From an uncultured virus (IMG/VR IMGVR_UViG_3300021963_006795) (lineage: Duplodnaviria; Heunggongvirae; Uroviricota; Caudoviricetes), in the IMG/VR virus record IMGVR_UViG_3300021963_006795: a DNA stretch of 64,000 nucleotides. One strand, given 5' to 3'. Under the pieces are notes generated by a model. That model made no database searches. It saw only the letters and a program-made list of their open reading frames with translations, and had not been told where the DNA came from. Numbering within the stretch: position 1 is the first letter of the stretch; each line of letters opens with the position of its first letter. A program made the position numbers and the translations under genes. Of the stretch, positions 1 to 64,000 are shown piece by piece.

Positions 1-1489
1 AACTTGCTTTGTATTCAACACCACCAGCACTAACATCATCATCCATTGCACCTACACATACAACAGGATGAAAATCTTTTGAAGAATCAAATCCAATTCC
101 TTGAGGATTCATCCAATCTCTATGATTGCATGGAGTAAGAATTCCTCCAAATTCTGGTCTTGGATCTCCAGCACCGAAATAATTATCTGATAGGTAATTT
201 AATCTATCTGGATCATTTGCACCAATACCCAATCTTTGATCATTATTTCCTGCAGCTGCAACATAAATCGTTCCAGTTAACATCATTTCGTTAGCAGCTT
301 CGTCTGTAGAACTACTACGAGATGATGATGACCAAGATCTGTAAGCACCACTAACTTGGTTATTTAAACCCTGTATCATTGCAGTGACAGATTGTGCAAC
401 TGCCGCAGAACTTGCGTTAACACTTCCAGTTGTTCCTCTAAAATTATAAGTTACTGTACTATTAGAAAAGAATGCTGCTTGATAACCCCAACTACCGTTA
501 ATAATTGTAGGATTTTTAATTCCAGTTTCTGGATTGATTGGTTTATTTCTATGCCATATTTTCATTGCATCATAATTTGTTTCAATTCCCATATTTACAG
601 CATCACCAATACCAGGCATGTTCCAAATATTTGCTTCAAATGCAACTCCAAAGTTTTTACCTGCTGCTAAAGAAGCGCATGAAGTTCCATGTCCACTAGT
701 CATTCCATTCAATCCGTCAAGAGTTGCTCCCATCGCATTGTTTTCAGTATATGAAACAGAAATGGAAATAGTACCTTCGGATTGGAATTGTGCAGATCTG
801 TTTAAATTATTGGTCCACCATGCCTTTGATTGCGCTTCTGAACCCGTTACTCTACCATCTGCTCTCGTAATTGTATAACCATTTGATATAAAATAATTGG
901 GATCAATATAAAATGGTCCATCAAGAATAATATCTCTTACTCTTGATTGTCCATTTTTATCTAAAAATTCTGGATGATATTGAAGAACACCAGAATCATG
1001 AATAACAATATCTACATTTTTTCCAGTTAATGTATAAGAAACATCTCCATTTTGTGGACTAACAGCACCAGATTGATCTGTAAAAAATTCTTTAAAATTT
1101 TTAAGTCCAGTTCTTACTACTCCCCAATTAGTTCTATCTAATTCTTCTGATGTTGGATTTGTTGTTGGAACACTTGAACTACTTACATCACGGTAAATCT
1201 TTACATTTTTTTTAAATCTTTTAGTTGCAAAATCTGGTTTAGGATATGCGTCTGGATTGTCTTGAGGTGATAATTCAATCCAATCAATATAAGGATGATT
1301 TTTTAGTTCTTCTACTTCACTTGCGTGAAGAGAAAATGTTCCTCTTGTAGGACTATGTTCTTTTTCATCTGTACAAGAAACTTCTCTATCTGGAATATAT
1401 TGGCAAGAAGAAATACCACATAAAGTATCATGAATTTCTTGCCAATATTCTGGTTGCTTAACTTTTAGAGTGTATTTCTTTAAAGTCAT
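1..1489 (-). CDS. S8 (subtilisin-like) peptidase, probably virion-associated; runs off the window start
   Basis: Not in the ORF track. Manual translation from ATG at 1489 (MTLKKYTLKVKQPEYW...) shows the Asp motif VDIVIHDSG, His motif GHGTSCASLAAG and INGSWG; the catalytic Ser was not seen within the window. Confidence 0.8.
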   Translation of the reverse strand, partial: MTLKKYTLKVKQPEYWQEIHDTLCGISSCQYIPDREVSCTDEKEHSPTRGTFSLHASEVEELKNHPYIDWIELSPQDNPDAYPKPDFATKRFKKNVKIYRDVSSSSVPTTNPTSEELDRTNWGVVRTGLKNFKEFFTDQSGAVSPQNGDVSYTLTGKNVDIVIHDSGVLQYHPEFLDKNGQSRVRDIILDGPFYIDPNYFISNGYTITRADGRVTGSEAQSKAWWTNNLNRSAQFQSEGTISISVSYTENNAMGATLDGLNGMTSGHGTSCASLAAGKNFGVAFEANIWNMPGIGDAVNMGIETNYDAMKIWHRNKPINPETGIKNPTIINGSWGYQAAFFSNSTVTYNFRGTTGSVNASSAAVAQSVTAMIQGLNNQVSGAYRSWSSSSRSSSTDEAANEMMLTGTIYVAAAGNNDQRLGIGANDPDRLNYLSDNYFGAGDPRPEFGGILTPCNHRDWMNPQGIGFDSSKDFHPVVCVGAMDDDVSAGGVEYKAS

Positions 1490-1490
1490 T

Positions 1491-3854
1491 TTAGATCATT
1501 GTCTCCCTGGTGTATCTATAAGTAACTACTCCACTAACTCCAGTTTCTGGAGTCCACCATAGTTCTACATTTCCAGATTTAACAGTTGCACCAACAGAAA
1601 CTAGTAAACTGTTATCGTACATAATTCCATACTCTTGTGAGTATGCAGTTGTTCCATTATCCATCACTAGAACTTTTTGTGATTGAATTCCAGTTGAATG
1701 TTGGAAGAATAATGTATACTCAGCATTTACAAAATCGGACACAACATAAGAATCTGATGTATATGCTATTCCAGCAGATGCTGTAAATGTGCCAAATCCA
1801 GTTTTTACTCCATAAACATTTTCAACCTGTAATGGGGTTTGTGGGTTTGTTGTTGCAATACCAACATTAGTTGAAGTATTAATACCTGCAGTGGTTTTTT
1901 CCCAATATCCAGAACTTCCAGATGTGCCATTAGATGCTGAAGTTACTCTACCTTGTCCATCAATAGTAATATTTGCGTTTGTATAACTTCCAGCAACTAC
2001 AGTCGTATCTGCCATTGTGACAGTTACAATACCTGCAAAAATTGGAGTAACTGATAATCCAGTGCTGAAGTTAATAGTTCCAGCAGTTCCCACTAGAGAA
2101 CCATTATCTCTTACAACTACACCAGATCCAGAACCAACAATTCCAGTTAGTCCAGAACCATCTCCAATATATGTTGTAGCGTTAACACCTCCAGAAATAA
2201 CAATACTTCCAGATCCTATAATGTTATTACCATTAAGATCTAAGTTGCCACCAAGTTGAGGTGTTGTATCATTAACAATATCTGCAAGACCACCACTTCC
2301 TCCAGTTGCAGCACCAAAACCAGAGAAGTCTACCCATTGACTAGAATTTCCATCATTATAATAAACAAAACCTTTTCCTAAATCACTATCAAACCAGAGA
2401 TCACCAGATTGTGCTCCTGCTGGAGGTTCTGTTCCGATAGCAACAATACTAGAAATTCCTGCACCATTTCCAAAGAAGTCGCTAGCAGTCACAATGCCAG
2501 CATTTAAAGTTCCGATAAATGTAGATACACCAGATACTCTTAAGAAAGAATCTAGGTTTACATAATTTTGGAATGTTGTAAAACCAGATACTCTTAAATT
2601 ATCTAACTCTGTATGACCATCAACATCTATATTGCCATTAGCATCTATATTTCCTGCAAATGTAGCAATACCTGTTACATTTAAATCATCTAAATCAGTA
2701 AATCCATCAACATCTAGATTTCCATTAGCATCTATGCTACCAGTAAATGTAGATATACCACCAATACTTAGTGCTCCATTAATATTAATGTTACCATTGC
2801 CAGTAATAGTTCTACTGTTTAGATCTAAGTTACCACCTAATTGTGGAGTAGTATCTCCTAAAATATCTGTGGTAATTCCAGTTAAAGCACTATACCTGTA
2901 ATTAATAGCATCAACAAGATTAAATGCAGGTGATGGATCTGATCCACCCAAAGAAACTTGAATACCACCATAAGATACATTTGGATTGGCAATATTATTA
3001 TTACTAATCGCAGCAATACCATTTAAATTGGAGTTAGTTAAACCAGTGATTCCAATACCATATCCGTGTATATCTCTAGCAGTTGCTACGCCACTAATTT
3101 GAACACTACCTCTTACATCTAATTCTACTGTTGGTACAGTGCTACCAATACCAACAAAAGCGGTAGTATGAATTCCACTTAGCGGACCAGAAGGTGCCCA
3201 TTCTAAATTAGAACCCCAAAATCCTTCTGCTCTTACATTAGTGTCACCAATGTAAACAGTAACACCAGCGCCAGATTGAAGAGCAGTTACTGCTGCACCG
3301 ACAAAATTAATTGTAGTTACATGTTCAGCATCACCAGTGACTACTCCTTCATCTGCAACAGTAATGCCAGTAATTCCACTTGCACCAGCACCAATTGTTG
3401 CTGGATTATAAACAATAATATCTACTGTTTCCCCTGCAACAGTTGGCACTGCAAGTTCGATGCGAGTATTTCCACCGAATGCACTATATTCACCTTGAGA
3501 TAGTAAAACACCATCAACATAAACATCTACTAGAGATATGTCATCATAGGGAGCAAATCCGGTTGGTGGATATAATGCTTGCCCATCGACACCTTCATAT
3601 GTATATCTTACTCTAACATTAGGTACATTTGACCACCTAAGTCCAATACCTGTAGATTCTAAGAAGGTTCCTACATTTCCAGAGGTTCCTCCAACAGAAA
3701 GATATCCAGATATCCCGATATTTGTATTAACATCTAATCCAAAATCTGGTATATCAGAGTTAATACCTACTCTTCTAGTTTCATCATTTACATATAATAC
3801 ATCTTCAGCAACTTCAAGACCATTTCTAACAACAAAATTCTTATTGATAGTCAT
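1491..3854 (-). CDS. Virion structural/tail-fibre-like protein
   Basis: 787 aa, G/T/V-rich; KNFVVRNGL start, GDLWFDSD motif, two DTTPQLGGNLDLN repeats, VGIGSTVP-type fibre motifs. Confidence 0.7.
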   Translation of the reverse strand: MTINKNFVVRNGLEVAEDVLYVNDETRRVGINSDIPDFGLDVNTNIGISGYLSVGGTSGNVGTFLESTGIGLRWSNVPNVRVRYTYEGVDGQALYPPTGFAPYDDISLVDVYVDGVLLSQGEYSAFGGNTRIELAVPTVAGETVDIIVYNPATIGAGASGITGITVADEGVVTGDAEHVTTINFVGAAVTALQSGAGVTVYIGDTNVRAEGFWGSNLEWAPSGPLSGIHTTAFVGIGSTVPTVELDVRGSVQISGVATARDIHGYGIGITGLTNSNLNGIAAISNNNIANPNVSYGGIQVSLGGSDPSPAFNLVDAINYRYSALTGITTDILGDTTPQLGGNLDLNSRTITGNGNININGALSIGGISTFTGSIDANGNLDVDGFTDLDDLNVTGIATFAGNIDANGNIDVDGHTELDNLRVSGFTTFQNYVNLDSFLRVSGVSTFIGTLNAGIVTASDFFGNGAGISSIVAIGTEPPAGAQSGDLWFDSDLGKGFVYYNDGNSSQWVDFSGFGAATGGSGGLADIVNDTTPQLGGNLDLNGNNIIGSGSIVISGGVNATTYIGDGSGLTGIVGSGSGVVVRDNGSLVGTAGTINFSTGLSVTPIFAGIVTVTMADTTVVAGSYTNANITIDGQGRVTSASNGTSGSSGYWEKTTAGINTSTNVGIATTNPQTPLQVENVYGVKTGFGTFTASAGIAYTSDSYVVSDFVNAEYTLFFQHSTGIQSQKVLVMDNGTTAYSQEYGIMYDNSLLVSVGATVKSGNVELWWTPETGVSGVVTYRYTRETMI

Positions 3855-3906
3855 TTTTTCTCCTGAGGTTCACTATCCCCTCGATGTTTTTATTATTTAT
3901 TAAATA

Positions 3907-6900
3907 TCAACGGAATACTGGGAAAGCAGTTCCACAATTATCTGTTGTTGCTCCTCCACATCTTTGTGGAGTTATACTATTATATAATGTATTTAAATCC
4001 CATGTAGGTTGTCTCATAAACTCATCAACCCAAGTAGAAAATTCTCTTGGAACTGCTGGTCGATTTCCTTTGTCCCAATATGCTCTAGATATTGTTCTTA
4101 TTGTATCGGAAAGTGTTGCTGCTGGAGATCCAGGCCAAGACCATTCAATTCTTACTCTTCCATCTGCACCATTTCCTCCTCTAGCTCCTTGAGATCCACC
4201 TCCACCACCACCTCCAAAATTTCCACCATTACCACCTCTTTTTCCACAAGCCCCTCCACATGCACCAGCATCTCCAGCAGTTCCTGCACCTCCATTTGGA
4301 CCACTTCCTTGTCCACCCTGACCTCCACCATAATCAGGGCATCCTAATGCTCCAGTGCCCGCTTGTCTGTTATCACTGTTAACTAGTCCAGCTCCACCAC
4401 CACCTCCTCCTCTACGACCACCATCTCCACCAGTATTAGTTCCTTGTCCTCCCCTAGCTCTTCCTCCAGGTCCGTCATTATCAGTTCCTCCTGCCCCTTG
4501 ATCATCATTAGATCCTTGTCCACCCTCACCTTTCCATGTAGTTCCCCCTATTCTAACAGTGCTATTTCCTCCTTTTCCTCCTCTTTGCCCCTGAGTATTA
4601 CTTCCTTGTCCACCAGATCCAACATTTATACTTGCCGTTTGTCCTCCAAAATTACCTGTAATTTCTCCCCAACCAGCACCACCGCCACCTGCACCACCAG
4701 AAGCATCAGTAGAACATCCAGAGTCAGTTCCTCCGCCGCCTCCAGCACCAATTGCAGATGCCCAAATTCTATTTGTTCCTGCAGGAAATGTTAAACTATG
4801 ACTACCTGCACCATAAACTGCAGAACTTGATCCTGCAGCGCCTCTATTTAAATTACCAGTTCCTCCAGTAGATCCTATAACTGCCTGTTCATTAACACAA
4901 CCTTGTGCTCTTCTAGTATTGAGAGTTATTGATTGTCCACCTGCAGTAATGGTACTAGTTCCATTTTCAACGGTACAATCTAGAGTCCTTGAGCAGAATT
5001 CAGCTCTTACTGTGCCAATAGTTAAAGTAGCACATGTATTTACATTAAAATTATTGGAGTTTGTTACACAAACTCTTAATTCGTCTGTGGAAGTTCCATT
5101 TTGTACTTGTTTACTAGTTCCTCCAGATGCAAAAGTTCCACCAGAAACTGAAGCAGTTACAGTAACACCAGGAGATAAACCTCCAACCGAACTACCTGTT
5201 CCATCAAATACTGGCGTAGAACATGAAACTGATCCTCTTTGCTGACCAGTAACACTTGAAGGATTAAACCTAAAATTATTAACAGTGGTATCATCAAAAA
5301 CAGTCACACGAACTGGCGTTGCACTAATTTGATTTCCTTCACCATCTATTACAGTAATACTATATGTTGTTGTAGTAGTTGGACTAATAGTAAGAGTTCC
5401 AGAAACTTGTCCACCAGGATCAAATCCAGAAGCAGAAACTACAGAAGTTGCAAGGTTTGATGTCCATCTTAATATTGTACTATCCCCATTTCTTAAATTT
5501 GTATTATCTGCGGTTATAGTAACACTAGGAGTAAGGTCAATTGTATGAGATGCACTTGCGGTTCCACCAGGACCAGTTGCCGTTATATTGTAAGTCTTAT
5601 TATCTTGAGTTAAATTATTAAATGTTACACTACCATTTTGATTGTTACCAGTATTAAAATCTGGAGAAGTAATAGAAGTAGCAAATTGAGTTTTCCAATG
5701 TAAAGTTACACTTCCATTAAAAGGAATTTTACTTGTATCAGAACAAGTTGATGTATTTGATGGACATAAAGATGCTGTTGGTGTTGGAGGATCACCAACA
5801 AGTAATTCTACAGTTTTTGTAGTAGATCCAGTAGAATTTCTTACAGTCATCGTATAAGTTCTAGTTGCTGGAACATTAGTAACTGATTGTGATCCATTTA
5901 AAGTTCCACTAGTCAAAGTATTTACTGGTACTGTGCTTACTCCAAAATCTGTAGTGACTGTAGCATTAGTAACATAATTATATGAATATCTTAATGTAGA
6001 ACTACCCCCATTTGGAAATATGAATGGAACACTTCTTGGATCTGCATCAAGTGTTAATTCTGGTAATGGAGGTGCTTTTGGAGTAATTCTAAAAAGTGCC
6101 TGTCTCTGTGTAGAATAAGAAGATGCTAAAGTAACTGTAGTACTCCTCACTTGATCATAATAAGGACATATCATTACAATTTCTACAGTATCTCCAAGAA
6201 GAACACTTGCTGAAGCACCTTTTTTTACACCATTTACTTTAAAATATGAATTAGTAGTATCAGAACTAGTTACAGTGCATCCACAATCTTTATCAAATCC
6301 TTCCGCTTTAAAAGTTCTACTATATTCTTTACCAGGATCTGCATTAGTATATTCTTCAAGTAAAAATGAGGTTATATTACAGAACCTTTCAGCAGATCTT
6401 ACAAACCAAGTATCAGAAACAGAACCTGGAACACCAGCAATTACATCAAATGTATTAGTACCAGATACGGTAAATGTTGCTGTTACTTGTCCAAGTGAAT
6501 TTGGAGATGAAATTATTCTCAAAATAATTTGATCACCATTTCTTACTTGGAAGTTAGCAGTTCCAAAGTCTCTAATAGTTTGATTATTTCTTATAACTTT
6601 GAATTGTGCAGCAGAACCATCTCCACCAGTTCCTGTAATTGAGGCAGTACCAAAATCATCTGGGGCTGTAGTCATTCCAGTCAATGTGATTGGAGCACTA
6701 TCAATTCTATTTTCTGGGGGTGTTAATGTAGCAGTTCTTTCTACTCCAGTTCTATCTACAAAACTAAATGGAGATGGAATAGTTTTAATTGGTGTAGGTC
6801 TAGTAGTAATTACATAAGTACCAATTATTCCATTTACATTTAAAGTTACATTTTTACTAGTAGAATATTCTGAAGATGCAGTTCCTCTAACTGTAATAAC

Positions 6901-7824
6901 ATCTCCATTTTGACAATTAAAACTAGCAGAACTATAATTTCTTTCTAATACACCATCTCTAACTACTTTAAATTCTCCACCAAGAATAGTAGTATTTAAT
7001 AAATTATTATTATTTACATTAGGATCTGCACCAGAAAGAGTAATTGAATTGGATTCATGAACTGTTCCTGGATCTACATTAGTAACAGGAGTAAATGAGA
7101 ATGCATTTACTTTATCATCTGCAAGTCTAGTAGATATATTCCATGTAGTTGTATAAGATCCTAATGAAATTGTGGTAGGTACAGTAGTATTATAAAAACC
7201 AGAACTAGTATTCTGTAAGTAAATATAATCATTATTTAATACTTTTGCAGAATTTCCAACATTAACACCATTAACATATAAATTTCCTGATGTTGTAATT
7301 AATGTATCTACACCAATAAATGCGTCAATATCTTGAACTTGAATTTCGTTACTTGTCCTACCAACACTTACTTCGAGACCTGTTAAATTTGTAAAGGAAA
7401 ATGGGATAGGATCATCATCAAGTTGCCTAGTTCTTACTAACCAAGGTTCTGGACCTCTTTTACCAATAGTTACATCAATATTATAACTTCTATTATAATC
7501 AAATCTATCTCTATTCTCAATGGTTCTTATTTGAAACTGCACAGTATCATTATTTCTAATGATTACAGGATTATTTGGGTCATTTGCATTAACATATTCT
7601 GCGCCATTAACGGAGACCGAACATCCGATTCCATTTGTACTTGACTCTACAGCTTTAACTAATGCTTTATAGTTAATACTAGTAATTGTTTGCGAATTAC
7701 TAGTTACTGCTATTCCAGGCCATTGATCAATATTATCAGCAAATCCAAAAGAATCTGGATATTCGTCTAGATTACCTCTCCAAGATATATTAGAACCTGG
7801 ACCTTGAGCCCCCATTAATGGCAT
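3907..7824 (-). CDS. Large virion structural/fibre protein with repeated beta-sandwich-like units and a Gly-rich C-terminus
   Basis: 1305 aa; recurring (P/N)xxFxF units, T/S-rich, GAGGGG-rich C-terminal domain. Confidence 0.6.
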   Translation of the reverse strand: MPLMGAQGPGSNISWRGNLDEYPDSFGFADNIDQWPGIAVTSNSQTITSINYKALVKAVESSTNGIGCSVSVNGAEYVNANDPNNPVIIRNNDTVQFQIRTIENRDRFDYNRSYNIDVTIGKRGPEPWLVRTRQLDDDPIPFSFTNLTGLEVSVGRTSNEIQVQDIDAFIGVDTLITTSGNLYVNGVNVGNSAKVLNNDYIYLQNTSSGFYNTTVPTTISLGSYTTTWNISTRLADDKVNAFSFTPVTNVDPGTVHESNSITLSGADPNVNNNNLLNTTILGGEFKVVRDGVLERNYSSASFNCQNGDVITVRGTASSEYSTSKNVTLNVNGIIGTYVITTRPTPIKTIPSPFSFVDRTGVERTATLTPPENRIDSAPITLTGMTTAPDDFGTASITGTGGDGSAAQFKVIRNNQTIRDFGTANFQVRNGDQIILRIISSPNSLGQVTATFTVSGTNTFDVIAGVPGSVSDTWFVRSAERFCNITSFLLEEYTNADPGKEYSRTFKAEGFDKDCGCTVTSSDTTNSYFKVNGVKKGASASVLLGDTVEIVMICPYYDQVRSTTVTLASSYSTQRQALFRITPKAPPLPELTLDADPRSVPFIFPNGGSSTLRYSYNYVTNATVTTDFGVSTVPVNTLTSGTLNGSQSVTNVPATRTYTMTVRNSTGSTTKTVELLVGDPPTPTASLCPSNTSTCSDTSKIPFNGSVTLHWKTQFATSITSPDFNTGNNQNGSVTFNNLTQDNKTYNITATGPGGTASASHTIDLTPSVTITADNTNLRNGDSTILRWTSNLATSVVSASGFDPGGQVSGTLTISPTTTTTYSITVIDGEGNQISATPVRVTVFDDTTVNNFRFNPSSVTGQQRGSVSCSTPVFDGTGSSVGGLSPGVTVTASVSGGTFASGGTSKQVQNGTSTDELRVCVTNSNNFNVNTCATLTIGTVRAEFCSRTLDCTVENGTSTITAGGQSITLNTRRAQGCVNEQAVIGSTGGTGNLNRGAAGSSSAVYGAGSHSLTFPAGTNRIWASAIGAGGGGGTDSGCSTDASGGAGGGGAGWGEITGNFGGQTASINVGSGGQGSNTQGQRGGKGGNSTVRIGGTTWKGEGGQGSNDDQGAGGTDNDGPGGRARGGQGTNTGGDGGRRGGGGGGAGLVNSDNRQAGTGALGCPDYGGGQGGQGSGPNGGAGTAGDAGACGGACGKRGGNGGNFGGGGGGGSQGARGGNGADGRVRIEWSWPGSPAATLSDTIRTISRAYWDKGNRPAVPREFSTWVDEFMRQPTWDLNTLYNSITPQRCGGATTDNCGTAFPVFR

Positions 7825-7861
7825 ATTTTTTTACCTCCAAACTTCCTCTATATTAATCTAA

Positions 7862-10800
7862 TTATTTGTATTGTGATTGAGAATAAAGAATAGTAAAGTC
7901 AGATGTTGGATCTCCAGTAGATTGAATCCTTACAATTACATAAGTATATAGATCCAAACTGTTGGGATTTCCACTATTTATTGTCAATGAACCATAGTAT
8001 CTTGGAGTCACTTGAACTCCATCAATCTTAACAACATTATTATAATAAGCAGTAGATCCTTGAGTAGTATTCATAGCAACTGTTAGTGAATCTCCAACAT
8101 TTAAGAAATTAGTTAATGCTGTTCCTACATTTGCTCTAAAATTAACCGTCCAATTCCCTACAGCAGGTTGTGTAAAGTAATAAATTGAAGATGCATCAAG
8201 ATTTAAATCAATTGTTGTTCCAGATCCAACTCTCCCTACAGTATTATCAATTGTTGTATTTTCAATAATTTCAAATACTTTCATAGTACCGACAATTTCG
8301 GCATTGCCAGCGCAATACATTGCTACTCCTGCCTTTGCACTGTAAGTAGCGAATCCTACAGGAGTTGTAGTATGAATACCAACAGAATCAATACCCCAAA
8401 TATCAGATACATTGAATAGACCAGCACCATCTCCAGTAAATGTTCCAATGAAGAATCCAGAAAGTTCAAATATATCAGTTTTATTTGAAATACCACCAAA
8501 TGGATACCAATCATTATCAGTTGTATACACCCAACCAACATTTTGTGATTTGACCGGATTTCCATTGAAAATTATGTCACCAGGGTTACCTGCTTGTTTT
8601 CCAATTAATCGTACCGCATTTTGTGGTTGGGTAATACCTACTGTATATTGTCTTGATACAATTTCATTACCTTGTAAATAAATGCTAGATGCTTCAATTC
8701 CTTTATTTGATGTTGATGTAATTTTATTATTGAATAATATTGGACCATCAAATTTAGAAACTATATTTCTATTTGATCCACCATCAACTCTAATAGCATT
8801 GCTGACATTAACTTCACTTGAAAGAATTATATTTTCACCAAGTCTTGTTGAATCAATTTTTTGAGTTTCTCCTCTAAATGTTGGATATGGAGTTGAAAAT
8901 ACCTCTTCTTCACCATTAGTAGAAACCTTTCTCTTATTACTAATATAGAAATCTCCATCACTATTCATACCAGTGTAAACAATAAATCCACCATCATAAC
9001 TAAATGATTGCGAAATTACTTCTTCATCGGCAGTAATTTGTCTATCATGACGATCGGGGAATGCTGTTGAATAGTTACCAGGACCGAAACCAAGATATTC
9101 AAATGTATGACCAGATGCACGAATAATAGAGTGTCTCCTAAATTCAGTTGGAACTGGTTTGATTCTTCTTACAACAGAATTGTTTACATGAGGAACTGCT
9201 CTGGTTCCAAGTAGTCCTCTGAAAACTTTTACAGGGTTACCAGAAACAGTTTCTTTGACTCTCATAATTTCATTATCAATTTCAAGATAGTCACCAATTT
9301 TTAAATCAGAATCTTGAACATTCCTAATGCTAACTTCATCTGTTGTTCTTGTTACTTGGAAAATTAGATCACTGGTATAGTTATCGTATGGTGCTCTAAT
9401 TCTACTAGTAATAGATTCATTATCTAATGTAATGTTTCCTGATTTTGAAGTATATCCAGTAGGATATAATGTAGGAGAACCACCTAATGTTGGTGTTTGT
9501 GTACTAGTTCCAACATTAACAACTAATTCTGTAAGATTTGGAGTAAGTTGTTTAATAATATGATAACCATTATATAAAGTTCCAACTCCAGTTATTCCAT
9601 CAATAAGAATTTTATCATTAACTCTTAATCCATGTCTGTTGAACAGACTAAATGTTGCTATACCAGTTTGATTATTATAGGAAACATTTGTAATTGTATG
9701 AGACTTTCCTTCTAAGAATGCAACTGAATTTGATGTTGCATCTGCTCCAATACCAGAAGTTGAAGCAATCCCTATTGCAGATGAAGACTGTACTATTAAT
9801 TCTTTAGTATTTCCAACTGTAATATTTGATATTTTATAGATTCCATCATAATTATATTCTTCACTAGAAGTATTAGAAATTGTTAATGTATCACTATTAT
9901 TATCATAAATTTTTGTTACACTAACAATTCCAACAGTATGTCCACTTATTGTAGAAACTCCAACAACATACATGGAATTTCCTATACCATATGCAGTTCC
10001 ACCATCAACAATTTTAATATCTTCAATTGCTCCAGATGGAGAAATTCTAATATTAGCAGTAGCATTTTGACCCGTTATAGTATTTTCATATGCTACTAAT
10101 TGGGCATTATATAAGTATTCTGTAACTCCAATACCTGAACCATAATTTAAACCAGGTTGAACAATAGAAACTTCAACAAGTCTATTTAATCCATGCTCAA
10201 TATCAGTATAAATGGTATGAGTGGTTGCATTTGTAGTTGTATTTGATTGAATATCTGTTATAGCAATTCCGATATTAAAGTCATTTAATCCTTTAAGTAA
10301 AGTTTCTTTTGTTAAACTATATTCAGGATTATTAACTACTACTTTTCCAATTGGATTGGAAAGTGCAAATGAGTTTGTCGGTTGTGGATCTGAATCTGGA
10401 TTATCTCTATCATATTGTGGATAAAGATTTTCAATAGGTTGTGAAAATTTAAATTCTGTAAATGGATTTTGAGATGGATTATTTCCTGAATTATATACAA
10501 TTAAATGATAGATACCATCCTGCTCATTTTTAATATATTCTTGTATTTCTTTTGATTTATATACAATATATGGAACAGAATATTTCTTTCTCTTTAATTT
10601 TGGAAGAGATTGTGTTCTATTTGATGTATCTGACTGAAACTCTCCAGGATTAATTTCTAAAGGTATTTTAAATTCTTTTCTGTTAATTACATCAGATACA
10701 AAAAATTCACCATTAAATCCAAGTTTTGGATTTCCAGTAGTATTAAATCCACTTATAACATTTGATATTTCAACCTGGGATCCAATACTTAGATTATGTG

Positions 10801-13405
10801 GAACTTCCGTTCTTATAATTGCACTTGAATCACCTTGATACCATTGTGCATCAGCAATAAACTTGAAATTTCTAAATTCAGTTGAATTATTAAATTGTTC
10901 TGTAGTAAAACTTTGGTACTTATCAACTTCATCGTCACTTAATCCATCAATATTATTAGATTCTTGAATAATAAATCCTTCTACTGGTGGTCTAGATGTA
11001 ATAGTCGAATCTCTAGGAATTACATATCTTAACTTATATAAAGTATCTTCTGCAGATCTATCATCTGGTTTTCTTTCAACGAAGGTTCTAGAAGTTGCTT
11101 CTCCTAAACTATTTACTCCTAGTTGTCGAATCTGGGTATAAATTTCATTATCATTAAGGTCAACATTAATATACCAATTTCCTCTTACTTCATCATATTG
11201 TATTGGATGACCTATATCTCCAGATATTTTATCAGTTACTCTACTTACTACTCTTAAAGTACTTCCACCATTATTCATATTGATGTATATATCATTAGAA
11301 GCATCATTAAGAGTTGCTGCTAATTTTATTTGATTATTTGATAAAACAATATTTGGAGGAATAGATTCTGTAATTGCATAATAAATTCTATCTGGTTCCA
11401 ATCCATCAGGAAGACTTCCATCAGAACTAATAATTCTTACTGTTTCTCCATTAATAAAATCATGGTTTTCTTCCAAAGATAATATTGAATTTGTAATATT
11501 ATTAACACCAGCAATTCTACCTACCTTTGAAACTTTTTCTTTTGTATCTTTTGGGTTACCAGAAGCTGGTTCCATAAAGATTTTTGTTGCATATGTAATA
11601 GTTTGATTATTTTTAGAAATTAAAAGTTTTAAATAATCATTTTCTTTAGCACCAATTCGATATCCATCAATTATAGAATCTGGAACGGTATCAGCATTAG
11701 TTTCACCATAAAGATATAATTTTGTGGTTGTTGCCGCACCAACAGAAGATGCTGTTGTAATACCAACATCAATGCTTAGAAACTCAATTGAAGTGTTTTG
11801 AGTTTCTAATTCTCTAGGTACAATAATATGTGAAATATATCCTACATCGTCTCTTGGAAAAGCATCTTTTCTAAATCCTGAAGATACTAGAGATTTAGCA
11901 CCAAAGTTTGAGTTAGAGTTGGTAATAGATGCATCTCCACCAGTATCGCAGTGGAAATGATATGTAAATCCAATTGCGAATACTGAAACAATTTGTAGGA
12001 GTGCGTTATTACTACACTTAATATGATAGTTACTATATTCTGGTTTATGAATTGCTCTTGAATTTGAATGAAGATTTTCATTTCCTGAAGATGTTTTATC
12101 TTCATATAATCCAGTTTCTTCATTATATTTTACGAAAGCATTATCATCTTTTTGTAGTCCAATACCAGTAAATTGCGCGACAACCATTGATTTAAATCCT
12201 GTCGCTTTATCTCCATCAGCGTGCATACCGCACATGCCGAATACTGAACGAAGAGAGATATTAAAGATATATGGTGATGCTGATGATACAGTATCTACAG
12301 AAATATTAAGAGTTACTCCGGCAATAGTTGGTAAAGGATTTGTTGGAGGTACAGATACTTTGTATGTAATCTCCGTTGGTGATAAAAAGTCAAATACAAC
12401 ATATTGACCATCATATCCATCTGCAGATACACCAGAAATTCTAATAGGTGTATTTACATCAAGACCTTCTAATTCATTTTCTAGAGTAGCAGTAATAGTA
12501 GTTGAAGATAAAACTCCATCTCCAGCACGAATACTAGTAATTCCTACCTCAGCACCAATTGATCCTACAATTCTGTACTCATCAACTTTTGGTTCAATAT
12601 CGACATTACTTGGATAATCTGGAAAAATATTTCTTCCGCTAGAAGATCCAAATGCAAGACCAATTTTCTCATAATACATTTCAAGATCAGTTCTTGTTGT
12701 ACTATAAGTTAAGAAGTCATCATTAATTAATACTGGATTTACGCCATCAGCATATTCAAAACAGGTTAATTTATGGTGAGAAAAATTAGGAACAAATGTA
12801 TTTGTTGTATAGTCTTTATATGCAATGCTATTAAGATCTGCATCAAAAATTGAAAATTGCCAAAAATAACATGCACCAGTTACTCTAAAGATTGCAGAAC
12901 TTTCAATATTATCATTTTCTGGATTTGGAACATACTTAGGAATAATTTTAGTTTTTCTTAGATCTAGACCAACAATTGAAGTACCTCTTGGAACAATGAC
13001 ACCGCCACGAATACTATTAAGTTTGTATAAATCATTGTTTGGATTTGAAAGGTTAAAGTTTGATCTAATATCAAACTGAGTAAAACTTGTACTCGTAGTA
13101 CCAGATCTTAATCTGAATGTGTTTGGAACATCATCATGAATAGGAATCCATCCAGGTCTATTATCTACAATATGCTCTCCTGGATATAGAAGAATTGTTG
13201 TCTTTCCAAATCTATCGTTATTTTCTCCTGACTGATATGAGAATCTTGCTGCCTCAATCAGTGCTCTTTGAATAGTTTTAAAAGGTCTAGCAAGTGAATT
13301 ACCAGTATTTTCAATACTATCGGTAGAATCTAAACTAGAAGGATCAACATAAATTAGTTCTCCTTTTGTACTCTTCAGAAAATTATCTAAGCGGCTGAGA
13401 CCCAT
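7862..13405 (-). CDS. Large virion structural protein of cyanomyovirus type
   Basis: 1847 aa; N-terminus MGLSRLDNFLK...PFKTIQRALIEAARFSY recalls this family; ATAAATA late promoter motif upstream (~13435-13441). Confidence 0.7.
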   Translation of the reverse strand: MGLSRLDNFLKSTKGELIYVDPSSLDSTDSIENTGNSLARPFKTIQRALIEAARFSYQSGENNDRFGKTTILLYPGEHIVDNRPGWIPIHDDVPNTFRLRSGTTSTSFTQFDIRSNFNLSNPNNDLYKLNSIRGGVIVPRGTSIVGLDLRKTKIIPKYVPNPENDNIESSAIFRVTGACYFWQFSIFDADLNSIAYKDYTTNTFVPNFSHHKLTCFEYADGVNPVLINDDFLTYSTTRTDLEMYYEKIGLAFGSSSGRNIFPDYPSNVDIEPKVDEYRIVGSIGAEVGITSIRAGDGVLSSTTITATLENELEGLDVNTPIRISGVSADGYDGQYVVFDFLSPTEITYKVSVPPTNPLPTIAGVTLNISVDTVSSASPYIFNISLRSVFGMCGMHADGDKATGFKSMVVAQFTGIGLQKDDNAFVKYNEETGLYEDKTSSGNENLHSNSRAIHKPEYSNYHIKCSNNALLQIVSVFAIGFTYHFHCDTGGDASITNSNSNFGAKSLVSSGFRKDAFPRDDVGYISHIIVPRELETQNTSIEFLSIDVGITTASSVGAATTTKLYLYGETNADTVPDSIIDGYRIGAKENDYLKLLISKNNQTITYATKIFMEPASGNPKDTKEKVSKVGRIAGVNNITNSILSLEENHDFINGETVRIISSDGSLPDGLEPDRIYYAITESIPPNIVLSNNQIKLAATLNDASNDIYINMNNGGSTLRVVSRVTDKISGDIGHPIQYDEVRGNWYINVDLNDNEIYTQIRQLGVNSLGEATSRTFVERKPDDRSAEDTLYKLRYVIPRDSTITSRPPVEGFIIQESNNIDGLSDDEVDKYQSFTTEQFNNSTEFRNFKFIADAQWYQGDSSAIIRTEVPHNLSIGSQVEISNVISGFNTTGNPKLGFNGEFFVSDVINRKEFKIPLEINPGEFQSDTSNRTQSLPKLKRKKYSVPYIVYKSKEIQEYIKNEQDGIYHLIVYNSGNNPSQNPFTEFKFSQPIENLYPQYDRDNPDSDPQPTNSFALSNPIGKVVVNNPEYSLTKETLLKGLNDFNIGIAITDIQSNTTTNATTHTIYTDIEHGLNRLVEVSIVQPGLNYGSGIGVTEYLYNAQLVAYENTITGQNATANIRISPSGAIEDIKIVDGGTAYGIGNSMYVVGVSTISGHTVGIVSVTKIYDNNSDTLTISNTSSEEYNYDGIYKISNITVGNTKELIVQSSSAIGIASTSGIGADATSNSVAFLEGKSHTITNVSYNNQTGIATFSLFNRHGLRVNDKILIDGITGVGTLYNGYHIIKQLTPNLTELVVNVGTSTQTPTLGGSPTLYPTGYTSKSGNITLDNESITSRIRAPYDNYTSDLIFQVTRTTDEVSIRNVQDSDLKIGDYLEIDNEIMRVKETVSGNPVKVFRGLLGTRAVPHVNNSVVRRIKPVPTEFRRHSIIRASGHTFEYLGFGPGNYSTAFPDRHDRQITADEEVISQSFSYDGGFIVYTGMNSDGDFYISNKRKVSTNGEEEVFSTPYPTFRGETQKIDSTRLGENIILSSEVNVSNAIRVDGGSNRNIVSKFDGPILFNNKITSTSNKGIEASSIYLQGNEIVSRQYTVGITQPQNAVRLIGKQAGNPGDIIFNGNPVKSQNVGWVYTTDNDWYPFGGISNKTDIFELSGFFIGTFTGDGAGLFNVSDIWGIDSVGIHTTTPVGFATYSAKAGVAMYCAGNAEIVGTMKVFEIIENTTIDNTVGRVGSGTTIDLNLDASSIYYFTQPAVGNWTVNFRANVGTALTNFLNVGDSLTVAMNTTQGSTAYYNNVVKIDGVQVTPRYYGSLTINSGNPNSLDLYTYVIVRIQSTGDPTSDFTILYSQSQYK

Positions 13406-13445
13406 CTTATTACTCTATAAATTTCTATATGTTTTATTTATCAAC

Positions 13446-13474
13446 AAGAAAACCCCCGATTTCTCGGAGGTTTC
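13446..13474 (-). terminator. Intrinsic terminator
   Basis: AACCTCCGA-gaaa-TCGGGGGTT followed by TTCTTG on the minus strand. Confidence 0.7.
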
Positions 13475-13507
13475 AAGTCACACGGAAGGAGTTTCGCCAT
13501 TATTATA

Positions 13508-14116
13508 TTACCACTTTTCTTCCTTCCATGTCAAGCGTTTTTTAAGTTCTTTATCAAAAATCATTAAATATCTATGTTTTCTACTACGCTCTCTCCATTC
13601 ACCTTTTTGACCTTTTACAGAACCTCTTGAATGTTTTGTTCCATCAGCATAATAAAAATCTTTCTTAGGGTTAGTTAGACCGTAGTAAGTAAAATTACAA
13701 GCTCTGTATATAACTCCAGTGTGGTGATTAGCATCAGCGTAACTAAGAATAGCACGAACGCGGGCATCTGTTTTAAATCTCCGAATGCAACGACTGACAA
13801 ACCAAGATGTAATATTATGTTCCTCTTTTTGTAGTTTTGGATGAACACAAAGTCTGGATAATTCGTATATTCCCTCTTGCTGGTTTCTTTCTAAACCAAA
13901 TGCTCCAACTGCTATTTCTGGGACTGGTATCCCAGTAAAGACACAAGCGCCCAAGCAGCCGCCAATCCTAAGAATATCAGAAACCGAGGATCTGAAAAGC
14001 CCATAGTTAAAACCAGATTTAAAATCTTTTGATTCGTCTTTAAGATAATGATAGGTATAAAGAAGATCTTTAATTTCTTCCTTACCTACCTTATCTATAT
14101 AAAAATCTGATTTCAT
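13508..14116 (-). CDS. Mom-like GNAT DNA-modification protein
   Basis: HYL, ELSRLC, SWFVSRC, ILSYAD and GVIYRACNF motifs typical of the Mu Mom family. Confidence 0.75.
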   Translation of the reverse strand: MKSDFYIDKVGKEEIKDLLYTYHYLKDESKDFKSGFNYGLFRSSVSDILRIGGCLGACVFTGIPVPEIAVGAFGLERNQQEGIYELSRLCVHPKLQKEEHNITSWFVSRCIRRFKTDARVRAILSYADANHHTGVIYRACNFTYYGLTNPKKDFYYADGTKHSRGSVKGQKGEWRERSRKHRYLMIFDKELKKRLTWKEEKW

Positions 14117-14126
14117 TTAAGTATTT

Positions 14127-14315
14127 TTACTCACTTTGTTTGCATTTTAACATATATTCTACAGTATTTGCTACATCATTCATAGCGTCACGAAGAAAAG
14201 GATGTTGTCCCGATTCCTGATGAATAATTGGGCGAGAATCCTCAGTAAGAATCCAACGCCACTGCTTCATAGATTCGCAGTACCAAAGATTAATTTTCAT
14301 GTTTTTGATATTCAA
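14127..14315 (-). CDS. Hypothetical protein
   Basis: ORF; likely start MKINLWYC; packed with neighbours. Confidence 0.55.
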   Translation of the reverse strand: MNIKNMKINLWYCESMKQWRWILTEDSRPIIHQESGQHPFLRDAMNDVANTVEYMLKCKQSE

Positions 14316-14496
14316 GTTTTACCCAATTAATAAGAGCGTTCAATTCCATAATAAAAGACTCATTTATTTCAATATCAGGAAGATCAAATGTTGATTGCAA
14401 TTCATCATAAGATTCTTTTGTTTTAAAGGTATGGTTTCGATAGAATTCTAGTGCTTCAATTGCAAGTTTTCTATCTTTTTGTGAAATAAGTGACAT
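14290..14496 (-). CDS. Hypothetical protein
   Basis: 68-aa ORF, overlap-coupled to upstream gene. Confidence 0.6.
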   Translation of the reverse strand: MSLISQKDRKLAIEALEFYRNHTFKTKESYDELQSTFDLPDIEINESFIMELNALINWVKLEYQKHEN

Positions 14497-14747
14497 TAGA
14501 AAAACCAGATCTGTATTAGTTTAACAACTTCAACAATAGCAAAAAACGCACGAATAGTCAACATGTCATAAACTCTCATTTTTTGAAAATGAGGCCATGA
14601 CATAATGTTTCCAATCATTCTACAGTAAATGCCAATCTCAACATTAGTAAAAAGAATAATAATATAACCAACAACAAACATCATGTTGCCAATTACTCTC
14701 AACCAACTTAGTATTGGATAATTTGGATCAATAAATCTGTAATTCAT
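14496..14747 (-). CDS. Small membrane protein
   Basis: 83 aa with hydrophobic segments. Confidence 0.55.
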   Translation of the reverse strand: MNYRFIDPNYPILSWLRVIGNMMFVVGYIIILFTNVEIGIYCRMIGNIMSWPHFQKMRVYDMLTIRAFFAIVEVVKLIQIWFF

Positions 14748-14762
14748 ATTTTAAAATAAGTA

Positions 14763-14834
14763 AGCCCCCGACAAGATTTGAACTTGCGACCAACGGTTTA
14801 CAAAACCGTTGCTCTACCACTGAGCTACAAGGGC
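14763..14834 (-). tRNA. tRNA-Thr(UGU)
   Basis: Cloverleaf GCCCTTG...TAGCTCAGTGGTAGAGC, anticodon loop TT-TGT-AA, GTTCAAATC T-loop. Confidence 0.92.
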
Positions 14835-14835
14835 A

Positions 14836-15105
14836 TTAATCGGCAGGTAACATTTCTGGATTTTCCAGTTCCAATTCATACAAGAATGGATGACATTCTT
14901 CAAGCATTAAGTAGTATGATCCTTGATAAAGGTCTTCAGGTTCAAATCGTCTTTCGTTGTCTGCTAATTTTATTAACTCCAGGTCAAATAAAGATTCGTC
15001 TGGTAGTTCATCAAAAGTAAAAGGAACCTGATTTATAAAGTACATCAGAACAATCATTGTTCCTCTATTGTACCAACAATATTTGGCATCAATTCTGTAC
15101 TTCAT
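14836..15105 (-). CDS. Hypothetical protein
   Basis: 89-aa ORF between two tRNAs. Confidence 0.65.
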   Translation of the reverse strand: MKYRIDAKYCWYNRGTMIVLMYFINQVPFTFDELPDESLFDLELIKLADNERRFEPEDLYQGSYYLMLEECHPFLYELELENPEMLPAD

Positions 15106-15150
15106 AGGATGGTTCCTATTACTTTTGTATATTTAGAGTAAAACTCTAAG

Positions 15151-15233
15151 TAGGACGAGAGGGACTTGAACCCTCAAGGGCGATGCCCGACAGATTTTAA
15201 GTCTGTTGTGTATACCAATTCCACCACCGTCCC
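15151..15233 (-). tRNA. tRNA-Leu(UAA)
   Basis: GGGACGG...GGAATTGGTATACAC, anticodon loop CT-TAA-AA, long variable arm, GTTCAAGTC. Confidence 0.92.
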
Positions 15234-15277
15234 AGGAATAAATAAATTATAACATAAAAGAAATAATAAGTAAAGTC

Positions 15278-15514
15278 ATGAAATCTTACTATCAATTTAT
15301 AGAAAATATAAATGATGCAAGAGTTGCTGCATTAGAGAAGCAGAAAGATGCTCAAGCAAAAATGCAGCAAAGATCTGACGAGTATGAACTAAATCAAAAA
15401 GAAAAGAAAAACGCTGAAAATGATAAAGCAGAACTAAAATATGAAATTAAAAATGATAAAGAAGAATTAAAATATGAAATTAAAAGAGAACTTAAAAGAG
15501 AATTAGGTCTCTGA
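15278..15514 (+). CDS. Small charged protein, possible internal head protein
   Basis: N-terminus MKSYYQFIE resembles the T4 capsid-targeting sequence; ATAAATA upstream; 11-aa tandem repeat. Confidence 0.55.
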   Translation: MKSYYQFIENINDARVAALEKQKDAQAKMQQRSDEYELNQKEKKNAENDKAELKYEIKNDKEELKYEIKRELKRELGL

Positions 15515-15661
15515 TTTATAAGTCGGAGGATTTAGACGACAATACTCATTAAAAGTAATTTTCATCTCTTTCCAAGTTAATCCACAATTTTCAGCTGCTG
15601 TAGGAACATTCCACTTTGCAGTGAAAAGCATTTCCATCGATTTCCTAGTTTCAGGTCTCAT
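15503..15661 (-). CDS. Small hypothetical protein (52 aa, MRPETRKSMEMLFTAKWNVPTAA...)
   Basis: Manual translation; ATGA overlap with the upstream ORF. Confidence 0.6.
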   Translation of the reverse strand: MRPETRKSMEMLFTAKWNVPTAAENCGLTWKEMKITFNEYCRLNPPTYKSET

Positions 15662-15918
15662 GATTTTTTTTCTTTTTTAGAATCTGAAAGTCCTTTAATT
15701 GAAGAAATAATTAGCATATTTGAAAGTAGATACCAAACACCTTCAAATCCAACATTCATTCGGTGACGAATTTCAGCATGTTGTGCTCCAGCAGCAACTG
15801 CTTGCTCAAGAGCAATATAGTCTTTTACAGACCATACACCAAAATAAACAGAAAACGCTAGTCCTTGAACAATTGCGAGACTGTAAATTAGTTTTTTCAT
15901 AACAAAAGAGTTTTTCAA
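15658..15918 (-). CDS. Small two-TM membrane protein
   Basis: Two hydrophobic segments; true start probably MKKLIY. Confidence 0.55.
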   Translation of the reverse strand: MKNSFVMKKLIYSLAIVQGLAFSVYFGVWSVKDYIALEQAVAAGAQHAEIRHRMNVGFEGVWYLLSNMLIISSIKGLSDSKKEKKS

Positions 15919-16009
15919 AAAAGTAATAGGGCAAAAAATTTGCCGGAGTTTTTTTCGACCAAAAATGAAATTAAAGGTCGATTTTGGTATAGGGTAATTT
16001 ATTTACCCA

Positions 16010-16082
16010 TGCTCCTTGCGTGGATCGAACACGCCTCAGGCGAATTATGAGTTCGCTGCATTCACCAGATTGCTAAAGGAGC
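16010..16082 (-). tRNA. tRNA with CAU anticodon (elongator Met; Ile2 not excluded)
   Basis: GCTCCTT/AAGGAGC acceptor stem, loop CT-CAT-AA, GTTCGATCC; no initiator GGG/CCC anticodon stem. Confidence 0.85.
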
Positions 16083-16086
16083 GAGG

Positions 16087-16158
16087 TAGGAGTACTGGGA
16101 GTTGAACCCAGACTACCCCGTTATAAGCAGGGCGCTCTAACCATTAAGCTATACTCCC
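16087..16158 (-). tRNA. tRNA-Ile(UAU)
   Basis: GGGAGTA/TACTCCT acceptor, TAGCTTAATGGTTAGAGC D-arm, loop CT-TAT-AA, GTTCAACTC. Confidence 0.88.
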
Positions 16159-16168
16159 AAGAAAAGTT

Positions 16169-16636
16169 TCACGAAACCTTGTGAAACTTATAGATGTTTT
16201 TTGATCCCCAAACTAGGGTATCACCTAACCATCCTTGATCCATACTGCTATAAGTCTTTCCATTAAATGAAACATGACTTTTAACAGTAGCACTTCTTAC
16301 CATACAGTCGTTACCAATGATAGCACCTTCATAGGAATTGTCAACTAGTTCAAAGATCATGTCGCAACACTGATTGTGTGTTTGAAAGTTCTCTGACCAG
16401 TTCTCAACTATAATAGCACTGGTCTCGGGATTTGTCAAGACTCTGTGCCATCGCTCTCGGTAAGGTTTTGATTCTCCCTCATGAACATACCATTGTTTGA
16501 TCTTGAGTTCGTTCTCACCGAGGCGATCCCATCTTAGCATAACATGGGAGAAAATTCTAGGGTTGCTTGACGCCTGTTGCCAATTGTCATACTTCCCCTG
16601 AAGTAGATTGCAAAACTCGATTACTCTTTGATCCAT
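16169..16636 (-). CDS. cpeT: CpcT/CpeT-family phycobilin lyase
   Basis: GxYDNWQQA, PYRERWH, CDMIF, SMDQG..VWGS motifs. Confidence 0.85.
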   Translation of the reverse strand: MDQRVIEFCNLLQGKYDNWQQASSNPRIFSHVMLRWDRLGENELKIKQWYVHEGESKPYRERWHRVLTNPETSAIIVENWSENFQTHNQCCDMIFELVDNSYEGAIIGNDCMVRSATVKSHVSFNGKTYSSMDQGWLGDTLVWGSKNIYKFHKVS

Positions 16637-16741
16637 TGTTGCTCAATAATTCTACAAGGTCTTTAGAAAATTGTTCATCTTCTTCAATAAATTCGTAAAA
16701 ATTTTGAATCTCTTTATATAGAGATGGATCGTAATTTGTCA

Positions 16742-16957
16742 TCATGCAAAAACAGGATCAACATAAATTACTTCTCCACCTAGGAGATCTTCTTCATCAA
16801 CATCCCTAATATATGAAAGGACATTCATGAACTCGTCTAGTGTATCACACTCAATAGTTTTGTGTGTCCCTAAATTTGAGTAGAGATTGATAGTTTTCCT
16901 ACAAGGATCTACAACACATCTAGAAACATACTCCTCATTTTCTTTGTATTCGGGCAT
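16742..16957 (-). CDS. Hypothetical protein
   Basis: 71-aa ORF directly behind a sigma70-like promoter. Confidence 0.65.
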   Translation of the reverse strand: MPEYKENEEYVSRCVVDPCRKTINLYSNLGTHKTIECDTLDEFMNVLSYIRDVDEEDLLGGEVIYVDPVFA

Positions 16958-16981
16958 AGGTGCTTCTTTTTGTACCTACCT

Positions 16982-17010
16982 AAGATAGCACCCATGGCGA
17001 GCGGTGTCAA
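16982..17010 (-). promoter_or_regulatory. sigma70-type promoter
   Basis: TTGACA-17 nt-TATCTT with extended TG; the -35 overlaps the upstream TGA stop. Confidence 0.65.
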
Positions 17011-17756
17011 CCCTCCCACTTGGGATTCCGTCTATCGTAGTCCCAACCACCGATCAAGAAGTTTTTATTTCCATCAGGATAATCGTCTGGAGTATCCCCC
17101 TCATAAACAACATGAAGTTTTTCTTCATGATCCATGGGATTCAACCATCTTGCTGCCCAAACTTCATAAAAACAATTAATATTTGCTCCAACTCCAGAGC
17201 GAATAATAATATTTTTACCCCATTCAATCCTATCAACAATCAAATCTTGAGAATAACCAATTTGAGTTAATGTTACTGTAATTGTTTCTGGATCAACTAG
17301 TCCATCCCAATACTCAGGAAGTTCAATTACATTTTTATCCTTCAGTTTTCCTCTAATGTAAATTCCTGGTTCTGGTCCTTCAGCAACAATGTGTCTAATT
17401 CTCTTTGTATTATCTTTTACATGTTGAATATCAAACGCAGCAAGAGTTTTGTTTCCACTTGCTACTCCATTTAAACTTCCAACAAAAGTAGGAGCGGTAA
17501 CATTTCCACCAGCAACAACTGTAGAATCAATTTGAAGTGCTGCAAATCTACCATTTACTTGAAGGAATGATGGGCAAGCTTCTATTGGATAGTCACTATC
17601 TCCCGTTGTTGATCTGCGAATGTAATCAAATCCTGGATAGGGAGTTCCAGTTATAGTTCCTTGACAATCTCTAGTTCCTCTTGGTTTTGGTATAAATTCT
17701 GGAGTAAGAGATGATCCTACAGATACTTGTGGTTCTCCTTGCGGTGTTTGCGACAT
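17007..17756 (-). CDS. Baseplate/spike-associated protein, paralog of 17759-18571
   Basis: Shared C-terminal domain FDI.H...RxRH...EGP...YxRG...LPxYW..LVD...ITVxLT.IG. Confidence 0.6.
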   Translation of the reverse strand: MSQTPQGEPQVSVGSSLTPEFIPKPRGTRDCQGTITGTPYPGFDYIRRSTTGDSDYPIEACPSFLQVNGRFAALQIDSTVVAGGNVTAPTFVGSLNGVASGNKTLAAFDIQHVKDNTKRIRHIVAEGPEPGIYIRGKLKDKNVIELPEYWDGLVDPETITVTLTQIGYSQDLIVDRIEWGKNIIIRSGVGANINCFYEVWAARWLNPMDHEEKLHVVYEGDTPDDYPDGNKNFLIGGWDYDRRNPKWEG

Positions 17757-17758
17757 AA

Positions 17759-18571
17759 TTAATTCTCCTTAACATCATAGTGATAACCTGAAACAGAATA
17801 TTCTGAATTATTTCCTGGATAATCAGCAGGTGAAGTTCCTTTATATTCTGGTATTAATTTTTCTCCATCTTTTCTTTCTCCATAGATGTGATAGAAACAA
17901 TCTATGGGCATACCACCTTTTGCTTGTAGGTATATTTTTTCTTCATCAATTCTTTTGATGATTACATCTTGGTGTGCTCCAATTGGTGTTAGATTTACTG
18001 TTATTGATCTAATATCAACTAGATCTTTCCAATATGATGGCAAATCAATTTCTTTTTTATTAGTTACTCTTCCACGAACATAAACATCATTTGATGGTCC
18101 TTCAGGGCAAGTATGTCTTAGTCTCCATCCATCTTTTGATGGGTGTGGAATATCAAAATTTTTCTTTGCAGAAAGAATATGTCCTCCGCAACGAGACATT
18201 ACCTCACCTAACGCGATAATGTTTCCACCAGCATTAATATTCCCTCCATTAGTAATATTGACATTAACATCAAGATTATCCAAAATTGCTGCATCGCCTT
18301 GAACCGCTAAAGAATATGGACTATTATTCGTAGGAATACATGATGGAATTACTCCAGGAATAAATGGTGGTGGGGAATATGGATTTATTAGAGGTCCAAT
18401 CATTGTAGTTGCCCATATATTTGGAAACACTAAAGGATTTCCAAATATATGTGGACCTTCAAAGTACGATGCTCCAGGGATTTTTGCTGGACCTCTGCCC
18501 AAAATTTCTGGGTTTCCTATTCCAACAAATAATTGATGTTGAATCGCTAAATCGTCGAATGTAAATGCCAT
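17759..18571 (-). CDS. Baseplate/spike-associated protein, paralog of 17007-17756
   Basis: Same shared domain; lies downstream of the gp5-like gene. Confidence 0.6.
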   Translation of the reverse strand: MAFTFDDLAIQHQLFVGIGNPEILGRGPAKIPGASYFEGPHIFGNPLVFPNIWATTMIGPLINPYSPPPFIPGVIPSCIPTNNSPYSLAVQGDAAILDNLDVNVNITNGGNINAGGNIIALGEVMSRCGGHILSAKKNFDIPHPSKDGWRLRHTCPEGPSNDVYVRGRVTNKKEIDLPSYWKDLVDIRSITVNLTPIGAHQDVIIKRIDEEKIYLQAKGGMPIDCFYHIYGERKDGEKLIPEYKGTSPADYPGNNSEYSVSGYHYDVKEN

Positions 18572-18577
18572 AGTATG

Positions 18578-19195
18578 TTATGTAATATAACTTGAACCGA
18601 TATTATAAACTAGTGAAGATGCTTTATTAACTGGAGGTCTAATACCACCAGAAATTGGTGAACTAGCAGAAGTCAAACCTTCAACAAAGTTTGAAAGCAT
18701 TGTCAGGGAAGCATCTGCAACCATTTTAATACTGAATGGAGTCTGCATTGAAATGCCAACAGATGCTCTAAGATCAAAGTCTCCTGTTTTTATTTTTACA
18801 GAATTATTGGATTCTATATTTATTACTCCTCTTTTATTATCCTCTCCTTCTGCTCTAATGTCAATATCTTGTGCTTGTAATCTAATTCTTCCATTAGGTG
18901 CTTGAATTATAACATCTCCATTTTCTGCTCTCATAAAAATGGAGATGTCATCTGGTCTTCTATTATCACCACACTTTACTTGCCAAACTCCAGGACACCT
19001 AGTTGTAGTCCAACCAGGACGCTTTCCGTCCATATCCATTGTATAGTAATGAAGAGGATCCCATGCTTGAAGTTTAACACTAGATTTAGTATCTGCACCT
19101 AGTCCACCAAATCCTGCTAAATGGAGATGTCCAAATTGGATTTCTCCATACATATTGCCATATCCAACTTCTTCTTTTGACGATTTACCTGCCAT
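18578..19195 (-). CDS. Putative spike (gp5 C-terminal-like) protein
   Basis: Short beta-strand repeats (IFMRAENGDVIIQAPNGRIRLQAQDIDIRA); position after gp5-like gene. Confidence 0.45.
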   Translation of the reverse strand: MAGKSSKEEVGYGNMYGEIQFGHLHLAGFGGLGADTKSSVKLQAWDPLHYYTMDMDGKRPGWTTTRCPGVWQVKCGDNRRPDDISIFMRAENGDVIIQAPNGRIRLQAQDIDIRAEGEDNKRGVINIESNNSVKIKTGDFDLRASVGISMQTPFSIKMVADASLTMLSNFVEGLTSASSPISGGIRPPVNKASSLVYNIGSSYIT

Positions 19196-19218
19196 AATAT
19201 TTTATCAATATACAATAT

Positions 19219-21600
19219 TTATTGTGGTATTCTATACTTTCCTACACAATCAATAACAGTTATTATAGATTGACCTTCGTTTAATAATTCTTCTACATTC
19301 TCTACAGTTTCAAATCTAAAGACAGGCCAAATATCAGCATTGAAACCAGTTTGAGAATTAATATCTATCAAAGGCATTGTATTGAATGATTTTCCTTTAG
19401 AAATTATTTCAAGTTTCTTTAATTGACCATCAGAATTAAATGTTGGTTTTATTTCTACACCATTATTTGGAGTGTCAAATGGTTCTCCTTCACCATCAGT
19501 TAAGAATATTGTATCTCCATCAGTATAACCTTGTCCAGGATCATTAATAATAACATCATCTAAAATTGCAATTACAGTGTAAGATGGTTGTTGAACTTGT
19601 GGTGTTTCTGATGCTGGTGCGGTAAATGTACCCCCCACTTTAACTATAACTGAAGTGTCTAATCCAAATCCATCAATTACTTCTACGACTTCTCCAGCGT
19701 CATTATATATTTCTACTGTAGTTCCTATTGGAAGATAAAGTATATCATCTGGATCTACACTAGCAACATCTCCAGGTTTTAAAACTTCCCATGATGGATC
19801 GGTATTGGATAAAACATCTTCTAAAGGTTTATCTGGAAGTTCTGGATTTTTGATCAAAATAGTTTCATCTGGTCTTGCAATTGGATATCCATCACCACCA
19901 GCAGACCCATTTGGTGCAGGTAAATATCCAACTCCAGCATTATTTGGATCTACAACTGCACCAACAACATTTATGTCTGGATCTTCGGGAACAGTTCCAC
20001 TTTGTTGATAACTGGTTGTATTTCCTCCTCCATTATTTGTAACTAGTGATATTTGTGCTCCACCACCACTATTACAATTATCATCAATTTCAATAGCAGG
20101 GGTTGATCTATAACCAGATCCGAAAGAAGAGAAATCTAATCCCATAATTTCTCCAGCAACCCCAATTACTGCATTTGCTGCTGCTCCAGAACCACCATTA
20201 CCTCCAGTAATTCTAATTGATGGTGGTCCACATAATGCTGGTCCATTACCACAACCACTACCTCCACCACCACCAGCAGAAGAACCAGAATTGATACCAA
20301 GTGCTTTATCAATACCTGAGTCAATCTCTTGCATCTTTTTATCTAAAGCACCTTGAACTGACTGAGCAGTTTTAGATCCGTTCCAAATACTCCACTTATC
20401 TTTATATTCACATGATGGAGTGTCCTCACAAAGTAGAAACTTTAAAAATCCTGTAACAAAATCTAAAATTTGAAATGCCTTTCCTGCTATTCCCTCTATT
20501 GCACTTAAAACTCCATTGATTGTATTTAAAACACTTTGAACACCATTTGTTATTGGACCCATTACATTACTGATAAGTCCACCAATAAAGTTTTCAGCAG
20601 CACAAGCAGCACCACCAATTACTTTATCTACAATTTTGGATATTAATCCCTGTACAAGTTTTAAAAGACCTTCTATAATTTTTTTAAATACACACTCTAA
20701 AGTATCAGTTGCTTTATCAAATACTTTACTTAATGACCATCTTTCATTTGGAAAAACTAAGGTAGCAATGTCTTTTAATCCTGCATTTAATTTATTAGTT
20801 GCATACCCTCTCATTTTATCAATGAGTTTTTTAACTAATCCAGTAACGAAAGATATTGTAGAATTTACAATTGAATTTATACTAGATACTGCTTCCTGAG
20901 CAGCACCCATTGCTGCTCCATAAGCAAGTTTAATTCTAGCAATAGTTGCAAGTAATTTTTGAATTGCACCTTGAATGCCCTTCATTTCCCCACCAGGACC
21001 ATCACAATCAATTGTTTTTAATACAACATCTACAATTAATCCATCTGCTACTTGAATATGTAGATCTTTGTTATTTAAATTTTGTTCTTGTTTTGAATTA
21101 TTGTTTGGTAACTTTCCTCCAGATTGATATAAATCTTTTTTCGCTACCTTTTTTTTCTCGCTTTTGCCCACCCAACCATCTCTAGGAATAAATCCAACTG
21201 GAGGATCACCAAGAAAAAGATCTGTCTGAGATGCATTTCCCAGACATCCTATAATACAAGGTTCTGTTCCATTCTTTCCATCCTTATAAAATCCAACAAC
21301 ATAAGAACCTTGTCTGATATTTGGACTTTGATAAGATCCTCCATGTCCAGAACCTGCAGTGACTGGATACATGACTTCTGCCATTTCCAATCTATCATCA
21401 TCGACAACTTTTACTTGTTCTTCTCTTCCAAATATTCTAATTTTATATCTTTTTCCCCAACCAGGAACATCTTTCCTGTCGTGTATTTTTTTATTTGAAT
21501 TATCTTGCCAATTTTTTTCATCAACAACCTGTCCCATCCACCAGTACATGGTTTGTTGATGTGCTGACTCTGAAGAAAATAAAGAGGAATCTTCAAACAT
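19219..21600 (-). CDS. Baseplate hub/central spike gp5-like protein
   Basis: N-terminal WWMGQV...RYKIRIFG...VVGFYKDG..PCIIG resembles the gp5/VgrG OB-fold. Confidence 0.7.
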   Translation of the reverse strand: MFEDSSLFSSESAHQQTMYWWMGQVVDEKNWQDNSNKKIHDRKDVPGWGKRYKIRIFGREEQVKVVDDDRLEMAEVMYPVTAGSGHGGSYQSPNIRQGSYVVGFYKDGKNGTEPCIIGCLGNASQTDLFLGDPPVGFIPRDGWVGKSEKKKVAKKDLYQSGGKLPNNNSKQEQNLNNKDLHIQVADGLIVDVVLKTIDCDGPGGEMKGIQGAIQKLLATIARIKLAYGAAMGAAQEAVSSINSIVNSTISFVTGLVKKLIDKMRGYATNKLNAGLKDIATLVFPNERWSLSKVFDKATDTLECVFKKIIEGLLKLVQGLISKIVDKVIGGAACAAENFIGGLISNVMGPITNGVQSVLNTINGVLSAIEGIAGKAFQILDFVTGFLKFLLCEDTPSCEYKDKWSIWNGSKTAQSVQGALDKKMQEIDSGIDKALGINSGSSAGGGGGSGCGNGPALCGPPSIRITGGNGGSGAAANAVIGVAGEIMGLDFSSFGSGYRSTPAIEIDDNCNSGGGAQISLVTNNGGGNTTSYQQSGTVPEDPDINVVGAVVDPNNAGVGYLPAPNGSAGGDGYPIARPDETILIKNPELPDKPLEDVLSNTDPSWEVLKPGDVASVDPDDILYLPIGTTVEIYNDAGEVVEVIDGFGLDTSVIVKVGGTFTAPASETPQVQQPSYTVIAILDDVIINDPGQGYTDGDTIFLTDGEGEPFDTPNNGVEIKPTFNSDGQLKKLEIISKGKSFNTMPLIDINSQTGFNADIWPVFRFETVENVEELLNEGQSIITVIDCVGKYRIPQ

Positions 21601-21609
21601 AGTTATCTA

Positions 21610-21828
21610 TTAATCTTCGTAAACTCTACATTCTAATGCACTTGGATTTTCATCACAGTACATTTCAAATCCAGTAGGATCATGATCTGTATCTGGATGA
21701 TTTGCCTGGTATTTTTCAAGATGTTCTAACTCATCTTCTAAATGGCGGCGTCTTTGTCCACTAGTATTTGGATCATCTATTTGATCCTTATCATCATTAA
21801 TATGTTGTTGAAGTGATTTTTTGTTCAT
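21610..21828 (-). CDS. cp12: CP12 Calvin-cycle inhibitor
   Basis: C-terminal YCDENPSALECRVYED motif. Confidence 0.9.
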   Translation of the reverse strand: MNKKSLQQHINDDKDQIDDPNTSGQRRRHLEDELEHLEKYQANHPDTDHDPTGFEMYCDENPSALECRVYED

Positions 21829-23168
21829 AATCCCTCCGCGTCTGTTGAGTTTTTAAATAGTGGTGTTTTTGGTAAGGGTGGTCTTAGAATTGACTCTCTT
21901 GCCAAGTTAATACCAGTCCAAGTTCCTCTAGGAGTAACATAATGTGAAATGTCTATTACCATATATATACCACTTTTCTTCTCACTGATAATTTGTTGCA
22001 CTTTATCTGATACTTCTGGAAAATCGCACCATATTAAATCTCCAGCATGAATACCAAAATCTCCAGGAATTTTAATAGATAATTTATGAGAAAACAAATT
22101 ATTATACCTAACAAAAGACTGTCTTACTATTTCATTAGTATTGAAATTAATTTCTTTTGAAAAAGGTAACTGTGCTCCTAGTGTAGATCCTGGTGGAAGT
22201 ACACCAGTATCATAAAAATTACTATTAACTCTACTAGACTTTGACTCTAGATTTATATCTGAAGCAATTTTTGGTTTTTCTAATCCTCCAATATTATCGT
22301 ATTGAAATTGTTTTGTCGAATCAAATTCATCTTCTCCATACCCATGAGAGTAAATGTCAAATCCTCTCATTTCAGATTTATTATATGCTGAGGTGAGAAG
22401 TTTTTTATCTAAAGAAACTTTATCTGACCAAGAATAATCTAATATTTTTCCATCATATCCACCAGGAAGCTGTTCCGTATTAGTAAATATTAACTTTCTT
22501 ACAATTGTTTTCTCTAAAAATATTTTATCTATAGATCTATAATTATAACCTTTATATGTTTCCCAAAAAAGATATCCAGCAAGATCTCCCAATGGACCCA
22601 CATCTGGAGCAGTTCTTTTTGCTAACCAACTTAAAATATAAAATGGTTTTTGGACATGTCCAAGAAAATTAAATTTGTTAATACAAGGATCTACTTTTAT
22701 TTTCTTACTAGTCTTTAGATTTTGTTTTATTATTTCTGGAACATAATCTGTAATTTTTCCATCATATCTTTTTACAACTCTATTTTCTCTCAATTCATTA
22801 TTAATTGCTTCTATGGAATACCAATCCATCGTGTATCCAATAGATTGAGTTCTTTCGACGATATTACCAACTTCACGAACTCTCATTTCTAAATCTAATG
22901 AAATACCTTTATTATCAGTAACTGATATTATAGATTTTTCTCCAACAGTTAAGTGCAAATCCTCCTTTTCTATAGCAGATACTTTATCTATACCATTTCT
23001 AAATCCAGTATCAGTAATTTGTGCAGATGCTCTTATGGTTGGATCAAAAATACTTTCAAAATATTGAAATGTAGTTACTCCACCAACTAATTCCAATTCT
23101 TTTCCATAGTTGGAAAAGACCTTCATTTTTGTTATATTTGATGATTCTGCAGATTTATTGGCACCCAT
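21825..23168 (-). CDS. Baseplate hub (gp27-like) tail protein
   Basis: YFESIFDP, YLFWET..GYNYRSID, IPGDF.IHAGD, SGIYMV motifs; position between tape-measure-like genes and gp5. Confidence 0.55.
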   Translation of the reverse strand: MGANKSAESSNITKMKVFSNYGKELELVGGVTTFQYFESIFDPTIRASAQITDTGFRNGIDKVSAIEKEDLHLTVGEKSIISVTDNKGISLDLEMRVREVGNIVERTQSIGYTMDWYSIEAINNELRENRVVKRYDGKITDYVPEIIKQNLKTSKKIKVDPCINKFNFLGHVQKPFYILSWLAKRTAPDVGPLGDLAGYLFWETYKGYNYRSIDKIFLEKTIVRKLIFTNTEQLPGGYDGKILDYSWSDKVSLDKKLLTSAYNKSEMRGFDIYSHGYGEDEFDSTKQFQYDNIGGLEKPKIASDINLESKSSRVNSNFYDTGVLPPGSTLGAQLPFSKEINFNTNEIVRQSFVRYNNLFSHKLSIKIPGDFGIHAGDLIWCDFPEVSDKVQQIISEKKSGIYMVIDISHYVTPRGTWTGINLARESILRPPLPKTPLFKNSTDAEGL

Positions 23169-23172
23169 TATT

Positions 23173-26151
23173 TTATCTCGCTAATGATTGGAATTTTGGA
23201 CCTACGGATTTAGTTAATGAAGAACCAGAAGAACCAAAGGATAATCCACCTCCAGAGTTTGATATAACTTTTTCAATATAGACTGGTTGTATAAGAACTG
23301 TTGATGATGAATCATCATAAGATGCATAATTATTTAATCCTGAAGTATTATTTATTTTTTTATAAGTAGAATTTATATAACCTCCTCCCTGAGCAGCGCC
23401 AACAATTTGTGCTGCTTTAAGAGATTTATCAAAATCTTTTTGACTTATAGGACCAGAACCATAAGTTGCCCAAGGAATATCAAAAGCAGTTCCATCTGTT
23501 TTATCGCTATAAGTTGGTTTTCCTCCTACTGGACCGTAATGACCACCAGTAGCACTATGTTTTCCTACACTAGTATATCCTTCAAACTCATATGGTTTGT
23601 AACCTGCTTGTCGTAATTTTAAAAATGCAGAGACTGCTGCTTGACGATTTTTAAAACTAAAGTGATCGTGAGCATTTGCCTGTCCACCATGGTCTGGTCT
23701 GTATCCAGCACGACTTGGATTGCCATGCAACCATTGGACTACAGATCCTTTTGGCACACTGCTTGGTATATTTTGCTGTCCTGGTTGACCTGAAGGTGCA
23801 GAAAAACTACCACCCGTAGATGGTCCTAATAATTTTTTCCAACTTTGATCTGGACTTTGGGGTGCTGGATCAGTTTTTCTTTGTTGTTGTCTATAATGAT
23901 AAAAGTTCCCTCTTGGGTGGAACATAATATCGCCAGAACCTTTATTGCTAAGTTGAGATTGTCCTTTAAAACTATCTCTTCCATTTAATTTATTTAATGC
24001 ATCTACAATTTTTGCCTGATTTTCTTTTAATTTTTTAGCAAGAGCAGGATCTCTTCTGGCAGTTCCTTTTTCTACTGCTTCAAATTGACCAGGTTGAGTT
24101 CCAACACCCATGATAGTGTTAGGCCAAACAGGACTTGCAACTCTGTTCAAAACTGCTGCTGCAACTCCATATTCATCATCAGTTCCTCTTGCTGCTTCTC
24201 CACTAACAATATAAGCAAGATCATCATAATCTTTATCTGTAAGATCTTTTAAAGATCCACCACCAGATCCTAAAGTTGATATTTCATCTGTTGTTGGTGT
24301 TAGGTATTCTTCAGGTTTTGTTCCCTTTTTAGTTTGAGTAGAATCAATTTTATTAACTTCTTTTTTTACTCTACCAAATGCCTCAGCAAATCTATATTCT
24401 AGAGGATCTCCTAAGGTCTTTTTAAATAATTTTGTATAATTTTCTTCATCTATATTTTGATCGTTAGATGTTGTAATTAATCCACCCTCTTCAAATCCTA
24501 AAAGACTCTTTAATATATCTCCAGCATACCCTTCAGTTCCAGTTACAACAGTCATCAAATGTCCAAGTGCAGAATAAAAGTTTGCAAAAGTACTTTTATT
24601 TGGTTTTTGTCCCAGTAATAAGTCTAGTGCTGCTCCAAGCACTCCGCCAAGCAAAGGTATTCTTTTCATTGAAGCGGATAAACTTTTAATAGTTCCAACA
24701 GGATCTTTTTCTAAATTAAAAATTTCCTCTATTTCATCAGTTGCTTTATCTTCTTCCTTTTTATCTCCTCCACCAAATAGTCCTCCCCAAAAAGAAAAGA
24801 ATCCTTGTGGTTTTTTATCGCTATAAAGCATTTCTGCTTTTTCTTTTCCACCAATATCTTTTCCTGGTTGAGTTTTTTCTGGAGGTATATTGAAAAGATT
24901 TTTATTTAATTTTACTCTTTTAATATTTCTTTGTGGTTTAATATTTTGCGGTTGAAGATTTACAAGTCCTCCAGATTCCTTTTTCTGTACATATTCTAGA
25001 TCTTTTGTAAGAATTTCTATTTTTTTATTATCAGTAAATAGACCTCTAGATTGCTCTTCTTTTAATCTAGACTGTATTTTATTGATTAATTCCTGTTTAG
25101 AATATTTTCCACTAGATAATGCTTCATCTATTTTACTTTGTCTATAATTGTCGGAAGCATTTGATAACGGGTCAGCAATAAATTTATCTATTAATGCTCC
25201 CAAAGTCATGTCTATGAGAAATCCAAGTCCAAAAGTTCCTGCACCTTTTGCCAGACCACTTCCAGAAACTTTTGGCATTTTAAAATTACTAAAAAATCCA
25301 CCACTTCCTCCAGATCCAGTTACCTTAGGACCACTTCCAGGTAATCTAAATTTTGGAGTAGCACCTCCTTGTGTTACTTTAGGTGCCTCTCTAAATGGAT
25401 TTCTTATATCAGGTCTACCTAATCCCCCTCCTCCAGATGTAGTTACCTTTGGTCTTCCACCTTGCCCTGGTCTTGCTCTTTGTCCTGCACCTGGTTTTTG
25501 TTTAGGTCCAAGATCAGGAGAAAATGCATAAGCCATGGCAAGCACTATGCCAAGGTTTAATAATTTGTTTAAAGCACCGGAAAAATCATCAAATGCTTTA
25601 GCAAAAGGTTCTCCACCAAGAGTTTTTAATACTCCTCTAAAAGTATCATATGCTTTATATCCAAGATCAATAAAAGTTACAAGTCCCTCAAATAATACTC
25701 CAGCAAAAATTTCAAAAAATTTATATAATGGTTCTAAAAATTTTACAACATTAAGTATAGTTGGAATCATATTGTAGAAAGTTTCAAATAATGATCCAAT
25801 CAATAACCAACTAACGAAATTTTTTATCCAATCAAGAATACCAGTTCTTGGTGTTATCCTTTTTGCTAATTTACTAAAAAACTTTGCCCTATTTTTGCCT
25901 TCCTTTTCTTCTTCTTTTTTTAATCTGTTATCTTTTTCTTCTTCTCTTTTTTTATTACTATTTTGAGTATTTAATATTTTTTTATCTTTCTTCAGTAAAG
26001 ATTCTATCTTGATGACTTTCTTTTTTATTGAAATTACATTTCCAAGAGCATCATTATTTTTATTTGACAAAAAAGATTTTGCTCCATTAGAATCTGGAGA
26101 TTGTAATCTTACAAAACTTCTTCTTGGTACTAGTAGTTGATTAGAATACAT
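23173..26151 (-). CDS. Tape-measure/baseplate-hub-like protein carrying a SleB-type (Hydrolase_2) domain
   Basis: Charged coiled N-terminus then hydrophobic stretch; LAYIVSGEA...VAAAVLNRV...PNTI....QPGQFE. Confidence 0.65.
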   Translation of the reverse strand: MYSNQLLVPRRSFVRLQSPDSNGAKSFLSNKNNDALGNVISIKKKVIKIESLLKKDKKILNTQNSNKKREEEKDNRLKKEEEKEGKNRAKFFSKLAKRITPRTGILDWIKNFVSWLLIGSLFETFYNMIPTILNVVKFLEPLYKFFEIFAGVLFEGLVTFIDLGYKAYDTFRGVLKTLGGEPFAKAFDDFSGALNKLLNLGIVLAMAYAFSPDLGPKQKPGAGQRARPGQGGRPKVTTSGGGGLGRPDIRNPFREAPKVTQGGATPKFRLPGSGPKVTGSGGSGGFFSNFKMPKVSGSGLAKGAGTFGLGFLIDMTLGALIDKFIADPLSNASDNYRQSKIDEALSSGKYSKQELINKIQSRLKEEQSRGLFTDNKKIEILTKDLEYVQKKESGGLVNLQPQNIKPQRNIKRVKLNKNLFNIPPEKTQPGKDIGGKEKAEMLYSDKKPQGFFSFWGGLFGGGDKKEEDKATDEIEEIFNLEKDPVGTIKSLSASMKRIPLLGGVLGAALDLLLGQKPNKSTFANFYSALGHLMTVVTGTEGYAGDILKSLLGFEEGGLITTSNDQNIDEENYTKLFKKTLGDPLEYRFAEAFGRVKKEVNKIDSTQTKKGTKPEEYLTPTTDEISTLGSGGGSLKDLTDKDYDDLAYIVSGEAARGTDDEYGVAAAVLNRVASPVWPNTIMGVGTQPGQFEAVEKGTARRDPALAKKLKENQAKIVDALNKLNGRDSFKGQSQLSNKGSGDIMFHPRGNFYHYRQQQRKTDPAPQSPDQSWKKLLGPSTGGSFSAPSGQPGQQNIPSSVPKGSVVQWLHGNPSRAGYRPDHGGQANAHDHFSFKNRQAAVSAFLKLRQAGYKPYEFEGYTSVGKHSATGGHYGPVGGKPTYSDKTDGTAFDIPWATYGSGPISQKDFDKSLKAAQIVGAAQGGGYINSTYKKINNTSGLNNYASYDDSSSTVLIQPVYIEKVISNSGGGLSFGSSGSSLTKSVGPKFQSLAR

Positions 26152-26155
26152 TTAC

Positions 26156-29100
26156 TTAATCCAGTATACCGTATAAGGACATTCTTTCTTGTCTAGATCC
26201 TAAAGAAGATGGAGAAATAATATTAAAATTAGGAACATTAGTTCCTTGATCGCTTCCTCTTCCCATTGGCCCACCGCCTGATGATTGCATTATTGGCGGT
26301 AATGTTTTTACTCTTGATGATGAAGAGGATCTTGGTCCAGGAATGTTAACATTAACATTTTTAGATCCCATTTTAGCAGCACTTGAGTTACTGTCAAAAT
26401 ATGCAACTAATTTATCTATGGCAGAAACACCAACAGAATTTACAAAGTCAACTGGTAGTATATATTCTCCTGGTTGAGCAGCAATTAACTGTCTATCAGC
26501 AGTTGCTCCCATAATATTCATACCAGTATTTTCTTTAATCATTCCTCCACCCTGTTTTCCAAACCATCCACGAGGATCATACCATGCTCTCTGTGGTTTT
26601 CTTAAATCTTTTGGTATGTATTTTCTTCTAGGATCATTTGCACCGTACATAGTAACTGCAGTTTGTCCCTGCATTTTTGTTCTAGAAGTATCTTTTCTTC
26701 TAGGATCATTTGCACCGTACATAGTAACTGCAGTTTGTCCCTGCATTATTTTTTGTTCATTCTTCGACTGTTGCATTGGTAAAGATTCTGAAAATGAACT
26801 CTTAGATTTTATGTCAATACCAGCAGGAGTAGTATTCATTAAACTATTTTTTCCCATACCAAAAGCACTATTTTGATTTATTCTTAATATACCAGAGAAT
26901 CCTTTAAATAATGCGTTGTATATATCTCCTTCCTTCAAAGCTTTTTTACTTTCATCAAAGTAGTATCCGGCAGTCTGATTAGAGTCCCAAGAATCAGTTA
27001 CCATTGCCTTACCATCTTTACCAACCTTAAAATTAAACTGACCTAAACCAAAATTGGCAATTTTTGCAGCAGCACTGCTACCAGCAGACTCTCTTTGCAT
27101 CTTATCATATAAGTGTTCACCCCTAACCATTTTTCCAGTTTTAGGATCTTTAACCATTTCATATGCTCTATCACCAAGGGATTTAGACCATGATTCTTTT
27201 CCAACTAAGTATTCACCCTTTGAGTTAACTAATTTATTCTTTATTGCAAATTCCATCAGAGGTTTATTATATTCAAGTATTGGTGATGCATCAACTCTAA
27301 AAGGTTTCCCAAGAGGTCCAAGAAGACCTTTTATAGTCATCTGAACTGCTGCGTTCATAGCACTAGCGTTCTTTACTTTACCTCCAGTAATGTTACCAAT
27401 AGTTTTATCTAATGATGATGGTATACCCATTGTTGGTATTAAACCACGATTCATTACATCTTGATATCCTTTCTTAAAAAATCCACCAATTCCAGTATCT
27501 CTTTTTGAATCGTATATTCCTCTAATAAATTCTGCTTGTTGATCTTGAGTGATTTGATTTCTAAGTGTTAATGCAGTTCTTGTTGAAGTGCTACCAGGAT
27601 CTCTTATTAATGCATCTAATTTTTGTTCGTCTGATAGTTTAGCAAATTGTTCTGGAGTTACATAAGTAGATTCCTCTGCTTTTCGCATTCTACTAAACAA
27701 ACTTGAATATAAATTATCAATTGATTTATTTTTTTTCTTATCAAGATTTGGTAAAAGTTTATTTGAACCATATTGATACCCTTGATTTAGTAAATCCATT
27801 CCTTGATCTACTAAATTTTGGCCAGTCTTTAATAAAGATCCACCAACTCCAGACGCTTGATCTCTTAATGATACTCCAGTATTAATTAAAGGTCCAACAA
27901 CACTTCCAGAAGGTTTTTTATCTAAAGATTCTCCAAAGATAGAATCTATTCCAGAGCGAAGTGATCTTCCCCAAGTTTCAGGTCTATCTACATCATAACC
28001 AAGTTTATACTTAATAAAATTTTTAATGTCATTTGTTGGATCACTTTTATTTGCAGTAGATCCTTTACTACCATATCCACTATAATATCTGTCTATTTGA
28101 GACTCTCTTCGTCCCATATATGTTCCACCAACAGGCCTTTCATTATGTTCTCCAACTCTTCCACCATTTTGGAAAGCCTGTAGAACTAATCCACCGCCAG
28201 CAGCAGTCTGTACATTTCTTGCTATCTTTGGTTTGTTAGCATTAGAACCTCCATACTTTTTATTGAGTCCTAAAAAATAATTTGCACCAAGTGCATCTAC
28301 AGTTTCTTTATTAATTACAACTTCGCCAGGTCTTGCTGCAATTAACTGAGTATCAACTCCTGCTCCTCTTATATCACTACCACTTTGACCTGTAACTTTA
28401 CCACCAGTTTTATAACTTTTTGTTTTTCCAGTTTCTAGTTTATAAATTTGCTCATCAATTTCAGCGCCGCCACCCATTATATTTTTTTGGAACCAATTCA
28501 TTGATTCCTTTTGTTCTTTTAATTGCCTTATTTTATCTTGATTGGAACCTGGAGCAGATTCAACAGCAGATTCTTGAGCACCAGTTGCTCCTGGTATAAG
28601 TTCTGCTGCTGCTCCAGCACCAAATAAAACCATTGCAGCAGCAAGTTTAGGATTCTTTCTTGCTAAAGAAATTATTTTTGGTATTGCAACGCGAAGTATC
28701 TGAATGGTAAATTTAGTTACCATCCCAACAACATTTTTTATAAATCCTCCAAGAGGATTTGTAAACATAACAAATGCACCAAGTATAGCAGGCCACCAAT
28801 CAGATAAAAATCTTGCCAAACTTGCAATCTTCTGATTATTTTTTGGATCCATAAACCAATCCAAAACTTTTCCGCCAAGTTTACCAATAACCACCCATTG
28901 AAGAAAATTAATTATTGCTTTAAAGGCACTTTTTACTGGTGTTAAAACTTTGCTGACAAGATTAGTAGTTACTTTTTTAAGTGTTTCAAATCTATCTTCT
29001 TTTTTCTTTCTTTTTTCAGATTCTGATTTTTTTCTTTCAGATTCTTTAGTTTTACTTTCAGATTTTGTTCTTTCCTCTAGTATTGTTAGTATACCAGATA

Positions 29101-29836
29101 CACTTTCATTTATTGATGTTAAATTATTTAAAAACTTATCTCCATTTAATCCAGAATCTTTAGCTGGAGAAGGTTCTGTTTTTTTATCTAAAGATCTAGT
29201 AGAAAGAACATACTTATTTTTTTCTCTATATTTTTGAGAGGGTTCTGCAAATCTCGTAACTAATTTTTTTGGAGATATTTTTCTGGATTTAACTCTGAAA
29301 ATTATATTACTAGTTTTTGCCTTTATTCTTTTATACTCATTTATAAGTAATTCTACATCTTCAGTTTTAGGTTGAACTTTTAAAAATTGATATGATTTTA
29401 ATTTTTCAACCAATAAAGATTTATACATCCCATAGTCTATGGGTATAGAAGAATCTAAACCTAATATTTCTACGATTCTGCTATCAATTTTTTCTTCAAT
29501 TATATCATCTTCAACCTTGTTTTCTTTAGTCTTCCCTTGTATTTCATCTACAAGTTCATCAAATCCTTTTGGAATAACAGGTTTTTTTGGTTTTGGTTTT
29601 GTAGTAGTCTTTGTCTTTTTTTGCTCTTTCTCTTGTATAAATGCATCTGCCATATCAAAGAGGTCATTTGCCACCCCTTTGAATATTTTTACATCTATAT
29701 CATTTTGTTCTGACTTACTTAATCCATTATAATATTTTGACAACAAACTTATTTGTTGATCGGAAAGTTTATCAGTAAGATCCTTTCCGATTTTAAACTC
29801 ATACGCTTTCCTTAATTTTTTGGGATCGTTAGCCAT
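26156..29836 (-). CDS. Tape-measure/baseplate-hub-like protein
   Basis: 1226 aa, helical plus hydrophobic region; duplicated D(T/R)QLIAAxPGE domain; follows gp26/gp51. Confidence 0.55.
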   Translation of the reverse strand: MANDPKKLRKAYEFKIGKDLTDKLSDQQISLLSKYYNGLSKSEQNDIDVKIFKGVANDLFDMADAFIQEKEQKKTKTTTKPKPKKPVIPKGFDELVDEIQGKTKENKVEDDIIEEKIDSRIVEILGLDSSIPIDYGMYKSLLVEKLKSYQFLKVQPKTEDVELLINEYKRIKAKTSNIIFRVKSRKISPKKLVTRFAEPSQKYREKNKYVLSTRSLDKKTEPSPAKDSGLNGDKFLNNLTSINESVSGILTILEERTKSESKTKESERKKSESEKRKKKEDRFETLKKVTTNLVSKVLTPVKSAFKAIINFLQWVVIGKLGGKVLDWFMDPKNNQKIASLARFLSDWWPAILGAFVMFTNPLGGFIKNVVGMVTKFTIQILRVAIPKIISLARKNPKLAAAMVLFGAGAAAELIPGATGAQESAVESAPGSNQDKIRQLKEQKESMNWFQKNIMGGGAEIDEQIYKLETGKTKSYKTGGKVTGQSGSDIRGAGVDTQLIAARPGEVVINKETVDALGANYFLGLNKKYGGSNANKPKIARNVQTAAGGGLVLQAFQNGGRVGEHNERPVGGTYMGRRESQIDRYYSGYGSKGSTANKSDPTNDIKNFIKYKLGYDVDRPETWGRSLRSGIDSIFGESLDKKPSGSVVGPLINTGVSLRDQASGVGGSLLKTGQNLVDQGMDLLNQGYQYGSNKLLPNLDKKKNKSIDNLYSSLFSRMRKAEESTYVTPEQFAKLSDEQKLDALIRDPGSTSTRTALTLRNQITQDQQAEFIRGIYDSKRDTGIGGFFKKGYQDVMNRGLIPTMGIPSSLDKTIGNITGGKVKNASAMNAAVQMTIKGLLGPLGKPFRVDASPILEYNKPLMEFAIKNKLVNSKGEYLVGKESWSKSLGDRAYEMVKDPKTGKMVRGEHLYDKMQRESAGSSAAAKIANFGLGQFNFKVGKDGKAMVTDSWDSNQTAGYYFDESKKALKEGDIYNALFKGFSGILRINQNSAFGMGKNSLMNTTPAGIDIKSKSSFSESLPMQQSKNEQKIMQGQTAVTMYGANDPRRKDTSRTKMQGQTAVTMYGANDPRRKYIPKDLRKPQRAWYDPRGWFGKQGGGMIKENTGMNIMGATADRQLIAAQPGEYILPVDFVNSVGVSAIDKLVAYFDSNSSAAKMGSKNVNVNIPGPRSSSSSRVKTLPPIMQSSGGGPMGRGSDQGTNVPNFNIISPSSLGSRQERMSLYGILD
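26621..26747. repeat. Exact 55-bp direct repeat, 72-bp period
   Basis: 26621-26675 is identical to 26693-26747; encodes MQGQTAVTMYGANDPRRK twice. Confidence 0.95.
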
Positions 29837-29996
29837 TTGCAGTTTGCTGTCTTAATTTCTCTTCATCGAGATGTTGCTGTAAAAGAGTTACATAAATGTC
29901 TCTTTCCCAAGGAATCATATTTTCAATCTCTGTCAAAGAATATTTATGGTACTGCATCAAAGCAAAATTTAATCTGAAATAATTTTCAAGGTCCAT
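29829..29996 (-). CDS. gp51: gp51-like baseplate hub assembly catalyst (55 aa)
   Basis: Manual translation MDLENYFRLNFALMQYHKYSLTEIENMIPWERDIYVTLLQQHL... Confidence 0.8.
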   Translation of the reverse strand: MDLENYFRLNFALMQYHKYSLTEIENMIPWERDIYVTLLQQHLDEEKLRQQTANG

Positions 29997-30007
29997 ATGG
30001 ACCATGG

Positions 30008-30727
30008 CTATGCGAAAAAACTTGATAGCCCTTCTAGAACAACTTCACTTTCAACTTCAGTATTTGGATTCTTTATCTTGACAGTATGGGATAGTTTAGG
30101 CATTGTTTCAAAAAATGTCTCAATTTGTTTAAATTGAGATGAATTCATTTGCTCAAGAAAATCCATCAATTCTTTTTTAGTTACATCAGAAGATGTCCAC
30201 ACCTCTTCCTTTGTAAAAATTTTATCAATGCAAGATATAATAAGATCAAATGATTGATCCAAATTATTTTGATCTTTTATATCAAAATTATTTTTAATGA
30301 ATTCATTCAATGATGGGTATTTCATTTCCATCATAATTTCATCATCAACATTTATAGTCTTTTTATGATTCTCGTTTTTCTTAACTTTAATCTCATCAAC
30401 TTGAATAGTTGTAGTAACTGTAGTTTCATTATCATCAGGACAAATTAAACTTACCTCAACTTCTTCAGAGACAGACTTTGCTCTAATATTTAAGAACAAA
30501 TATTCAATATCAAATGTTGGTAAAGTTTCAACCTTTACTCCTTTAGATAAAACACAATTTTTAATTACATTTTTAACAGCAGTTGTTACTTGCTTTACAT
30601 CTTCGCTTTCTAAAGCAAGTAATAAAAGTTTTTCTTCTTTTACTAAGAATGGTCTGTAATTAACTGTTTCGCCAGTTGAAGGTAATTCAAGTTCATATGA
30701 TGGTGTAGAAATTTTAGGTAAAGGCAT
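30008..30727 (-). CDS. gp26: gp26-like baseplate hub assembly chaperone
   Basis: MPLPKI..P.YEL.LPS, YRPFLVKEEK, FDIEYLFLNIRAKSV, GLSSFF. Confidence 0.9.
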   Translation of the reverse strand: MPLPKISTPSYELELPSTGETVNYRPFLVKEEKLLLLALESEDVKQVTTAVKNVIKNCVLSKGVKVETLPTFDIEYLFLNIRAKSVSEEVEVSLICPDDNETTVTTTIQVDEIKVKKNENHKKTINVDDEIMMEMKYPSLNEFIKNNFDIKDQNNLDQSFDLIISCIDKIFTKEEVWTSSDVTKKELMDFLEQMNSSQFKQIETFFETMPKLSHTVKIKNPNTEVESEVVLEGLSSFFA

Positions 30728-30766
30728 AATCTCCTATACAAATCAGATAATTTATTTATTATAGAA

Positions 30767-31759
30767 TTAAATGAGTTCAAAAGAAATTCCTTCTATAGTA
30801 TCTCCACTAAGTAATCTTTGAGATCTTGATCTTTCTTGACTTTCGATAAGTTCTCTTTCTTGCTGTAGTGCTCTAGTAATATCTGGATCTGTTGACCTAT
30901 CATTAACTGTTGATGCAGTAATTTTACTAGTGTCGAATTTATATCCACCAGGATCATTTTCAATCGATCTTATATCATCTTGTAAATAATTTGAAGGATC
31001 TGTTCCAAGTTTTCTTCCATCATCAAGTTTTTTAAGTTCAGGTACAGCAGGAGCATTTGAAGGAACTTTTGTTGTCGTTCCGGATGATGAGTATGATGCT
31101 TTAGTCAATATATATCTACTAAATGCAAATGCAACTGTACACTTTAGAAGATCAGAAGAATCATATGATACAGGCATAGATGATATACTAAGAGGAAAGG
31201 CATTTATAAATTCATATTGAATAGGATTATATGGTTCATTAGTAGAGGATCCAAAATTCCGTTCAAATTTTTGTATTAGTAACTTGGTGGCAAAATATTT
31301 TTTTGGAAATCTTATTCTATAATTGTATTCGTAATTTGTAAATGTTTGAGTTTTTTGATTTGTTATAAATCCTAACCAAGATTCAAAATATTTTATAACA
31401 TAATACTTTGGAGAATCTACATAAAATGTAAAGTCTATAGAATCATCATATGTTCTTCTATAAGCGTGCTTTTCTGTAACACCAGTACGATCATCTAGGA
31501 TTTCGTTTGTAGTTAAAAATGAACCAGGTAATGAAGCGGCTGTACAAGGTATTGATAATAGATCTACATTATCAAATGCAGTATATGGTGTTCCAAGTTC
31601 CTGCATCAATTGAAGGAAATCTGGAGAATCACTTCCTTTATTTTTAGGTGCTTTTGGCGCTCCAATTTCAACCATATAATGTGAAGTTAAAGATGGACTC
31701 ATTATTCTTTCTTTTAAGTCCGATACTTTTAGCGGCTTTGGAGGTGTCCCTTGTGCCAT
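30767..31759 (-). CDS. Tail-tube-like protein (gp54/gp19 family)
   Basis: C..ASLPG, FESW, NAFPLSISSMPVSYD, KCTVAFAF motifs. Confidence 0.6.
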   Translation of the reverse strand: MAQGTPPKPLKVSDLKERIMSPSLTSHYMVEIGAPKAPKNKGSDSPDFLQLMQELGTPYTAFDNVDLLSIPCTAASLPGSFLTTNEILDDRTGVTEKHAYRRTYDDSIDFTFYVDSPKYYVIKYFESWLGFITNQKTQTFTNYEYNYRIRFPKKYFATKLLIQKFERNFGSSTNEPYNPIQYEFINAFPLSISSMPVSYDSSDLLKCTVAFAFSRYILTKASYSSSGTTTKVPSNAPAVPELKKLDDGRKLGTDPSNYLQDDIRSIENDPGGYKFDTSKITASTVNDRSTDPDITRALQQERELIESQERSRSQRLLSGDTIEGISFELI

Positions 31760-31801
31760 CTCTATAAATAAATCTATTCTAGTATACTATGTAGTCAAGT
31801 A

Positions 31802-32248
31802 ATGAAGGAAAGTTTGAAGAGTAGATATAAACCTTCCTACCCAGAAAAATATAAAGGAAATCCTAATAATATTATTTGTAGAAGTAGTTGGGAAAGGAAG
31901 TTTTGTGTTTGGTGTGATACAAATCCAAACATAATTGAATGGGGAAGTGAAGAATTTTGGATCCCATATAAGTCACCAGTTGATAATAGAATACATAGAT
32001 ACTTTCCTGATTTTATTATTAAGGTAAAGGATAGTAATGGAACTATTAAGTCTTATGTTATAGAAGTTAAACCAAAAAGACAAACAGTTCCTCCAACTAC
32101 ATCTCCAAAAAGAAAAACAAAAACTTGGATCAATGAAGTAAAAACTTATGCTGTAAATGAAGCAAAATGGAAAGCAGCGAGAGAGTTTTGTGCTGATAGA
32201 CTATTGGAATTTAAAATTATCACAGAGGATGAATTGGGAATAAAGTGA
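31802..32248 (+). CDS. gp4: gp4-like head completion nuclease
   Basis: P.KYKGNP.NIICRSSWE, WGSEE, HRYFPDF, EVKP, NEAKW. Confidence 0.9.
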   Translation: MKESLKSRYKPSYPEKYKGNPNNIICRSSWERKFCVWCDTNPNIIEWGSEEFWIPYKSPVDNRIHRYFPDFIIKVKDSNGTIKSYVIEVKPKRQTVPPTTSPKRKTKTWINEVKTYAVNEAKWKAAREFCADRLLEFKIITEDELGIK

Positions 32249-32299
32249 TAAATATACTAATAAATACAATAAAGGACATCAAATCCAAGAGGGATTCTA

Positions 32300-33667
32300 A
32301 TGGCAGATACTTTTGAATCTAATAAAATCCCATTTACATATCAAAAAGTAAGTCCAGTTACTTCTAGAACAACTACAGAAAAAGTAACATTGGTCTCAGT
32401 ATTTGATAAATCTTTAAAAAAAACTTTTGTATATAAAGAAGATAAAGACAGATTAGTTGGTCTTTTTCCGACTAGAACTTTACTAGCAACGGTTGAAAGT
32501 GATGGAAAAGTAATCCCATATGAACAAAATGGAAACTATAATGCTGATCAAAGTCTAAGATCTGAATTACAAAACAATCAAAATTTAAAATCATCTATAG
32601 GTAACTCTGTAATTGAAGCAGCAAAGAAAGATATAAATCCAAGTAATCCAGCATCAGTAACTACTCAAGCTGTCGATGAAGTACTTGGCAGTAATAGGTC
32701 CAACACAGAAGGACAAGCACAAGATGCAGATGCTCAAGGTGGAAATGTAGACCCTTCACCTACAGATATTGCCAGGGCACAATCACTAAATCCAATTGTT
32801 CCAGATTCTAATAATGTAAGAAAAGAATATGGAAATATGGTGTATCCCATAGATCTTGATGTAAAAACTCAAGACTATGTAACATTTAGCATGTTTAGAT
32901 ATAAACCAAAAACACTTAGTGGAAATGTTTTGGATCCATTTAAAAGTCCAGATCTTGGGGGAGCAAAAGGTTCTGTAACTTTACCAATTCAAGCACCTGC
33001 TGCAGATACAAATACTGTAGGATGGTCTGATGGAAAATTAAACGCACTGCAAGCAGCAGGATTAACCGCTGCAGTACAAGCAATTAGTGGTGATAAAGAT
33101 GCTCTATCAAGTGCTATATCAACTGCAATGGAAGATCTTCAAAAAGATAAGCAGGCTGGAGGATTAAATGTTGGGCAAATGTTTAGATTTTATGCTGCAA
33201 CTCAAGCAGCACAAATCAATGATGGATTTGCTAGAGCTACTGGAGGTATATTAAATCCTAATTTAGAGTTATTATTCCAAGGACCCGAATTAAGAAATTT
33301 TAATTTTGTCTTCAAAATGAGTGCTAGAGATATAGATGAAGCAATGGAAATAAGAAAAATTATAAGATTTTTCAAGCAAGGTATGAGTGTTAAAAAATCT
33401 AGTACCCAATTATTTTTGAAAAGTCCAGATATTTTTAAGGTAACTTATTATAGGTATGGTTCAGTGGAACATAAAGCAATAAATATGTATAAAACTGCAG
33501 CACTGCGTGCTTTCAATGTAGACTATACTCCATTAGGATCTTACATGACTTACGATGATCCTGCAAGTACAATGGTTGCATATACAATGACAATGCAATT
33601 TCAAGAAATAGATCCTATCTATGATGATGATTATGCAAAGTTACCGGAAGATTCAATAGGTTACTAA
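32300..33667 (+). CDS. gp48: Baseplate tail-tube cap gp48
   Basis: NPNLELLFQGPELRNFNF, IIRFFKQGM, VDYTP.G.Y. Confidence 0.85.
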   Translation: MADTFESNKIPFTYQKVSPVTSRTTTEKVTLVSVFDKSLKKTFVYKEDKDRLVGLFPTRTLLATVESDGKVIPYEQNGNYNADQSLRSELQNNQNLKSSIGNSVIEAAKKDINPSNPASVTTQAVDEVLGSNRSNTEGQAQDADAQGGNVDPSPTDIARAQSLNPIVPDSNNVRKEYGNMVYPIDLDVKTQDYVTFSMFRYKPKTLSGNVLDPFKSPDLGGAKGSVTLPIQAPAADTNTVGWSDGKLNALQAAGLTAAVQAISGDKDALSSAISTAMEDLQKDKQAGGLNVGQMFRFYAATQAAQINDGFARATGGILNPNLELLFQGPELRNFNFVFKMSARDIDEAMEIRKIIRFFKQGMSVKKSSTQLFLKSPDIFKVTYYRYGSVEHKAINMYKTAALRAFNVDYTPLGSYMTYDDPASTMVAYTMTMQFQEIDPIYDDDYAKLPEDSIGY

Positions 33668-33668
33668 A

Positions 33669-34334
33669 ATGCCATACTTTTTTAGTCAAGTACCAAATGT
33701 AGAATATCCAAAATTTTATGATGATGGAAAAATATCTGAATATGAAACTGTAAAAAATATATTTAAAAGAGTTATTGTTAGAGAAGATATTTTTGAAAAT
33801 TTATCTTTCTTTGAAAAATACAATATTATTGGCGATGAAAGACCAGATATGATTGCGGATAAATTTTATGATGATCCAAGTCTAGACTGGGTAATATTAC
33901 TATCAAATAATATTATAAAATTTAACGAAGAATGGCCTTTAACTCAAAGACAATTTGATAGATATCTTTTAGAAAAGTATGGTTCATACGAAAACATATA
34001 TTATGTACATCATTTTGAATCTATTAAAATAACTAGTTCTAATGGTACTGTAATTTTAAAAGAAGGAACTATAGTACCAGAAACATTTTCAGTAAGATAT
34101 TACGATGCTTCTTTAGGTAAAAGTATCTTAAGAACGAATATAACAGTACCAATAACAAATTACGAATATGAAACTAGATTAGAAGATTTAAAAAGATCTA
34201 TTTACATTTTAAAAAATGATTACCTACAATTAGTACTTGAAGATATGAAGAATATAATGACATACAAAAAAGGATCCACTCAGTATATAAATGGATCCCT
34301 AAAAAGAGCAGATAATATTAAATTGTCAGACTAA
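33669..34334 (+). CDS. gp53: Baseplate wedge gp53
   Basis: YFFS..P, ERPDMIA.KFY.D..LDWVILLSNNI, EWP. Confidence 0.88.
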   Translation: MPYFFSQVPNVEYPKFYDDGKISEYETVKNIFKRVIVREDIFENLSFFEKYNIIGDERPDMIADKFYDDPSLDWVILLSNNIIKFNEEWPLTQRQFDRYLLEKYGSYENIYYVHHFESIKITSSNGTVILKEGTIVPETFSVRYYDASLGKSILRTNITVPITNYEYETRLEDLKRSIYILKNDYLQLVLEDMKNIMTYKKGSTQYINGSLKRADNIKLSD

Positions 34335-34336
34335 TA

Positions 34337-35302
34337 TCAACTCTCTGCTAGACGCTGAAAATAACTTAGAGCATCTTCTTCATCATCATCGTCTGAAGAA
34401 CTGGAAGATAGATTGTTTAGTTCTTCTCGCATGTTATCAGGAACTGATGGTGCTGCTTCACGATTATTACTGAAGCGAGATGCAGTACTTTCACCACGAA
34501 GTTCTGCTTTCCATTCTTCTTCCTCAGCAACAGTTTCTGGATCTCGCATTGGTGGAACACCCTTAATACCTAGAACATAATCTAGACGCTTTTTAAGCGT
34601 ATCATAATCTTTAAACTGATCTTGAGCAACAAGTTCTTGAAGTGAATATTCTTTTTTCCAGATTGCTTCTAGTGCATCATCATCATCCAATAGTGCTTCT
34701 GCACGATCAAATTCAGACTTATCATAATTCCAGTAACCATCTTTCTTTACAATTTTTAGTTTGAAGTTAGCACCTCCCCAAAAATCAAATGGATTGATAG
34801 GAGTTTCGTCTTCAAACTCTGGTTGCATGGCACCCATGATCTTGTCAAAGATCTTCTTACCATATTTGAAGAGGAATACTTTACCTTCATTTTGAGGATT
34901 GACAGGATCCTTTACAATGTAAATATTGGAATAGAATGATAGTTTACGCTTTTGCTTACGGACAATTTCCTTGTCTTTATCACTACCACTATTCCATAGT
35001 TCACGGTTATATTCCGAAACAGGATCTTTCTGATTTAGAGTAGTCAGTGAATTTTCAATATACCATCCACCAGGACCTTGGAAGGCATGAGAATATAGTT
35101 TTACCCAAGGAAGATCTTCTCCATCTGGTGCTGGTAGAAAACGAATAACTGCATAACCATTACCAGTCTTATCTAGTTCTGGTTTCCAGAGACGCTCATC
35201 TGCACCTCCACTAGAAGTATTGTTTACCTTTTCTACTTCTTTAACAAGTTTGGCAGTTAGACTACCAAGAGAAGATTGCTTCTTAAGATTTGCGAAAGAC
35301 AT
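34337..35302 (-). CDS. gp32: Single-stranded DNA-binding protein gp32
   Basis: GNGYAVIRFLP, HAFQGPGGWYIENS, NYDKSEF, acidic tail. Confidence 0.95.
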   Translation of the reverse strand: MSFANLKKQSSLGSLTAKLVKEVEKVNNTSSGGADERLWKPELDKTGNGYAVIRFLPAPDGEDLPWVKLYSHAFQGPGGWYIENSLTTLNQKDPVSEYNRELWNSGSDKDKEIVRKQKRKLSFYSNIYIVKDPVNPQNEGKVFLFKYGKKIFDKIMGAMQPEFEDETPINPFDFWGGANFKLKIVKKDGYWNYDKSEFDRAEALLDDDDALEAIWKKEYSLQELVAQDQFKDYDTLKKRLDYVLGIKGVPPMRDPETVAEEEEWKAELRGESTASRFSNNREAAPSVPDNMREELNNLSSSSSDDDDEEDALSYFQRLAES

Positions 35303-35354
35303 TTATGTACCTCGGATTAATTGGATTTGGCCTTTTGGACTTGCATATCATAGA

Positions 35355-35939
35355 CTAGTCATCGATTAATGTCAAGCGTTCCCCCTCAGGAATTTCCATT
35401 CGATATGCAATTGATGTTCTGTAAATATATGGTTCTATTGGTGCTAGACCTCTATGTGGGAATGCTCCAGGAAAAATTACCACCCTTCCTGGTACATATT
35501 TATGACTTTCTACAGGAGTTTTAAAATCTTTCATTAATTGAAATTCACCACCCCATTCATCTTTCCATACTGGATTTGACATTACTAATATTGTATATTC
35601 ATTTTCTTTTGATGCATCAGAATGAGTTGTTCCATCGCAACCATAATATTGAACATTAATATAAATTCCATGTAAATACATTTCATTTTCAATTTTTTCT
35701 TGGAGCACATCAAAAATATCAAAATACCACGATGAATCTTGAAAGAGTTCATCTACACGATTAAGGTCTGTTCTCCTAAAAATAGTCCTTCCCATTAATC
35801 TATGGGTTCCTTCATTACCATATGGATATGTTTTTCTATTCGCTACATTAGTTAAAACTAAAGGGGTTGCTAAAATTTCTCTATATTTTTCATGTAAATA
35901 AAGGTCATCAAATAAACCATCAATAACATTACAATACAT
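35355..35939 (-). CDS. 2OG-Fe(II) oxygenase
   Basis: HxD (HSD), W...WGGE, PGRVVIF, distal H (PHRG), R.S. Confidence 0.8.
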   Translation of the reverse strand: MYCNVIDGLFDDLYLHEKYREILATPLVLTNVANRKTYPYGNEGTHRLMGRTIFRRTDLNRVDELFQDSSWYFDIFDVLQEKIENEMYLHGIYINVQYYGCDGTTHSDASKENEYTILVMSNPVWKDEWGGEFQLMKDFKTPVESHKYVPGRVVIFPGAFPHRGLAPIEPYIYRTSIAYRMEIPEGERLTLIDD

Positions 35940-35942
35940 AAA

Positions 35943-36281
35943 TTATTCCTCTTCCTTTTCAATCTGCTCTTTCATAGATTCTACTAAAGCATTCATGTTA
36001 GAAAAAATTATATTCATGTCAATATTTTCTGGAAGTCCCATCATTTGCGTTGACATAAGAATTCTAGATTTCATATCTACTGCTTCTGGATCATCAGATA
36101 AACTAAGTCTAGTATAAAGAACTTTTTGTTTGTCTAATAATCTTTGAAGTAATTCTACATGCTTTACTTTTTCTTCCTTTGTCATACTTTGGAAAGAAAA
36201 AACATTCTTATAAACATCTTCTTGCAACTCAGAAATTTCTGCCATTTCTGCTCTTACAACTTCAGATTCAAAAAAACTCAT
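35943..36281 (-). CDS. DUF1825-like protein
   Basis: MSFFESEVV...LSLSDDPEA family signature. Confidence 0.75.
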   Translation of the reverse strand: MSFFESEVVRAEMAEISELQEDVYKNVFSFQSMTKEEKVKHVELLQRLLDKQKVLYTRLSLSDDPEAVDMKSRILMSTQMMGLPENIDMNIIFSNMNALVESMKEQIEKEEE

Positions 36282-36868
36282 AACACAACCTCCTTTAAAA
36301 TTCTTTTATATGAGAATATATCAATATTTAGAAATGGATTATACTTTTGCATTTTAAAAGAAACTATTTCCCATATAGGATCAATGATTTTCTTATCATA
36401 ATCTTTTTTATACCCTAAAATTTTATCTAATATAACCATAGTTTCTATAGATACATTACCATTAAGATGTTCTTTTAAAATAATAGGATGTTTATTATTA
36501 TCTACATGAAAAACTTTATCAATATTATTTGAAGAAAATAAAAGTTCAATCTCTTCTTTAAACATGTAAGAAAGAGACTGAACTTTTCTTTTCCAATTAG
36601 TATAATTTAATTCACCTTCTTTTATTATACTTCCGATCCATAATGTCTGGGGATCTGTACTAGAAACAAAATTAGATACAAAGAAATCTACAATTTCATT
36701 ATCATTTTTATTCCTTGAAACTTTTTCAAACCAGAATCTATCTTTTCTTTTATAGAAAGATTCTAATTTTACCCTGCTTTTTCCACAATACTTATGATAA
36801 TCATAATCTTTCTTTGTAAAATGATTTTTCAAAGAAAGATAAACTTTATAACAATCAAATGGTGCCAT
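36278..36868 (-). CDS. gp59: Helicase loader gp59-like
   Basis: YLSLKNHFT..YDYHKY.GK, F.KRKDRFWF, IETMVIL; synteny with gp32/gp33. Confidence 0.8.
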   Translation of the reverse strand: MAPFDCYKVYLSLKNHFTKKDYDYHKYCGKSRVKLESFYKRKDRFWFEKVSRNKNDNEIVDFFVSNFVSSTDPQTLWIGSIIKEGELNYTNWKRKVQSLSYMFKEEIELLFSSNNIDKVFHVDNNKHPIILKEHLNGNVSIETMVILDKILGYKKDYDKKIIDPIWEIVSFKMQKYNPFLNIDIFSYKRILKEVVL

Positions 36869-36870
36869 AA

Positions 36871-37164
36871 TTAAAAAAATAATTTTGCCCTAGAACTTTT
36901 TTTAAGAAAGTTTAATTCAGTTGCTTCATATTTAATTTTTTCTTTAAGTTGTTTAGTAATTAATTTTGATACAGATTCAATATCAATTTTATTCTTATCA
37001 CAAAAAAATATAATACTATCAATATAATTCATATCAGAATTTGATTGATATATTTTTTCTATTTCCGATGTAAACTTTAATGGGCAATAAAATTTATTAT
37101 CCAATTCCTCCTGTACTTGATTCTTTTGTTCTTGATTCATAATTGATAGAAGGGATACTGACAT
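36871..37164 (-). CDS. gp33: Late transcription coactivator gp33
   Basis: YIDSI..FC, KLI.K.LKEKIKYEA.ELNFLK. Confidence 0.85.
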   Translation of the reverse strand: MSVSLLSIMNQEQKNQVQEELDNKFYCPLKFTSEIEKIYQSNSDMNYIDSIIFFCDKNKIDIESVSKLITKQLKEKIKYEATELNFLKKSSRAKLFF

Positions 37165-37220
37165 ATGTTACATTTTTATAATATAAGATAAAGTTATTTT
37201 AACAGGTCGTATCAACAATG

Positions 37221-37901
37221 TCAAATCATATTAAGTTTATCATTAACAAATTTTTTAATGTATTGTACTAACATGCGAATATATTTTTCTTTATCTCTTT
37301 CTTCATATATCTCAACTTCTCCATCTTCACATGCCATAATAATTACAAATTTTTTAACCGAAAGACCTGTGAGTTCATGAAGCATACACGCATAAGCGCA
37401 ACATTGGACAAAATATCCATCAATCCATTCTCTGGGTTTTGGTTTTTTAGAAGTTTTGAAGTCAATGATAGAAAGTTCTCCGTCGAATTCTGCAATACAA
37501 TCGACAGTCCCAGCAATACCTAAGTATTCGCTATAAAGAGATCCTTCCAGAGCATAAATGTTATTTATACGATCTAAAGTTGGTTTTGCGAGATAGAATA
37601 AGTGTTGTGACAAAGGTTGAACATTAGAAAGTTCTCGATTATTTAAATAATCTTCAACAAGAGTATGCATATCGGTTCCTCGACTTGTTGCTTGTCGAGT
37701 AATTTTATCTGCTTCTTCTACCCCTACTCTTTCACGCCATTTGTTAAAGAAATCTTTTTTATAATGGCTAATAACAGAAGTGATGGATACTAATCGAAGT
37801 AGTTCTTCTTTAGTAGGAACTTTATAATAACGAACTCCATCAATAGTCTCCCTTTGAAGATTTGGAAGACCTAGTTCTTTGTGTTCAAAATTCAATTTCA
37901 T
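37221..37901 (-). CDS. PD-(D/E)XK exonuclease (Cas4-like fold)
   Basis: SITSV, RGTDMH, AGTVDC, IDFKTS, YFVQ..AY. Confidence 0.85.
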   Translation of the reverse strand: MKLNFEHKELGLPNLQRETIDGVRYYKVPTKEELLRLVSITSVISHYKKDFFNKWRERVGVEEADKITRQATSRGTDMHTLVEDYLNNRELSNVQPLSQHLFYLAKPTLDRINNIYALEGSLYSEYLGIAGTVDCIAEFDGELSIIDFKTSKKPKPREWIDGYFVQCCAYACMLHELTGLSVKKFVIIMACEDGEVEIYEERDKEKYIRMLVQYIKKFVNDKLNMI

Positions 37902-38574
37902 AATTATTTTTTCTGTATATTGGAATTGATTCCTTTTCGCAGGTTAAATGATGTATAAAAAATACTTGGGTTAATCTTGGTTCAAAATCATTAGCATAAA
38001 AATTAGATTCTTTATGAAATATATCTGACTGATACATAATCATTCTATTAAAAACATTTTTAACTTCTAAAGTTTTTTCAAATTTAGAATCATGCTTTTT
38101 TATAGACTTTATATATTCATCATAATCTATTTCTTTATCTGAGTAAAGAATATCTCTAGAAGTATAATCTAATTTTTCTAGAGTATTTGATTTTTTTAAC
38201 CTATAAAAAGATGTTCCTGAATCTAAATCCGAGATTTCATTTAAATATATTACACCAGCAGCAGCATAATCAATATCTATATGTTGCCATCCAGTATTTA
38301 AAAAAGATTTTTTTTCTTTATTATGAGGATATATTTTTTGAAAATGTGTAGATACTGCCCATTCAACTCTGGTGAAATCATAATCAAATAAAATAGAAAA
38401 TAAACGAGAACAAAAAGAATCAAAAAAAGATTTATTTATTTTGTATAAGTTCTCTGTTCTTTCTCCTGGATAGTTTCCAGGAAGTTTATTATAATCTAAT
38501 GATAATGCGAAGTCTCTTATTCTTTTTGGATCTGAATAAAAATCATCTACACATAATGTTGGAATAAACTTCAT
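37885..38574 (-). CDS. 2OG-Fe(II) oxygenase-like protein (DUF6445-like)
   Basis: VDDFY.DP, YPG.RT, HxD, AGVIYLN, GTSFY, NRMIMY...H, RLTQVFF. Confidence 0.7.
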   Translation of the reverse strand: MKFIPTLCVDDFYSDPKRIRDFALSLDYNKLPGNYPGERTENLYKINKSFFDSFCSRLFSILFDYDFTRVEWAVSTHFQKIYPHNKEKKSFLNTGWQHIDIDYAAAGVIYLNEISDLDSGTSFYRLKKSNTLEKLDYTSRDILYSDKEIDYDEYIKSIKKHDSKFEKTLEVKNVFNRMIMYQSDIFHKESNFYANDFEPRLTQVFFIHHLTCEKESIPIYRKNNYEIEF

Positions 38575-39326
38575 AAATTAAGTTCATTTTTTGCAATTAG
38601 ATATTCCTTACAAATTCCAGATCTTACAATATCTTCAATTGTAAATTCAATTGTTTCAAATGATGGCATAATACCAAGAATTTTCATAAAGTCAACAATA
38701 CCATTTTTCTCATTTGTTTTAACAAGATCAGATTGTGTTGCATCTCCACAGAACATAATCTTACTGTTCTCACCTACACGAGTGATGATAGAATCAAGTT
38801 CGTGGAAGTTTAAGTTCTGAAATTCGTCAACAATAATAATACAATTATCAAGAGTTGTACCACGAATGAATGATGTACTCCAGAATCCAATAGTTTCTTG
38901 AGTTTTTAAATTACCATAAAGCATTTCAAAGTCAGAATCTGATGGCATCTGGAACATATACTTTACCATATTCTTATAGGGAATTTGATAAAGAGATGAC
39001 TTATCTTCATGATCGCCAGGAAGAAAACCAATTTCCCGAGTAGCAACAAGAGACCTAACGATATAAATTTTTTCGTAAGGAGTTGTTTCATCCAACACAT
39101 CTTTGAGTGCATTGTAAAGTGTGATAAATGTTTTTCCAGTTCCTGCTGCTCCATAAGCAACAATATGCTTTCCTTCAGAATAAGAATTGAAAAGTTTTGT
39201 TTGATTTTCAGTTAATGGTTCAATATCTAAAAGATAAGAACTATTAATTGGTTTTTTTCTTTTCATCTGCTTTGCAGACATTCCAATTCCAATTTCTTGC
39301 TCTACTGATCTTCTTTTTCTTGCCAT
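38571..39326 (-). CDS. phoH: PhoH-family ATPase
   Basis: GAAGTGKT, IGFLPG, RGTTLD, DEFQN, GDATQSD. Confidence 0.95.
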   Translation of the reverse strand: MARKRRSVEQEIGIGMSAKQMKRKKPINSSYLLDIEPLTENQTKLFNSYSEGKHIVAYGAAGTGKTFITLYNALKDVLDETTPYEKIYIVRSLVATREIGFLPGDHEDKSSLYQIPYKNMVKYMFQMPSDSDFEMLYGNLKTQETIGFWSTSFIRGTTLDNCIIIVDEFQNLNFHELDSIITRVGENSKIMFCGDATQSDLVKTNEKNGIVDFMKILGIMPSFETIEFTIEDIVRSGICKEYLIAKNELNL

Positions 39327-39332
39327 AAGTTT

Positions 39333-39578
39333 TTACCAAATTTTTTGATTTGCACCAGGTGATTTTTTCACTTTACTCATAACATCATTCCATCCAGGAT
39401 GTTTCTTGGCAAGTTTATCTTTCCACTCGCCAACTTCACCAAAACCTGGAGCATTTTCTGGAGTATAGTATCTTTCCCATTCAGGATTATCTTTACACCA
39501 TTGATCCCAGTCATGAATACTCATGACGATCTCTTTTGTCTCTCCAGTCTCTTTATTTTTTACGGGATATGTTGCCAT
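39333..39578 (-). CDS. Conserved hypothetical protein
   Basis: MATYPVKNKETGE...; usual neighbour of phoH in these phages. Confidence 0.65.
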   Translation of the reverse strand: MATYPVKNKETGETKEIVMSIHDWDQWCKDNPEWERYYTPENAPGFGEVGEWKDKLAKKHPGWNDVMSKVKKSPGANQKIW

Positions 39579-39579
39579 A

Positions 39580-40716
39580 CTAATTTTCAGATTTACTATT
39601 ATTGTACACCATAACCTCAAGTTCTACAAGTTTTTTCATATAGTCTAAACTATATTTTGGACCATTGTATAATGTTGTTAATGGCGATTTTTTCATACTA
39701 TTAGAATGTTTATAATAATTATATTTTACCGATCCATATGCCTGACAACCATCATTGGCAACAGGATCAATGAAAATATTTAAATCAGGAAATTCTTTTT
39801 TTATTATCGAATTACCTAAAATATTTAGAGCACATCCTCCAGAGAAAACTAAATTTTTGCAGTCTGGTTTTAGTTCTACTGCTTGTTTAACTCTATACAG
39901 AAATACTTTTTCCAAATACTTTTGAACTTTAAATGCAAGATTTGCTTTCTTTTGAAAATTTAAATCTTTTAATTGTGGGTAATATTTATCGTTTAAGGTT
40001 CTGCTATAAAGTAATAAGTTTCTATTTGTATAAATTGTATCTTCAAAATTAAAGTTTGGTAGATCACTATCTTCTTCTCCATAAGAAGATAGTCCCATAG
40101 TTTTTCCTGGATTTTCTCTACCAAAACCCAAATACTTTGAAACTGTCCCGTAACAAACCCCAACATCAAATGAATGAATTAATTCATAGTTACTAGGAAT
40201 ATCTAATGTAATATCAGTTAAATCTTGTGGTTCAGAATAGTATAATGTTTTATGTAATAATTCAAAATTTGCCGGATAAGAAGCATAATAAATGCTAGTA
40301 GTTTCACTTGCATCTAATATTTCATGTTCTTCTGATAATGGAAAACTTGCTCCCCATCCATCAATAACTAAGCAAATAGCATCATCAAATCCAGACCCAT
40401 AAAATGCAGATGCTGCATGATACAAATGATGTTCTTTATGATCTACAAATACATCATCAATTTTTATTCCATCTTTTTTTAAAAAGTTTATACATATCTT
40501 AACTTCATGATCTCTTTCTGGATTTTGATTAATAAAAATTATATGATCTATAGTATTAGTATAAGATTTTATTAATTTTAAAAAAGAAAAAGGCATATCA
40601 GAATCTTTTTTTATTCTACTTATTCTTTCTTCTTGAACATATAATAAAACCTCTTCATCTTCTAAAATGCACAATGAAGAATCATGCTCTGCATTGGAGA
40701 TACAAACATTAATCAT
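39580..40716 (-). CDS. Carbamoyltransferase N-terminal (Kae1-like) half
   Basis: HDSS, EERISRIK, EHHLYHA, DGWG, GKTMGLSSYG, SGGCALN. Confidence 0.88.
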   Translation of the reverse strand: MINVCISNAEHDSSLCILEDEEVLLYVQEERISRIKKDSDMPFSFLKLIKSYTNTIDHIIFINQNPERDHEVKICINFLKKDGIKIDDVFVDHKEHHLYHAASAFYGSGFDDAICLVIDGWGASFPLSEEHEILDASETTSIYYASYPANFELLHKTLYYSEPQDLTDITLDIPSNYELIHSFDVGVCYGTVSKYLGFGRENPGKTMGLSSYGEEDSDLPNFNFEDTIYTNRNLLLYSRTLNDKYYPQLKDLNFQKKANLAFKVQKYLEKVFLYRVKQAVELKPDCKNLVFSGGCALNILGNSIIKKEFPDLNIFIDPVANDGCQAYGSVKYNYYKHSNSMKKSPLTTLYNGPKYSLDYMKKLVELEVMVYNNSKSEN

Positions 40717-41275
40717 TTTTTAATACAACCATTTTTAATTCTGGAAAATATACATAATCCATTTTAGATTTAGTAAGTGTCTTTATTGCATCACTTACAG
40801 TTTCAACTATAGGATCTCCCGCTACATTGAAAGATGTATTTAATAACATAGGTACTTTAGTTCTATCATAGAATTCATTTATTAAGTTATAGTAATTTAT
40901 ATTTTGTTTTTCATTTACAGTTTGAATTCTACAAGTGCCATCCACATGAACTATTGCTGGAACTTTGTCTTCTTTATTCTTTAAAATATTAAATGAAAAT
41001 GTCATAAAAGGTGAGGAAGAAATACCAAAAGTTTCAAACCATTGCGACACTTCTTCTTCCAAAATGCTGGCAGCAAATGGTCTAAAAGATTCTCTCATTT
41101 TTACTATATTTACAATATCTTTTCCATTAGGAACTCTTGGATCAAAAATTATAGATCTATTTCCAAGTGCTCTTGGACCACATTCAGATTGTCCTTGATA
41201 TATTGCACCAATTTTTTGTTCGATAATATAATTTACTATAATATCATCAGAGACATTTTCTAATATTTTAATCAT
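40709..41275 (-). CDS. Carbamoyltransferase C-terminal (YrdC-like) half
   Basis: GPRALGNRSI, RESFRPFA, HVDGTCRIQTV, LNTSFN. Confidence 0.9.
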   Translation of the reverse strand: MIKILENVSDDIIVNYIIEQKIGAIYQGQSECGPRALGNRSIIFDPRVPNGKDIVNIVKMRESFRPFAASILEEEVSQWFETFGISSSPFMTFSFNILKNKEDKVPAIVHVDGTCRIQTVNEKQNINYYNLINEFYDRTKVPMLLNTSFNVAGDPIVETVSDAIKTLTKSKMDYVYFPELKMVVLKND

Positions 41276-42490
41276 TCATCCAAGATATAGATTTTTAAGT
41301 GGTCTAACAGTCTTATCTTTCATAACACCATGATGAAACCATTTAGCGGCACCAATTGCTGTTCCAGCATCATGTGATATTGGATCAACAAAAAAGTTTA
41401 TATTGGGGAAATGTTCAAGATAATTATAATTATTTACACAGTTTAAGAAATAACCGCCAGATAATACAACATTCTTAGATCCAGAAATATCAATTGCTTT
41501 TTGAATAAGTCTTATAGTTTGTTTTTCAGTTTGTTCTTGAACTTTTTTAGCAATATTAGAATATTGATAAAAATCATAAGATGTTTTATCAAGTGTTTCC
41601 GGATTTATAAAAGGAGTTGTATCCAATGCACTAACTATATCTTCTATAAACTCTCCAGGTGCTGGTTCTGTTACCCAAATGTTATTAAAATTATAAAAGA
41701 ATTCTTCTTCAAGAATTTTTTCTTCTTTTTCAGGATCTCTTCTATCATAAACATGTCCTGGAATTTTGTAATCAACATTTCCATAAGAGGATAATCCCAT
41801 TACTTTACCAGCGGAATCATCTCCAGTATTAAAAAGGTAAGAAAGAATACTAAACAAATTTCCACAACTATTACTATGAGTATATACTTGCTCATAGGGT
41901 TTTGATTTATCTACCAAATATATTTCTTCAGAATTGGGATTTGGATCTAACAATCCATTATGTTTAAATAATGGTTGTATTCCATTATTATAAGAACATT
42001 TAAAAATAGTTTCTACTTCTCTAAATGGATATTCATACTTATCTTTAATATTATTATAATAAAAATCTTTATCATATGATCCTCCACCATCCATTACTAA
42101 AGCAACAGCATCTTCAAAACCGGAGGCATAAAATGCATTAGAGGCATGATATATGTGATGATTTTCATGATAGAAAATTTTAGTTTTATATTTTATTCCA
42201 CCTTCTTCAATCTTTTTTGATATGCATTTTATTATTTTTTCATCAAGTTCTTCTTGTCCATAAGATGAAAAAATAATGTAATCAATTTCATCAGTATATC
42301 TTTTGACAGTTTCTAAACAAGGAAAGTATGGAGTTACTATATCATGATCATTTATATCATTATAAAATTCTTGATATCCATAAAGTTTTTTTCTTGTTAA
42401 TCTTTCATCCTCCAAGAAAAATAAAATTTCACCATCTTTTAAAAGACAAGTTGAGGAATGGTGAGATATGTTTATACCTAAGATATACAT
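41276..42490 (-). CDS. Carbamoyltransferase N-terminal (Kae1-like) half
   Basis: ILGINISHHSS, ERLTRKK, HHIYHA, DGGG, GKVMGLSSYG, SGGYFLN, HDAGTAIG. Confidence 0.88.
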   Translation of the reverse strand: MYILGINISHHSSTCLLKDGEILFFLEDERLTRKKLYGYQEFYNDINDHDIVTPYFPCLETVKRYTDEIDYIIFSSYGQEELDEKIIKCISKKIEEGGIKYKTKIFYHENHHIYHASNAFYASGFEDAVALVMDGGGSYDKDFYYNNIKDKYEYPFREVETIFKCSYNNGIQPLFKHNGLLDPNPNSEEIYLVDKSKPYEQVYTHSNSCGNLFSILSYLFNTGDDSAGKVMGLSSYGNVDYKIPGHVYDRRDPEKEEKILEEEFFYNFNNIWVTEPAPGEFIEDIVSALDTTPFINPETLDKTSYDFYQYSNIAKKVQEQTEKQTIRLIQKAIDISGSKNVVLSGGYFLNCVNNYNYLEHFPNINFFVDPISHDAGTAIGAAKWFHHGVMKDKTVRPLKNLYLG

Positions 42491-43059
42491 TAATTATTCT
42501 CCGAAAATACTAATTTCCTTAATTCTGGAAGATACAAATATTCTATTTCAGATCTTTGTATTACATCTAAAGCATCTTTAACTGTTTCGACAATTGGTTC
42601 TCCCCCTAAATTGAAGGATGTATTACCAACAAAAGGAATTCCAGTGATATTTTTGAATGCTGAAATTAAACTATAATAATGATAATTTTGTTCTTTATTT
42701 ACAGTTTGTATCCTACATGTTTTATCTATATGTAAGATACATGAAAGTTGTTCTTTAAATTTATCATCTTTTACTTTAACTGCATATGACATGAAGGGAG
42801 TATTCTTTAATCCATTTGTTATAAAATAATGATCGAAATTTTCTTCCAAAATAGTACCTGCAACTGGTCTATACCACTCCCTACCTTTTATTTTGTTTAT
42901 ATAAAGATGTCCATTACGAAGTCTTGGATCAAATAGAATAGATCTATTGCCAAGTGCTCTTGGTCCTGCTTCAGATCTACCTTGAAAAATAGCAACAATA
43001 TTATTATTGGAAATTAATTTAGCAACAGTAAAGTAATCTACATCTTTAAATAATTTCAT
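42490..43059 (-). CDS. Carbamoyltransferase C-terminal (YrdC-like) half
   Basis: GRSEAGPRALGNRSI, REWYRP, HIDKTCRIQTV, NTSFN. Confidence 0.9.
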   Translation of the reverse strand: MKLFKDVDYFTVAKLISNNNIVAIFQGRSEAGPRALGNRSILFDPRLRNGHLYINKIKGREWYRPVAGTILEENFDHYFITNGLKNTPFMSYAVKVKDDKFKEQLSCILHIDKTCRIQTVNKEQNYHYYSLISAFKNITGIPFVGNTSFNLGGEPIVETVKDALDVIQRSEIEYLYLPELRKLVFSENN

Positions 43060-43084
43060 TTTTTCGATTTTTTATATTTAATAT

Positions 43085-43777
43085 TTATTCGATAATTAAT
43101 GATGGAGCATCTACACATTCTTCACAAATATTACTTCTTGTCCATCCTAAGGCAGAAGAAATTGTTGGGAACTGACAGACAAAGATACACTTTGCTTTTT
43201 CTGCAATATCCATATGTTCTTTTTGTGTTCCATTTCCACTACGAAGATCAATATAATGTATCCATGAACGTATAGATCCAGACATATAAAGACGAGTAGG
43301 AGTTGCTAGAGGTAATACAAACCTTGCACATTCTTTGGCAATTCCATCTTCCAACATTTTCTGATACAAATCCATTGAATGTTTAAAATGATCTTGCATC
43401 AAAATTTGATACTTCTGAATTATAAAAGGATCAACATCATTAATACTATTTTGACGATTCTTAGTGTCTTGACGACGGAGTTCAGGAACTGGAATTTCTT
43501 CTCCTAGAAGAGAAGAATCTGCATACCGTTGCGAAAATTCTTGATATGTAAATGATCTATGCCGAAGGATTTGAGCCGCTAGTCCACGAGTTGTATTAAT
43601 TTCAAGGGTCATAAATCCTTGTTCAAAAATACTCCAGTGTTGATTCTTAATGCAATATTTAATTAGACCTTCAAAACTATTACTTTCTTGATTATTGGGA
43701 TTGCTTACACGAGCACAATAAGCAATGTGCTTTTCTGCATCGGGAGTTACACTAATTAATTTAACTGATTGATTCAT
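43085..43777 (-). CDS. thyX: Flavin-dependent thymidylate synthase
   Basis: ARVSN, HWSIFE, RHRSFTYQEFSQRY, ECARFVLP; start set at MNQSV. Confidence 0.95.
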   Translation of the reverse strand: MNQSVKLISVTPDAEKHIAYCARVSNPNNQESNSFEGLIKYCIKNQHWSIFEQGFMTLEINTTRGLAAQILRHRSFTYQEFSQRYADSSLLGEEIPVPELRRQDTKNRQNSINDVDPFIIQKYQILMQDHFKHSMDLYQKMLEDGIAKECARFVLPLATPTRLYMSGSIRSWIHYIDLRSGNGTQKEHMDIAEKAKCIFVCQFPTISSALGWTRSNICEECVDAPSLIIE

Positions 43778-43778
43778 A

Positions 43779-43931
43779 TTAGTAGTCATTGGTTTCTTCA
43801 AAGATTTCGTCATAGTCTGTTATTGGAAAAGTTGTCTCTTCATAATCTATATCGGAATAAACTTCACTTTTAAGTTCTTTTAATATCTGTTCAAGGTTAT
43901 ATATAATCCTTGTTAATTTTTCTTTATCCAT
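43779..43931 (-). CDS. Small hypothetical protein (MDKEKL...)
   Basis: Acidic 50-aa ORF downstream of a promoter. Confidence 0.6.
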   Translation of the reverse strand: MDKEKLTRIIYNLEQILKELKSEVYSDIDYEETTFPITDYDEIFEETNDY

Positions 43932-43953
43932 TATTTTAGTGTGGAATACACAT

Positions 43954-43988
43954 ATTTTACACAAAAAAAAGGAGGATGTCAATCCTCC
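43954..43988 (-). terminator. Terminator with an embedded sigma70 promoter
   Basis: GGAGGA-TTGACA-TCCTCC-T8; loop TTGACA, 17 nt, then TAAAAT. Confidence 0.75.
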
Positions 43989-43995
43989 TTTAGAC

Positions 43996-44097
43996 TCAGG
44001 CAACTTGCGGTTGCTTTGCCATATTAATCTGTGCAAGGTGTAAAAGTTTTTCTTTTTTTGCTTTTCTTTTAAGATAACGGACGAAGTAAGTATTCAT
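43996..44097 (-). CDS. Small basic peptide (33 aa, MNTYFVRYLKRKAKKEKLL...)
   Basis: ATGA-coupled to the DUF4278-like gene; GGAGG RBS. Confidence 0.55.
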   Translation of the reverse strand: MNTYFVRYLKRKAKKEKLLHLAQINMAKQPQVA

Positions 44098-44252
44098 TTT
44101 GCTACCTCCTGATTATTACAGGGACGGTATGCTACTCCACGATAAACATTTTTAGCATGTGCTGGAGCATGTGTTTGGTTATACCAAGATACATACTCTT
44201 TTTTTGCATCTTCGGTGTCGTACTGACAACCTCTATAAACGACTTTAGACAT
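44094..44252 (-). CDS. DUF4278-like protein (52 aa)
   Basis: MSKVVYRGCQYDT...NVYRGVAY: two YRGxxY motifs; AAGGAG RBS. Confidence 0.75.
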   Translation of the reverse strand: MSKVVYRGCQYDTEDAKKEYVSWYNQTHAPAHAKNVYRGVAYRPCNNQEVAK

Positions 44253-44283
44253 TAGGGTTCTCCTTAATTTTGAGGCTAAAGAG

Positions 44284-44502
44284 CGTTCCTTCAGTCGGCT
44301 TTTGCGTCTACTTTACACTCTTTTGGGGAAATTTGTTTTATCTCCCATACTAAATCATTTCTGATTTGTCTTGAAATAGCAGGATGAGCATTTATTCTTG
44401 TAACAATTAATCGTGCTTGTAAACAAGTTAAAATGAGTGTTTCCATAGATGAACGATCCGTTCCGAGTCGGCTTACTTCCGTCTGGATTTCCAGATGAAC
44501 GT
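44284..44502 (-). ncRNA. Tandem glutamine riboswitch (glnA-motif-like) aptamers
   Basis: CGTTCATCTGG-aaat-CCAGACGGAAGTAAG..GGAACG followed by CGTTCATCTA..TAGACGC..CTGAAGGAACG; upstream of DUF4278-like gene. Confidence 0.75.
44291..44446 (-). CDS. 51-aa ORF nested inside the second aptamer
   Basis: METLILTCLQARLIVTRINAHPAISRQIRNDLVWEIKQISPKECKVDAKAD*. Confidence 0.6.
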   Translation of the reverse strand: METLILTCLQARLIVTRINAHPAISRQIRNDLVWEIKQISPKECKVDAKAD

Positions 44503-44508
44503 AAGGTC

Positions 44509-44560
44509 ATTATAGACCTATTGCCATATATATACAAGTCTTTTTGTAAAATATGATACA
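44509..44560 (-). promoter_or_regulatory. Promoter with NtcA box
   Basis: TGTA-N8-TACA at 44545-44560; TTGTAT-17 nt-TATAAT at 44537-44509. Confidence 0.65.
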
Positions 44561-44725
44561 ATTTTTTAATTATTTAATTTTCTTAGATAGTTTAAAATTT
44601 CATCTCTAATTTTCATAAGTTCATCAAAACATTGCTGTTCATAAGCATCATTCCTCAATTGAGGATCTGGTTTTATTACACTCTCTATGAAAAGACTAAG
44701 AGCCCTCTGTCTCTTTTCATCTACA

Positions 44726-45055
44726 CTAGTCACGCTGCCTCCAATCTTCTGGTTTTTCTTCTGTAAAAAAGTTGATAATATCATCAACACTATCAAATCT
44801 AGTTTTATGATTTGATGGATCTGGATCACCCAAATCTAATTGATTCATAAAATCATCTAAACTACCTTCTTCCATGTTTGGATTGGAAGCACGGCGTCTT
44901 GCCTGCCTTAGTATAGTAGAAGCAGAACGATTTGCTTTAGCAAGTTTTTCTGCCCAAATCATATCTTCTAAAGAAACTTCTTCATGACGAATAATTTTTT
45001 CACAAATTTCCTCTAATCGAAGACGATATTGTGTAGATAGCATATGCATCTCCAT
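44726..45055 (-). CDS. Hypothetical protein (MLSTQYRLRLE...)
   Basis: ORF with late-promoter-like ATAAATA upstream. Confidence 0.65.
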   Translation of the reverse strand: MEMHMLSTQYRLRLEEICEKIIRHEEVSLEDMIWAEKLAKANRSASTILRQARRRASNPNMEEGSLDDFMNQLDLGDPDPSNHKTRFDSVDDIINFFTEEKPEDWRQRD

Positions 45056-45186
45056 ATAAGTTTATTTATTGTTCATCAGTATCGTCTTCATAAGTAGATG
45101 GTTCTTCAAATAATTCTTCCATCTTTTTTTGTAAGACTCTTTCTTGCAATTCTTTCAAATCTTCTTCTGTTATGTCTATCATTTTA

Positions 45187-45513
45187 TCAACGATCGATAT
45201 AATTCAAAGTATGATCTTGAGCAAAAAGTTGATCAATAATCATGTCACATCCAATTTTAGGATTGCAATCTCCACAAGTATAAACATCTACAGCTGCTTT
45301 ACCTTCTTCTGGCCAAGTATGAATACTGATATGACTTTCAGATAAAAGGCAGATAACTGTCACCCCTTGAGGATCAAACTTTTTAAATATAGTTTGGATT
45401 ACTGTTGCTCCACTAGCAATTGCTGCATTTTCCAGTAAGTCTATAAGACATTTCTCATCGTTAAGAAGAACAAATGAGCATCCGTATAAATTTAAAAGAT
45501 AATGCTTTCCCAT
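45187..45513 (-). CDS. speD: S-adenosylmethionine decarboxylase proenzyme
   Basis: F.PQGVT, LSESHISIHTWPE, DVYTCG. Confidence 0.92.
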   Translation of the reverse strand: MGKHYLLNLYGCSFVLLNDEKCLIDLLENAAIASGATVIQTIFKKFDPQGVTVICLLSESHISIHTWPEEGKAAVDVYTCGDCNPKIGCDMIIDQLFAQDHTLNYIDR

Positions 45514-45701
45514 CAGTCATCGTCTCCATACTCTTCAAGTAAAGAGGATATTATTTCTTCATTTCCATCCATTGACTTTACTGTGAAGATAGAAGATTTT
45601 TGATATCTCTTTAATTTTTTATATACTTTTAAAAGTTTAGAAACCTCATCGGAATTAATTTCTACTTTTAATTTATTATCATTTCCAAATCCGCTACTCA
45701 T
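45513..45701 (-). CDS. Hypothetical protein
   Basis: Overlap-coupled 62-aa ORF. Confidence 0.55.
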   Translation of the reverse strand: MSSGFGNDNKLKVEINSDEVSKLLKVYKKLKRYQKSSIFTVKSMDGNEEIISSLLEEYGDDD

Positions 45702-46048
45702 CTTTTTTTCTTAGTTTCAGGTGGTTTATATCCCCAAAGTTTTGGGTTAGTTCTTCCATATCCAAAGTCAATTTTAAATAATTTCCCTGGACCGAATTTA
45801 TCATAATACATATCGAATATATTAACTTTCTTTCCTCTACATACATCTAAACACATTTTACCATTATAATCATAATAGTAAACATTATAGGCATCATTTG
45901 GAAGTGAAGGATCTTTAGATGTTTCTTCGCTTACATCTGAAAGAATTAATTGACATCCATATGTAGGAGGTAGTGATTGTTTTTCATTATTTGTCCACAT
46001 ATTTACTGATACCTCCTCAGAAACGGGAATCAAGATCTTCCTCCCCAA
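45698..46048 (-). CDS. Hypothetical protein
   Basis: ORF with C-terminal GYG.TNPKLWG; true start may be downstream. Confidence 0.6.
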   Translation of the reverse strand: MGRKILIPVSEEVSVNMWTNNEKQSLPPTYGCQLILSDVSEETSKDPSLPNDAYNVYYYDYNGKMCLDVCRGKKVNIFDMYYDKFGPGKLFKIDFGYGRTNPKLWGYKPPETKKKR

Positions 46049-46608
46049 ACAATATCGGGAAATGCAGATCTAACATTATCAAAAGATATGTTATATTTAT
46101 CAGTTAGTTTTTTATCCTTAACCAAAACAAGAATCTCTGCTTCTTTTGGATGAAGACCTTCTAAAATATTAATAAACATTAGTTCACGACGCATGGTTGA
46201 AAGACCATCATTCCCGCCTTTAACAAAATTATAAAACTTTGAGAATTCATTTCTGATAGAAGATTTCTGAGTTCTAATATCTTCTTCAACTCCATTATAT
46301 GCGATAGAGTCTTTTTTATTTCGGTTTGCAATCTTGTCGGATAAACTTCCCGAAGTTGAAGCATCCTCTTTTAAATTTCCATATGGAACATCTCCTTCAG
46401 GAAGCATTGAAATAACAGTATCATCAAAATTCCAAATTAAAATTCCCTTTAAGGCATCATTAGAATACTGTTGAAGTACTTCTACTTTTTTAGGATTAGT
46501 CCTTTGCTTTGATACTAGTTCTAGAATTTCAAACTGAAAACAATTTCTGTCTAGTTCAATCTTCTTCGTCGTCTTCTTCGTCGGTGTCTGTGTCATAGTA
46601 ATTTTCAA
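46030..46608 (-). CDS. Conserved T4-like hypothetical protein
   Basis: WNFDD...LPEG.VPY, RRE.MFI.ILEGLHP.EAE. Confidence 0.7.
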   Translation of the reverse strand: MKITMTQTPTKKTTKKIELDRNCFQFEILELVSKQRTNPKKVEVLQQYSNDALKGILIWNFDDTVISMLPEGDVPYGNLKEDASTSGSLSDKIANRNKKDSIAYNGVEEDIRTQKSSIRNEFSKFYNFVKGGNDGLSTMRRELMFINILEGLHPKEAEILVLVKDKKLTDKYNISFDNVRSAFPDIVWGGRS

Positions 46609-46789
46609 ATCGTACTGCTAAAATTTCATCTGGGATTACATTTCCATTTTCATCTAGCATCTCTGGATGAAGGTAGTTTGTAATGTCTCTTTTGTAAAAA
46701 TGCTCTTTGGCGAGCCAACCAATTACTGATCCTACGAAGAAAAACATAATAGAAACGAGTGTTCCTATTGTTAGTGTTACTGCGAGCAT
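46556..46789 (-). CDS. Small membrane protein with acidic tail
   Basis: N-terminal TM segment, HPEM.DENG, GGAGG RBS. Confidence 0.65.
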   Translation of the reverse strand: MLAVTLTIGTLVSIMFFFVGSVIGWLAKEHFYKRDITNYLHPEMLDENGNVIPDEILAVRFENYYDTDTDEEDDEED

Positions 46790-46977
46790 TGGATTCCTCC
46801 TTTTTATTTCTTTGCATGATCTTTTCAGAAATTAATTCAAGGTTTAAATAAAAAATTCTATTTGCTATAGAGATTTTCTTTTCATATTGAAATGATTTCT
46901 GATTTATAATCGGTTGATCTTTCCTCCCCTTTAATAACATTAATTCTAATCCGCGATCTATTTTTAGATCGTTGGAA

Positions 46978-47337
46978 CTATTTAGACTGTTTCTTTCGTC
47001 GTCCTGGTCTTTTATCATAATGATACTTTTTGGCGTCTGTTAAAATGCTACTCAAGTAATCTTTTATTTTTCTTGCTGTAGGTTTTGGAATGTGTCCATA
47101 TGCTTCTCTCAACTGTTTGTGCAAATTGTCAGAACCACCTTCTAGATATACATCTAAATCTGAAACAACAGATAAAATATTTTCGGCAGTAGAACTTTTA
47201 ATAAACTCTTCTACTTCAAGTCTTTTTATATCTTTTGTTTTTAGATAATCATAAAATTTTAAAACAAATTTTCCATTAAATGCAAAGTCAATTGACTTTT
47301 CCACATCGTTGCAAATTTCGCTGAGAGCTGTTTTCAT
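46978..47337 (-). CDS. Hypothetical protein
   Basis: 119-aa ORF coupled to glutaredoxin. Confidence 0.65.
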   Translation of the reverse strand: MKTALSEICNDVEKSIDFAFNGKFVLKFYDYLKTKDIKRLEVEEFIKSSTAENILSVVSDLDVYLEGGSDNLHKQLREAYGHIPKPTARKIKDYLSSILTDAKKYHYDKRPGRRKKQSK

Positions 47338-47576
47338 TAGACTAGATTTTTCTCCTGAAGATACCTAACAGTTTCTTGGCAACCACCAAGTTTTTCTGAA
47401 TCATTTAAAATTACTTGAGGAAATGTTGAACCATTTCCAAATTCTGCATAAAATTCTTCTCTAGTAAAATCTTTTCCAAGTTCATATATTACATGTTGGA
47501 ATTCACTTAATTGTAGCACCTGTTTGATTTTTTCGCAAAAGGGGCATCCTTCTCTAGAATAAATTGTAAATTTCAT
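47337..47576 (-). CDS. nrdC: Glutaredoxin
   Basis: CPFC, TFPQV, GGC. Confidence 0.9.
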   Translation of the reverse strand: MKFTIYSREGCPFCEKIKQVLQLSEFQHVIYELGKDFTREEFYAEFGNGSTFPQVILNDSEKLGGCQETVRYLQEKNLV

Positions 47577-47580
47577 AGCA

Positions 47581-47955
47581 TTAAATTAATTTATTAGTTC
47601 GTTTACCGTAAGTGTAAAGTTGTGGTTTTGCTGTCTCTCCAGCAGTCCATTCTTTAATTTTATTAAGTCTTTGTTGAGAAAAGAATGATTGTTTACGATA
47701 CCATTCTTCAACTGGAGTATGACCTTTAGATTGGTTACAATTTTTGCAACAGCAAACTGTATTTGTTGTAAAGTCACTTCCTCCTTTAGATTGTGGAACT
47801 ACATGATCTATTGTTAATTCTTCAGAAGATTCGCAATACGCACATTTGTAATCCCATTTTTCTTTTATAGTTTTTCTCCACAGTCTTTTTGCCTCAGAAG
47901 AAGTACATGTGTACATATGGTACAGGTACTCACTCGGAGAATTGTAGAGAACCAT
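47581..47955 (-). CDS. HNH endonuclease
   Basis: CAYC..TIDHVVPQSKGG..N..CCKNCNQSK. Confidence 0.88.
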   Translation of the reverse strand: MVLYNSPSEYLYHMYTCTSSEAKRLWRKTIKEKWDYKCAYCESSEELTIDHVVPQSKGGSDFTTNTVCCCKNCNQSKGHTPVEEWYRKQSFFSQQRLNKIKEWTAGETAKPQLYTYGKRTNKLI

Positions 47956-47982
47956 AAGGATTTTTATTGACTTTGATTTTAT

Positions 47983-48273
47983 TTAGTTAATTTTAACTGG
48001 ATAACCTTTTCCCTCAGGTAACCATACATCCTGTTGCATTTTAAGTTTTTCAGTAAAAGCAGGGAGTCCTAATTGACCTGGTAATTGTTTATCTGTTTCA
48101 GATGTAATATCAATTACTTGGTCTAGAATAATTTTTTTCTTTTCATAAAACCTCTTATCTGGATCAAATTCAAATAACATTCTCGCATCTTTTTCTTCCC
48201 CACAATTAGCAATAATTCTACCTGTGGTTTTATCTTTCACCACCCAATAATCATACATTCTTTTTTTTCTCAC
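47983..48273 (-). CDS. Hypothetical protein
   Basis: 96-aa ORF in operon orientation. Confidence 0.55.
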   Translation of the reverse strand: MRKKRMYDYWVVKDKTTGRIIANCGEEKDARMLFEFDPDKRFYEKKKIILDQVIDITSETDKQLPGQLGLPAFTEKLKMQQDVWLPEGKGYPVKIN

Positions 48274-48584
48274 CTTTAGTATTATAGTTTTCTTTTTTCA
48301 GTTTGTAAAGTTGGGGCCAAGTATCCCTAATAATTTCTGCCAACTTGTATGGAGTTTCAGAAGTAATCATTTTAAAATCTTTTGGGAGTGTAATCAATAC
48401 CATCTAGGAGTTCATCTAGCATTTCACCATATTCTTTAAATCTTCGATCTCCAGCAATAAAACATCTTTGACGCATCCAAAGAGCATCTGCAAGAAGTTT
48501 TATTTGGTCTTCCGAAAGTGATAGATTTTTCATAGTTTTAAATCAACTTTTTTATGTAGTTACTTTACAAAATATTTTTTTCAA

Positions 48585-49607
48585 TCATCTTACATGATGA
48601 CCACCAAACATATATCGCATACCATTTAAAATCTTGGATGCGAAAGCACCAAGACTGCGTGAATTAAATCTTTCATAGAGCGCAGTGGTGATGACAGGAG
48701 CGGGAACCCCCAAATCCACAGCGGTAGTAACTGTCCAGCGACCCTCACCGCTGTCGGATACGCCTCCAGAGAACTGTTTAAGGTCTGGATCGCGGCGTAA
48801 CACATCAGCAGTAAGATCAAGTAACCAACTACCAACAACGCTACCGCGACGCCATAACTCAGCCACTTCAGCAACATCAATATCATAACAGTAACTTTCT
48901 GGATCCGCCATTGGAGCGACTTCAGCATCTCCCTCTCTAACATACTTCGCACCAGCATTAGCATTCCTAAGGATATTAAATCCTTCTGCATACGCCTGCA
49001 TTATACCATACTCAATTCCATTGTGGACCATCTTGACAAAATGACCTGCACCTGGACCACCACAATGTAACCAACCAAACTCAGCAGAGGTTACATCCGA
49101 GTCAAATTGAGTCCTGGGGGCAGCATTGATTCCTGGGGCAAGGGCATCAAAAATGCTTGCACAAGTGGCGACCGCAGTATTTCCGCCGCCAACCATAAGA
49201 CAGTATCCACGATCCAAACCATAAACACCACCGCTAGTACCACAATCAATATATTGGATACCAAGTTTTGCCAAGCGTTCTGCTCTTTTCCTACTGTCTT
49301 TAAAATTGCTATTGCCATGATCAATAATAATATCTCCCTCACCACAATATCGTAGTAACTCATTGATTGTCTCCTCTACAGTTTCTGCTGGCACCACCAT
49401 CATAAAAATGCCTGGTTTATCATTACCTTTAACTATTTGAACAAGACTTTGTATAGTAGTTGTAACGCCATTAACATATCCTTTTTCATATGCCTCTTGC
49501 GCTTTATCATAGTTCCTTCTATAACCCCATACTTCAATACCTGCTTTCATCATACGGCGAGACATACCTTCGCCCATTCTTCCGAGACCGATTAATCCTA
49601 CTTTCAT
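48585..49607 (-). CDS. gnd: 6-phosphogluconate dehydrogenase (short form)
   Basis: GLGRMG, DHGNS, SGG, GAGHFVKMVHNGIEY, SDSGEGRW, FGGH. Confidence 0.95.
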   Translation of the reverse strand: MKVGLIGLGRMGEGMSRRMMKAGIEVWGYRRNYDKAQEAYEKGYVNGVTTTIQSLVQIVKGNDKPGIFMMVVPAETVEETINELLRYCGEGDIIIDHGNSNFKDSRKRAERLAKLGIQYIDCGTSGGVYGLDRGYCLMVGGGNTAVATCASIFDALAPGINAAPRTQFDSDVTSAEFGWLHCGGPGAGHFVKMVHNGIEYGIMQAYAEGFNILRNANAGAKYVREGDAEVAPMADPESYCYDIDVAEVAELWRRGSVVGSWLLDLTADVLRRDPDLKQFSGGVSDSGEGRWTVTTAVDLGVPAPVITTALYERFNSRSLGAFASKILNGMRYMFGGHHVR

Positions 49608-49823
49608 TTATTTCTCCCAGGATTCGTATTGTTGCCTAAAATAATTGTCAACTTTTCTTAAATCATCAAGATGAATATCACATTTATAGTTATGGTCATC
49701 ACACCATTCTAGTGCAAATGCATGAAACTTTTCTTCACTTTTTACTTTGGGAACTCCATATATTCTCGCCAAAGATGACATAACAAAATTCCAACATCCG
49801 TATTCCTTTTTCATTAGATACAA
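49608..49823 (-). CDS. Hypothetical protein
   Basis: 71-aa ORF abutting gnd. Confidence 0.55.
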   Translation of the reverse strand: MYLMKKEYGCWNFVMSSLARIYGVPKVKSEEKFHAFALEWCDDHNYKCDIHLDDLRKVDNYFRQQYESWEK

Positions 49824-49898
49824 ATAAAAAAGAACCCTCTATAATTATAAAAGGTTCTTCTTAAACTTAAAGTTTTGTTATGAATTTAAAACAAAGTG

Positions 49899-50969
49899 TT
49901 ATAGTGCGTTACCCCTAGGAAGCACCTCTTCAGGAAATACAAAGTTTTCATGAGGTTGATCTACAGGTGCCATCCAAGCACGAAGACCTTCATTCAATAA
50001 AATGTTTTTCGTGTAGAAGGTTTCAAACTCAGGGTCTTCTGCCGCTCTAACCTCTTGAGACACAAAATCGTATGCTCTAAGATTGAGCGCCAGACCAATA
50101 ATACCAATAGAAGAAGTCCAGAGGCCCATAACGGGAACGAAAAGCATGAAGAAATGAAGCCAACGCTTATTAGAAAAAGCAATCCCGAAGATCTGAGACC
50201 AAAAACGGTTAGCAGTAACCATCGAATAAGTTTCCTCTTCTTGAGTAGGTTCAAACGCTTTAAATGTATTTGATTGTTCGCCATCTTCGTAAAGCGTATT
50301 TTCTACAGTAGCACCATGAATAGCACAGAGTAGAGCACCACCAAGAATACCTGCTACTCCCATCATGTGAAATGGATTCAGGGTCCAGTTATGAAAACCT
50401 TGTAAGAATAGTAGGAACCTGAAGATTGCTGCGACACCAAAGGAAGGTGCGAAGAACCAACTAGATTGCCCCAAAGGGTACATAAGGAACACAGATACAA
50501 ATACTGCAATCGGTCCGGAGAATGCGATTGCGTTATAAGGACGAATACCTACAAGGCGAGCAATCTCAAACTGGCGAAGCATGAATCCGATCAGACTAAA
50601 GGCCCCGTGGAGTGCCACAAAAGGCCAGAGTCCCCCAAGTTGGAACCACCTGACGATATCCCCTTGAGCCTCAGGACCCCAGAGAAGAAGAAGAGAATGA
50701 CCCATAGCATCTGCTGGAGTACTAACTGCCGCAGTAAGAAAGTTTGCACCCTCAAGATAGGAACTTGCCAATCCGTGAGTATACCAACTCGTAACGAAAG
50801 TTGTCCCAGTAAGCCAACCACCAAGAGCAAGATAAGCAGTGGGAAAAAGAAGAAGTCCAGACCAGCCAACAAAAACGAAACGGTCTCTCTTAAGCCAGTC
50901 ATCGAGTACATCGAACCATCCCCGTTGTGAAATTGGTTGTGAAAGTGTTGAAGAAGTCATAGCCTCCAT
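49899..50969 (-). CDS. psbD: Photosystem II D2 protein
   Basis: [16 protein letters not shown]...[10 protein letters not shown]; uninterrupted; probable start MTSS at 50960. Confidence 0.98.
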
Positions 50970-50981
50970 AGTTATTTCTCA

Positions 50982-51015
50982 TATTTATGTTAACATATCT
51001 TAATAGAACCGTCAA
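50982..51015 (-). promoter_or_regulatory. psbD dual promoter (sigma70 plus late)
   Basis: TTGACG-17 nt-TAACAT overlapping ATAAATA. Confidence 0.6.
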
Positions 51016-51133
51016 TGAGTATTTTTTCTATGGATGTAATAAATCCCAAATATGGGAACAAATACTAAAAGAAAACAAAGTATACCTAAAGTATAGTTAT
51101 TATTTAAAAACCAAACTGCAAAATGTCTCATGA

Positions 51134-51682
51134 TTATTTAAGAAGTCCTTTGAGTAAATGAATTGATTCCGAGAATCTATCAACATAATGTATCAAATCC
51201 ATTTCTTCATTATTCATAAAACCATTATCTAACATCTCATCCTCAATCCAATGTTTTAATGTTCTCCACATTCTTCCAACACAAATGATTGGTTTCCTAT
51301 CAATATGATTTACTTGAACTAATTGATAGATCATTGCCATTTCAAGAAGGGTTCCAATACCACCAGGAGTTACAATAAAAGCATCGCAATCAGCAAAAGT
51401 TTTTAATCTTGAATAGAATGTTTGATGCTTTTCGTATTCTTGAACATAAGGATTTACACCATCTTCAAATGGTAAATAAATTGCTTCAGCAACAGAACAT
51501 AATGAGTTACCCATACAAGCACTCATTGCTCCTTTATTTGCTGCTTCCATAGTTCCTGGACCGCCTCCAGTAACAACTATCCACCCTTCTGCTGCAATAT
51601 TTTTACCGAGTTTCTCTACTGCTTTATAAAGTCCAGAATCAGGACTCGTTCTTGCGGATCCGAAGATTGCTACTTTTTTCAT
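51134..51682 (-). CDS. LOG-family nucleotide phosphoribohydrolase
   Basis: FGSAR, TGGGPGTME, PGGIGTLLE. Confidence 0.85.
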   Translation of the reverse strand: MKKVAIFGSARTSPDSGLYKAVEKLGKNIAAEGWIVVTGGGPGTMEAANKGAMSACMGNSLCSVAEAIYLPFEDGVNPYVQEYEKHQTFYSRLKTFADCDAFIVTPGGIGTLLEMAMIYQLVQVNHIDRKPIICVGRMWRTLKHWIEDEMLDNGFMNNEEMDLIHYVDRFSESIHLLKGLLK

Positions 51683-51688
51683 ATTTAA

Positions 51689-51901
51689 TTATTTGATAAT
51701 TTCCGATTTTTTAGAATATTCTATATCATTCCAATGTCTTACTGCATTGGAAATGATAGCAATATTAGTAATGAGATAAGTAAGGAATATAAAAGTCCGT
51801 ACAATAGCAATGATATCTGCTTCTCTGTCACATTTAGACCCCTTTTCTCCAAGTGCTTTTGCCCATATTCTCCATATGGTTTTTCTTTTCTTTTTTTTCA
51901 T
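51689..51901 (-). CDS. Small membrane protein
   Basis: MKKKKRKTIWRIWAKALGEK...RHW with TM segment. Confidence 0.6.
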   Translation of the reverse strand: MKKKKRKTIWRIWAKALGEKGSKCDREADIIAIVRTFIFLTYLITNIAIISNAVRHWNDIEYSKKSEIIK

Positions 51902-52020
51902 CCCCAATACATCTGACCAAGAGTAAATAAAACAAATACAAGAACTGTAAATACCATCATACCTACTCCTGCCCAGATTATCCAAGACTCCATAGGATGA
52001 TGTTGATTATTATGAGACAT
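51898..52020 (-). CDS. Small single-TM peptide
   Basis: Manual translation ...PMESWIIWAGVGMMVFTVLVFVLFTLGQMYWG*; ATGA overlap with next gene. Confidence 0.5.
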   Translation of the reverse strand: MSHNNQHHPMESWIIWAGVGMMVFTVLVFVLFTLGQMYWG

Positions 52021-52045
52021 AAAAAAGAGGGTTGTTACACCCTCT
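52021..52045 (-). terminator. psbA terminator
   Basis: AGAGGGT-gtaaca-ACCCTCT followed by a T tract. Confidence 0.75.
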
Positions 52046-52071
52046 AGTTATATCAGATATTTAACTGGATA

Positions 52072-53151
52072 TCAACCGATTGCAGGTGCGGTAAGAGCAA
52101 CAGGAGTGTTCTCAGCAGCAGCAAGGTCAAGAGGGAAGTTGTGAGCGTTGCGCTCGTGCATCACTTCCATTCCGAGACCAGCACGATTGAGTACATCTGC
52201 CCAAGTATTCAGGACACGACCTTGACCATCGATGATGGACTGGTTGAAGTTGAAACCGTTGAGGTTGAATGCCATGGTACTAACACCAAGAGCAGTGAAC
52301 CAGATACCAACTACAGGCCATGCAGCAAGGAAGAAGTGCAGTGAACGGGAGTTATTGAAGGAAGCATATTGGAAAATAAGGCGACCAAAATAACCGTGAG
52401 CAGCTACAATGTTGTAGGTCTCTTCTTCTTGTCCGAACTTGTAACCGTAGTTCTGGGATTCTTGTTCAGTCGTTTCACGAACGAGTGAACTTGTGACCAG
52501 AGATCCATGCATAGCAGAGAACAGAGAACCACCGAATACACCAGCCACCCCAAGCATGTGGAAAGGGTGCATGAGGATATTATGTTCTGCCTGGAAAACA
52601 AGCATGTAGTTAAATGTACCTGAAATTCCAAGAGGCATGGCGTCAGAGAAGGAACCTTGTCCAAAGGGATATACAAGGAACACTGCAGAAGCAGCAGCAA
52701 CGGGTGCGCTGTAGGCAACACAAATCCAAGGACGCATACCAAGTCGGTAAGAAAGTTCCCATTCGCGGCCCATGTAAGCATAGATACCAATTAGAAAGTG
52801 GAATACGACCAATTGAAATGGTCCTCCATTATATAGCCACTCATCAAGAGAGGCAGCTTCCCAGATGGGATAAAAGTGCAGTCCAATTGCGTTGGACGAA
52901 GGAATAACAGCACCAGAAATGATGTTGTTTCCGTACATTAGTGAACCAGCAACTGGTTCACGGATACCGTCGATGTCTACAGGAGGAGCACCGATGAAGG
53001 CAATAATGAAGCAAGTGGTAGCAGCAAGCAGAGTTGGGATCATTAGAACGCCGAACCAACCTACATATAGGCGGTTATCAGTTGAAGTTACCCAGTTGCA
53101 GAACTGTTCCCAAATATTCGATTGTCGTTGTTGTGAAATTGCAGTAGTCAT
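52072..53151 (-). CDS. psbA: Photosystem II D1 protein
   Basis: [33 protein letters not shown]; no intron. Confidence 0.98.
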
Positions 53152-53159
53152 TTTTTAAA

Positions 53160-53270
53160 AAGTAAGTAGTCCATCAGGGAAATGGTGGAGATACTTATTT
53201 CCTAGACACCCTAAGTCTAGGATATGAGAGACGCATTTATACTCCCCATAGGTCTCGGTTAGTGGGAGTT
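53160..53270 (-). ncRNA. Structured psbA 5' leader (PhotoRC-II-like)
   Basis: Stems CTCCCA/TGGGGAG, CCTAGAC/GTCTAGG, CCAT/ATGG and GAGAC/GTCTC; position matches the phage psbA leader motif. Confidence 0.55.
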
Positions 53271-53311
53271 ACAAAGATTAATGAACTGTTACATTCCTTA
53301 ATCTTTTGATG

Positions 53312-53345
53312 TATTTATCATAGCACGAGGTTTCAGGAGTGTCAA
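53312..53345 (-). promoter_or_regulatory. psbA dual promoter
   Basis: TTGACA-17 nt-TATGAT (extended TG) overlapping ATAAATA. Confidence 0.75.
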
Positions 53346-53380
53346 CCCGCTAAATAAGAATAGAACCATAAGAGTCTCTA

Positions 53381-53482
53381 ATGTCTAAGTCGCCCAACAA
53401 GAAGGGTAATAAAGGACCTTCAAAACAAAATCAAGGTAATGCGACTGCGAAAAAAGCAAAGAACGGTGGGAAGAAGAAGTGA
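53381..53482 (+). CDS. 33-aa Lys-rich peptide
   Basis: MSKSPNKKGNKGPSKQNQGNATAKKAKNGGKKK; CTAAATA at 53350. Confidence 0.5.
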   Translation: MSKSPNKKGNKGPSKQNQGNATAKKAKNGGKKK

Positions 53483-53485
53483 TAT

Positions 53486-53677
53486 ATGCCAAGAGAATGG
53501 AATACTCCAAAGCGTGAGCCTTGGAACGCTCCCATCCATAATATATTAAAAGCAATAGACAATCACACTCAAGAGTATTTCAAGAGTGGTGATATGTGGC
53601 ATCTACAAAAAGCAGACCAACTCAGGCAATATTTGCACGAGTTGAAAACTTGGATACACAAACAGGAGGGAAGATAA
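53486..53677 (+). CDS. Hypothetical protein (MPREWNTPKREPWN...)
   Basis: 63-aa ORF in a plus-strand cluster. Confidence 0.65.
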   Translation: MPREWNTPKREPWNAPIHNILKAIDNHTQEYFKSGDMWHLQKADQLRQYLHELKTWIHKQEGR

Positions 53678-53871
53678 TGGCATCTACTCTAAACAAACTT
53701 ATCTTTATCATATGTTTCTCAGTGATTGCTTTTGTTGGAATTGGTTTTATAAACTGTAACTTCATAACTCCATCCTCTCCTACCTGTAAAGAATCGGAAA
53801 GAAGAGGATATGAGACCCTTCTTACTGTGCTCACTACAATCATCGCATTACGAACAAAGATAGATGATTGA
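53677..53871 (+). CDS. Small two-TM protein
   Basis: TAATG coupling, GGAGG RBS, two hydrophobic segments. Confidence 0.6.
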   Translation: MASTLNKLIFIICFSVIAFVGIGFINCNFITPSSPTCKESERRGYETLLTVLTTIIALRTKIDD

Positions 53872-53872
53872 T

Positions 53873-54133
53873 ATGAAGAACATTAGTGCATTCACAGTAG
53901 TCAGATTAGTAATCCTCGCATGGTCTGCAGCATTACTGACATTTGGTTACATGGATTACCTAAAGAAAATGGATGCTACTTTCATAGCATCCATCTTTAC
54001 ATCTACTTTAGCAACCTTTGGTGTTGATGCTGCTAATAAGAAATCACAATCCAGCCTTAATAAATCTGTAGACTGTGATAACTGCGGATCCAAGAGTAGC
54101 AAAGAGAGCACCCAAACTACTGAAGAATCCTGA
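53873..54133 (+). CDS. Small two-TM protein (holin candidate)
   Basis: Two hydrophobic segments, polar tail, near endolysin. Confidence 0.5.
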   Translation: MKNISAFTVVRLVILAWSAALLTFGYMDYLKKMDATFIASIFTSTLATFGVDAANKKSQSSLNKSVDCDNCGSKSSKESTQTTEES

Positions 54134-54823
54134 TACCTTTTCTTCTAAAGGTTTTTTCTCCATGTGGAATAAATCTCTATTTTCATAGACCCACTTCCAC
54201 ATAGGTACTCTCATATCTTCTGGAACTAGTGGATCAATCCAAGAACTTATTTCATTTTCCCTATCATTCACAAGTATACCTTTACTGTTGTAAGAACGAA
54301 TTCTTTGAATGTTATATTCTCCAGTATAATCTACGCGCTTATTAGCGATCTCATCAGCAACCCAGAAATCTACATCCGCTTGTATTCTTTCCCAATGAGT
54401 TTTCATAAAAGTAATATCTAACTCAACATCACCATTCTCTGCTCTATAGGGATGCGATACACCATTCACACAAACTTCTAGTTTCCCAGGATGTAGTTTA
54501 CTTTTAGTGGGAAATTCTTGACACAACAATGGTTTAGGAATCATCCAAGATGTTCTTGTCATAACAAAGTAAGGGATACCAATAGCAAATGTTACTATTG
54601 TTCCTATAGTAAGTATTCTTTTTCTATGCCCATTGATTAAAGATTGGGCAGCTTCGCCAAGGTCTTTTGTTTTAGCAGCATGGATTACCAAAAGATTACG
54701 AAATGATTGTAGTCTTCTACGAAATCCAGAATCATATTCTGATTCTTCAGCAACAAGTATCATCTTATCCAGCTTCTGTAACAAGACCACATGATCTGTG
54801 TTATTACATTGCTCGGCGGGCAT
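54044..54823 (-). CDS. Membrane-anchored hypothetical protein
   Basis: 259 aa with TM segments near residue 75 and at the C-terminus; late promoter motif upstream. Confidence 0.6.
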   Translation of the reverse strand: MPAEQCNNTDHVVLLQKLDKMILVAEESEYDSGFRRRLQSFRNLLVIHAAKTKDLGEAAQSLINGHRKRILTIGTIVTFAIGIPYFVMTRTSWMIPKPLLCQEFPTKSKLHPGKLEVCVNGVSHPYRAENGDVELDITFMKTHWERIQADVDFWVADEIANKRVDYTGEYNIQRIRSYNSKGILVNDRENEISSWIDPLVPEDMRVPMWKWVYENRDLFHMEKKPLEEKVSGFFSSLGALFATLGSAVITVYRFIKAGL

Positions 54824-54867
54824 TTATTTGGCGTGAGACGATAGTACTATTTATAGATTGTAACAAA

Positions 54868-55482
54868 TTATGAAGACCAAAGTTTACCTTCTGCAACTCT
54901 TCTTCTTAACAATCCCGCTTCAACTTTACTCCCAGGATTACGATATAACTTCAAGGTTTCTGGGATTGCTTTCCAATTCTTTTGACTAAGATTACTCGTA
55001 ATAGTGTTGAAGCCGCTACTACCGTAGAAGCTAGCACCGAGATTATAAGCAAAAGATAAAAGTGCTCCTCGTTGATTGTCATTCATCTCACTCCAATAAG
55101 GTATTTTTTGAAGGGCAGGGAGAAACTCTCTTCTTAGTTGGAAATATAAAAGGTCATCTGCTTCATCCTGAGTGATTGTATTTCCAATCATAAAACGAGA
55201 ACCATCTTTTCTACGGGTGCTTCCCCATCCAATTGTGATAGGAAGTCCACCAGTATGAGGGTCATAATATGCCTTTAACTTACAACCCTCAAACTCCTTA
55301 ATCAAATCAACACCAGGTTCAGGAAGTCCCTCAAGTGTTGGTTCTATTTTTTCATCACGAAATCTTCGTGCAAACTCATCAAGAATTTCTTTATGAACTG
55401 TTGCTTGAAGAAAGTTCCAAGCATCTATTTGATGTGGAAGTCTCTTATCATATTGAACCGCATCATTAAATTTAATTGTCAT
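54868..55482 (-). CDS. GH24 lysozyme (endolysin)
   Basis: IKEFEG...YYD....TIGWG, ALLSFAYNLG, GLLRRR.AE. Confidence 0.9.
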   Translation of the reverse strand: MTIKFNDAVQYDKRLPHQIDAWNFLQATVHKEILDEFARRFRDEKIEPTLEGLPEPGVDLIKEFEGCKLKAYYDPHTGGLPITIGWGSTRRKDGSRFMIGNTITQDEADDLLYFQLRREFLPALQKIPYWSEMNDNQRGALLSFAYNLGASFYGSSGFNTITSNLSQKNWKAIPETLKLYRNPGSKVEAGLLRRRVAEGKLWSS

Positions 55483-56168
55483 GAGAATATTCTACCCCAA
55501 CCATCATTACCAGCAGGGCACCATCTACGAGCAAGTTCCCCTCTTTTATAAACTGCACCCTTACCATTATTTACGGATCCAGTATATCCATCGTTTAATG
55601 ATCCATAAGGATCATTAACAACATAGTCTCCTGTTGGGGTTTTACCAATTACTACAACCATGTGCCCGCCAGTAGGAGCAGATAGAGAACCCCTGTGTAA
55701 GATACCAATAACAACAGGTCTATTGTTGGATAACTCACGATCAAGATCAGAAAAAGTGAGGCTGTAACTAAAGTGTGACTGAATACCATAAGACGCCAGA
55801 ACACGGGTTTGAACCATGTGATCAGTTGAATCACCGATTGAGAACACTTTTTGAACATAAGCGTCATCGCCCTTTGCTCCCTTTAATGTGCCTGGTTTAA
55901 AATACTCTAATACCATAGCACAAGCAGAGGAATTACAGGTACGATGAGCATCCCTATAATTATCTGTTTGTGGAAAAAATGGAACCTCAAGAATTGATGA
56001 CTTTGGTTTTTCTGGTTGAGTTCTATAGATTCTTACCCAATTAGAATCATCATCTAAAAGACTAGAGACTGAACTTGAAAGATCTTTTTCAAGTTGATCT
56101 ACTGCAGCAACATGTTTTGGATTTTTTTCATCATAATGCTTAAAAAAGTTATGGAGGTCGATTTTCAT
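55479..56168 (-). CDS. C39-like cysteine peptidase
   Basis: QTDN...TCNSSACAM, GGHMVVVIG, NDPYG. Confidence 0.8.
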   Translation of the reverse strand: MKIDLHNFFKHYDEKNPKHVAAVDQLEKDLSSSVSSLLDDDSNWVRIYRTQPEKPKSSILEVPFFPQTDNYRDAHRTCNSSACAMVLEYFKPGTLKGAKGDDAYVQKVFSIGDSTDHMVQTRVLASYGIQSHFSYSLTFSDLDRELSNNRPVVIGILHRGSLSAPTGGHMVVVIGKTPTGDYVVNDPYGSLNDGYTGSVNNGKGAVYKRGELARRWCPAGNDGWGRIFS

Positions 56169-56196
56169 ATATTTTAAAACTGCTAGGGATATTTAT

Positions 56197-56226
56197 TAAA
56201 AAAGACCACCCCATTTGGAGTGGTCT
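56197..56226 (-). terminator. Porin terminator
   Basis: AGACCACTCC-aaat-GGGGTGGTCT followed by a T tract. Confidence 0.8.
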
Positions 56227-56248
56227 AACTCAACTTATGAGTGAATTA

Positions 56249-57715
56249 TCAGAACTTGAAGGTAGTCTGAATTACACCACCCCAGTTGGAGGAGTTTCCA
56301 GCAAGACGCTGGTTATCGCTACCATAGATGATAGCAGGAGTGATGCTGATGTTATCAGACACTTGGTACTTGTAGAAGACTTCAAGAAGAGTGGACTTCT
56401 CAAGGTTTTCGCCAGTAGGTGCCTGACCGATAGCAACACCAGCAGAATTACCCTTAGCAAATACATCTGCCCACTGGAGACCAGCAAACCAGGACTGACT
56501 GTTGGTAGCAGCACTTTCAGTACCACTTACAGTGTTCCAACCATAACCACCAGAGATTGAAGGTGCCCAACCAGATTGGGTGGGTTGCCAATATGCGTTG
56601 ATAGCATAACCATTAGAGGTTTGACCAGGAACCAGAGTGCCAGAAGCACCGTTCAGACCGTTGTAAGTGCGAACACGAGTGCCTTCGGTGCCATAACGAT
56701 AACCGAAAGCAGCACCCCAGTTAGTGCCACGATAACCGATTTGTGCCAGAGTATTCAGAGCACCAGTCTCATCAAACTCACCACGGGTGCTATCTTGACC
56801 TGCTTGTGCAACATAATTCACACCAGCAACAAGACCTTTCTTACCATACTGGACACCGAAACCAGCACCAGTTGCTTTGTTATAAACACCAGGAGTACCA
56901 GCAACAGCAAAGAAGTCAAGAATACCAGACTTGTATGCAGAAGGCATCCAAGCAATCTCAGTGTTACGAACCAGAGCACCAGCAGTCAGAGTTGCTTTGT
57001 TATTGAAAGCAGGGAACGAATAGTAGAGACGATCAATCACTACATTGTTACCAACTTCACTGGAAGTATCATCTGCTTTATCCAGTTTGAAAATTGAAGA
57101 ACTAGAACCGAAGGGATTGCTACTAAAGTTAGCAGAACGCAGACGAGTACGAAGCAGATCCTTGCCAGTGAATGAAGTATCCAGGTTCAGACGGAGATCG
57201 TAGTTGAATGCGGTATGAGTTACATCACCACCTTTGGTCTGGTATTCATCAACACCACCAAGAACGAAGTTTGCTTCACCACGAAGTTTTGTAGTGGTGG
57301 AAAACTGGGTTGCTTCAAGTTCACCAACTTGTGCTTCCAGTTTTCCTACACGATTACGAAGCACAGCAAGTTCTTGCTCAAACTCATTAGCAAGACGCTT
57401 GAGTTCATCGGTAACTTCGGTCACACGATCCAGGCAAGCATTCAGAAGTGCTGCCGCTTCATAACGGGTCATTGCCTTACCACCACCAAAGGTGCCGTTA
57501 GGATAACCAGCAACGCAACCATAACGCTCTACAAGGTTGCTGAGTGCTTGATATGCCCAATCAGTAGGACGGACATCAGAAAATTGAGTGACACTTGTAA
57601 CTTGCTCAGAAGAATATTGGTTGACCCCGTTCATATTAAGGTCTGCTGCCATCGCAGCAGGAGCAACCATTCCCAGAGCAACAGGTGCAAGCATCAGTTG
57701 TTGAAAGAATTTCAT
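56249..57715 (-). CDS. Cyanobacterial porin (SLH domain plus OprB-type barrel)
   Basis: Signal peptide, FSDVRPTDWAYQAL..LVERYGCVAGYP, FSTTTKL.GE, C-terminal TTFKF. Confidence 0.92.
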   Translation of the reverse strand: MKFFQQLMLAPVALGMVAPAAMAADLNMNGVNQYSSEQVTSVTQFSDVRPTDWAYQALSNLVERYGCVAGYPNGTFGGGKAMTRYEAAALLNACLDRVTEVTDELKRLANEFEQELAVLRNRVGKLEAQVGELEATQFSTTTKLRGEANFVLGGVDEYQTKGGDVTHTAFNYDLRLNLDTSFTGKDLLRTRLRSANFSSNPFGSSSSIFKLDKADDTSSEVGNNVVIDRLYYSFPAFNNKATLTAGALVRNTEIAWMPSAYKSGILDFFAVAGTPGVYNKATGAGFGVQYGKKGLVAGVNYVAQAGQDSTRGEFDETGALNTLAQIGYRGTNWGAAFGYRYGTEGTRVRTYNGLNGASGTLVPGQTSNGYAINAYWQPTQSGWAPSISGGYGWNTVSGTESAATNSQSWFAGLQWADVFAKGNSAGVAIGQAPTGENLEKSTLLEVFYKYQVSDNISITPAIIYGSDNQRLAGNSSNWGGVIQTTFKF

Positions 57716-57778
57716 AGATTTGTTTTTTGTTTGTACTATAGGACAAAGATTAAGAATTACAACAGAATTCTTAAGTAC

Positions 57779-57813
57779 TTATTTAGTTTAGTAGGGGGGT
57801 TTATTTTTGTCAA
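57779..57813 (-). promoter_or_regulatory. Porin dual promoter
   Basis: TTGACA-17 nt-TAAACT running into CTAAATA. Confidence 0.65.
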
Positions 57814-57820
57814 GTAAGTT

Positions 57821-58219
57821 CTATTTGGTACAGTTATCCGACCAAGGAGCACATAACCTGATCTCTCCACCAAGAGATTGACATTCATCAGTATAACACA
57901 CAGAGGTATCAACTGGTTTTACCATATATCTTGGTGATGGAAGTTTAACAGTTCCATCATCGCCTGTCAAGCGTTCGTAATCTCGGATTGCTTTGTCCAC
58001 TGTTCGCTTGACATCTCTATCCACTATACCATCATTTTTCTGGAGTTCTGGGATAAGAGGGGAATCTGGTTGATATGTTTGAAGATATTCGTAAATAATA
58101 TCCCAGATGTGTTTTTCTTCTATTTTTATACACGAAGAAAGTGACCCTACTATTAAAGATAAAACTACAATAGTTGTAATAGATGCTTTCTTTTTACCAA
58201 AAGAAAAATTTAATTTCAT
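57821..58219 (-). CDS. Hypothetical lipoprotein-like protein
   Basis: Basic N-terminus, hydrophobic stretch, LSSC; Cys-rich C-terminus. Confidence 0.55.
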   Translation of the reverse strand: MKLNFSFGKKKASITTIVVLSLIVGSLSSCIKIEEKHIWDIIYEYLQTYQPDSPLIPELQKNDGIVDRDVKRTVDKAIRDYERLTGDDGTVKLPSPRYMVKPVDTSVCYTDECQSLGGEIRLCAPWSDNCTK

Positions 58220-58258
58220 GGAAGGGGGAGCATCAGTCCCCCTATTTATTCTATTGTA

Positions 58259-58912
58259 TCAAACTTCTACCTTGATCAGTTTGGAAGCATAATCATGAGC
58301 ATATGATGTACGAGCACCATGATGCCCCCAACCAATCCAACTATACGCATAGTCCATGTAACGATCGATAGACTTACCAGGAGTCTTCATTCTATTTTCG
58401 ATTTGTTGCCACTGGACTTCATTTGTCAGATAACGAAGTTGCGTGTGAAGTGATGATGGTGAACCACCATACTTCTTAGCAAAATCACCCAATCCATAAT
58501 ATCTGTTGGCAGATGTCCATTGAATCAGTCCGTAACCGCCATTGCAGTTACTCCAACTGGTTCTGCTACCACCTTCACAAATGTTAGGAATAAAAGTAGA
58601 TTCCTGTCGAATATTGCCCATGATGGTAGCAAGGGCGTTTCTGTCTTTAATACCACGATCCTGGAAAAATGCCAGGGTAGCATTCTCATGTTCATTACAC
58701 CCTTTACAAATTAACCTTAACTCTTTTGGTTTTGGTGGTGCAACCTCGCGGATTGCTGTCGTCTCTGGTTCAAACTCTTTAATGATTGAATAAGGTTTTG
58801 TCTCCACTGGGGGAGGAGGACCTTGCAGTTTATAACTAGAGAATGGCAGTGTTGCCGTACTGGTTGTAACCGCTGCTAAAAGAGGCAGGGCTACTGTAAA
58901 GAAATTTTGCAC
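58259..58912 (-). CDS. Phage_lysozyme2-like cell-wall hydrolase with signal peptide
   Basis: MGNIRQES, GYGLIQWT..R, QL.Y...E; GTG start. Confidence 0.75.
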   Translation of the reverse strand: MQNFFTVALPLLAAVTTSTATLPFSSYKLQGPPPPVETKPYSIIKEFEPETTAIREVAPPKPKELRLICKGCNEHENATLAFFQDRGIKDRNALATIMGNIRQESTFIPNICEGGSRTSWSNCNGGYGLIQWTSANRYYGLGDFAKKYGGSPSSLHTQLRYLTNEVQWQQIENRMKTPGKSIDRYMDYAYSWIGWGHHGARTSYAHDYASKLIKVEV

Positions 58913-58921
58913 TAAATTTAA

Positions 58922-58990
58922 TTGAACTCTACATCCGTATAGGCAAAGGAGAAGTTCCTCTTTCTCAAGAGGCAGTGCCCACGGCTCTAA
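58922..58990 (-). ncRNA. Unclassified structured leader
   Basis: CCGT-GGGCA...TGCCT-AT-ACGG outer stem enclosing CCTCTT-GAGA-AAGAGG (GNRA loop). Confidence 0.45.
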
Positions 58991-59046
58991 TTGTCACGAT
59001 CAAAGTCTTATAACAAAAAACCCACCTTTAAAAGTGGGTTAAAAAC

Positions 59047-59075
59047 ATTATAAGTTAATATTTATTACTTGTCAA
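59047..59075 (-). promoter_or_regulatory. Consensus sigma70 promoter with nested late motif
   Basis: TTGACA-17 nt-TATAAT with ATAAATA in the spacer. Confidence 0.75.
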
Positions 59076-59083
59076 ATTACGGA

Positions 59084-59599
59084 TTACCGACCTTTTAGAT
59101 AAGTTAGAATATTTTCTGGAGTGCTTACTTCATAAGGATCTTCTTCAACATTATCATGCATTCCAAATTCTACAAAATCTTTTTCAAGTTTCATATCATT
59201 ATATACTGCAGCATAACGCCAAGAACGAATACCAAATCCAAGATTTGATTTCATAACTGTCATACCAAGAGACCTAGTTAGATATGCATTTCCATCAGGA
59301 ATTAATTTTACATTTTCAATTCCTTGATCTTTTGCCCAAGCATTCATTACAAATGGATCATTTACTGATACACAGTAAACTTCATCAATACCTTGACTGA
59401 TAATTTCATTATATTCTTTTTCAAATCCAGGTAATTGAAATGAACTGCATGTTGGCGTAAATGCTCCAGGCAATCCAAAGATTACTACTCGCTTTTTGGA
59501 AAATAAATCATTTGTAGTTTTAGTTACAAACTCATTATTTTCACGAAATACAATTCGACAGGTAGAAATATATTCAGAAAGGTTAGTCATATTCACCAA
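59084..59599 (-). CDS. Peroxiredoxin (Prx5-type)
   Basis: LPGAFTPTCS, SVNDPFVMNAW, DGN, RSWRYA. Confidence 0.92.
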   Translation of the reverse strand: MVNMTNLSEYISTCRIVFRENNEFVTKTTNDLFSKKRVVIFGLPGAFTPTCSSFQLPGFEKEYNEIISQGIDEVYCVSVNDPFVMNAWAKDQGIENVKLIPDGNAYLTRSLGMTVMKSNLGFGIRSWRYAAVYNDMKLEKDFVEFGMHDNVEEDPYEVSTPENILTYLKGR

Positions 59600-59712
59600 A
59601 CTCCAGGAATAATTTGACCAGTAGTAAGATAAGTGCCAACAGCGATAATGAAACCAAGCATCGCTAGACGACCGTTGAGGATCTCTGCCTCAGGTGTAAA
59701 TCCAAATTTCAT
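59593..59712 (-). CDS. hli: High-light-inducible protein (39 aa)
   Basis: MKFGFTPEAEILNGRLAMLGF...TGQIIPGVW; AGGAG RBS. Confidence 0.92.
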   Translation of the reverse strand: MKFGFTPEAEILNGRLAMLGFIIAVGTYLTTGQIIPGVW

Positions 59713-59724
59713 TTCGTTTCTCCT

Positions 59725-59910
59725 TTATTTTACTTTGGAATAGATAGATGTTTCACCATAATCACGGTGAATTTTGTAACCAACAACTGCTCCCTTAGTG
59801 TTCATAAGTGCAGGCATAAAGACAATTGTAAAAAATACTGCTGGTGCTCCAATAAACAGAGCAGCAACGATTACATAGTAAGTCAGCAGTTCAACTAGAG
59901 AGTGTTCCAT
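59725..59910 (-). CDS. Small membrane protein
   Basis: [12 protein letters not shown]... with a long hydrophobic segment. Confidence 0.55.
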   Translation of the reverse strand: MEHSLVELLTYYVIVAALFIGAPAVFFTIVFMPALMNTKGAVVGYKIHRDYGETSIYSKVK

Positions 59911-60205
59911 TATAAGGGTGTTGTTGTTTGAGTTCAGGATTTGGTTGTGAAGGAACAACTGGGTTCCTTGATTTGTTTTTAATTACGATGAATGCATCGT
60001 TTTGATAAGTGACTGTTCCAAAAGGTTTTGCCCATTTTGGATTTGCGTTTGGACTAGTAGCAGTTCCTGTTACTGCTACTCCACCGATCTCAACAGAAAG
60101 TTCGTCATTGGCATCCCATCCAAGTTCTTGGAGGGCAATAGCAAATTGTCCTAACATTCCAGGAGTGCCCATAACGCGCTCCTCTGGTTCAAGGTTGCCA
60201 ATCAC
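59891..60205 (-). CDS. Hypothetical protein
   Basis: GTGA overlap with petF. Confidence 0.6.
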
Positions 60206-60495
60206 AGATTTTCTTCCTGTTCAGTAAGGATAACACAATCGCTGGTAGGATAAGCAACGCAAGTAAGAATCCAACCTTCCGCTTGTTGCTCATCATCAAG
60301 GAACGATTGTTCTTCATTGTCAACTGTACCAGAAACTAGTTTACCAGCACATGCAGAACAAGCTCCAGCACGACAGGATGAAGGAAGGTCAATACCTGCT
60401 TCTTCTGCTGCTTCAAGAATGTACTGATCATCAGCACATTGAATTGTAGCTTCAGTACCACCAGGAGATTGGAGAGTAATGTTAAAAACTGTCAT
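60202..60495 (-). CDS. petF: Plant-type 2Fe-2S ferredoxin
   Basis: [26 protein letters not shown]. Confidence 0.95.
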
Positions 60496-60595
60496 TAGTA
60501 GGTTTCGCAAATTTTTTCAACAGATGCTGCCAATAAAACTAAAAAGGCAACTGATGTCAGTGTAAATAAAAATGATGTCATTGTCAAGTCCTATG

Positions 60596-60790
60596 TCAGA
60601 AAATTCCAAAAAATAGTTTTCCAGTAAATGCGTAAGAAATAGCACCAGCAATGATTCCCATCATTGCCCAGCGACCATTGTACTTTTCCTTTACTTGATT
60701 GGGAGTATCCATACCGTAGTTTTCATAATACATTGCAGGTTCTTTAGCAAACATATTCATTTGCCCGAACTCGTTTTTTGTTACCGTCAT
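60596..60790 (-). CDS. hli: High-light-inducible protein
   Basis: NMFAKEP N-terminus, EKYNGRWAMMG. Confidence 0.88.
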   Translation of the reverse strand: MTVTKNEFGQMNMFAKEPAMYYENYGMDTPNQVKEKYNGRWAMMGIIAGAISYAFTGKLFFGIF

Positions 60791-60816
60791 TATCTTTTGT
60801 AAAGATTTACAACAAC

Positions 60817-60845
60817 AGTATATATAACACTTTTAGATTTGTCAA
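60817..60845 (-). promoter_or_regulatory. sigma70 promoter for the hli/petF operon
   Basis: TTGACA-17 nt-TATACT; the -35 overlaps the upstream TGA. Confidence 0.7.
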
Positions 60846-61645
60846 GAGGTTTCTTGAGTTTGATTTGACGGATTTGTGATTCTACCTAGATAAGGATCAT
60901 AATCCATTAAGAAACTAATATCGAATTTTGATCCTTGAGTTTCCCAAAAACCAAACTGCGCTTCATAATTTTTCTTATGAAATACATCTACATGTTCCGG
61001 ATGAATAGATGATCCTAGTTCTGTTCTATAGAGAAGAAGTGGAATAGAATAAGTATTTCCAGAATTATACAAAAGATCATCTGCAACTGGACGAGGTTTC
61101 ATTCCATTATCAAGTCTATACTTATCAACACCTTTAATGTGATGTTTGATAAGTTTTTCAGCATGATGTCGATTAATCAAATAACATGCTGTAGAGAAGT
61201 CATTTACAAACCTCTTATGAAGTCTAACATGGATATCTCCAGTACAAATAATAGCAATCTGAACAACATCCCAATCGTAAGGAATTCTTGAATAAAAATC
61301 ATTCCAAGTAAAGTTCCAATATCTTACCAGATCCAAACTACAATCATCTTCCATAATGATTGCATAAGGACTATCAGATGTATCGTACCAGTGTTTGATT
61401 GCTTTTAAGTGTGATGTAATACATCCAATTTCACCAGAAGTAACGCTTGGAGGATATGTGCCTTTTAAGATGCTACCAAGGTCATCTTCTCTACCATCAT
61501 ATGCAGAGATACGAGTATAGTTTTGAATCTCCCAATATTTAAATTGATCTTCCATATATTGTTTTCTTTCCGGTTGACCGTCAAGATTTATATAATAGAT
61601 TGGACCAATATTTCTTAGTTTGTAAGTAGATTTATTTTTATCCAT
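60842..61645 (-). CDS. GT25-family glycosyltransferase
   Basis: YINLD...ER, RISAYDG, GEIGC..SH, IMEDD. Confidence 0.85.
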   Translation of the reverse strand: MDKNKSTYKLRNIGPIYYINLDGQPERKQYMEDQFKYWEIQNYTRISAYDGREDDLGSILKGTYPPSVTSGEIGCITSHLKAIKHWYDTSDSPYAIIMEDDCSLDLVRYWNFTWNDFYSRIPYDWDVVQIAIICTGDIHVRLHKRFVNDFSTACYLINRHHAEKLIKHHIKGVDKYRLDNGMKPRPVADDLLYNSGNTYSIPLLLYRTELGSSIHPEHVDVFHKKNYEAQFGFWETQGSKFDISFLMDYDPYLGRITNPSNQTQETS

Positions 61646-62432
61646 TAATCTTTTTTAGTAATAAAGAAGTTTTAAGAAATGAACTAGGTGAATTGATAAT
61701 AATATTCGTTCTTGATAAAATTGTCAAATCAATTAAAGAGTCAATAACACTTTCTTTAGTTCTTTCAACATTATCACACCAAGAAGAATTTTCATTTACT
61801 TTCTCAACATAATGATCTTTTTCTCTGATAATAACATTATCAAGTTGATTGAATTTTTGTTCGGTTGATTTGTCATCAGACAAGACAAAGAATTTATTTT
61901 CTTGTTGATTCTGAATCCATTTATATTCTCTATCAAATTTAGGAACAACTGTATCAAAATCAGTTGCTCTTAGATGAACTCCAATAGTAAATTCATCAAT
62001 TTCATTTTCAACAATAAACTCATTTGACTTATCCAAATACAGAGACTTGAAAGGTATAGTTTTACCAGATTCGATTACCAAACTCTCATCCATCCAATCT
62101 GGAATCCAGTTATTATTATAAACATAATTTCCATCGTCCAATATAGGAAGACTTTCAATTCCAGAAAATGAATTAATATTATAATTCTTTTTTCCGACTA
62201 CAAAATCTTGATGCATAATAAGGATGCAATCAGTAAAATTTTGTAGAGGTTCATCTATAACTGCGATTTCTTTATTGTCAAAGATTTCATCAAAAGATAA
62301 CCTACATGCAGATGTATCTCTCCAATTTACAACTGGAATAAGATTGTAGTGATTAGATACTGCAAGACCACCTAGAAGAGTTCCATACCTATTTCCAAAC
62401 CCACCATCACAATAAATGAATAGTTTGTTCAT
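61638..62432 (-). CDS. Fucosyltransferase-like GT-B protein (GT11/NodZ-like)
   Basis: GGFGNR, IGVHLRATD, FVLSDD, DL.ILS...SSF. Confidence 0.7.
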   Translation of the reverse strand: MNKLFIYCDGGFGNRYGTLLGGLAVSNHYNLIPVVNWRDTSACRLSFDEIFDNKEIAVIDEPLQNFTDCILIMHQDFVVGKKNYNINSFSGIESLPILDDGNYVYNNNWIPDWMDESLVIESGKTIPFKSLYLDKSNEFIVENEIDEFTIGVHLRATDFDTVVPKFDREYKWIQNQQENKFFVLSDDKSTEQKFNQLDNVIIREKDHYVEKVNENSSWCDNVERTKESVIDSLIDLTILSRTNIIINSPSSFLKTSLLLKKING

Positions 62433-63016
62433 GTTACAGCAATTAATCTATCATCAGTTTTTTTGTGTAGATCTAGTTCAACAATATGCACTTCTCTATC
62501 AGGATAAAGACCTAGAATAAAATCACGAAGATCTGTAGCATTCTCTGCAGTTTGAACATCTTCACAAATATAAATTCCACCCTCATTTAGATATGGAAAA
62601 TAATTCTCAAAGTTCTTCATTTGCTGAGTAAGTTGATGATTCGCATCATCAATAATAATATCAAAACTTAGATCTTGAAAATGCCCTTCAATAAGAGTTG
62701 GACTTTCGCAGTCAAAATTGAATAGAGTAATTCTTTGATGACTGTTTACATCTGCCATTACAGCATCACCATCAACAGGTTCAAACTGGTAATGCCACTG
62801 ACCATCTTTCTGTGAGAAATCTTCTACTCCATAAATCTGAGAATTTTCAAAATACTTTTCCCACATCTTTAGAGAACCACCGAATAGAACTCCAATCTCA
62901 AGAACATTAAGTTCTTCAGTTCTACGATCAGAAAAAGTTTGCTCATACCAATCAATATATGAGTGTGCAGTTCCTTTATCAGTTTTAAACTGGGTATGAA
63001 TATCAGTTAATTTCAT
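62429..63016 (-). CDS. Class I SAM methyltransferase
   Basis: TDK..HSY, VLEIGV..GGS..W, FDIIIDDANH, GGIYICED. Confidence 0.85.
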   Translation of the reverse strand: MKLTDIHTQFKTDKGTAHSYIDWYEQTFSDRRTEELNVLEIGVLFGGSLKMWEKYFENSQIYGVEDFSQKDGQWHYQFEPVDGDAVMADVNSHQRITLFNFDCESPTLIEGHFQDLSFDIIIDDANHQLTQQMKNFENYFPYLNEGGIYICEDVQTAENATDLRDFILGLYPDREVHIVELDLHKKTDDRLIAVT

Positions 63017-63803
63017 ATGATTCTCTCCATTGATCATAAAGTTCTTCATTTAAATATTGATCTACTTCTAGATCCATTGATGATTGATTTTGAACAGACA
63101 TTACTCTTCGTTCAAAATTAGTCACAGGATCATCTTTAGTAGACCCATTACTCTTAAAGTGAACAGTGTAAGTTTCATCTGTCAATTCAGAATCAGCACA
63201 TACTTCAAGTTCATTCAAATATCCAATATTAAGATCAGAACTTTCTCTAAGAATAGTGTTCATTGCTGGTGTTTCGTGAGGGAATGGTGTTCCATTCTCA
63301 CCAAATTCTTTCATTTTATTAATCCACTTCTGAACAAAAATCTTTGACTTTTGTGGATTATTAAAGACTACAAAACTAGCAATCTCACTAATAAAGATTC
63401 CATCAGCACGAGTATGTCCACCAGTTTTCATAGTGGTTACTTGAATATCATACTCAGTATTAATGAGAGATTCAATATCTTTCATAACACAAACATCACT
63501 ATCAATCATCACAACAGGATGATCAAAGTCAATCATATGAAATAGTTTATTCAAAGTTTGAGTTTTCATTTGAGTTGCTTTTACCCAACCTTCAGAATGA
63601 ACTCCACTATATTCATCAGAACAGTCTGTATCTAAAATACTAATTTTATTTTTACTAGCAATAGATTTGCGATATTCACCGAGTCCACTATCTGCAACAT
63701 AAATCCTATCAATATTTTTACAGTTTTTTAGAACTGAACTTGTGAAAATATCAAGGAAGGGATAATAAGACTTATTCGCTGTTGTAAAAATACTATACTT
63801 CAT
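63003..63803 (-). CDS. Nucleotide-diphospho-sugar transferase (GT-A)
   Basis: DSD (DxD) motif; context in glycan cluster. Confidence 0.65.
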   Translation of the reverse strand: MKYSIFTTANKSYYPFLDIFTSSVLKNCKNIDRIYVADSGLGEYRKSIASKNKISILDTDCSDEYSGVHSEGWVKATQMKTQTLNKLFHMIDFDHPVVMIDSDVCVMKDIESLINTEYDIQVTTMKTGGHTRADGIFISEIASFVVFNNPQKSKIFVQKWINKMKEFGENGTPFPHETPAMNTILRESSDLNIGYLNELEVCADSELTDETYTVHFKSNGSTKDDPVTNFERRVMSVQNQSSMDLEVDQYLNEELYDQWRESYEIN

Positions 63804-64000
63804 TTAACCACTTGAGCAACGATAATGTCATTAGGTACATGACCATTTTCATATGATACCTCATACTTATTATTAATGGCAAATACCCTTTCAACAATCT
63901 CTTCTTCAGAAATTTCCCATCCCCAGGTGCTCCCTTTATCACCAAAAAGACGACGATCATCAATTAGAAGAGTATTAGTTTTAGTTTTTAATTTAGAAAT
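63804..64000 (-). CDS. C-terminus of a probable methyltransferase-like protein (partial)
   Basis: ...TLLIDDRRLF...NDIIVAQVVK*. Confidence 0.45.

Follow-up and report, generated by a model that had tools for sequence, protein, structure and literature searches.

The cassette described here, from a marine cyanophage, lies on the minus strand at positions 39580–43059 of the window, the whole stretch of 64,000 nucleotides that was analysed. Its four genes and their two flanking genes are listed below in the order of transcription.

43085–43813, minus strand: thyX (PF02511, 3.2e-45), the upstream backbone flank and hot-spot boundary, outside the enzyme
42490–43059, minus strand: C1, a stand-alone YrdC-like (candidate carbamoyl-AMP-forming) subunit of 189 aa (PF16861)
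41276–42490, minus strand: N1, a stand-alone Kae1-like (ASKHA) candidate transferase subunit of 404 aa (PF02543)
40709–41275, minus strand: C2, a second stand-alone YrdC-like subunit of 188 aa, paralogous to C1 (PF16861)
39580–40716, minus strand: N2, a second stand-alone Kae1-like candidate transferase subunit of 378 aa, paralogous to N1 (PF02543)
39333–39578, minus strand: a small transcriptional-regulator-like gene of 81 aa counted from the ATG at 39578 (phrog_385), the downstream backbone flank

C1 and C2 match the Pfam family Carbam_trans_C (PF16861) at 5e-56 (189.3 bits) and 2.7e-60 (203.2 bits), and N1 and N2 match Carbam_trans_N (PF02543) at 2.8e-27 (96.5 bits) and 2.5e-26 (93.4 bits). 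As the curated cut-offs are 27 and 24, respectively, the assignment is far beyond chance, and the original prediction of four tightly packed genes giving two YrdC-like and two Kae1-like halves, C half first, is borne out. C1 also matches phrog_20469, a profile of 181 positions for stand-alone C halves (9.4e-69). The regulator gene matches phrog_385, 'transcriptional regulator' (3.9e-31); its relatives align only from residue 13–15 of the TTG-started ORF, and its ATG sits 1 nt past the N2 stop. The homologues in Synechococcus phage S-SCSM1 (gp175–gp178, NC_070962), S-RIM44 (gp034–035) and Sf-FP1 (218–219) are annotated only as 'Nol-like carbamoyltransferase', a name that expresses family resemblance only, since scores against the NodU equivalog NF041651 (94.6 bits for C1, 101.3 for C2, 21.9 for N1 and 30.2 for N2) stay below its cut-off of 1000 bits. 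The copies are well diverged, as had been noticed (C1 and C2 are 45.9% identical over 185 aa, N1 and N2 29.6%). The cassette is also very AT-rich (GC 0.28–0.29), a property that is not specific to it, because low GC extends across 36–44 kb, backbone genes included. We consider it probable that the cassette specifies two heteromeric carbamoyltransferases of class III (TobZ/NodU type), each composed of a small YrdC-like subunit and a larger Kae1-like iron-binding subunit.

C1, N1, C2 and N2 do not form a single chain with the Kae1-like module at the front; each has its own ORF, the frames differ, and a C gene leads. Translation probably proceeds from one tightly coupled operon, in which N1 shares 1 nt with C1 (TAATG), the TGA that ends N1 directly abuts the C2 ATG, and N2 shares 8 nt with C2. 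NodU, CmcH and TobZ were correctly described as normally forming one N–C chain, and fusion in the N-to-C order is seen in every one of the 120 best longer homologues. The four ORFs could be functionless decaying remnants, either pieces of tandemly duplicated fused genes or artefacts of assembly or frameshifting, and the N1 stop, followed in the window by an in-frame C2 start, could resemble a nonsense mutation in a canonical N–C gene. However, this in-frame junction is not conserved, being replaced by a +1 frame shift in two relatives (L009 and L011) and by a 4-nt overlap in S-SCSM1, and the same four ORFs remain intact at 61–79% aa identity in L009 and L011 and at 37–60% in S-SCSM1. Furthermore, the best 120 homologues of N1 are all N-only proteins, and the catalytic residues are all kept. 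Sequencing artefacts as the source of the splits are ruled out by the same layout in relatives and by contigs, free of indels, that come from four runs in as many other studies; those of three runs cover the gene junctions exactly, and one contig of 3958 nt spans 39300–43255 with 0 differences. The gene split is real and under selection, and the idea of decaying remnants is largely refuted, to the point of being very improbable.

Conserved columns were defined from 117 fused homologues, and every catalytic or metal column conserved in at least 93% of them is kept in C1, C2, N1 and N2. The metal ligands are H111, H115, D134 and D374 in N1 and H96, H100, D119 and D322 in N2, with H10 and H11, respectively, as putative bases; the ligand columns are invariant (117/117), and the His base column is conserved in 111 of the 117. 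The N1 residues H10, H111, H115, D134 and D374 pair with His/His/His/Asp/Asp of TobZ in a printed alignment. In GdmN, two His and two Asp residues bind iron and an N-terminal His acts as base, an arrangement described as conserved across class III (PMC9633730). The C-domain motifs GPRALGNRS, K..R.E..RP, H.D.TCR.QT and NTSFN are kept in C1, C2 and six further split C proteins; C1 retains K58, R60 and H110 in addition to GPRALGNRS and NTSFN, and C2 all conserved C-domain columns. The motifs named beforehand (HHxxH in N1 and N2, GPRALGNRS and NTSFN in C1 and C2) are thus intact, and from these residues we infer that the four proteins take part in catalysis.

N1 and N2 are 43–67% identical in three core segments and only 24% and 17% identical in segments 141–225 and 241–315, which include a 34-residue indel. 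Such a shared catalytic core combined with strongly differing variable segments makes it most likely, as far as sequence comparison can tell, that N1 and N2 act on two different acceptors or on two different positions. The proposal of two acceptors was therefore reasonable, although the DNA base and the tRNA proposed among them are unsupported (see below).

S-SCSM1 and numerous contigs of uncultured viruses share the layout thyX-C-N-C-N-regulator-phoH, and the split set as a whole is represented by viral contigs in the hundreds and, in metagenomes, by stand-alone halves in the thousands. As an accessory insertion, the cassette occupies a thyX–phoH hot spot of T4-like cyanomyoviruses: in P-TIM68, thyX is directly followed by the regulator and phoH, without the cassette. 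The weight originally placed on the neighbouring thyX is consequently misplaced, thyX-regulator-phoH being a conserved backbone. C1 orthologues occupy the first C position (67.6% identity in L009/L011, 58% in S-SCSM1), C2 orthologues the second C position (78–79% and 60%) and N2 orthologues the last N position (63–64% and 37%). By this comparison the C1–N1 and C2–N2 pairs are ancient paralogues with positional orthology, which would have arisen after the gene was split; one origin of the split is not rejected. These genes are annotated in databases, yet we found no discussion of them in the literature searched, and the S-SCSM1 paper contains 0 occurrences of 'carbamoyl' or 'nol'.

The pairing of activator and transferase modules envisaged in the original prediction is supported by several observations. 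In 71 of the 76 loci uncut at that end, the N1-type N gene is immediately preceded by a C gene, and S-RIM44 and Sf-FP1 carry a single C-N pair. In addition, a complex model, which covers the N1+C1 pairing only, passes with ipSAE values of 0.90, 0.91 and 0.90, against 0.00 for the best control; in the calibration, the mark is reached by 116 of 157 solved complexes but by only 2 of 215 mismatches. The partner pLDDT is at least 90, and runs agree in at least 98% of contacts. The predicted interface (C1 27–38 and 110–116; N1 228–236 and 348–376) includes both active-site motifs, and in the N1+C1 model, the only one concerned, the modules are packed with their active sites facing a common channel. 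The model suggests that C and N subunits associate, although its high score may reflect likeness to the solved single-chain TobZ and GdmN structures, that is, likeness and not binding.

The 54 non-redundant viral loci include 28 C-N arrays, 13 C-N-C-N arrays and 8 arrays with more N than C genes (six C-N-C-N-N, one C-N-N-C-N and one C-N-N-C-N-N), and N-C-thyX-N occurs in two; the N genes are full-length in all the N-rich and N-C-thyX-N arrays. The eight N-rich arrays argue against a strict one-to-one pairing of C and N, and they are, together with N-C-thyX-N, what would be expected if interchangeable C proteins formed a pool of carbamoyl-AMP synthases serving several N transferases, a combinatorial set in place of a fixed pair. 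Such a pool would also fit the far greater conservation of C halves than of N halves, C2 being 55–64% identical to fused homologues among the matches listed, and C1 and C2 57% and 54.5% identical to the C domain of the fused S-CAM8 enzyme; moreover, the C-side interface residues are the invariant active-site motifs. Nevertheless, divergent phages have kept two distinct C paralogues in orthologous positions, which would not be expected of a C able to serve every N, and a single C with a single N is the most frequent array (28/54). We therefore regard a common pool of activators as rather unlikely, and two heteromeric enzymes remain our preferred reading.

The most likely acceptor of these two enzymes is a sugar, either a nucleotide sugar or a glycan produced in the course of infection, a candidate that we place first although it falls a little short of being probable. 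In S-SCSM1, a sugar epimerase/dehydratase is annotated directly after N2, and in the three relatives whose gap ORFs were tested (L019, L021 and L024) an NAD-dependent epimerase/dehydratase occupies this position in all three (PF01370 about 1e-46, PF16363 about 1e-44); 15 of 80 loci have a gap of matching size there (about 1.0 kb). The presence of this gene in S-SCSM1 and in many double-pair relatives points to a sugar or glycan acceptor. The window cassette itself has no adjoining epimerase, so that its link with sugars is borrowed from relatives; genes for a GT25 and a nucleotide-sugar transferase lie in the window at 60.8–63.8 kb. S-SCSM1 encodes many glycan-synthesis genes (PMC9602691), and for fused cyanophage paralogues a role in decorating capsular polysaccharide or in producing a metabolite has been proposed (PMC7824862). 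Next in likelihood as acceptor comes a small metabolite other than a sugar, and last of the three a DNA base or nucleotide.

Carbamoylation of 5hmC or 5hmU in phage DNA or in a nucleotide precursor would protect the genome from restriction, and it was rightly stated that a phage enzyme of this family carbamoylates 5hmC (PMC8670742). The cassette sits in a nucleotide-metabolism and replication block adjoining thyX, and cyanophages carry many 2OG-Fe(II) oxygenases with no assigned role, one of them at 35355–35939. However, thyX belongs to the backbone and occurs without the cassette, and ThyX is not homologous to the ThyA-type hydroxymethylases that co-occur with the DNA enzymes. In the three complete split-gene genomes (S-SCSM1, S-RIM44 and Sf-FP1) we found neither a ThyA-type hydroxymethylase (PF00303) nor a TET/JBP match above cut-off, which disfavours modification of a DNA base; PF00303 was likewise absent from the 56 of 80 window ORFs scanned, the window being part of a genome whose remainder could encode a hydroxymethylase. 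Lastly, GPRALGNRS is present in all eight split C proteins examined, and its G and R positions are kept in 117/117 fused homologues, whereas the characterised 5hmC enzyme, the one printed in PMC8670742 from its 'modified' group, has GPRALCNTT. Together, these properties make DNA hypermodification quite unlikely.

In the t6A pathway the YrdC-like and Kae1-like modules are normally separate proteins, and a viral fused TsaD–TsaC enzyme modifies ADP and ATP (PMC10484737), so that a phage TsaC/TsaD pair making threonylcarbamoyl-AMP and modifying tRNA or nucleotides had to be considered. In Pfam, however, only PF16861 and PF02543 match C1, C2, N1 and N2, with no match to TsaC/Sua5 or TsaD families at E up to 0.01, and the nearest solved structures are O-carbamoyltransferases; the tRNA acceptor is accordingly not retained, and t6A-type chemistry appears extremely unlikely. 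Aspartate carbamoyltransferase (PyrB) was rejected on the same basis, the ATCase/OTCase families being unmatched. The cyanophage gene is called a pyrimidine-synthesis enzyme in PMC9146016 and PMC10436341, a role that is unsupported by its domain content.

The chemistry that we propose for the two heteromeric enzymes follows that of class III, in which, as anticipated, carbamoyl-AMP is made in the YrdC-like domain and used in the Kae1-like domain (PMC9633730). Each C subunit would convert ATP and host carbamoyl phosphate into carbamoyl-AMP and would dock on the cleft of its N partner, so that the labile adenylate could pass through a short internal channel, as in the fused TobZ; the His base and the His/His/Asp/Asp metal site of N would then transfer the carbamoyl group to an acceptor hydroxyl, N1 and N2 each using its own acceptor or position. 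More tentatively, and with less likelihood than the assignment itself, cyanomyoviruses may run a combinatorial multi-subunit carbamoylation, in which a free C docks on interchangeable N1-type, N2-type and further N proteins, swapping of N at one hot spot changes the target, and the product, a novel cell-surface glycan, nucleotide sugar or nucleic-acid component bearing carbamoyl groups, alters phage–host or phage–phage interactions.

The classic case of a fused YrdC–Kae1 machine that channels an unstable acyl-adenylate is provided by TobZ-type enzymes. The present set constitutes a large natural family in which each module has its own gene, the gene order is reversed and the C:N numbers vary, and it offers a system for studying the hand-over of the adenylate between subunits and the swapping of acceptor specificity. 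It also draws attention to an abundant group of ocean-virus genes; should their product be a surface glycan carrying carbamoyl groups, it would have a bearing on both superinfection exclusion and the grazing of picocyanobacteria.

Compared with known systems, the cassette enzymes have the catalytic modules, metal ligands, His base, GPRALGNRS and NTSFN in common with TobZ, GdmN and NovN (PDB 3VEN, 7VYJ, 9S2T and 7XB6), and their predicted C/N interface contains both active-site motifs. They differ in being encoded by two genes, the YrdC-like one first, and not as one chain with the Kae1-like module first, in the presence of N and C each as two paralogues, and in the absence of the C-terminal dimerisation domain of GdmN. 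S-SCSM1, S-RIM44 and Sf-FP1 carry orthologous split genes in the same thyX–phoH slot; S-SCSM1 also has C-N-C-N, with the extra nucleotide-sugar epimerase after N2, whereas S-RIM44 and Sf-FP1 have one pair only. In the class II enzyme HypF, the YrdC-like module precedes the Kae1-like module, and the two extra domains are an acylphosphatase and a zinc finger. Unlike the four-domain HypF, the four cassette proteins match only carbamoyltransferase families in Pfam. HypF is one chain that carbamoylates a cysteine of HypE (PMC9633730), and in HypF as in TobZ a 15 A channel joins the two sites (PMC10484737). The 5hmC carbamoyltransferase found by MetaGPA belongs to the same Pfam families, is of phage origin and depends on carbamoyl phosphate and ATP, but it consists of one 63 kDa chain and is found together with a ThyA-type hydroxymethylase (PMC8670742), whereas the cassette enzyme is split, lies beside a non-homologous ThyX backbone gene and has the canonical GPRALGNRS. 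TsaC/Sua5 and TsaD/Kae1 are likewise separate activating and transferring proteins that hand over a labile acyl-adenylate, but they belong to other Pfam families, transfer a threonylcarbamoyl instead of a carbamoyl group and use tRNA as acceptor. Finally, the enzymes of the S-SSM6a/S-SSM7 cluster and of S-CAM8 are of the same family, viral group and accessory status, but they are fused in the N-to-C order and lie in another island, beside genes for 2OG oxygenases, a halogenase and heptose.

The open reading frame list and the Pfam assignments bear out in every detail the original prediction of four genes at 39580-43059 that encode two YrdC-like (C) and two Kae1-like (N) halves of a TobZ/NodU-class carbamoyltransferase, C first. 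In the order of transcription they are:

42490-43059, minus strand: C1, 189 aa, PF16861 (YrdC-like C-terminal domain), E 5e-56
41276-42490, minus strand: N1, 404 aa, PF02543 (Kae1-like N-terminal domain), E 2.8e-27
40709-41275, minus strand: C2, 188 aa, PF16861 (YrdC-like C-terminal domain), E 2.7e-60
39580-40716, minus strand: N2, 378 aa, PF02543 (Kae1-like N-terminal domain), E 2.5e-26

The copies, described as well diverged, share 45.9% identity between C1 and C2 and 29.6% between N1 and N2. A TAATG is common to C1 and N1, the C2 ATG directly follows the N1 TGA, and C2 and N2 overlap by 8 nt; by this layout the four genes probably form an operon with translational coupling. On the upstream side 25 nt separate C1 from thyX (PF02511), and a regulator-like gene (phrog_385) followed by phoH lies downstream of the cassette. 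The regulator-like gene is listed at 39333-39620 (minus strand), from a TTG at 39620, as a 95-aa product overlapping N2. Since its relatives align from residue 13-15 onward only, and since an alternative ATG (39578) comes 1 nt past the N2 stop, the gene more likely encodes a transcriptional regulator of 81 rather than 95 amino acids.

Read-level errors do not explain the splits, as four runs, one from each of four other studies, gave contigs that align to 39300-43900 without indels. One contig of 3958 nt spans 39300-43255 with 0 differences, and the C1/N1 and C2/N2 junctions are bridged by separate contigs of two other runs, one of which also bridges N1/C2; these show one substitution at most, outside the junctions. 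An IMG/VR record with the same proteins matches the four halves, thyX and phoH at 100% and the regulator-like gene, in its TTG-started reading, at 98.9%. The order thyX-C1-N1-C2-N2-regulator-phoH recurs on three further viral contigs (67.6% identity to the window's C1, 61-63% to N1, 78-79% to C2 and 63-64% to N2), and the isolated Synechococcus phage S-SCSM1 carries the same four genes (58, 44, 60 and 37% identity, respectively), annotated as four 'Nol-like carbamoyltransferase' CDS. A fused N1-C2 protein made by stop-codon read-through, or interrupted by a nonsense mutation, would require the in-frame TGA-ATG junction, which is present in the window and the near-identical record only and is missing from the viral contigs L009 and L011 and from S-SCSM1. 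This observation rules out both explanations: the cassette is not a canonical gene that has been broken.

The separation of the halves extends well beyond the window. In a search of proteins of 222-707 aa, the best 120 of 1710 N1 homologues all consist of the N half only and measure 350-435 aa, and the best 120 short C1 homologues comprise 101 C-only proteins and 19 pieces with both domains. The best 120 longer C2 homologues are all fused, with N before C; by HMMs, 120 longer homologues divide into 117 N-C and 3 N-N-C proteins. A circularly permuted, C-to-N fused protein was found neither among the best 120 longer homologues nor among 80 viral loci. PHROGs holds a family of stand-alone C halves, phrog_20469, of 181 positions. 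A scan of IMG/VR with the N1-type alignment confirmed 302 stretches, the best 80 of which were kept for locus counts. Of the 76 loci uncut at that end, 71 have a C gene immediately upstream of the N1-type N gene, and the remaining five read N-C-thyX-N. Collapsing the 80 loci at 95% identity left 54 clusters, with the arrays C-N (28/54), C-N-C-N (13/54), C-N-C-N-N (6/54), C-N-N-C-N (1/54), C-N-N-C-N-N (1/54) and N-C-(thyX)-N (2/54), and three truncated (3/54). The extra N genes of the N-rich arrays are full length: N genes outnumber C genes on the viral contigs L028, L034, L036, L041, L044 and L091 (C-N-N-C-N, C-N-N-C-N-N or C-N-C-N-N), and every N there is full length. On the viral contigs L079-L083 the order is N-C-thyX-N-regulator-phoH, which places thyX within the array; the leading N and C genes follow the canonical order as separate ORFs. 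A pattern scan of prokaryotes (one genome per species, 185,579 species), which reaches near relatives only, returned 2 relatives, one C-N and one N-C, each on a MAG contig of 4.0-4.5 kb.

The window comes from a T4-like cyanomyovirus, has nearly all its genes on the minus strand and carries psbA, psbD, gnd, speD, cpeT, petF, gp32, gp59, a late-transcription coactivator and baseplate genes. Amid the baseplate genes, on the opposite strand, lies a gene for a protein with a TnsA-like endonuclease domain (31802-32248, plus strand), and 47581-47955 (minus strand) encodes an HNH endonuclease; both genes are likely selfish elements. At 56249-57715 (minus strand) a 488-aa protein combines an SLH domain with an OprB carbohydrate-selective porin domain; its gene is a phage-borne, host-like gene for an outer-membrane porin. 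A Mom-family protein of 202 aa (PF25680, 7.1e-23; 13508-14116, minus strand) is encoded 26 kb from the cassette, with no link seen between the two; Mom of phage Mu is a DNA adenine-modifying enzyme.

The cassette occupies either the thyX-regulator gap or the regulator-phoH gap, and some pairs of C and N genes are placed elsewhere, with neither thyX nor phoH in the surrounding 4 kb. Phage P-TIM68 has thyX-regulator-phoH-exonuclease-gp33 without the cassette; the cassette is therefore accessory DNA inserted into a conserved backbone, with thyX its neighbour by position, not by pathway, and the weight first placed on thyX adjacency is not supported. A few metagenome contigs lead from the regulator region straight to thyX, omitting the roughly 3.7 kb that contain the cassette (from 39404 to 43080 and similar, up to 43203), with sides of 20-31 letters at 90% likeness; co-occurring relatives lacking the cassette would be expected to give such joints, but the signal is too weak to rely on. 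We also considered a DUF6445 protein (PHROG 'minor coat protein') as a partner hydroxylase. It is encoded after phoH in the window (37885-38574, minus strand) and between thyX and C1 on the viral contig L019 (1249-1938), and it is absent from the cassette neighbourhood of most relatives; among loci long enough to span thyX, phoH and the exonuclease, it occurs in 1/4 double-pair and 0/22 single-pair loci, and is not linked to the cassette.

In every double cassette the leading pair most resembles the window's C1/N1 and the trailing pair its C2/N2, so the duplication is older than these phages. The N genes of single-pair phages fall within the N1-type clade, whose 50 rows are all split (SH-aLRT 100). 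In the first trees N2 stood beside 7 fused proteins (SH-aLRT 96) and C2 among fused rows, as if the second pair had arisen independently from a fused gene. In a second N tree, to which 13 split N rows were added and from which S-SSM7 gp123 was dropped, a branch (94) has 67/67 split N rows on the same side, and a C tree that holds all 58 split rows together has the higher likelihood (+30.8 lnL, p-AU 0.80). These results, from quick trees with no rooted outgroup and every second or third fused row, leave independent splits unsupported and do not reject a single origin. One split followed by an ancient duplication would be the simplest reading, short of proof.

The four proteins keep all catalytic and metal columns whose conservation among 117 fused homologues is 93% or more. 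The C halves retain GPRALGNRS, K58/K59, R60/R61, H110, TCR.QT and NTSFN, and the N halves H10/H11, HHxxH (H111, H112 and H115 in N1; H96, H97 and H100 in N2), D134/D119 and D374/D322, so the motifs are intact as originally noted; in an alignment with TobZ, the N1 residues stand opposite the TobZ His and Asp. In the fused enzymes TobZ and HypF, according to PMC10484737, the YrdC-like domain sits at the Kae1-like cleft and forms a 15 A channel for carbamoyl-adenylate. Of the four pairings envisaged for complex prediction, the one modelled, N1 with C1, gave a positive result: models with an own alignment for each chain reached ipSAE 0.90, 0.91 and 0.90 versus 0.00 for the best of three controls. 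In the calibration of the method, 116/157 solved complexes and 2/215 mismatched pairs reach the pass mark. Partner pLDDT is at least 90, the runs agree in at least 98% of contacts, and the predicted interface involves C1 27-38 and 110-116 and N1 228-236, 348-376 and the C-terminal 399-404. The model supports, and does not show, a TobZ-like N1-C1 heterodimer; it may owe its score to likeness to solved single-chain enzymes.

As to the acceptor, a DNA base, a tRNA or a glycan had been proposed. The characterised phage 5hmC carbamoyltransferase co-occurs with ThyA-type hydroxymethylases (PMC8670742), and neither PF00303 nor a TET/JBP match above cut-off was found in the complete genomes carrying split genes (0/3 each); ThyX, a backbone gene, is not homologous to ThyA. 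The 5hmC enzyme as printed in that paper reads GPRALCNTT, whereas the split C proteins read GPRALGNRS, a comparison with this one printed sequence. These points count against a DNA base, and the lack of any TsaC or TsaD family match for the four proteins counts against tRNA. An NAD-dependent epimerase/dehydratase directly follows N2 in 3/3 gap ORFs tested (viral contigs L019, L021 and L024), a gap of the same size occurs in 15/80 loci (best 80 of 302), and S-SCSM1 has an epimerase/dehydratase gene annotated there; this phage has many GDP-sugar and glycosyltransferase genes (PMC9602691). Fused cyanophage paralogues adjoin heptose and oxygenase genes and were proposed, in PMC7824862, to act in capsular polysaccharide decoration or metabolite synthesis. 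Two genes in the window are possible sources of a glycan acceptor:

60842-61645, minus strand: glycosyltransferase family 25 gene, about 18 kb from the cassette
63003-63803, minus strand: nucleotide-diphospho-sugar transferase gene, glycosyltransferase-like, about 18 kb from the cassette

We infer that a sugar is the favoured acceptor. N1 and N2 share 43-67% identity in three core segments, versus 24% in segment 141-225 and 17% in 241-315, with a 34-residue indel; variable segments around a conserved core would fit two specificities, the same catalytic core bearing distinct acceptor pockets.

GenBank and PHROGs already annotate the split genes, which go unmentioned in the S-SCSM1 paper. Searches of the literature on carbamoyltransferases in cyanophages found no account of arrays that are split, C-first or multi-N, and no paper was found on PDB 7XB6. 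PMC9146016 and PMC10436341 equate the cyanophage Nol-like carbamoyltransferase with the first enzyme of pyrimidine synthesis (PyrB/PyrBI), an identity that the Pfam content (PF02543/PF16861) does not support. The chemistry is predictable. What can be tested in culturable phages is how the subunits are organised, the variation in C:N numbers and the product; S-SCSM1 and S-RIM44 propagate on Synechococcus WH7803-type hosts. By domain content and catalytic residues the four genes are class III O-carbamoyltransferases, but these enzymes are usually one chain with N before C, an architecture that the window's genes depart from. The window's proteins score no more than 101 bits, against a NodU cut-off of 1000, and are thus not orthologues of NodU; the split genes resemble HypF in their reversed module order, and TsaC/TsaD in having separate modules.

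Follow-up and report, generated by a model that had tools for sequence, protein, structure and literature searches.

The window, a stretch of 64,000 nucleotides (IMG/VR record IMGVR_UViG_3300021963_006795), carries on its minus strand a cassette of about 590 nt (44559..43968) in which the mRNA leader appears to hold both a glutamine sensor and a small protein gene; the DNA that houses this nested-gene leader is that of a cyanophage. The features of the cassette are listed below, with the roles of pocket and linchpin nucleotides and the ligand-contact positions taken from the available part of PMC6698751.

44546..44559, minus strand: GTA-N8-TAC motif resembling an NtcA box, 5′ of the leader, read from the sequence
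44509..44537, minus strand: putative promoter read by eye (TTGTAT 44537..44532, 17-nt spacer, TATAAT 44514..44509)
44501..44459, minus strand: copy 1, with P2 formed by UCUGG-AAAU-CCAGA
44497..44501, minus strand: strand a (CGUUC), the 5′ strand of outer P1, invariant in alignments; nested partner strand d (44288..44284)
44482..44495, minus strand: P2a hairpin of the outer core (UCUGG-AAAU-CCAGA), within the Rfam Glutamine match
44474..44481, minus strand: outer junction strand CGGAAGUA, with the pocket-triple G (G44480) and linchpin X1 (G44479)
44477..44474, minus strand: AGUA half of loop E, inside the outer junction strand
44466..44473, minus strand: P3a AGCCGACU, one strand of the P3 shared between the cores; partner 44300..44293
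44451..44463, minus strand: inner P1 hairpin (strand b GAACG 44463..44459, linker GAU, strand c CGUUC 44455..44451)
44458, minus strand: linchpin Yb (G44458), first base of the GAU linker
44455..44451 (CGUUC) and UAGACGCAAAAGCCGACUGAAGGAACG ending at 44284, minus strand: flanks of copy 2, with about 135 nt between the P2 strands
44445..44449, minus strand: 5′ strand of P2b (UCUAU), holding the A and U of the start codon; partner 44311..44307
44291..44446, minus strand: nested gene, 51 amino acids plus UGA, phrog_504 family; AUG at 44446..44444
44435..44440, minus strand: 5′ strand of the P2b extension helix (ACACUC), inside codons 3-4; partner GAGUGU 44320..44315
44315..44320, minus strand: 3′ strand of the extension helix (GAGUGU), inside Glu-Cys codons
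44307..44311, minus strand: 3′ strand of P2b (GUAGA), inside the nested open reading frame (ORF)
44301..44306, minus strand: inner junction strand CGCAAA, invariant and without AGUA; G44305 is the pocket-triple G and C44304 is linchpin X2
44293..44300, minus strand: P3b AGCCGACU, partner of P3a in the shared P3, ending in the U that opens the ORF's stop codon (UGA)
44292..44290, minus strand: GAA half of loop E, overlapping the nested stop codon and followed by G, then strand d
44288..44284, minus strand: strand d (GAACG), the 3′ strand of outer P1, invariant
44260..44283, minus strand: expression platform; linchpin Yd (C44283) starts the anti-Shine–Dalgarno (anti-SD) CUCUUUA (44283..44277), and the SD is UAAGGAG (44266..44260)
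44094..44252, minus strand: downstream gene for a 52-amino-acid YRG-type, DUF4278/IF17-like peptide
43996..44097, minus strand: ORF for a 33-amino-acid basic peptide, overlapping the preceding stop (ATGA)
43968..43991, minus strand: intrinsic terminator (10-bp stem and T run), the end of the cassette

The GTA-N8-TAC motif, a candidate 'NtcA box', recurs in 100 of 113 unique regions upstream of related leaders (mean of 3.7 and maximum of 9 in shuffles), mostly 57-62 nt ahead of CGUUC. The TATAAT of the putative promoter ends 7 nt ahead of the first CGUUC, and TAnAAT is found 13-16 nt ahead of CGUUC in 48 of 113 relatives; a consensus promoter scan did not call the element at 44509..44537 because its -35 hexamer matches at only 3 of 6 positions.

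At the other end of the leader, the 8-bp hairpin of anti-SD and SD is present in the minimum-free-energy (MFE) structure, and the nested stop codon lies inside loop E, 10 nt ahead of the anti-SD. The downstream start codon is 31-36 nt after GAACG in most of 105 relatives. The 52-residue product matches phrog_5049 (E = 2.6e-11) and resembles Pfam DUF4278 at a score below the family cut-off (E = 4e-4, 21.1 bits; cut-off 25.3). According to the available part of PMC6212724, glutamine-I switches the DUF4278 gene gifB on, and a switching role of the platform at 44260..44283 is inferred by analogy. The 33-residue basic ORF (43996..44097) matched nothing in Pfam or PHROG; in S-SRM01, too, an ORF of this kind comes next. 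Contigs from four RNA-library runs represent only relatives, at 85-95% likeness, and are no proof of transcription; no run covers half of the stretch, and neither bins without cover nor contig ends carry meaning.

Copy 1 has the 4-nt P2 loop that had been read from the sequence alone in an earlier note, and copy 2 has the matching flanks and the loop of about 135 nt described there. The Rfam model RF01739 (Glutamine) recognizes copy 1 at 44503..44455 (37.1 bits, cut-off 35), its sole match in the window. A scan with this model had been proposed in the earlier note: it succeeded for copy 1 and fell short for copy 2 (44455..44284), which went unmatched at E ≤ 10 as long as the ORF was present. 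Natural ORF-less alleles of copy 2, used instead of editing the loop out, scored 33.3 bits (S-PM2) and 33.5 bits (S-CREM1), below the same cut-off. The four P1 strands (CGUUC/GAACG) are all present and invariant, and the ligand-contact nucleotides (C1, G2, the C and G of GAACG and the G of ACG) are invariant for both cores in alignments A2 and A3. Together, these comparisons support an assignment of the flanks of the nested ORF to glutamine-aptamer sequence. The loop-E consensus is AGUA opposite GAA; the inner core may not bind glutamine because it is without loop E, a defining feature of glnA RNAs.

The ORF itself runs as the earlier note had it, from TCT-ATG through the 3′ P2 strand for 51 codons (44446..44291, minus strand), and its stop is the UGA of CUGAAGGAACG (CUGAAGG). 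The test of coding constraint suggested there bore out a conserved frame: in 56 relatives, central dN/dS is 0.13 (pS 0.68, pN 0.20) compared with 0.72 and 2.68 in the wrong frames, and internal stops number 0 compared with 233 and 236. Entropy by codon position is 0.75 / 0.35 / 1.22, and indels are multiples of three. Relatives of the peptide, 49-66 amino acids long and with both Cys invariant, are encoded on 290 viral contigs and fall into 93 protein clusters. The protein matches phrog_504 over residues 6-49 (E = 3.7e-7, 30.7 bits); a Pfam search with it matched no family, and the ORF is unannotated in DSL-LC03. An AF2 model (pLDDT 76.4) places helices at residues 2-20 and 26-39, followed by a disordered tail, so that the protein is predicted to be a two-helix hairpin with two conserved Cys. 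Several relatives among the two-Cys proteins have N-termini reminiscent of signal peptides. Freshwater and marine forms align with an hhalign probability of 97.1% (E = 5.5e-11), which indicates that they are homologous. A scan of genome contigs with the peptide returned 50 pattern matches and 0 relatives; it tells little about distant forms because it was seeded by two strict freshwater-family peptide patterns. Sequence comparison thus identifies the nested ORF as a real gene of an uncharacterised two-Cys phage family under protein-level selection.

The two copies do not each make up a complete aptamer. The earlier note had placed the AGUA half of loop E in copy 1 and the GAA half in copy 2, and this division is seen in the window and in every leader listed: copy 1 has GGAAGUA but CUCGGAACG (CUC-GGAACG, no GAA half), whereas copy 2 has GCAAAAG but GAAGGAACG (CAAA with GAA-GGAACG, no AGUA half). 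Only across the shared P3 do the two halves come to lie opposite one another. Among 197 loci, the last base of P3a and the first base of P3b form a pair in 196, with three Watson–Crick types (U-A 152, G-C 17, A-U 21, U.G 6, mismatch 1). On A2, this end pair is formed in 25/25 sequences (GC 10, AU 9, UA 6), compared with only 6/25 for closure of local P3 hairpins. The long-range capping pair behaves in the same way: X1:Yd (G44479:C44283) is paired in all 155 unique leaders (G:C 88, C:G 67) and X2:Yb in 152/155, as C:G, compared with 67/155 for each of the pairs in the tandem register. This pattern indicates that the capping pair fits the nested register only. The two linchpin states partly follow clades, however, slid controls retain 42-46% pairing, and within the window's own family there are only 3 co-switches, so that a sign test is underpowered (2-3 independent pairs, P = 0.5).

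As all four P1 strands are invariant, neither P1 register is demonstrable by covariation, and the choice of a:d and b:c over a:b and c:d, including strand d as the partner of strand a, comes from the linchpin pairs and P3. Two A.C mismatches persist in the shared P3, the pairing of which reaches only 76-78%. Folding energies are not decisive: by nearest-neighbour estimates, the bare scaffolds give -20.2 nested versus -16.6 tandem, and the nested fold is not favoured once the ORF interior is folded (-41.9 nested versus -45.1 kcal/mol tandem). The unconstrained MFE structure (-48.8) pairs strand a with strand d. The inner P1 linker is never shorter than 3 nt across 143 unique leaders (3 nt in 85, 4 in 48, 5 in 6 and 6 in 1, with one each of 20, 21 and 44 nt). 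The nested register is the one that covaries, as judged from aligned leaders, and the 'interleaved fold' that the earlier note had raised as a possibility gains the backing of P3 and linchpin covariation; its picture of copy 2 as a self-contained second aptamer gives way to an inner core that shares one P3 with copy 1.

In this architecture, two glnA-type cores would sit at opposite ends of one shared P3 helix. The outer core would consist of the first CGUUC, P2a, CGG-AAGUA, the last GAA-G-GAACG and the following C, and would have the canonical glutamine-I topology including loop E. The inner core would use the middle hairpin (GAACG, GAU, CGUUC) as its P1, followed by P2b and CGC-AAA, without loop E. 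P2b would close around the nested gene, the start region of which would double as the inner core's own P1 and P2 strands, and the last codons of which would serve as junction strand, shared P3 strand and loop-E GAA. We consider it rather probable that the cassette is a phage nitrogen-status module, the mRNA leader of which forms one composite glutamine sensor with two glnA-type cores sharing P3.

The coding sequence bears the marks of this RNA. The ORF is indeed nested as the earlier note proposed, yet it is not confined to the P2 loop, as the final 7 codons make up the 3′ strand of P2, the junction strand and a strand of the shared P3. P2b (44445..44449/44311..44307) has 99.6% of cells paired in 56 relatives and forms a contiguous stem of at least 4 bp in 101/101 ORF-bearing leaders; 34 strand combinations occur, and the observed value was reached by 0 of 2000 permutations. 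In ORF-less leaders 5 of 8 P2b pairs covary, and in P2a all 4 tested pairs covary, with 99% of cells paired. The extension helix ACACUC/GAGUGU (103-112/219-228), with about 85% of cells paired and only few compensatory changes, is more weakly supported than P2b and is not relied on. Synonymous divergence falls from a pS of 0.68 to 0.16 in the 6 core codons of the P3b region, and in S-SRM01 a compensatory change in P3 from A-U to C-G removes the UGA stop, the read-through ORF ending inside the anti-SD. Of the 120 unique leaders whose insert is 119 nt or longer, 119 have a frame that starts 9-11 nt past CGUUC and runs to the N-GAAGG triplet, which is UGA in 118 of them and a GGA read-through in S-SRM01; L153 is the lone exception. 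The alignments therefore indicate that nesting of the ORF in half-aptamers is not due to chance and that the RNA overlapping the gene is under RNA-level selection.

The arrangement extends to relatives. The homolog search envisaged in the earlier note found the 5′ half-aptamer at the ATG in 80/80 of the IMG/VR loci retrieved with the peptide. In a pattern-seeded sample, one hairpin contains a gene in 68 of 113 leaders and the other hairpin in 31 of 106. A second ORF family occupies the other core and starts 10-12 nt after CGUUC in 36/36 peptides. The module of core and gene may have been duplicated as one unit; the freshwater nested ORF compared with the aptamer-1 ORFs gave an hhalign probability of 10%, which is not significant, and the suggested link between these ORFs comes from marine forms only. 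String searches of the Weinberg 2010 seed alignment for ORF-bearing or tandem rows found none, and CGGAACGG matched other motifs there; part 127 of this alignment has wide gap columns.

Two readings contest the architecture and the gene. The leader could be two ordinary side-by-side glutamine aptamers (a 'pseudo-cooperative tandem'), the second with a long P2 loop, given that Rfam aligns copy 1 as a stand-alone aptamer, that both P1 registers are compatible with the sequence and that glutamine doublets are classed in this way in the available part of a review (PMC9481103). The linchpin pairs, the rarity of local P3 closure and the division of loop E, of which each copy is without one half, make this very improbable; moreover, the copies are 3-6 nt apart in 140/143 leaders, too close to accommodate a separate expression platform. 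Still less credible, and in our judgement next to excluded, is that the nested ORF is untranslated and its conservation reflects RNA structure only. The missing SD, the missing Pfam family and the lack of annotation in DSL-LC03 would fit, but RNA structure would not account for three-base periodicity, for low dN/dS and freedom from stops in the nested frame only or for indels in multiples of three, and the central 114 nt have no conserved pairing requirement.

Several known systems share parts of this layout. Glutamine-I (glnA RNA, RF01739), as represented by the Synechocystis gifB/IF17 leader in the available part of PMC6212724, has in common with the window the P1 strands CGUUC/GAACG, the P2 hairpin and the ACG-G junction strand, as well as loop E (AGUA/GAA) and the long-range capping pair, and both leaders have an anti-SD/SD platform and precede a small gene of DUF4278-like type. 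The window differs in that there is no complete single copy: the loop-E halves and capping partners are split over two copies with one P3, one core, lacking loop E, is enclosed by the other, and a hairpin encloses a protein gene, the codons of which double as core nucleotides. Tandem glutamine riboswitches (157 doublets and 4 triplets) are read as independent units in PMC9481103, as far as its available text goes. These doublets likewise have two glutamine-aptamer-like repeats per leader and are probably the same sequence population as the window-type leaders; in contrast to that reading, covariation in the window backs an interlocked fold with one expression platform. The available text of PMC9481103 makes no mention of nesting or of ORFs inside aptamers. 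The inner core also resembles glutamine-II (RF01704), as described in the available part of PMC6698751, in its CGC junction, GGAACG-G, C:G capping pair and absence of loop E, with identical pocket nucleotides; however, its connectivity is a three-way junction rather than a pseudoknot, and RF01704 stays below its cut-off of 33 bits both in the window (18.5) and in S-PM2 (24.6). A two-piece glutamine-II RNA that assembles around its ligand, reported in the same portion of PMC6698751, is a precedent for pockets made from distant strands.

Genes within structured RNAs have their own precedents. The Salmonella mgtA leader reportedly embeds a 17-codon regulatory peptide, mgtL, and, as in the window, an ORF lies inside a ligand-sensing leader with translation and RNA fold coupled; unlike mgtL, the window ORF encodes a conserved protein of 49-66 amino acids under purifying selection and overlaps the ligand-binding core. 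Group I and II introns carry ORFs in peripheral loops (homing endonucleases and maturases), which are mobile-element genes with their own initiation signals and share no nucleotides with the catalytic core. Like those ORFs, the window gene occupies a loop that a long-range helix closes within a structured functional RNA, but it is without sign of mobility and both of its ends are core strands. We found no published description of a nested-gene, interlocked glutamine-sensor layout.

How the sensor and the gene might interact is suggested by geometry. An SD-like duplex (≤ -6 kcal/mol) precedes 0/108 nested ORFs compared with 95% of 105 downstream genes, and the glutamine-stabilised fold would block initiation on the nested ORF because this ORF has no SD and its AUG is in a stem. 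This fold would also engage the C at the start of the anti-SD and so release the SD of the IF17-like gene, in the manner of the gifB ON switch. Conversely, a ribosome translating the nested ORF would have to open P2b, P3, loop E and outer P1, by which both pockets would be erased, and on terminating just ahead of the anti-SD it could open the downstream SD. The AUG in the P2 stem, the lack of an SD and the stop inside loop E are thus the grounds for glutamine gating or a ribosome 'reset', and as sensor and nested gene share one RNA, nitrogen sensing and translation should compete. That sensor folding shuts off the nested gene and gives access to the downstream one, and that translating ribosomes dismantle both pockets, is a reading that we hold tentatively, at somewhat less than even chances.

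A possible, if rather unlikely, elaboration is a two-output toggle in which one double-pocket glutamine sensor picks between two proteins on one mRNA. At high glutamine, the SD-less nested start would be hidden and the SD of the IF17-like gene free. At low glutamine, ribosomes would enter the nested gene, and each passage would erase both pockets, a built-in reset, because the gene's final codons themselves form the junction strand, shared P3 and loop E. Where relatives carry a gene in each hairpin, three proteins would be governed in this way.

Simpler accounts would loosen the coupling between the nested gene and the sensor. In one, the sensor controls only the IF17-like gene, and the small gene is a passenger that fills an insertion-tolerant loop through genome compaction, without any meaningful link between its expression and glutamine. 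There is free variation in P2 loop length, and ORF-less alleles with the same cores and platform are common: 45/113 pattern-seeded loci have a short P2b, and one RNA-library contig has a 20-nt hairpin where the ORF would be. The ORF is therefore dispensable for downstream control. A pure passenger, however, could have its own SD and lie fully within the loop, whereas no nested ORF has an SD, the ATG stays 9-11 nt after CGUUC and within the stem even in ORFs diverged to 21-48% identity, and the second ORF family in the other core starts in a like position; we regard this account as doubtful. In the other, translation of the nested frame serves mainly to unmask the downstream SD, by melting or by termination–reinitiation, as in leader-peptide regulation of the mgtA–mgtL type, and the peptide is of minor importance. 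The stop inside loop E close to the anti-SD, the narrow spacing of the downstream start in most relatives and the end of the S-SRM01 read-through ORF would suit it, but a leader peptide would not be expected to have this length, strong purifying selection (dN/dS 0.13), two invariant Cys or membership of a PHROG family, and ORF-less leaders retain the same platform, so that we judge it improbable.

Riboswitches are taught as non-coding sensors ahead of genes. Here, the same nucleotides serve sensor and gene, and RNA structure visibly takes precedence over the protein, with synonymous sites frozen and, in one phage, a stop codon lost to a compensatory base pair. Should the glutamine 'tandems' turn out to be interlocked sensors with two pockets, the models of them in databases would need revision, as would their dose-response and stoichiometry; Rfam detects only one of the two cores in the window. 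In many cyanophage genomes, routine annotation overlooks either the gene or the RNA, given how many leaders carry genes in their hairpins. Cultured systems exist both with the nested gene (S-SRM01, DSL-LC02 and DSL-LC03) and without it (S-PM2 and S-CREM1). With its NtcA-type box, glutamine sensor and IF17-like peptide, the layout points to phage control of host nitrogen metabolism.

The window is cyanomyovirus-like, and its PhotoRC-II RNA and four tRNA genes are consistent with a T4-like cyanophage. Its one Rfam match to the Glutamine (glnA) riboswitch reaches 37.1 bits (cut-off 35) and falls in a leader that is on the minus strand, as is the ORF nested in it; the earlier note did not give the strand. 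Among named genomes, the window's closest relatives at this locus are Synechococcus phages from freshwater and estuaries: DSL-LC03, S-SRM01, DSL-LC02, S-PM2 and S-CREM1. The features are as follows.

53187-53281, minus strand: PhotoRC-II RNA (Rfam, 77.6 bits)
45187-45513, minus strand: speD-like flanking gene (S-adenosylmethionine decarboxylase, by likeness; the S-PM2 gene annotated in this place is speD)
44559..44546, minus strand: GTA-N8-TAC motif upstream of the leader, present in 100/113 unique related upstream regions versus 3.7 by shuffling
7 nt ahead of the first CGUUC, minus strand: putative promoter TTGTAT-17-TATAAT, read by eye
44503..44455, minus strand: Rfam Glutamine riboswitch match
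44446..44291, minus strand: nested ORF, 51 amino acids
After the leader, minus strand: anti-Shine–Dalgarno (anti-SD)/SD hairpin, with C44283, a capping base of the aptamer, as first anti-SD base
After this hairpin, minus strand: 52-amino-acid YRG-type peptide gene (phrog_5049; DUF4278 at E = 4e-4, below cut-off)
43996-44097, minus strand: 33-amino-acid lysine-rich ORF, in ATGA overlap with the stop of the DUF4278-like gene and ending 5 nt before the terminator
43991..43968, minus strand: clean intrinsic terminator (terminator scan)
43085-43813, minus strand: thymidylate-synthase-like flanking ORF, by likeness
14763-16158, minus strand: four tRNA genes (Rfam)

Read on the minus strand, all the elements described in the earlier note are present: two aptamer-like copies with matching flanks, a distance of about 135 nt between the P2 strands of the second, and a 51-amino-acid ORF nested there. 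Copy 1 (44501..44459) reads CGUUC-A-UCUGG-AAAU-CCAGA-CGGAAGUA-AGCCGACU-C-GGAACG. After a 3-nt linker, copy 2 opens with CGUUC-A-UCUAUGG at 44455 and closes with GUAGA-CGCAAA-AGCCGACU-GAA-G-GAACG, ending at 44284. The A and U of the ORF's start codon lie within the 5′ P2 strand of copy 2, and its UGA stop overlaps the GAA of GAAGG. When 43900-44700 is scanned with Rfam at high sensitivity, the loop being present, copy 1 alone matches the Glutamine model (RF01739) and copy 2 has no match at E up to 10; the Glutamine-II model (RF01704) reaches 18.5 bits in the window against a cut-off of 33. Natural alleles in which a short hairpin replaces the ORF in the same leader, those of S-PM2 and S-CREM1, show copy 2 with the loop removed: against RF01739 it reaches 33.3 and 33.5 bits, slightly below the cut-off and within the range of copy 1 elsewhere (20.4–37.1 bits). 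One metatranscriptome contig has the same flanks and a 20-nt hairpin in place of the ORF. The flanks are glutamine-aptamer sequence, as had been proposed, but the second copy does not stand as an independent aptamer.

The leader contains four P1 strands in the order CGUUC, GAACG, CGUUC, GAACG (a–d), which could pair side by side (a:b and c:d) or nested (a:d around b:c). The strands themselves do not discriminate between the registers because they are invariant. Interleaving, an afterthought in the earlier note, is the better-supported reading. In the window and every leader listed, loop E is split: copy 1 has the AGUA half but CUC ahead of GGAACG, and copy 2 has the GAA half, with CAAA where GAAGUA is expected. 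The 8-nt P3 segments of the two copies (P3a and P3b) covary with each other; in the 197 loci that could be parsed from 206 sources, the 3′-terminal base of P3a and the 5′-terminal base of P3b form U-A in 152, A-U in 21, G-C in 17 and U·G in 6, with 1 mismatch, and inner positions covary too (G-C 38, G·U 8 and A-U 7 of 56). In an alignment of 25 ORF-less leaders, the end pair is GC in 10, AU in 9 and UA in 6, and the nested structure is 92.5% paired overall, a value reached in 0/500 shuffles. The shared P3 retains two A·C mismatches. In S-SRM01 (L002, 596-629) its outermost A-U has become C-G, a compensatory change that turns the nested UGA into GGA and so lengthens the protein by five residues; the extended ORF ends at a UAA inside the anti-SD.

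The ligand pocket provides a further criterion. According to PMC6698751, glutamine-I and glutamine-II pockets are virtually identical. Each is formed by two pairs of the CGUUC/GAACG helix, C:G and G:C, together with one junction-strand G, and is capped by a long-range pair (linchpin) that joins the following junction base to the base just 3′ of GAACG. The corresponding bases in the window are G in the copy-1 junction, G just 3′ of the middle GAACG, C in the copy-2 junction and C just 3′ of the last GAACG; they can form the capping pairs only if the copy-1 junction pairs with the far 3′ end and the copy-2 junction with the middle strand. Among 155 unique leaders, the nested-register capping pairs form in 155 (G:C 88, C:G 67) and 152, versus 67 for each tandem-register pair, and in the ORF-less alignment in 25/25 versus 12/25, with the qualification that linchpin states partly track clades and slid controls are still 42–46% paired. 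The window's family has just three linchpin co-switches on a quick tree of the ORF central columns, too few for a sign test, and nearest-neighbour energies favour neither register decisively. We rejected the side-by-side fold, given the divided loop E, the capping-pair counts and the local hairpin closings that it needs, which are paired in only 6 of the 25 ORF-less leaders. The agreement of loop E, P3a:P3b pairing and capping pair indicates that the copies are interlocked rather than tandem.

The predicted outer core consists of strand a, P2a (the P2 hairpin of copy 1), CGG-AAGUA, the shared P3, GAA-G, strand d and the capping C, a full glutamine-I topology. The predicted inner core, consisting of strand c, P2b (the P2 hairpin of copy 2), CGC-AAA, the shared P3 and C-GGAACG-G, would have the same connectivity without loop E, its P1 being a hairpin closed by the linker. 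This linker has a minimum of 3 nt (3 nt in 85 cases, 4 in 48, 5 in 6, 6 in 1 and three long). The long ones, at the relative loci L023, L195 and L108, measure 20, 21 or 44 nt from strand b to strand c and carry their own small hairpin, as an inner P1 with a lengthened loop would allow. Every base that PMC6698751 names as a ligand contact is, as a predicted contact here, invariant in both cores across the ORF-less alignment and an alignment of 56 distinct leaders that includes the window. We consider this overall anatomy of leader and nested gene very probably correct.

The nested ORF has the marks of a protein-coding gene. It is kept at 60–64% amino-acid identity in DSL-LC03, S-SRM01 and DSL-LC02, annotated in two of these and overlooked in DSL-LC03. 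Scanning viral contigs with the peptide as seed gave 421 pattern matches, 290 of them encoding a relative (the best 80 of the 290 were retrieved), and the protein database holds 93 related clusters at E up to 0.01. In the 56-leader alignment, the ORF centre, clear of the aptamer strands, has pS 0.68, pN 0.20 and dN/dS 0.13, versus dN/dS of 0.72 and 2.68 for the same columns in the wrong frames; internal stops number 0 in the ORF frame versus 233 and 236 in the other two. Entropy by codon position is 0.75/0.35/1.22. The protein matches phrog_504 (E = 3.7e-7; annotated as function unknown) and no Pfam family. AlphaFold2 with 64 homologues gives a two-helix hairpin (residues 2–20 and 26–39, mean pLDDT 76.4) and leaves disordered the last 12 residues, which the aptamer core encodes. 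A search seeded by two strict peptide patterns found no relatives in one genome each of 185,579 prokaryote species.

The substitution patterns show that these coding letters serve as sensor RNA too. Six codons overlap the 3′ strand of P2b, the junction strand and the P3 strand; in these, pS falls to 0.16 from 0.68 in the ORF centre, and third-position entropy is 0.26. Relatives of the ORF likewise sit within aptamers: P2b closes around the ORF in 101/101 unique ORF-bearing leaders, with a contiguous stem of at least 4 bp (mean 5.9). Its strands covary in 34 distinct combinations (UCUAU/AUAGA, UCCUC/GAGGA, UCCCA/UGGGA and others), and mean pairing is 6.03, versus 4.00 ± 0.26 with strands permuted (0/2000 permutations reach the observed value). 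Because of this covariation, the residue preceding a conserved Asp (Ile, Val, Trp, Lys, Glu or Arg) varies with untranslated bases ahead of the AUG.

A pattern scan for the 3′ half of copy 2 returned at least 120 loci, of which 113 were parsed. Among the matches listed, P2b is ORF-sized in 68/113 and P2a in 31/106 loci with a complete 5′ side; 13 loci have ORF-sized inserts in both hairpins and 27 in neither. Copy-2 ORFs encode 49 to 66 amino acids, all start 9–11 nt after CGUUC and are strongly diverged (21–48% identity to one marine reference), sharing a hydrophobic N terminus, an invariant pair of Cys and a final Asp-Ala-Lys-Ala-Asp encoded by the core. By hhalign, the freshwater forms are homologous to the marine ones (97.1%, E = 5.5e-11), a result that the tail encoded by the core inflates in part. 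P2a of copy 1 hosts its own gene family in relatives of the window: 36 distinct peptides of 61–73 amino acids (L046:1245-1451, L141:58-261 and 34 other loci), with starts 10–12 nt after CGUUC, signal-peptide-like N termini and two Cys. Many marine members end at a UAA within AAGUAAGCC, and marine members match phrog_6471. Marine copy-2 and copy-1 ORFs resemble each other (hhalign 93.4%, E = 2.5e-7, both Cys aligned), which suggests that a module of core plus gene was duplicated as a unit; the freshwater copy-2 family has no match to copy-1 ORFs (hhalign 10%). Among IMG/VR contigs, L192 carries a copy-1-family ORF at the copy-2 position and L153 a copy-2-position ORF that does not reach the UGA, suggesting recombination between the two repeated cores. 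At a degenerate locus in a further such contig, L052 (~1501-1700), the nested ORF is intact to a UAA, and a terminator-like hairpin occupies the place of the absent 3′ P1 strand and downstream peptide gene.

The GTA-N8-TAC motif, which we take to be NtcA-box-like, lies mostly 57–62 nt upstream of CGUUC, with smaller groups at 38–39 nt and 19 nt. Reckoned from the TATAAT read by eye, its centre is near -50, presumably one helical turn past the usual activator position; a promoter scan did not call TTGTAT-17-TATAAT before the leader. The 33-amino-acid ORF has no match in Pfam or PHROG, and S-SRM01 has a similar ORF, likewise after its DUF4278-like gene. No public sequencing run covers half of the stretch. 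Contigs of relatives, with 85–95% likeness, occur in four freshwater RNA libraries, each from a different study; one contig, of 337 nt, spans an ORF-bearing leader and another carries an ORF-less allele, RNA-library contigs being no proof of transcription. According to PMC6212724, the DUF4278 protein IF17 of cyanobacteria is under the control of a glutamine-I riboswitch that acts as an ON switch, and the proposed role of the bases immediately 3′ of P1 is to cover the ribosome-binding site as long as glutamine is unbound; the leader in the window is arranged likewise, its anti-SD opening with the capping C.

Gene and sensor overlap. The earlier note's observation is confirmed, and its interpretation is partly supported. 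In none of 108 nested ORFs does the anti-SD duplex reach -6 kcal/mol (median -4.1), versus a strong Shine–Dalgarno in 95% of 105 downstream genes (median -8.0), and the 18 nt ahead of the nested start codon form the inner P1 hairpin. A glutamine-stabilized fold would occlude initiation on the nested gene and open the one downstream. To translate the nested gene, a ribosome would have to melt P2b, the shared P3, loop E and the outer P1, and sensing would therefore be abolished during its passage; terminating 10 nt before the anti-SD, it may unmask the downstream Shine–Dalgarno. We advance this logic, in which the fold blocks one gene and opens the other and translation abolishes sensing, tentatively, as somewhat short of probable. 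Under its main rival, a loop that tolerates insertions carries the nested gene as a passenger, a view supported by ORF-less alleles with an identical platform; however, a start within a stem and without a Shine–Dalgarno is universal across two diverged ORF families, which speaks against a passenger.

In a review of tandem riboswitches from 2022 (PMC9481103), 157 doublets and 4 triplets are counted and classed as pseudo-cooperative; the passages considered mention neither nesting nor an ORF inside an aptamer. The S-CREM1 genome paper annotates the doublet as one glnA feature (PMC9964418). Full-text literature searches on glutamine riboswitches, covering cyanophages, tandem arrangements, the E-loop and nested, small or embedded ORFs, found neither the interlocked fold nor the nested genes described. 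The leader is a predicted glutamine-I riboswitch of an interlocked, double-cored form that hosts a gene whose codons form part of the sensor.
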